In this document: one piece after another, positions 1 through 14,764 of the stretch | How the letters are laid out: the number at the start of each line of letters is the position of its first letter | Position numbering within the stretch: position 1 is the stretch's first letter | NCBI GenBank assembly: GCA_030537525.1 | Contig: JAUNVU010000019.1 | Coordinates: forward strand, 1 to 14,764 | Length of the DNA: 14,764 bases | Direction: 5' to 3' | Origin: Eubacteriales bacterium | Lineage (GTDB): Bacteria > Bacillota > Clostridia > Saccharofermentanales > DTU023 | The notes under the pieces: model-generated | Databases searched by the model: none | What the model saw: only the letters and a program-made list of their open reading frames with translations | What the model was told of the DNA's origin: nothing | Translations under genes and position numbers: made by a program

Positions 1-1
1 C

Positions 2-553
2 GACCACGATCATCACAGCCATGAGCTAGATGAGCACGTCTGGACCGATCCCGCCAATGCCATCAAGATAGTCAAGAAGTTGACGAAAGTGCTCTCAGAA
101 CTAGATCCAGCCAATGCCGACTTCTACCAGGAAAACAGTGAGAAGTACACAGCCAAATTGGCAAAACTCGATCAAGATTATAAAGAGATGGTGGCCAATG
201 CCAAGCGCGACACCATCATTGTCGGTGATCGCTTCCCCTTCCGCTACTTAGTAGAGGCCTATGGCCTGAAGTACTTCGCCGCCTTCCCTGGTTGTTCGAC
301 TGAAGGAGATGCGAGCCCACAGACTCTCGTCTTCTTAATTGACAAGGTCAAGGAAGAGCAGATTCCAGTGGTCTTCCATATCGAAATGTCAAATATGAAG
401 ATGGCTGAATCAATTGCCGATGCCACTGGTGCAGAGATCATGCTGCTCCACGGAGCCCACAATATCAGCAAAGAAGATTTCGAAAACGGCCTGAGCTATT
501 TAGCAATCATGAGCAACAATTTGGAGAATCTGCGTCACGCATTGAACGACTAA
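2..553 (+). CDS. Metal (zinc-type) ABC transporter substrate-binding protein, ZnuA/AdcA/TroA cluster-9 family; 5'-truncated at the window edge
   Basis: The reading frame is open from base 2 and runs into the listed ORF 80..553. The translation starts DHDHHSHELDEHVWTDPANA, a His/Asp/Glu-rich loop typical of Zn-specific ZnuA-type binding proteins. The C-terminal alpha/beta lobe sequence is family-typical. It lies directly upstream of an ABC ATPase and permease. Confidence 0.8.
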   Translation, partial: DHDHHSHELDEHVWTDPANAIKIVKKLTKVLSELDPANADFYQENSEKYTAKLAKLDQDYKEMVANAKRDTIIVGDRFPFRYLVEAYGLKYFAAFPGCSTEGDASPQTLVFLIDKVKEEQIPVVFHIEMSNMKMAESIADATGAEIMLLHGAHNISKEDFENGLSYLAIMSNNLENLRHALND

Positions 554-587
554 TTCGGTGGCGTAAGCGTAAATAGTGATAAAGAAG

Positions 588-621
588 CTGTCCCGGCTGC
601 TGTCTTGGCAGTCGGGTACAG
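588..621 (+). promoter_or_regulatory. Intergenic stem-loop between the binding-protein and ATPase genes. The stem is ~13 bp with one G-U pair; there is no U-tract.
   Basis: ctgtCCCGGCTGC-tgtcttg-GCAGTCGGGtacag. The 9-bp core stem CCCGGCTGC/GCAGTCGGG is extended by ctgt/acag. It is followed by tacagctatttctag, which is not T-rich. It could be an mRNA stability or partial-termination element giving excess binding-protein transcript. Confidence 0.3.
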
Positions 622-643
622 CTATTTCTAGAAAGAGAATAGA

Positions 644-1366
644 ATGCTCTTAAAATGTAGTAATTTAAGCTTCGCCTATGGCGGTAGAACAGTTCTAGAA
701 GATGTCAATTTCAGCCTGGAAAGCACTGATTACTTGGCAATTCTAGGCGAGAATGGCTCAGGCAAGTCCACCTTGATCAAGGGGCTACTCGGCTTGAAGA
801 CGCCAGAAGCAGGTCAGATCGACTATGCCGCTGGCCTCTCAGCTAAGGAAATCGGCTATCTACCGCAGCAGAGTGAAATTCAGCGAGACTTTCCCGCGAC
901 AGTACGCGAAATTGTTCTCTCGGGTAGGTTGAACAGTCTCGGCTGGCGGCCCTTCTACGGTCGTGAGGACAGACGGAAATTGAAGGAAATACTCGCCTTG
1001 TTGAAAATTGAAGAGCTCGAGAAGAAATCCTTCAGAGAATTATCTGGTGGTCAGCAGCAGCGTGTTTTACTTGCCAGGGCACTCCTTGCCAGCAAGCGAT
1101 TACTACTTCTAGATGAACCCCTAGCTGGTCTTGATCCCCTGGTTGCTGCCGACTTTTATCGCATTCTGGAAGAAGTTAACGCGAGTGGCATAGCCGTAAT
1201 CCTCGTAACTCATGATGTGGCGGCAATTGAACACAGGGCGAAGAAAATTTTACACTTGGCCAATAAGCAGCTCTATTTCGGACTGGCTGAAGAATACTTC
1301 GAGTCAGCACTGGGGAGGGCCTTCTTGGGTCTAGGTGAGGAGGATGGCCATGTTACAAATTTTTAG
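644..1366 (+). CDS. Metal ABC transporter ATP-binding protein (ZnuC/AdcC-like)
   Basis: Walker A motif GENGSGKST. ABC signature LSGGQQQR. Walker B motif LLLLDEP. Size is 240 aa. It overlaps the downstream permease gene, which suggests translational coupling. Confidence 0.9.
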   Translation: MLLKCSNLSFAYGGRTVLEDVNFSLESTDYLAILGENGSGKSTLIKGLLGLKTPEAGQIDYAAGLSAKEIGYLPQQSEIQRDFPATVREIVLSGRLNSLGWRPFYGREDRRKLKEILALLKIEELEKKSFRELSGGQQQRVLLARALLASKRLLLLDEPLAGLDPLVAADFYRILEEVNASGIAVILVTHDVAAIEHRAKKILHLANKQLYFGLAEEYFESALGRAFLGLGEEDGHVTNF

Positions 1367-2765
1367 AGAAATTCTAGCGTATCCCTTTCTGCTGAGGGCG
1401 GTCATCTGTGGCCTCCTGATTGCACTCTGCTCATCACTTCTCGGCGTGAGTTTGGTGCTCAAGCGCTACGCCATGATCGGTGACGGCCTGAGTCATGTGA
1501 GTTTCGGGGCGCTGTCACTATCCCTGGTCTTAGGCCTGGCACCGCTGACCTTCGCCATACCCATGGTTTTACTCGCTTCCTTCTTACTCCTGCGCCTCTC
1601 GGATAAATCAGATATCAGGGGAGATTCGGCCCTCGCCATGATCTCTTCTTCGGCTCTGGCCATCGGCGTCATCGCCGTTTCTTGGGGTCGGGGCATGTCG
1701 ACAGATATTTGCAATTATATGTTTGGCACCATATTAGCGACGACGAAGGAAGACGTCCGCCTGACGGCCATCCTCTCGCTGACCGTTATAAGCCTATTCA
1801 TCTTCTTCTACAATCGCCTCTTTGCGATTACCTTCGATGAAAATTTTGCAAAAGCCTCGGGCAGCCACGTCAATTTCTATAATATGCTGCTGGCGGCTTT
1901 GACCTCCGTGACCATAGTACTCGGCATGCGCCTAATGGGAGCCCTGCTCATCTCTGCTCTCATCATCTTCCCAGGCCTGTCGGCCATGCGGGTGTTTAAG
2001 AGTTTCAAGGCAGTCATCTCGGTATCGGCGATAATTTCGCTCGTGGCCTTCAGCCTCGGCTTCCTGGCTTCATACGCCCTGCAGACGCCGTCAGGAGCCT
2101 CGATTGTCGTGGTCAACCTCTTGATCTTCATAATCTTCTCCCTAATTGGCTATTTGAAGAAGAGTGGCAGAGGCTTCAAGAAGCAAGCTTCTCTACTGCT
2201 GGTCCTCGGTCTGGTCATCTGCTTAAGTGCCTGCCGGGCGAAGGAGCAGGCAGAACTACCTAAATTTGAGCTTGCGCAGCAGACGGGAGAAGGCGAGGTG
2301 CAAAAATATGACGAGCTAATTGATTTAGTTGAGAATCCATCAGAGACAGAGACACCAACTGTCCAGGTTTTAGAATTTCAGACTCTGCCAGAGCTTGCTG
2401 CTGGAGAAGAGCTCTATATTGACGAGAAGATGTACATTGGCTGGGTTCTAGACATCTATACGAATATTGATGACTATCTCGGCCGCCAGGTGAGAATTCG
2501 CGGCATGTTCCAGGAATTTGAGCAGCTCGGCGAGAAGAAGTACGTAGTTTTTCGCTTCGGCCCAGGTTGTTGCGGCGATGATGCTGGCATGTGTGGATTC
2601 GAGATAACTCTGCCAGAAGATACCGAGTTCAGCCTCGATTCCTGGATTGAAGTTCGTGGCGTGCTAGAGCGCTATAAGAGCAAGGACGGCCTGCAGTATC
2701 TGCGCATTGCGACAGAAGAAATTACCCAGGTTGAGCCTGAAAATCCCTATACTGCTCATTATTAA
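1350..2765 (+). CDS. Metal ABC transporter permease (ZnuB/AdcB-like, ~270 aa) fused in frame to a ~200-aa C-terminal Cys-rich extracytoplasmic domain
   Basis: The N-terminal ~270 aa are polytopic and hydrophobic with ZnuB-like spacing. The preferred start is ATG 1350, which sits 6 nt after GAGGAGG (1337-1343). The ORF track began at GTG 1335. Residues ~262-290 read KKSGRGFKKQASLLLVLGLVICLSAC, which is an n-region + h-region + lipobox (LSAC): a relic lipoprotein signal, now probably a final transmembrane helix. The C-terminal domain contains GPGCCGDDAGMCGF. Confidence 0.85.
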   Translation: MLQIFREILAYPFLLRAVICGLLIALCSSLLGVSLVLKRYAMIGDGLSHVSFGALSLSLVLGLAPLTFAIPMVLLASFLLLRLSDKSDIRGDSALAMISSSALAIGVIAVSWGRGMSTDICNYMFGTILATTKEDVRLTAILSLTVISLFIFFYNRLFAITFDENFAKASGSHVNFYNMLLAALTSVTIVLGMRLMGALLISALIIFPGLSAMRVFKSFKAVISVSAIISLVAFSLGFLASYALQTPSGASIVVVNLLIFIIFSLIGYLKKSGRGFKKQASLLLVLGLVICLSACRAKEQAELPKFELAQQTGEGEVQKYDELIDLVENPSETETPTVQVLEFQTLPELAAGEELYIDEKMYIGWVLDIYTNIDDYLGRQVRIRGMFQEFEQLGEKKYVVFRFGPGCCGDDAGMCGFEITLPEDTEFSLDSWIEVRGVLERYKSKDGLQYLRIATEEITQVEPENPYTAHY

Positions 2766-2958
2766 TTATTACTGACTACTGTATTAGGCTGGTAATAAGC
2801 CCTGAAAGCAGCTAGAGCAGAGTATATTTGAACTTCGGAAAGCGTCTTCAAATTAATTGGAGAGTAAATTTACCTAAAACTATTCAAATATATTAAAATA
2901 ATCTCAAGCTCTGTGAAATCAATCAGCAAATTAAGCATTAGAGCTGAAGGAGGTTAGC

Positions 2959-4239
2959 ATGGGATTAATTAAGGCCATGACTACTGCTCTGGGAACTAGC
3001 CTCGCAGATCAGTATAAGGAATTTTTCTACTGCGACTCATTGGACAAGAATGTCCTGATGGCAAAAGGCGTACCGCGTAAGGGTGCCCGCTCGCAGAATC
3101 GAGGCTCCGACAATATTATTTCTAACGGCTCGGCAATAGCTGTAGCCGATGGCCAGTGCATGATGATAGTGCAGCAAGGTGAGATAGTCGAGTTCTCAGC
3201 AGAGCCAGGAGAATACGTCTGGGAGGCCTCCGCAGAGCCCTCGGTATTCACAGGCAAGCTCGGCGAGTCCATAGTCGAATCCTTCAAGGTCTTCGGTCGT
3301 CGTATTACCTTCGGTGGTGATACTGCCCGGGACCAGAGAATCTACTACTTCAATATCAAGGAGATCACGGATAATAAATTTGGCACGCCAAATCCCGTTG
3401 CCTTCCGTGTTGTTGACCGTCAAATCGGCCTCGACATTGATATCTCCGTGCGCTGTAACGGCAGCTATTCATACCATATTGTGGATCCGATACTCTTTTA
3501 TAAGAATGTCGCTGGCAATGTCTCTGAAGCTTATTATCGAGAAGATATTGACGCCCAGATGAAGGCCGAGTTGATCCAGCAATTGAGTCCGGCTTTTGCC
3601 AAGATTTCTCAATTGGAAATTCGTCCTAATCAGCTGATGGCGAAGGGGCCGGAGATTGCCCAAGCACTGCAAGAACAGCTCTCTGAGACCTGGTCTAATT
3701 TGCGTGGAATTGAGATTGTCAGCGTCGGCTTGAATTCGGTCAGTATTCCGAAAGAGGATGAAGAACTCATTAAGCAGGCTCAGCGTGCCGCTATCTTCCG
3801 AGATCCCAATATGGCAGCAGCAGGTATTACCGCAGCACAGGCCGATGCCATGCGTGCAGCCGCTGCTAATGAGGGCGGTGCAGGTGCCATGGGTGCCTTC
3901 GTCGGCCTCGGTATGGCTAATCAAGCGGGCGGGGCCAATGCTGGCGACCTCTTCCGCCAAGCTCAGCAGCAGCCACAGGGACAGCAGATGCCGCAAGGCC
4001 AGCAGCCTCCCCAGGCTCAGCAGGCTGGCGTGGTCTACGGTCAAACTGGCGGATCTGCAAGTTGGCGCTGTGTCTGTGGCGCCTCCAATAATGGCAAATT
4101 CTGCACGAATTGTGGCCGTCCAGCGCCGCAAGCTGAGAGTTATAAATGCGATAAGTGCGGCTATGCCCCACCGGCTGGCGAGCGCCCGAATTTCTGTCCC
4201 GAATGTGGTGACAAGATTGACGAAGCCGACAAGGTCTAG
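2959..4239 (+). CDS. SPFH/band-7 (stomatin-prohibitin-flotillin) domain protein with C-terminal tandem zinc ribbons; B. subtilis YdjI-like (COG4260 type)
   Basis: The N-terminus MGLIKAMTTALGTSLADQYKEFFYCDS is characteristic of the YdjI/COG4260 family. There is a central SPFH-like region. A Q/A/G-rich low-complexity linker follows (QQQPQGQQMPQGQQPPQAQQ). Two C-terminal zinc ribbons are present: WRCVCG...CTNCG and YKCDKCG...CPECG. There is a strong RBS, GAAGGAGG, 6 nt upstream of the ATG. Confidence 0.85.
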   Translation: MGLIKAMTTALGTSLADQYKEFFYCDSLDKNVLMAKGVPRKGARSQNRGSDNIISNGSAIAVADGQCMMIVQQGEIVEFSAEPGEYVWEASAEPSVFTGKLGESIVESFKVFGRRITFGGDTARDQRIYYFNIKEITDNKFGTPNPVAFRVVDRQIGLDIDISVRCNGSYSYHIVDPILFYKNVAGNVSEAYYREDIDAQMKAELIQQLSPAFAKISQLEIRPNQLMAKGPEIAQALQEQLSETWSNLRGIEIVSVGLNSVSIPKEDEELIKQAQRAAIFRDPNMAAAGITAAQADAMRAAAANEGGAGAMGAFVGLGMANQAGGANAGDLFRQAQQQPQGQQMPQGQQPPQAQQAGVVYGQTGGSASWRCVCGASNNGKFCTNCGRPAPQAESYKCDKCGYAPPAGERPNFCPECGDKIDEADKV

Positions 4240-4275
4240 AGCTCTAGGCCTCGTCTAGGGTATAGAGAGCTGGCC

Positions 4276-5430
4276 ATGAGAGAGATACGTGAGTATGAAT
4301 GCCCGCGCTGTGGCGGTCGTGTTGAGTATGACCCCAAGTCGGGTCTCCTAGTCTGCCCATACTGTGGGGCTGAGTTTGAGCCTGAGGCTTTTGCCGAAAA
4401 ACTGGCAAAAGCCCAGCCTGTTGATACTGAGTCTCCTGCTGCGGAGACGGTGAGTTATGCAAGGGTGCCAGGCGAACAGCTAGAGCGGTGGAATCCCAGT
4501 GAGGAGCCTGGGCTGACCTCATATATTTGTGAGTCCTGCGGCGGTGAGATTATTGCCGATGTCAATAAGGCGGCCTTGCGTTGTCCTTACTGTGACAATC
4601 CCGTCTTGGTGCCGCGAAAGTTAGAGGCCCAGTACAAGCCCAATTATGTGATTCCGTTTCGTTTTAGCAAGGAGCAGGCGATCGAGGCATTTCGGCAACA
4701 CGCCAGTGCGCATAAGCTCGTACCAGACATCTTCAGTGCGAAGTCGCATCTCGAAGAGGTGCAGGGAATCTACCTGCCCTATTGGCTGATTTCGTGTCGG
4801 GCGAAGGCCAACTATGCCTTCGAGGCGAGTACAACAGAGAGTGTCAGGTCTGGTGACAGAATTTATACGACAGAGCGAATTTATGATGTCAAACGGCAGG
4901 GCGCGCTAAACTTCGAACAGATTCCCGTAGAGGCCAGCACGAAGCATTCCAGGGCGCTATTAGAGTCTCTGGAACCTTATGACTTCAGTCAATTACAGCC
5001 CTTTAATGAGGGTTATTTGGCGGGTTTTCTCGCCGACAAGTACGATCTTGAGGCCGAGGCCAGTGAGCCGAGGGCGAAGCAGCGCATACAGAAGACGATG
5101 GAGACGGCGTTTAATAAAACACTCAGTGATTATGAACGTTTTAGTCTGAGGGATATGGAGCTGAATTTGGATCAGATGAAGTTTGAGTATGCCTTGCTGC
5201 CTGTCTGGATTCTCAATACGCGCTGGCAAAACGAGCTCTACCACTTCGCTATGAACGGGCAGACGGGCAAGCTAATCGGTGACCTACCTGAAGATCGCAG
5301 CAAGGTTAGAAAGGCACGCTTAAAATACGGCTTGATCTACGCCTTGCTCGCCTTGCTTCTAGGCTACTTCCTCTTGCCATATCTCGTCCGTTTATTCCTC
5401 GTAAATAATTTGCTGGGGTATCTATTATGA
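4276..5430 (+). CDS. Membrane protein with two N-terminal zinc ribbons and a C-terminal transmembrane segment; YdjG-like partner of the SPFH protein
   Basis: CPRCGG...CPYCG and CESCGG...CPYCDN form two CxxC-x(n)-CxxC ribbons. There is a hydrophobic C-terminus (LIYALLALLLGYFLLPYLVRLFLV). It sits between the SPFH gene and the TPM gene, as in B. subtilis ydjGHI (gene order recalled from memory). Its stop overlaps the next start (ATGA). Confidence 0.7.
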   Translation: MREIREYECPRCGGRVEYDPKSGLLVCPYCGAEFEPEAFAEKLAKAQPVDTESPAAETVSYARVPGEQLERWNPSEEPGLTSYICESCGGEIIADVNKAALRCPYCDNPVLVPRKLEAQYKPNYVIPFRFSKEQAIEAFRQHASAHKLVPDIFSAKSHLEEVQGIYLPYWLISCRAKANYAFEASTTESVRSGDRIYTTERIYDVKRQGALNFEQIPVEASTKHSRALLESLEPYDFSQLQPFNEGYLAGFLADKYDLEAEASEPRAKQRIQKTMETAFNKTLSDYERFSLRDMELNLDQMKFEYALLPVWILNTRWQNELYHFAMNGQTGKLIGDLPEDRSKVRKARLKYGLIYALLALLLGYFLLPYLVRLFLVNNLLGYLL

Positions 5431-6272
5431 AGCGTATATTGACGATTTTTATCATATTCTTGCTTCTCATGATCCCTGCTGTCTGCTTGGCAGAGCAGCA
5501 AATTAGTGATGAACATCTTGGCAGTAAGCGTGAATTGCCAAGGGTCCTAGATGATGTGGGTATTCTCACAGAGCATGAATTGCAGCAGCTGAACGAGCAG
5601 TTTGATGCTATTTCTGCAAAGTACCAATGTGATGTGGCAGTTTACGTGACGGGCTCTCTATTTGGCTATACCGCAGAGAGCTATGCTGACGACTTCTTCG
5701 ACCACTTCGGCTACGGCTGGGGTGAGGCAGACGACGGCATACTTCTTTTAATTTCCACCGAGGCTAGAGACTGGCATATGACGACGCATAAATTTGCCAC
5801 CTACGCACTCAGCGATGCGGCCTTGGCGGCGGTTTTTGCCACTATCAAGGAGCCGCTGCGGCAAGACGAGTATTATGAGGCATTTTCGCTATTTGGCGAT
5901 GAGGTCGCTCGCTACCTGAAGGCTGCTAGAGCGGGTAAGCCACTGGATCCGCAGGCCGAAGCCGCGAAGCGGATGGGCCATATCGGCGCCCTCCTGGCGA
6001 GCTTGTTATTCGGTTCCTATGGAGCTGTCGGCAAGGTCAACGCTCAGCGGCGGCGCTTAAAATCTATCTTCCTCGCCCATGATGCTAGGAATCATGCACG
6101 CCTTGATACGGCAGCCCTAATGGGCAGAGAAGATAGAATTGTCGATGTCAGGCGCAGAGTCACTGAAATTCCTCGGAATACTGGTTCTAAGGGTAGCGGC
6201 ATAAGCTCTGGATCGAGTACCCATATTAGTTCGTCAGGGCGCAGTCACGGCGGCAGAGGTGGGAAGTTCTAA
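5427..6272 (+). CDS. TPM-domain (UPF0603/TLP18.3-like) membrane protein; YdjH-like
   Basis: Signal or transmembrane segment MKRILTIFIIFLLLMIPAVCLA. TPM-domain motifs are present: LDDVGILTEHELQQLNEQ...DVAVYV...GWGEADDGILLLISTEARDWHMTT. A second transmembrane segment follows (IGALLASLLFGSYGAV). The Gly/Ser-rich C-terminal tail (GSKGSGISSGSSTHISSSGRSHGGRGG) is typical of TPM proteins. Confidence 0.85.
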   Translation: MKRILTIFIIFLLLMIPAVCLAEQQISDEHLGSKRELPRVLDDVGILTEHELQQLNEQFDAISAKYQCDVAVYVTGSLFGYTAESYADDFFDHFGYGWGEADDGILLLISTEARDWHMTTHKFATYALSDAALAAVFATIKEPLRQDEYYEAFSLFGDEVARYLKAARAGKPLDPQAEAAKRMGHIGALLASLLFGSYGAVGKVNAQRRRLKSIFLAHDARNHARLDTAALMGREDRIVDVRRRVTEIPRNTGSKGSGISSGSSTHISSSGRSHGGRGGKF

Positions 6273-6295
6273 TTATTGAAATCAGGACGAATTTA

Positions 6296-6324
6296 ATAAG
6301 CGGCGAACTGCCGCTTATTTTTTT
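6296..6324 (+). terminator. Rho-independent terminator between convergent genes; strong on the + strand and possibly weakly bidirectional
   Basis: ATAAGCGGC-gaact-GCCGCTTAT forms a perfect 9-bp stem with a 5-nt loop, followed by TTTTTT. It lies 24 nt after the TPM gene stop and 2 nt from the stop of the minus-strand ATPase. Confidence 0.8.
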
Positions 6325-6326
6325 GT

Positions 6327-8654
6327 TCAGCCTCCTGTCTGCTGCTCTTTTTTCGGTAAAATTCGTAGAGAATTGAAGATGGCAAGAAGGGCGACTCCGA
6401 CGTCTGAGAAGACGGCTGCCCAGATACCGACATGGCCGAAGGCACCCGCGAGCAAGACGAGGATCTTGACGCCGAGGGCGAAGGCGATATTGCCTCTGAC
6501 AATCTTCTTCGTCTCTTTCGAGATGTGCAGAACCTGGTGAAATTTCTCCAGATTGTCGTTGGCGATGATGACGTCGGCGGCTTCGATGGCAGCAGCCTGA
6601 CCGATACCGCCCATGGCGACACCGACATCTGAAGCCATGAGAACTGGTGCGTCATTGATGCCATCACCGATGAAGACCTTAGAGCCCGTTGCAGGCTTAA
6701 TGGACTCATAGGCGTGGAGCTTGTCTTCGGGCAAGAGCTCGGCTTGGAATCGCTTAATGCCGATGGCTCTACAGACGGATTGTGCCACTTCGCTCTTGTC
6801 GCCTGTCAACATGATGACGGATTCTATGCGGCAAGCGTCACAGTGACTGAGGGCGGCAACTGTGTCTCTGGCATTGGGCTTAATTAAGTCTGCCAGGCAG
6901 ATGGCGCCGAGGAATTTCCGGTCTTTTGCCACGTAGATGACGGTATTGTCACTGTCGACAGGAATTATCTCAATTCCATTTTCGGCGAAGAGTCTGGCAT
7001 TGCCGACTAAAAATTCAACCCCTCTGTAAGTGGCGCGGACACCACGACCATGAATCTCTTCGGCATTGAGGAGGTCGGCTTGGATGGAGTGCATAATGCG
7101 ATAAACGATCTGGGGAGTCAGAGCCAACTGTTCGATTGAGTCATCTCTACGCTCGACTTCACAGAGCGTACAGCCGTCTGCCACACAGAGACGTCTTAGA
7201 CTTCTGCGCAGGGCTTCAGCAAGTGGGTGCTGGGAGCCGTATTCAGCTATGGCGGCGGCGGCAATGAGCTCGTCTGGCGAAACTCTAGGAGCTGGAATTA
7301 ATTTGGAGATGGCGAAATTTCCCTCAGTCAAGGTGCCAGTCTTGTCGAGGAAGAGCGTGTTTGCCTTAGCCAATTCTTCGAGGGCGGCACCACCGCGGAC
7401 GAGTATGCCTTTGGCCGAAGCTGCGCCGAGGCCAGCAAAGTAGGCAAGTGGTACGGAGATGACAAGGGCGCAAGGGCAGGAGGCAACTAGGAAGACTAGC
7501 GCTCGGTAAATCCAGACGGAATAGCCGTAATTACTAAATTGTGGGAAGAGCAAGGCGATAATGAGCGCAATGATGACGACTGTCGGCGTGTAGATTCTGG
7601 CAAAGCGAGTGATGAAGCGCTCGGTCGGCGACTTCCTGGCAGCTGCCTGGTCTAGCAGGGCCAGCATGCCAGCTACTGTGGAATCGGCATAGACTTTCGT
7701 CACCTCTAATTTCAAGAGTCCGCCGCCATTAATCGAGCCCGAAAGCACTTCGAAACCAGGTCCGACGGGGACGGGAAGTGACTCGCCACTGATGGCCTGT
7801 GTATCGAGGGTCGACCTACCTTCGACAACCCTGCCGTCGGTGGGCACCTTCGCACCTGGATGAATCAGGACTATATCGCCAACTTTCAGCTCTTCAGGCT
7901 CGCATTTTTCGACTTGTCCATCGCGTAGGCGAATGGCGGTCTCAGGTATGAAGCTGAGACTCTCTTCAATGCTGTTTCTAGACTTCGCCACAGCCTTCTG
8001 CTCCAAGTAGTCACCCCAGGCAAAGAAGAGCATGACGGCCACCGCCTCGGGATATTCACCGAGGACTATGGCGCCAATAGAGGCGATGATCATCAGGGAG
8101 TTTTCAGAAAATAATTTCTGCCAGCCACGAGCCTTAAAGGCCGCCTTATAGACGCGCTTGGAGGCCAGCACATAGGCCAGGGCAAAAAATAAAAGAGAGG
8201 CTAGTTCGCCATATAGATTACGACCGAGAAAGGCCTCAAAATGGCCAAAGCCGAGCTCGGGCAAGCCCTCCTTTAAACTGGGAAAGAGGTCGAAGCTGCC
8301 GTAGGCTAGGCGGAGGGCGAAGCCTAATAAGAAGAGCAGCAGGGCAGCAATTAAGTCTCTGAGCTCGCGCTTCTGCTGCGCGGCCTCAGCTGACTCGTCT
8401 CGCTTATAAAGACGAGGATCAATCAGACTGCAATTAGGCTCCAACCTATGGACCAATCCCTTGACCTTAGCTTCCAAAGAAGGCAGCTCTGCCTCGCCAA
8501 ACTCCTCGGCAAAGTACAAGTAGAGCTTCTCAGTTGGATGGTGGTAGGTGGCCTCGTTGACCTCGTCTAATTTATTTAATCTTGCAACAATTTTCTCTGC
8601 ACAGCTTGGGCAATCTATGCCCTTTAAGATATATGTCTTCTGCATAGCGCTCAT
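6327..8654 (-). CDS. Heavy-metal translocating P1B-type ATPase, P1B-2 subclass (Zn2+/Cd2+/Pb2+ exporter, ZntA/CadA-like)
   Basis: N-terminal metal-binding (HMA-like) domain GIDCPSC. CPC motif (ASCPCAL) in the transmembrane region. Phosphorylation motif DKTGTLT. HP motif (SQHPLAE). Hinge motifs TGDK and GDGINDAP. The last transmembrane helices carry a conserved K (ALGVKIL) and D (VFSDVG), as in ZntA K693/D714. There is no YN/MxxSS copper signature. Confidence 0.9.
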   Translation of the reverse strand: MSAMQKTYILKGIDCPSCAEKIVARLNKLDEVNEATYHHPTEKLYLYFAEEFGEAELPSLEAKVKGLVHRLEPNCSLIDPRLYKRDESAEAAQQKRELRDLIAALLLFLLGFALRLAYGSFDLFPSLKEGLPELGFGHFEAFLGRNLYGELASLLFFALAYVLASKRVYKAAFKARGWQKLFSENSLMIIASIGAIVLGEYPEAVAVMLFFAWGDYLEQKAVAKSRNSIEESLSFIPETAIRLRDGQVEKCEPEELKVGDIVLIHPGAKVPTDGRVVEGRSTLDTQAISGESLPVPVGPGFEVLSGSINGGGLLKLEVTKVYADSTVAGMLALLDQAAARKSPTERFITRFARIYTPTVVIIALIIALLFPQFSNYGYSVWIYRALVFLVASCPCALVISVPLAYFAGLGAASAKGILVRGGAALEELAKANTLFLDKTGTLTEGNFAISKLIPAPRVSPDELIAAAAIAEYGSQHPLAEALRRSLRRLCVADGCTLCEVERRDDSIEQLALTPQIVYRIMHSIQADLLNAEEIHGRGVRATYRGVEFLVGNARLFAENGIEIIPVDSDNTVIYVAKDRKFLGAICLADLIKPNARDTVAALSHCDACRIESVIMLTGDKSEVAQSVCRAIGIKRFQAELLPEDKLHAYESIKPATGSKVFIGDGINDAPVLMASDVGVAMGGIGQAAAIEAADVIIANDNLEKFHQVLHISKETKKIVRGNIAFALGVKILVLLAGAFGHVGIWAAVFSDVGVALLAIFNSLRILPKKEQQTGG

Positions 8655-8655
8655 C

Positions 8656-8703
8656 TTTCTAATAGAACACCGCTACACTATAACACTTTTATTTCTAATG
8701 AAC
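8656..8703 (-). promoter_or_regulatory. Candidate promoter/operator of the P1B ATPase
   Basis: On the minus strand there is an extended -10 TGTTATAGT (+ coordinates 8677-8685). Just downstream lies the 11-bp palindrome TTCTA-A-TAGAA (8658-8668). A near-identical direct copy TTTCTAATGAAC sits at 8692-8703. The operator would overlap the promoter and transcription start, which is typical of ArsR/SmtB- or MerR-type metal-sensor sites. No regulator of that type lies in the window. Confidence 0.3.
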
Positions 8704-8742
8704 AGTGATATTTGTCGGGCAGATCTAATTTGCAAACTCAGG

Positions 8743-9990
8743 CTAAGCACGCTCCTCACCGCGTTCGTGGATGACGAGCTTGCCGAAGTTGATGCGCTCC
8801 CTCGATTTTCCACGGACCCTGCCGATGGTGCAAGAACAAGGTCCGCTGAGCACCACAGAAAGATCATCTATGCACAAATTATTTCCTTCGAAGACCGAGG
8901 CGCCAGCCAAGTCTATGGTCACTTCCTTGGCCTCGCCCGAGCACTTCATGACGGCAGCCCCGTAACCTCTGTAGTCGATTCTGCCACCAGTTAGCTGGTC
9001 GACAGCAACCTTGCCGGCACCACTACTTTCAAGCTCGATATTATGGGCACTGCCGATACGGACAATGCCTGCCCCCTTGCAATTTAGCTTGAAATTATCA
9101 ACGTGTAAGAGATCGCAGGTGCAAGCCCCATTGATAACCGCCTCAGCCGCTGCGAAGTCGATAGCAGATTGCAGACTGGCCGTGCCATTGGTATCTAGCT
9201 TCAAGTTCTTCATCTTATTTTCAGGACAGTTGATCCAGAGAGTTGACTTCTTATAGGAGCTGGCAGAAAAAACGGTCTCGAAGATACCGCGTCGCTTGGG
9301 GAAATTGCTGAATTTAAAGATGAGAGTCTTGCCATCTTTCTCAAATTCCAGAGTGTCGGCTGCTTGGGCATCTCCGTGTATCCTCCAGCCAGTAGGCTCA
9401 TTGGGATTAGCCGTGATCTTGATCTTCAGAGGGCGAAACTGAGAGTCGATGATAATTGAGTCGAAATCTGCATCCTGGTAGCTATTGCTATTAGTCTGAG
9501 CCTCCGCTTCGCTCTCATAAGCAGCATAGTGGAGATTGCCAGGGGTGAATTCCGAACGTCTGAAAATACTGATTCTCTGGCCCTGGTTAACTATCATATT
9601 GCTTGCCAGATCAATGGTGGAACCATCTTGTAAGATGACCTCCGGCAGCTTGATACTCCTGGCAGGCGTCTCGGCATAGAGAAGCTTGTCGCCATAAGTC
9701 GCAATCCAGGACATGGACTGATATTTCTGAGGAGCCTCCTTGGGCCGTTGATTCTTCTCGTCTTTGACCTCCCTTGACTGCTCAGCGCCAAACAGCTCAT
9801 CCATCGACAAACCGAGGGTGCTGGCGATGCTTGGCAGCATTGAGAGATCTGGATAGCCAGCCCCCGTCTCCCACTTGCTGATCGCCTGCGCCGAAACTCC
9901 GAGCTTGTCGGCAAATTCTGCCTGCGTTAAATTCTTCGCCTTGCGGGCGTTGCTTATGGTCAAGCCAATGCCTCTGTAATCGTAATTCAT
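8743..9990 (-). CDS. XRE-family HTH transcriptional regulator fused to a Gly-rich beta-helical repeat domain (DUF4097/DUF2807 GIN-like); no transmembrane segment
   Basis: The preferred start is ATG 9990 (MNYDYRGIGLT...), with the RBS AGAAAGGA 7 nt upstream. The ORF track began at 10059 with no RBS. The N-terminus NLTQAEFADKLGVSAQAISKWETG is a canonical HTH_3. The C-terminal 150 aa show repeated motifs NGACTCDL, KGAGIVRIGS, SSGAGKVAVD, GYGAAVMKC, LAGASVFEGN, LSGPCSCTIG. These resemble the adhesin-like beta-helix of YvlB/LiaG-type proteins. Confidence 0.8.
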   Translation of the reverse strand: MNYDYRGIGLTISNARKAKNLTQAEFADKLGVSAQAISKWETGAGYPDLSMLPSIASTLGLSMDELFGAEQSREVKDEKNQRPKEAPQKYQSMSWIATYGDKLLYAETPARSIKLPEVILQDGSTIDLASNMIVNQGQRISIFRRSEFTPGNLHYAAYESEAEAQTNSNSYQDADFDSIIIDSQFRPLKIKITANPNEPTGWRIHGDAQAADTLEFEKDGKTLIFKFSNFPKRRGIFETVFSASSYKKSTLWINCPENKMKNLKLDTNGTASLQSAIDFAAAEAVINGACTCDLLHVDNFKLNCKGAGIVRIGSAHNIELESSGAGKVAVDQLTGGRIDYRGYGAAVMKCSGEAKEVTIDLAGASVFEGNNLCIDDLSVVLSGPCSCTIGRVRGKSRERINFGKLVIHERGEERA

Positions 9991-10071
9991 GTCAATTCCT
10001 TTCTGATCTTGCTGGCAAAAGCCGAGCCTAGCAAGGTTTTGCTTAATTAGAGCTTGCAAGGAGTATTAAAA

Positions 10072-10133
10072 ATAAACAATAAGCGTCTAGTTGTTTATGG
10101 CCATATTATATCAACGCTTAGTTGAATCAACTA
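10072..10133. promoter_or_regulatory. Two palindromes in the divergent regulator/tRNA intergenic region (candidate operators)
   Basis: ATAAACAA-N11-TTGTTTAT at 10072-10098 has perfect 8-bp arms. TAGTTGA-A-TCAACTA at 10119-10133 is a perfect 7-1-7 palindrome. CTAGTTG/CAACTAG also flank it at 10088-10094 and 10129-10135. Confidence 0.3.
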
Positions 10134-10208
10134 GTCGTTTAGTCAATTCCTGTCGAAATTTAGCTGTTTTACTCTTGCTTACTGTTGAGATTAGTTTCAA
10201 TTCGTGGA

Positions 10209-10238
10209 TTGACAAGAGCTTTTCAAGAGTGCTAGAAT
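10209..10238 (+). promoter_or_regulatory. Sigma-A-type promoter for the tRNA-Ser pair
   Basis: -35 TTGACA (10209-10214), an 18-nt spacer, and an extended -10 TGcTAGAAT (10233-10238). The predicted transcription start site is ~10 nt before the first tRNA. Confidence 0.55.
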
Positions 10239-10256
10239 TCTCTAGCCGCAATGCCT

Positions 10257-10347
10257 GGAGAGATGGTCGAGTTGGCTGAAGGCACCGGTCTTGAAAACCG
10301 GCGAGGGTGCAAGCCCTCCGTGGGTTCGAATCCCACTCTCTCCGCCA
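10257..10347 (+). tRNA. tRNA-Ser (anticodon UGA), class II with long variable arm; CCA encoded
   Basis: The acceptor stem GGAGAGA/TCTCTCC is followed by G and CCA. Anticodon stem CCGGT/ACCGG with loop CTTGAAA. Variable arm GAGGGTGCAAGCCCTC. T-arm GTGGG-TTCGAAT-CCCAC. Confidence 0.9.
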
Positions 10348-10349
10348 GA

Positions 10350-10386
10350 GCTTCTGACTTCAGGCTTTGAGGGCCAAGCCAGAAGC
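10350..10386 (+). other. Inter-tRNA spacer hairpin (probable processing or structural element)
   Basis: GCTTCTG (10350-10356) pairs with CAGAAGC (10380-10386) around a 23-nt loop. It is followed by ATTTTT and then the second tRNA. Confidence 0.3.
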
Positions 10387-10392
10387 ATTTTT

Positions 10393-10483
10393 GGAGAAGT
10401 ACCCAAGAGGCTGAAGGGGACGGTTTGCTAAATCGTTAGTGGGGGCAACTCCAGCGAGGGTTCGAATCCCTCCTTCTCCGCCA
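10393..10483 (+). tRNA. tRNA-Ser (anticodon GCU), class II; CCA encoded
   Basis: Acceptor stem GGAGAAG/CTTCTCC + G + CCA. Anticodon stem ACGGT/ATCGT (one G-U pair) with loop TTGCTAA. T-arm GAGGG-TTCGAAT-CCCTC. There is a long variable arm. Confidence 0.9.
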
Positions 10484-10488
10484 GAAAA

Positions 10489-10517
10489 CCCTGTAACATT
10501 TTTGTTGCAGGGTTTTT
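10489..10517 (+). terminator. Rho-independent terminator of the tRNA operon
   Basis: CCCTGTAACA-tttt-TGTTGCAGGG forms a 10-bp stem with one G-U pair. It is followed by TTTTTgcTATTT. Confidence 0.8.
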
Positions 10518-10657
10518 GCTATTTAAGACTAAGCTAGTGTTTTAAGTATTTTTCCAGAGCTTAGATAGTTTCTGCTGCGAGCCCCTTATTATTTACCTAG
10601 CTAAACTACTCGTTATGGCTAGCTCCTCTCTTTTTTACTTTGCTAATTTTAAATTGA

Positions 10658-10675
10658 GTAGTTTTCAGAAACTAC
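10658..10675. promoter_or_regulatory. Palindrome GTAGTTT-tcag-AAACTAC in the 5' region of the large secreted-protein gene (candidate operator)
   Basis: Perfect 7-bp arms. A second AAACTAC copy lies at 10603-10609. The half-site TAGTT/AACTA is shared with the palindrome at 10119-10133. It lies ~75-90 nt upstream of the ATG, in a region with weak -35/-10-like hexamers (TTGAGT ... TTTGAAT). Confidence 0.3.
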
Positions 10676-10749
10676 GCTTTGAATTCGCACTAGTTTTTTG
10701 CCAATACCGTTAGTCGGTTTTGCTGATAACAGCAAAGAGAGGAGGTCTT

Positions 10750-13700
10750 ATGAACAAGAAATTATATTGTGTAATCCTCGCCAGCATATTCTTATTGAGT
10801 ATCTTGCTCGCCATGGTACCGCTTGGCCCTGCCGTCAAGGCGGATACAGTCTACTTGTATCCAGGAGCAACGGGCTCAATTACGCGCATCGCGTATCGCT
10901 ATGACTGGACGTATCTGGGTGACGGCTTCGATGTCGTGCCCGTCCTAATTCAGGAGAATTTGCTTAATCAGCCTGAGCCATTGTATGAAGGCTTTGTCGA
11001 TGAACAATTATTTATCAATGAAATAGAAGAGATGGGCGATACCGTGGTTTTCGGAGAGCCCTCCAGCTCTGATAATGATTTATTTGCCGAAGAGGAGCAA
11101 GGCGATGATAATAGGTGGACGCAAACTCCTGATTATGTCAATCTCTTAATTCGCCACATCACGATTCAATTAGATGGCACGGAGATGCTGATGGAGGATG
11201 TCTGGCATGAGCTAGCTTACGGCCAGACTTATCTCACGGCTAATTTTGCTAGAGAGTATGAGGGTTTTTACTACTCAGAGCAGAATCAGGCGACTTTCAA
11301 TTCTAACGATGAGATGATCTTCGTCTATTACATTGCCTATCCCATCATCGATGATCTCGGCAGTTTAGAGGATGTTGAAGAGCCCGAGATTCCAAATGAC
11401 AATCTGACTCCGCCAATAAATATTGCACCACCGCCACCGGCACCTCCAGTGCCCCCGGTTTCAGCCCAGCAGCCGAAGCCGAATACACCGCCACCGCTGC
11501 CGCCGCCACCGCCAGGTCCATCTACTTCGGATGCCCCGCCTTCAATTGAAACACCAAGTGGTGGTGATGAGTATGACGATCCCGAGGGTCCGCGCCAGGG
11601 TTCAAGTAAGCGCCCGAAGAAGGATTCTGAAGATGCTGAGCTCAGAGTCAATCTTGAAAAGGAACATTCGGAGACACCGACCTATGACGACTCAGTTATT
11701 GATGATGAAGTTCAGACATCGGTCGTCTTGCACGCTGTGGACATCGATAGCATGAAGGAATTGGACCATGTTGAATTTACAACCAACCTCTTGCTCTGGA
11801 CCTATACGGACCTGGATGCACTCGTAACGGTGCCGCAGGAGTATCGTCTCCTAGATCCACCAGAAAATGATTTCCACTACTATTTAACTCCCAATGAAAC
11901 AAATGAAATTACACTGTACTACAGAGTCGAGCAGGGTCCAGTAATTGTCATTATCGCCGTCGACTGTGGTGATGGTGTTCTCCACATGCTGGGCAGCTAT
12001 GACATTCTAGATCTCGGCCCCTTAAAAGAGGTCTACACCCTCGGTGAACTCACCAATCATTATCCCTTGCCCTCAGGCTATGAGTACTCAGTAGATCGCA
12101 ATATCCCAGAATATGAGATTCCTGCGACTTCCGAGCTAGTCGAGCTTGTCTTGATAGCAGAAAGTGACTACTGTACGGAGCCTCAGGATTTCAGCTATTT
12201 GGTCAGACACTGGGCCATGGTCAATGGGCAACTGAAGTTCTTGGATTTCGAGATTCGTCCCGCCAAGCCAGGGGATGTTGTACCGCTGCAGTCCATTGCT
12301 AAAAATTTCTTGCCGCTCTACTCTCTGGCAGGTATTCCACCGAATAGGGCAGCCTACATGGTCTCATTTACTAATAATGTCATAGATCTCTACTACCGTC
12401 CTTGTTATTACATAGTCTCGCCGCCAGACCAATGCGAGAACAATGGTTGCATGCTTGGACCGCCAATAGTCAAAATTGAGATCAAGTGCCCAGGATTCTG
12501 GTGCTGGCAAGAAACATTGGAGATCTTAGTTCCACCCACAGAGGTCAAGCCGCCATATATTCCGAAGCCAAGCAAGCCTGGCAAACCTGGCAAACCTGGT
12601 AAGTCGGAGAAGATTCAGTGGAATGCCTCTTATGATGTCATCGTCTACGGCTTAGATGCCGCAGGTGCAGTAGCTGCCATTACAGCTGCTGAAGAGGGGG
12701 CAGCTGTCCTAGTCGTCGATAGAAATGGTCCGAATGAGACAGGTGGCTACACCAAGCACTGCCCACAGCAATTGCTCTACAGCGAAGATGAAGCTGGTGC
12801 CACGAAGTTCTTTAAGAGTCTTCGCGGCGACTACGACCACCTCTCAGACGAGCATATCAAGGCTTTGGCCACGGGTTCTTTGGCTGTTCCACAATGGCTC
12901 AAGGATCACGGTGCCAGCCAGCTCTATGACCTGGGTTACGTCCAGTATGAGGAGCTGCCAGGTGGTGAAAAGATGAAGATGCTGACGCTGCATGAGAAGG
13001 CGAAAAATGATCGTGCCTTCTACAATCTCCTCTTGCAGAATCTCTTAGAGATCAAGAATAAGCAGGGTAAGTATAAGCAGATTAAGGGCAGCATCAAGTA
13101 CTCGTATAACTCTAATCTCATCAACTTGATCCAGGATCCTAAGAGCAAGGCTGTTTTAGGTATTGAGATCAAGCAGAAGGGTAAGAATTACAAGCTCGAG
13201 GCCAAGGGTGGGGTCATCCTCGCCGCAGGCGGTTTCGAAGCCAATGAAGAGATGATTGAAAACTTCTTGCAGCTGCCAGAAGCACTTTCTCGCTATGGTC
13301 ATGATGCCAGCGGGGATGCGATTCGCGCTAGCATGAAGATTGGTGCCGACCTCTGGCACATGGGCAATGTCGCAGGTTATGACTTGCACTTCAAGCCGAC
13401 TTTTGGTCCCGACAAGATCGACAAGCGCCGTAATATTCAGGGCTATTTCGAAGATCAGCTGGGTGATCGCAGTTGCTTCGTAGTTGGTCCTAATGGCCGC
13501 CGCTTCACCGATGAGTCTGCTGAGTTGAGACTGGGTCACTGGGATCCAGCTGGTAATTGGGTGGCACAGCAAATTCCGCCACGCGCCTGGGTCATTTTCG
13601 ACGAGCCAGGACTGACGCAAGCACCGCTCTACCCAGGCTGGTCTAATGACAACCAAGCTGAAGTCAAGAAGGGTTGGCTGCTCAAGGCCGACAGCATTAA

Positions 13701-14067
13701 GGAGCTGGCTGCCAAACTCGGTGTCGATCCTGACAATCTCGAGGATCAGTTCCTGGATTATCAGGACTACTGCAAAGCGGGCTACGACTCTCAGCTGCAT
13801 CGCCCCGACACCTATCTCAAGCAGTTGACGACTGAAGGACCATACTACGCCCTAGCAGTTTTCCCGACCATTCACCACAGCTTGGGTGGTCCGAGGAAGA
13901 ATGCGGCAGGCCAGGTCCTAGACATCGACGGCAAGATCATTCCAGGTCTCTACAGCGCGGGTAATATCGGCTCCTTCTTTGCCGATATCTATCCTGAGGG
14001 TGGTGATCTGAGTGAGTGCATCATAGTCGGTAGAATTGCAGGAACGAACGCCGCAAAGAAGAAATAA
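10750..14067 (+). CDS. Large secreted multidomain protein (1105 aa). Signal peptide; novel N-terminal domain; Pro-rich linker; Cys-rich middle domain; PGK-repeat linker; C-terminal FAD-dependent oxidoreductase domain (FAD_binding_2; fumarate reductase/urocanate reductase/KstD superfamily)
   Basis: The start is ATG 10750, with GAGAGGAGG ending 4 nt upstream. The ORF track began at TTG 10720 with no RBS. Signal peptide: MNKKLYCVILASIFLLSILLAMVPLGPAVKA|DT. Proline-rich run: PPPPAPPVPPVSAQQPKPNTPPPLPPPPPGPS. KPGKPGKPGK linker. C-terminal domain: DVIVYGLDAAGAVAAITAAEEGAAVLVVDR (Rossmann beta-alpha-beta), VILAAGGFEAN, HHSLGG, and IPGLYSAGNIGSFFADIYPEGGDLSECIIVGRIAG (the family's C-terminal FAD-contact motif). 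No C-terminal sorting signal is present. Confidence 0.85.
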   Translation: MNKKLYCVILASIFLLSILLAMVPLGPAVKADTVYLYPGATGSITRIAYRYDWTYLGDGFDVVPVLIQENLLNQPEPLYEGFVDEQLFINEIEEMGDTVVFGEPSSSDNDLFAEEEQGDDNRWTQTPDYVNLLIRHITIQLDGTEMLMEDVWHELAYGQTYLTANFAREYEGFYYSEQNQATFNSNDEMIFVYYIAYPIIDDLGSLEDVEEPEIPNDNLTPPINIAPPPPAPPVPPVSAQQPKPNTPPPLPPPPPGPSTSDAPPSIETPSGGDEYDDPEGPRQGSSKRPKKDSEDAELRVNLEKEHSETPTYDDSVIDDEVQTSVVLHAVDIDSMKELDHVEFTTNLLLWTYTDLDALVTVPQEYRLLDPPENDFHYYLTPNETNEITLYYRVEQGPVIVIIAVDCGDGVLHMLGSYDILDLGPLKEVYTLGELTNHYPLPSGYEYSVDRNIPEYEIPATSELVELVLIAESDYCTEPQDFSYLVRHWAMVNGQLKFLDFEIRPAKPGDVVPLQSIAKNFLPLYSLAGIPPNRAAYMVSFTNNVIDLYYRPCYYIVSPPDQCENNGCMLGPPIVKIEIKCPGFWCWQETLEILVPPTEVKPPYIPKPSKPGKPGKPGKSEKIQWNASYDVIVYGLDAAGAVAAITAAEEGAAVLVVDRNGPNETGGYTKHCPQQLLYSEDEAGATKFFKSLRGDYDHLSDEHIKALATGSLAVPQWLKDHGASQLYDLGYVQYEELPGGEKMKMLTLHEKAKNDRAFYNLLLQNLLEIKNKQGKYKQIKGSIKYSYNSNLINLIQDPKSKAVLGIEIKQKGKNYKLEAKGGVILAAGGFEANEEMIENFLQLPEALSRYGHDASGDAIRASMKIGADLWHMGNVAGYDLHFKPTFGPDKIDKRRNIQGYFEDQLGDRSCFVVGPNGRRFTDESAELRLGHWDPAGNWVAQQIPPRAWVIFDEPGLTQAPLYPGWSNDNQAEVKKGWLLKADSIKELAAKLGVDPDNLEDQFLDYQDYCKAGYDSQLHRPDTYLKQLTTEGPYYALAVFPTIHHSLGGPRKNAAGQVLDIDGKIIPGLYSAGNIGSFFADIYPEGGDLSECIIVGRIAGTNAAKKK
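12573..12599 (+). repeat. Tandem 9-bp repeat x3 inside the coding region (encodes KPGKPGKPG)
   Basis: caagcctgg / caaacctgg / caaacctgg. It is a potential slipped-strand length-variable linker. Confidence 0.5.
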
Positions 14068-14073
14068 ATTACT

Positions 14074-14104
14074 GGGGTCAGGTAGGTCAGGCCTGGCCCC
14101 TTTT
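14074..14104 (+). terminator. Rho-independent terminator after the large secreted-protein gene
   Basis: GGGGTCAGG-taggtcagg-CCTGGCCCC forms a 9-bp stem with one G-U pair. It is followed by TTTTccTTaaTTT and starts 7 nt after the TAA stop. Confidence 0.75.
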
Positions 14105-14149
14105 CCTTAATTTGGCAACGCAATCAAGGGAAGAAGGGAGGTTTCGCGT

Positions 14150-14764
14150 ATGCTCGGAAGATTTAATTGTAAACGCTTCTTGCTGTTCTTACTCAGTCTA
14201 CTTTTGACACTGTCCGCCGTGCTCTTACCACAAGATAGTGAGGTTTTTGCCAGCTATTACATCAATTATGGTGAATATGGTGAAATCGACTTTGGTGATG
14301 GCAATACCTATTATTGGACTTACCAAGGTGAAGGACCTGGAGTCGGTACATTTACGGTCGACCCAGCCAGTAATGGTCTAGCCCATAATGAGCCACTCTA
14401 CAGCGGTTCTCTGAGCTTAGATACGGCGCGTGAACTCTTTTCGCAAGTGGATATTTACGATGTTGTTTTCGCTGGTGAAGAGCAGGTAGAACCTGAACCG
14501 ACTGAAGCACAAGTAGAAAATGTCATTGTGGTTTTCCACCACGTCTACTTAGATAGTAATGGTGTCTGGCAGTATGCAGCCAATGACACCTACTTTGAAA
14601 TGCTGAAGGATGAATACAGCAACCTAGGTCTCTATTATCTCAAAATTGAAGGCTTCAAGCCCGCAATTATAGATATTTACAGCATTCAATTTACGCCCAC
14701 CGACGGTGAGCAAGACAGCTATGGTAATTACCACTTCAATCTGGAATACGAGAAATTACCAGAG
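14150..14764 (+). CDS. Secreted protein, 3'-truncated at the window end. It is a paralog of the N-terminal domain of the upstream 1105-aa protein. It was not in the supplied ORF track because there is no stop codon in the window.
   Basis: RBS AAGGGAGG lies 7 nt upstream of ATG 14150. Signal peptide: MLGRFNCKRFLLFLLSLLLTLSAVLLPQDSEVFA. The frame is open for 205 codons to the window edge. It shares the motifs WTYxGxG (YYWTYQGEGPG versus YDWTYLGDGF) and EPLYxG (NEPLYSGS versus PEPLYEGF). It also shares DVVFAGEE versus DTVVFGEPS, in collinear order with the big protein. Confidence 0.7.
   Translation, partial: MLGRFNCKRFLLFLLSLLLTLSAVLLPQDSEVFASYYINYGEYGEIDFGDGNTYYWTYQGEGPGVGTFTVDPASNGLAHNEPLYSGSLSLDTARELFSQVDIYDVVFAGEEQVEPEPTEAQVENVIVVFHHVYLDSNGVWQYAANDTYFEMLKDEYSNLGLYYLKIEGFKPAIIDIYSIQFTPTDGEQDSYGNYHFNLEYEKLPE

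Follow-up and report, generated by a model that had tools for sequence, protein, structure and literature searches.

A predicted secreted protein of an uncultured Eubacteriales bacterium with a degenerate dinucleotide-binding loop in its FAD_binding_2 head

In the extracytoplasmic reductases of the Listeria type, ApbE attaches a flavin to an FMN_bind domain, which relays electrons from the membrane to FAD, and by analogy the same relay may operate in a group of ten proteins (P0012-P0021) that is sister to the sequences described here. The Listeria FrdA-type flavinylated reductases, extracellular enzymes of Gram-positive bacteria (Light et al. 2019), belong, like these ten proteins, to the FAD_binding_2 family that is the subject of this study. 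The closest solved structures by sequence are the flavocytochrome c3 fumarate reductase (Fcc3) of Shewanella (1qo8, 1qjd) and the urocanate reductase UrdA (6t85). A further described group, the gut cinnamate reductases CirA, CirC, and CrdD, are secreted FAD_binding_2 enzymes in which two active-site arginines are absent and a conserved Tyr or Trp stands there, the Tyr at the corresponding position being essential in CirA and CirC; no departure from GxGxxG is described in that survey (Little et al., bioRxiv 10.1101/2022.12.26.521950). Among Gram-positive surface proteins, the Mub/MucBP proteins YwfG of Lactococcus (7yl4), IbpA of Ruminococcus gnavus (7kpj), and Mub-RV (4mt5) and MUB (3i57) of Lactobacillus were compared, as was Amy12 of Ruminococcus bromii (9qfa/7lst), which joins an enzyme to MucBP domains.

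The protein examined here, of 1105 aa, comes from an uncultured, gut-type Firmicute, a Eubacteriales genome assembled from a metagenome, and is encoded within a stretch of 14,764 nt that was analysed in full (the window). The gene runs from an ATG at 10750 to a stop at 14067 (10750..14067, + strand, as are all features below), and its product matches exactly MDO5738447.1, annotated by NCBI as an 'FAD-binding protein' of a Eubacteriales MAG. A ribosome-binding site, AGAGGAGG (10738-10745), lies 5 nt 5' of the ATG. The first 31 residues (10750..10842) read as a Sec-type signal peptide, with a KK n-region, a 19-residue hydrophobic core that is the sole strongly hydrophobic segment of the protein, and a V-K-A site with likely cleavage at AVKA|DT; the single open reading frame and Sec signal proposed in the preliminary description were thus borne out. 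A motif scan of the protein found no LPXTG, [ST]GA[ST], or CxxCH motif and, as no anchoring motif was found, surface retention is only putative. Downstream, a terminator-like hairpin (14074-14100; 10 bp, 7 of them GC, followed by TTTTCC; -19.8 kcal/mol, with a z of only -1.6 against shuffles) separates the gene from the next. No redox partner gene was present in the window.

The N-terminal part had been described as one domain of about 200 aa with a paralog encoded by the next gene. It consists instead of two modules separated by an acidic linker: module A (residues 32-104; 10843..11061), an orphan alpha/beta unit with the motifs WTYxGxG and EPLYxG, and module B (residues 129-197; 11134..11340), predicted by AlphaFold as all-beta at a pLDDT below 50, so that its fold is uncertain. 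Module B had no Pfam match, and its database matches were only repeat-summed DGxWxY motif matches to VCBS/cadherin-like repeats. The downstream frame (MDO5738448.1; 14150..14764), partial at 205 aa as it is ended by the contig end, comprises a signal peptide (1-34), a module A paralog (35-~115), and a beta-rich unit (119-205). BLASTP aligned it to the 1105-aa protein with 14/33 identities (E 0.002), and by Smith-Waterman with 2000 shuffles the relationship was real for module A (z = 5.5, p ≈ 5e-4) but was confined to this module of about 70 aa, module B showing no likeness (z = -0.7). Module A had no further homologue among 1.84 billion representative proteins, and is known from two copies only, both on this contig. 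The idea that a new N-terminal domain founded a family which later recruited a reductase must be reversed, because it is the reductase-like head, derived from FMN_bind-bearing extracytoplasmic reductases, that the relatives share, while module A is an orphan.

A disordered spacer rich in Pro, Asp, and Glu follows (residues 198-320; 11341..11709), and its composition (31 Pro, 14 Asp, and 13 Glu in 123 residues, or 27 acidic residues) agrees with the long Pro-rich spacer noted earlier. The next region, previously taken for a novel domain of about 300 aa, resembles three beta-grasp-like units of about 75 aa (R1 321-393, R2 394-475, R3 479-551; 11710..12402) and a Cys-rich connector. It is unlikely that this middle domain is new, since two fold searches both led to beta-grasp repeats of the Mub/MucBP type, known from surface proteins of Gram-positive bacteria such as YwfG (Foldseek E 2e-5, on a low-confidence model with a mean pLDDT of 45.6); a Pfam search gave nothing, including no MucBP match at E<=10, and the assignment is without support at the sequence level. 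The preliminary description had held that a known adhesin or MucBP module here would count against novelty, which the fold searches in part indicate and Pfam does not. R1-R3 are probably divergent repeats of this type, although the protein differs from the Mub/MucBP proteins and Amy12 in having no Pfam MucBP match, no LPXTG anchor, and a low-confidence model, and in carrying the repeats N-terminal to the head. The connector (residues 552-586; 12403..12507; C-x9-C-x4-C-x12-C-x4-C) contains five cysteines (552, 562, 567, 580, and 585), as does the string CYYIV...CWQ earlier counted as a 6-Cys cluster, and the paralog P0007 keeps all five at nearly equal spacing. A Pro/Lys-rich linker (residues 587-625; 12508..12624) leads to the head.

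The head (residues 626-1105; 12625..14064) was placed in the flavin-reductase family by Pfam, NCBIfam, PDB, and clade analysis. Pfam FAD_binding_2 matched residues 629-1085 (E 1.8e-29, 103.6 bits), which with the signal sequence supports a secreted, multidomain protein with a C-terminal domain of this family; no FMN_bind domain was found by Pfam at the C-terminal end. The best PDB matches were 1qo8 (E 2.9e-29) and UrdA 6t85 (E 2.5e-28). The head shares with Fcc3 and UrdA the two-domain FAD/clamp organisation, the HH(T/S)xGG hinge histidines, here HHSLGG (13873..13890), which aligns with UrdA His520/521 and is NTQGG in the outgroup, and a His at the Fcc3 His365-like position. Unlike them, it has no haem or FMN domain, its P-loop is degenerate, the position aligned with the proton donor Arg402/Arg411 is Trp, and the carboxylate-binding Arg545/Arg560 is replaced by Pro. 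The replacement lies in the motif YPEGGD (residues 1081-1086, with Tyr1081 and Pro1082; 13990..14007), where Fcc3 and UrdA have N-R-L-G-G-N and P1082 aligns with Arg560 of UrdA. The deviation IYPEGGD is real and fumarate is, as had been suggested, an unlikely substrate, but the view that the missing Arg is atypical fails. All 77 genome homologues have Y-x-G-x-G-N at this site, the Tyr and NTQGG occur in 80/80 GTDB homologues, and flavin reductase clades that lack the Arg and depend on an essential Tyr have been published (Little et al., bioRxiv 10.1101/2022.12.26.521950), so that absence of the Arg is ordinary for the subfamily. The flavinylated reductases and sister sequences, which are 33-43% identical to the head over its whole length, likewise combine an extracytoplasmic signal with an Arg-less, YxGxGN-type motif. 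They are unlike the 1105-aa protein in possessing FMN_bind, the [ST]GA[ST] motif, the second Gly of the dinucleotide-binding loop, AGE in place of AGN, and NTQGG in place of HHSLGG, and in lacking its ~600 extra N-terminal stalk residues.

The dinucleotide-binding loop, GLDAAG (residues 634-639; 12649..12666, GGCTTAGATGCCGCAGGT), has Asp636 in place of the second Gly of GxGxxG. This Gly was 100% conserved elsewhere, with G-x-G-x-[AS]-G in 56/56 outgroup proteins and in 77/77 informative GTDB homologues, whereas every clade member covering the motif has D, T, or N (as in GLTPSG, GLDAGG, GIDASA, GFDLAG, and GINASG). The abnormality, which had been pointed out before, is not a sequencing error, as it is shared by a paralog in the same MAG and by relatives from other samples. 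Asp, Thr, and Asn are classical helix N-cap residues, and their occurrence here would fit a helix terminus that lacks a pyrophosphate cap. A second family motif, [AS]GE in 80/80 genome homologues, is AGN in this protein (13957..13965), the third position being N, L, V, or T in the clade.

The clade comprises seven sequences, all from uncultured bacteria, and was monophyletic in 200/200 neighbour-joining bootstraps. The nearest relatives (47-63% identity) all lack FMN_bind, which is present in 10/10 of the sister group; the three sister proteins inspected individually carry a lipoprotein or Tat signal, and their C-terminal FMN_bind domain contains the flavinylation motif S-G-A-T. From the shared node, clade tips lie at 0.71-0.85, against 0.37-0.47 for P0012-15. 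Two genomes carry two copies of the gene each, one MAG with P0001 and P0007 and L085 with a tandem pair, and no neighbouring gene is conserved across L001, L004, L085, and L086. Residues that line the active site differ between clade members, with Y/L/Y/F/V/F/F at position 1081 and HH/QT/RF at positions 1042-43; such variation between paralogs is, however, equally typical of reductase families that are functional and diversifying.

Our tentatively favoured reading, which could well be correct, is that the protein is a secreted or surface-displayed reductase derivative uncoupled from electron transfer, its head binding a ligand at the end of an adhesin-like stalk. The head would descend from extracytoplasmic reductases with a C-terminal FMN_bind domain, and its lineage would have lost that domain, exchanged the second Gly, which packs on the FAD pyrophosphate, for Asp (Thr or Asn in relatives), changed [AS]GE to AGN, and roughly doubled its substitution. 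The former substrate cleft, with its His pair (His880 and His1042/1043), may then serve recognition and not turnover, carried on an orphan module, a Pro/acid-rich spacer, three probable Mub/MucBP-type repeats, and a 5-Cys connector. Since the electron-entry domain and the normally invariant FAD-binding Gly are lost, the head may not act as an ordinary reductase, and the redox system envisaged in the preliminary description is doubtful. The architecture, the clade, its motif changes, and the lack of FMN_bind are observed directly; that FAD binding is lost or altered, that the head binds a ligand in place of catalysis, and that it is displayed at the surface are inferred.

It is also quite possible, if on balance less probable, that the head is still an active extracellular flavoenzyme, acting as a reductase or dehydrogenase through a flavin site of non-canonical form. 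FAD might sit there in a shifted pose, or FMN might take its place, the second-phosphate/AMP pocket being altered; electrons would be supplied by soluble flavin shuttles or an unlinked partner, and the Mub-like stalk would keep the protein at the surface, in the manner of the MucBP domains of Amy12. All clade members keep the first Gly, the beta-2-end acid (D/E657), GG664-665, G1074, and the GG of the hinge, as well as WHM869-871, R918, E922, R927, and D951, which do not vary in the family at large, and GGF is kept except in the two L085 copies; this retained FAD-site signature argues for a nucleotide-binding, perhaps catalytic, site. The changes are consistent and not random (D636, N1072, H1043, and D1086 recur), the presence of His at positions resembling both His365 and His504 of Fcc3 suggests that the substrate pocket is tuned, duplication is typical of expanding reductase arsenals, and activity is presumed for many family members that have no FMN_bind. 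Against activity, no FMN_bind, flavinylation motif, haem motif, or conserved partner gene was found, the essential-Tyr position varies, nonsense or frameshift changes break the gene upstream of the head at three of the seven loci, and the substituted Gly is invariant in all other homologues examined. It is the least mutable position of GxGxxG because of its pyrophosphate contact, and its mutation usually inactivates the enzyme, although engineered substitutions can retain activity and shift preference to mononucleotides (PMC12822633).

The same interruptions (a TAA nonsense codon and a frameshift in L001, identical across three samples, a frameshift 5' of the head in L086, and an in-frame TAG in L004), together with the long branches, could indicate a remnant decaying to pseudogenes after loss of FMN_bind, the window copy being intact but functionless. 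This is unlikely, as the window frame runs unbroken for 1105 codons, the two L085 copies (733 and 1032 aa) are equally intact, no member has a stop within its ~480-aa head region, the heads retain about 100 invariant columns at 47-63% identity, the changes are clade-consistent, the paralogs are retained, and the L086 frameshift, seen in a single Logan contig, may be an assembly error. Finally, that the head is a canonical secreted fumarate or urocanate reductase or KstD-type dehydrogenase, mis-read, is very improbable: its best PDB matches are a flavocytochrome c3 fumarate reductase and UrdA, and flavo_cyto_c, TcuA, and KstD are among the NCBIfam models it matches best, but the motif and score tests contradict it, with NCBIfam scores far under their cutoffs (148 bits against 285 for flavo_cyto_c, the best match, then 135 against 369 and 134 against 789), Pro and Trp in place of Arg560 and Arg411, and a non-canonical P-loop.

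In being a secreted FAD_binding_2 protein without the two Arg, the head resembles CirA, CirC, and CrdD, a likeness drawn from their described active site, while the Tyr position, conserved as Tyr or Trp in those enzymes, varies in the clade. Given this precedent, an absent Arg does not make the 1105-aa protein exotic, and it is the GLDAAG deviation, not the missing Arg, that is the real finding on this protein.

The C-terminal head (residues 626-1105) of the 1105-aa window protein, MDO5738447.1, carries a dinucleotide-binding loop that sets it apart from nearly all of its relatives. As the preliminary description had proposed, the head is a FAD_binding_2 domain (PF00890), the only Pfam match in the protein (residues 629-1085, E 1.8e-29; 103.6 bits against a cutoff of 20.4; profile positions 1-411 of 414 covered). 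The GLDAAG loop that had been pointed out is present at 634-639, and is truly exceptional in the alignment. The second glycine of GxGxxG was invariant in 56/56 outgroup proteins and in all 77 informative genome homologues, and only the window protein and its closest relatives depart from it; in these relatives the loop reads GLTPSG (P0007), GLDAGG (P0008), GIDASA (P0010), GFDLAG (P0011) and GINASG (the second gene of metagenomic locus L085). In P0009 as called the loop lies outside the sequence, and an upstream reading frame in the corresponding locus, L086, encodes GLDAGG. A sequencing error at Asp636 was rejected, as the change is common to paralogs and orthologs. No residue lies nearer to the pyrophosphate of the dinucleotide than this glycine, and substitutions of it are usually not tolerated (PMC12822633). 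Other motifs have also shifted in the clade: [AS]GE, found in 80/80 genome homologues, is changed to N, L, V or T; NTQGG is HH(S/T)LGG in most members; and GGN(T/S) is GG(Y/F/V/H). Asp, Thr and Asn are classical helix N-cap residues, and their presence at the second glycine position is what one would expect of a helix terminus no longer capped by pyrophosphate.

The substrate site was compared with those of characterised reductases by HMMER alignment. The IYPEGGD stretch occurs as described, at 1080-1086, with Pro1082 aligned to the carboxylate-binding arginine (Fcc3 Arg545/UrdA Arg560), while Trp931 aligns with the proton-donor arginine (Arg402/Arg411), at a place adjoined by a 5-residue gap and with the invariant Arg927 four residues upstream. 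In UrdA, Arg560 makes the salt bridge to the substrate carboxylate and Arg411 is the proton donor (PMC7921117). The hinge histidine (Fcc3 His504/UrdA His520) is retained, HHSLGG at 1042-1047 aligning with HHTMGG. The carboxylate arginine is indeed absent, but its absence is not atypical, because Y-[QN]-G-x-x-N, with no Arg, occupies this place in 80/80 GTDB homologues (30-42% identity), and an Arg-less site is found in three published gut reductase clades. Both arginines are kept in only one of four gut flavin reductase clades, and the remaining clades rely on a conserved Tyr, or in CrdD a Trp, at the equivalent site, a residue essential for activity (Little et al., bioRxiv 10.1101/2022.12.26.521950). 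Judged by these alignments, the head is a member of an Arg-less flavin reductase subfamily for which the missing arginine is ordinary, and the earlier suggestion that the substrate is probably not fumarate is borne out.

A search with the head alone recovered 355 relatives; a word-index search with the whole protein returned only the query, the Pro-rich linker having probably crowded out other candidates. Seven sequences, including the window protein, formed a clade in 200/200 neighbour-joining bootstraps. It lies on a long stem, and its tips are at roughly double the distance from the shared node that the nearest relatives show; the evidence base consists of these seven sequences, all metagenomic and three of them interrupted, together with low-confidence structure models. 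Members of the clade are rare: none occurs among 185,579 GTDB species genomes, where a clade-profile scan gave only canonical relatives at ≤42% identity, and a scan of JGI metagenomes found no members. P0007 (MDO5738100.1) is a paralog on another contig (83,171 bp) of the same MAG (adjacent accession range), its N-terminus cut by the contig end; it shows 63% identity to the window protein in the head, and also shares part of the stalk (repeats R2 and R3 and the 5-Cys connector; 32% identity, E 9e-37). Locus L085 encodes two intact members in tandem (533-2734, 733 aa; 2769-5867, 1032 aa), in both of which Glu takes the place of the first Gly in the GGF motif, elsewhere invariant; the second also has a lipobox-like signal (LMGC) and RF replacing the hinge HH. 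A Lys-rich insertion in the head, KQGKYKQIKGSIK (residues 770-782, ~13058-13096), is present in the window protein, P0007, P0008 and P0009, and absent from P0010 and P0011.

Pfam FMN_bind was found in 10/10 proteins of the sister group (P0012-P0021); in the three that were read it is C-terminal, with an S-G-A-T motif, and the N-termini are lipoprotein or Tat signals. A signal, FAD_binding_2 and FMN_bind together make up what Light et al. reportedly described in 2019 as the architecture of ApbE-flavinylated extracellular reductases. FMN_bind was not found in any clade member. The window protein terminates directly after the FAD domain, gives no Pfam match to FMN_bind (PF04205) at E≤1, and has no [ST]GA[ST], CxxCH or LPXTG motif. 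Since the whole sister group has FMN_bind and the clade does not, the electron-entry domain was, by parsimony, probably lost at the base of the clade. The window protein can be likened to the Gram-positive extracellular flavin reductases, from which it appears to derive, and its predicted extracytoplasmic signal is shared with the flavinylated, ApbE-dependent reductases (FMN_bind plus FAD_binding_2), but it differs from these in lacking FMN_bind, the flavinylation site and a canonical P-loop.

The middle region had been presented as a novel ~300-aa domain that ends in a 6-Cys cluster. The quoted string holds five cysteines, and fold matches point to a known type. An AlphaFold2 model from a two-sequence alignment (mean pLDDT 45.6, poor) gave a beta-beta-alpha-beta-beta pattern in R2 (394-475) and R3 (479-551), and the top Foldseek match of this low-confidence model was YwfG, a Mub-repeat surface protein (E 2.2e-5, probability 0.99), followed by Ruminococcus gnavus IbpA (3.9e-4), Mub-RV (8e-3) and MUB (0.07). 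Two independent fold searches point towards a Mub-type fold, which is why the region is read, with moderate confidence, as three probable, highly divergent Mub/MucBP-type beta-grasp repeats. The stalk is alike to Mub/MucBP adhesins in predicted structure, but not in sequence profile: MucBP (PF06458 and relatives) gave no Pfam match at E≤10 for any separate unit or in the relatives, and hhalign comparisons among the putative repeats were not significant (best pair R1-R2, 22.8% probability). A pattern scan of JGI metagenomes with the middle domain and head found nothing. Anchoring through LPXTG is not indicated in the window protein, in which LP.T[GASN] is absent and the C-terminus bears no hydrophobic stretch. 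An enzyme that is joined to Mub/MucBP-type repeats has a precedent in Ruminococcus bromii Amy12.

At the N-terminus, as read from the sequence, two lysines, a 19-residue hydrophobic core and a cleavage point between AVKA and DT bear out the claimed Sec signal. This is the sole strongly hydrophobic segment of the protein and is typical of Sec-type N-termini, suggesting an extracytoplasmic location; a lipoprotein signal was ruled out, there being no lipobox. The ~200-aa domain claimed to follow is not a single domain, and consists of modules A (32-104) and B (129-197) with an acidic linker between them, but it does lack a family assignment: Pfam and NCBIfam gave nothing in the first 625 residues, in the product of the downstream ORF (MDO5738448.1), or in equivalent parts of the relatives. 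The Pro-rich spacer is present at residues 198-320 (123 residues, with 31 Pro and 27 acidic).

Both the window protein and the downstream product are laid out as signal peptide, module A, acidic linker and beta-rich unit, and BLASTP between them gave 14/33 identities (E 0.002). That the second is a paralog of the N-terminal domain of the first holds for module A (Smith-Waterman against 2000 shuffles, z = 5.5, p ≈ 5e-4) and not for module B (z = -0.7). A database search with the downstream product matched only itself, and an exhaustive HMMER search with a two-sequence N-terminal profile matched only the two window proteins and four VCBS/cadherin-repeat proteins (P0003-P0006), the latter at profile positions 110-154 via a repeated DGxWxY-like motif. 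The B units (window 11150-11260, and 14504-14600, which is downstream ORF residues ~125-150) carry a DG/NG-x-W-x-Y-like motif with repeat-summed HMMER matches to P0003-P0006. As evidence of B-unit homology, the matches to VCBS/bacterial cadherin-like proteins were set aside as motif-level and probably convergent. For module A, a pattern scan of GTDB genomes found nothing, an HMM matched none of the ORFs of the fetched loci nor the N-termini of L001 and L086, and Smith-Waterman against L086 reached only z = 2.4, though both have the WTY motif. This orphan module, common only to the window protein and its secreted neighbour, might be of a new kind that serves in docking or anchoring and keeps the two proteins at the cell surface. 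The relatives turn round the idea that a reductase was recruited into a new domain family: theirs is a line of reductases that gained differing stalks and whose wiring was lost.

The window, 14,764 bp, spans a whole contig of an NCBI metagenome-assembled genome that bears the label 'Eubacteriales bacterium'. The gene (+ strand) begins with an ATG at 10750, preceded by the ribosome-binding site AGAGGAGG, and its stop is at 14065-14067. A terminator-like hairpin (14074-14100) separates it from the second ORF, which starts at 14150, 3' of the hairpin, and is cut by the contig end after 205 aa. The big gene is preceded by a tandem tRNA-Ser pair (anticodons UGA and GCU; 10257-10347 and 10393-10483), within a region (10209-10520) that includes an upstream near-consensus promoter-like site, TTGACA-18-TAGAAT with an upstream TG, and, read by eye, a stem-loop with a T-run at ~10487-10520. 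The gene starts 267 bp downstream, where local GC is slightly lower (0.445-0.45, against 0.46-0.56 in windows further upstream). The other window genes encode a ZnuABC-like transporter, an SPFH protein, a zinc-ribbon membrane protein, a TPM-domain protein, a heavy-metal P-type ATPase and an HTH/DUF2807 protein, none with an evident link to redox chemistry, and the 14.8-kb contig also has no ApbE, PplA, EetAB or Ndh2 gene. Among the clade loci fetched, no neighbouring genes were conserved. The 476-aa protein encoded at 1335-2765 combines an ABC-3 (ZnuB-like) permease with DUF1980_C at its C-terminus, with a ZnuA fragment and an ABC ATPase as 5' neighbours. A co-directional trio at 2959-6272 specifies an SPFH/Band_7_1 protein whose tail is rich in Gln and Pro and whose C-terminus has Cys-x2-Cys pairs, a protein that starts with a zinc ribbon and has a hydrophobic C-terminus, and a TPM-domain protein whose tail is rich in Gly and Ser, and may be a conserved membrane-associated cluster. 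On the minus strand, divergent from the tRNA and big-gene side, the gene at 8743-10059 encodes a 438-aa protein in which a DNA-binding domain of the HTH_3 (XRE) type is fused to DUF2807, the 'adhesin head GIN' domain.

The preferred, if tentative, reading is that the head is a putative non-redox, ligand-binding domain displayed on a Mub-like stalk. In this lineage FMN_bind is gone, three cofactor-associated motifs have changed and evolution has been faster, all of which are observed, and the former substrate cleft, retaining His880 and His1042/1043, would then serve recognition. The main rival, that the head is a working flavoenzyme whose FAD or FMN site is non-canonical and which receives electrons from soluble shuttles, is a real if somewhat doubtful possibility. 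All clade members keep the first Gly, the acidic residue with which beta-2 ends, GG664-665, WHM869-871, R918, E922 and R927, and all but the two L085 copies keep GGF, and the clade-specific changes are consistent, not random; moreover, engineered substitutions of the second Gly can retain activity and favour mononucleotides (PMC12822633).

Drift of the clade towards pseudogenes is improbable. Three loci are interrupted: L001 (6967-10409) by a TAA nonsense codon, at a Tyr position in L086, and a frameshift, seen unchanged in three independent samples; the ortholog of L001, L086 (4906-8339), by one frameshift in the linker before the head; and L004 (9491-12157) by an in-frame TAG. However, all interruptions lie upstream of the ~480-aa head regions, which have no stops, and the heads are intact, duplicated and well conserved. 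Recoding of these stops, as selenocysteine or otherwise, was rejected, as TAA and TAG both serve as normal stops nearby. A membrane-wired respiratory reductase is unlikely, given that there is no electron-entry domain, flavinylation or haem motif, or conserved partner gene. A canonical fumarate/urocanate reductase or KstD is excluded by motifs and by scores below the NCBIfam cutoffs (TIGR01813, soluble fumarate/urocanate reductases, 148.1 bits against 285.45; KstD equivalogs, 134 against 789 and 115 against 788).

A wider and more speculative proposal is that a small clade of uncultured Eubacteriales has repurposed a Rossmann-type flavoenzyme head outside the cell, either as a non-redox, ligand-binding pseudo-reductase on an adhesin stalk or by a switch from FAD to a mononucleotide flavin, with module A as a new docking or anchoring module. 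Either change would follow replacement of the pyrophosphate Gly by helix-capping D/T/N and loss of the flavinylated electron-entry domain.

In gut bacteria, anaerobic respiration on dietary and host metabolites is increasingly seen to depend in large part on secreted flavin reductases, and genome surveys count them by domain and signal peptide. The clade exposes a limit of such domain-based annotation, as its members would count as reductases, yet they have neither the electron-entry domain nor the most conserved FAD-binding residue. It is genuinely odd that secreted reductase-like heads should share the loss of an 'unmutable' glycine. If the head is a binding module, a respiratory enzyme would have given rise to an extracellular pseudoenzyme; if it still functions, nature would offer a case against the rule that the second Gly is irreplaceable, with a bearing on the re-engineering of cofactor specificity.
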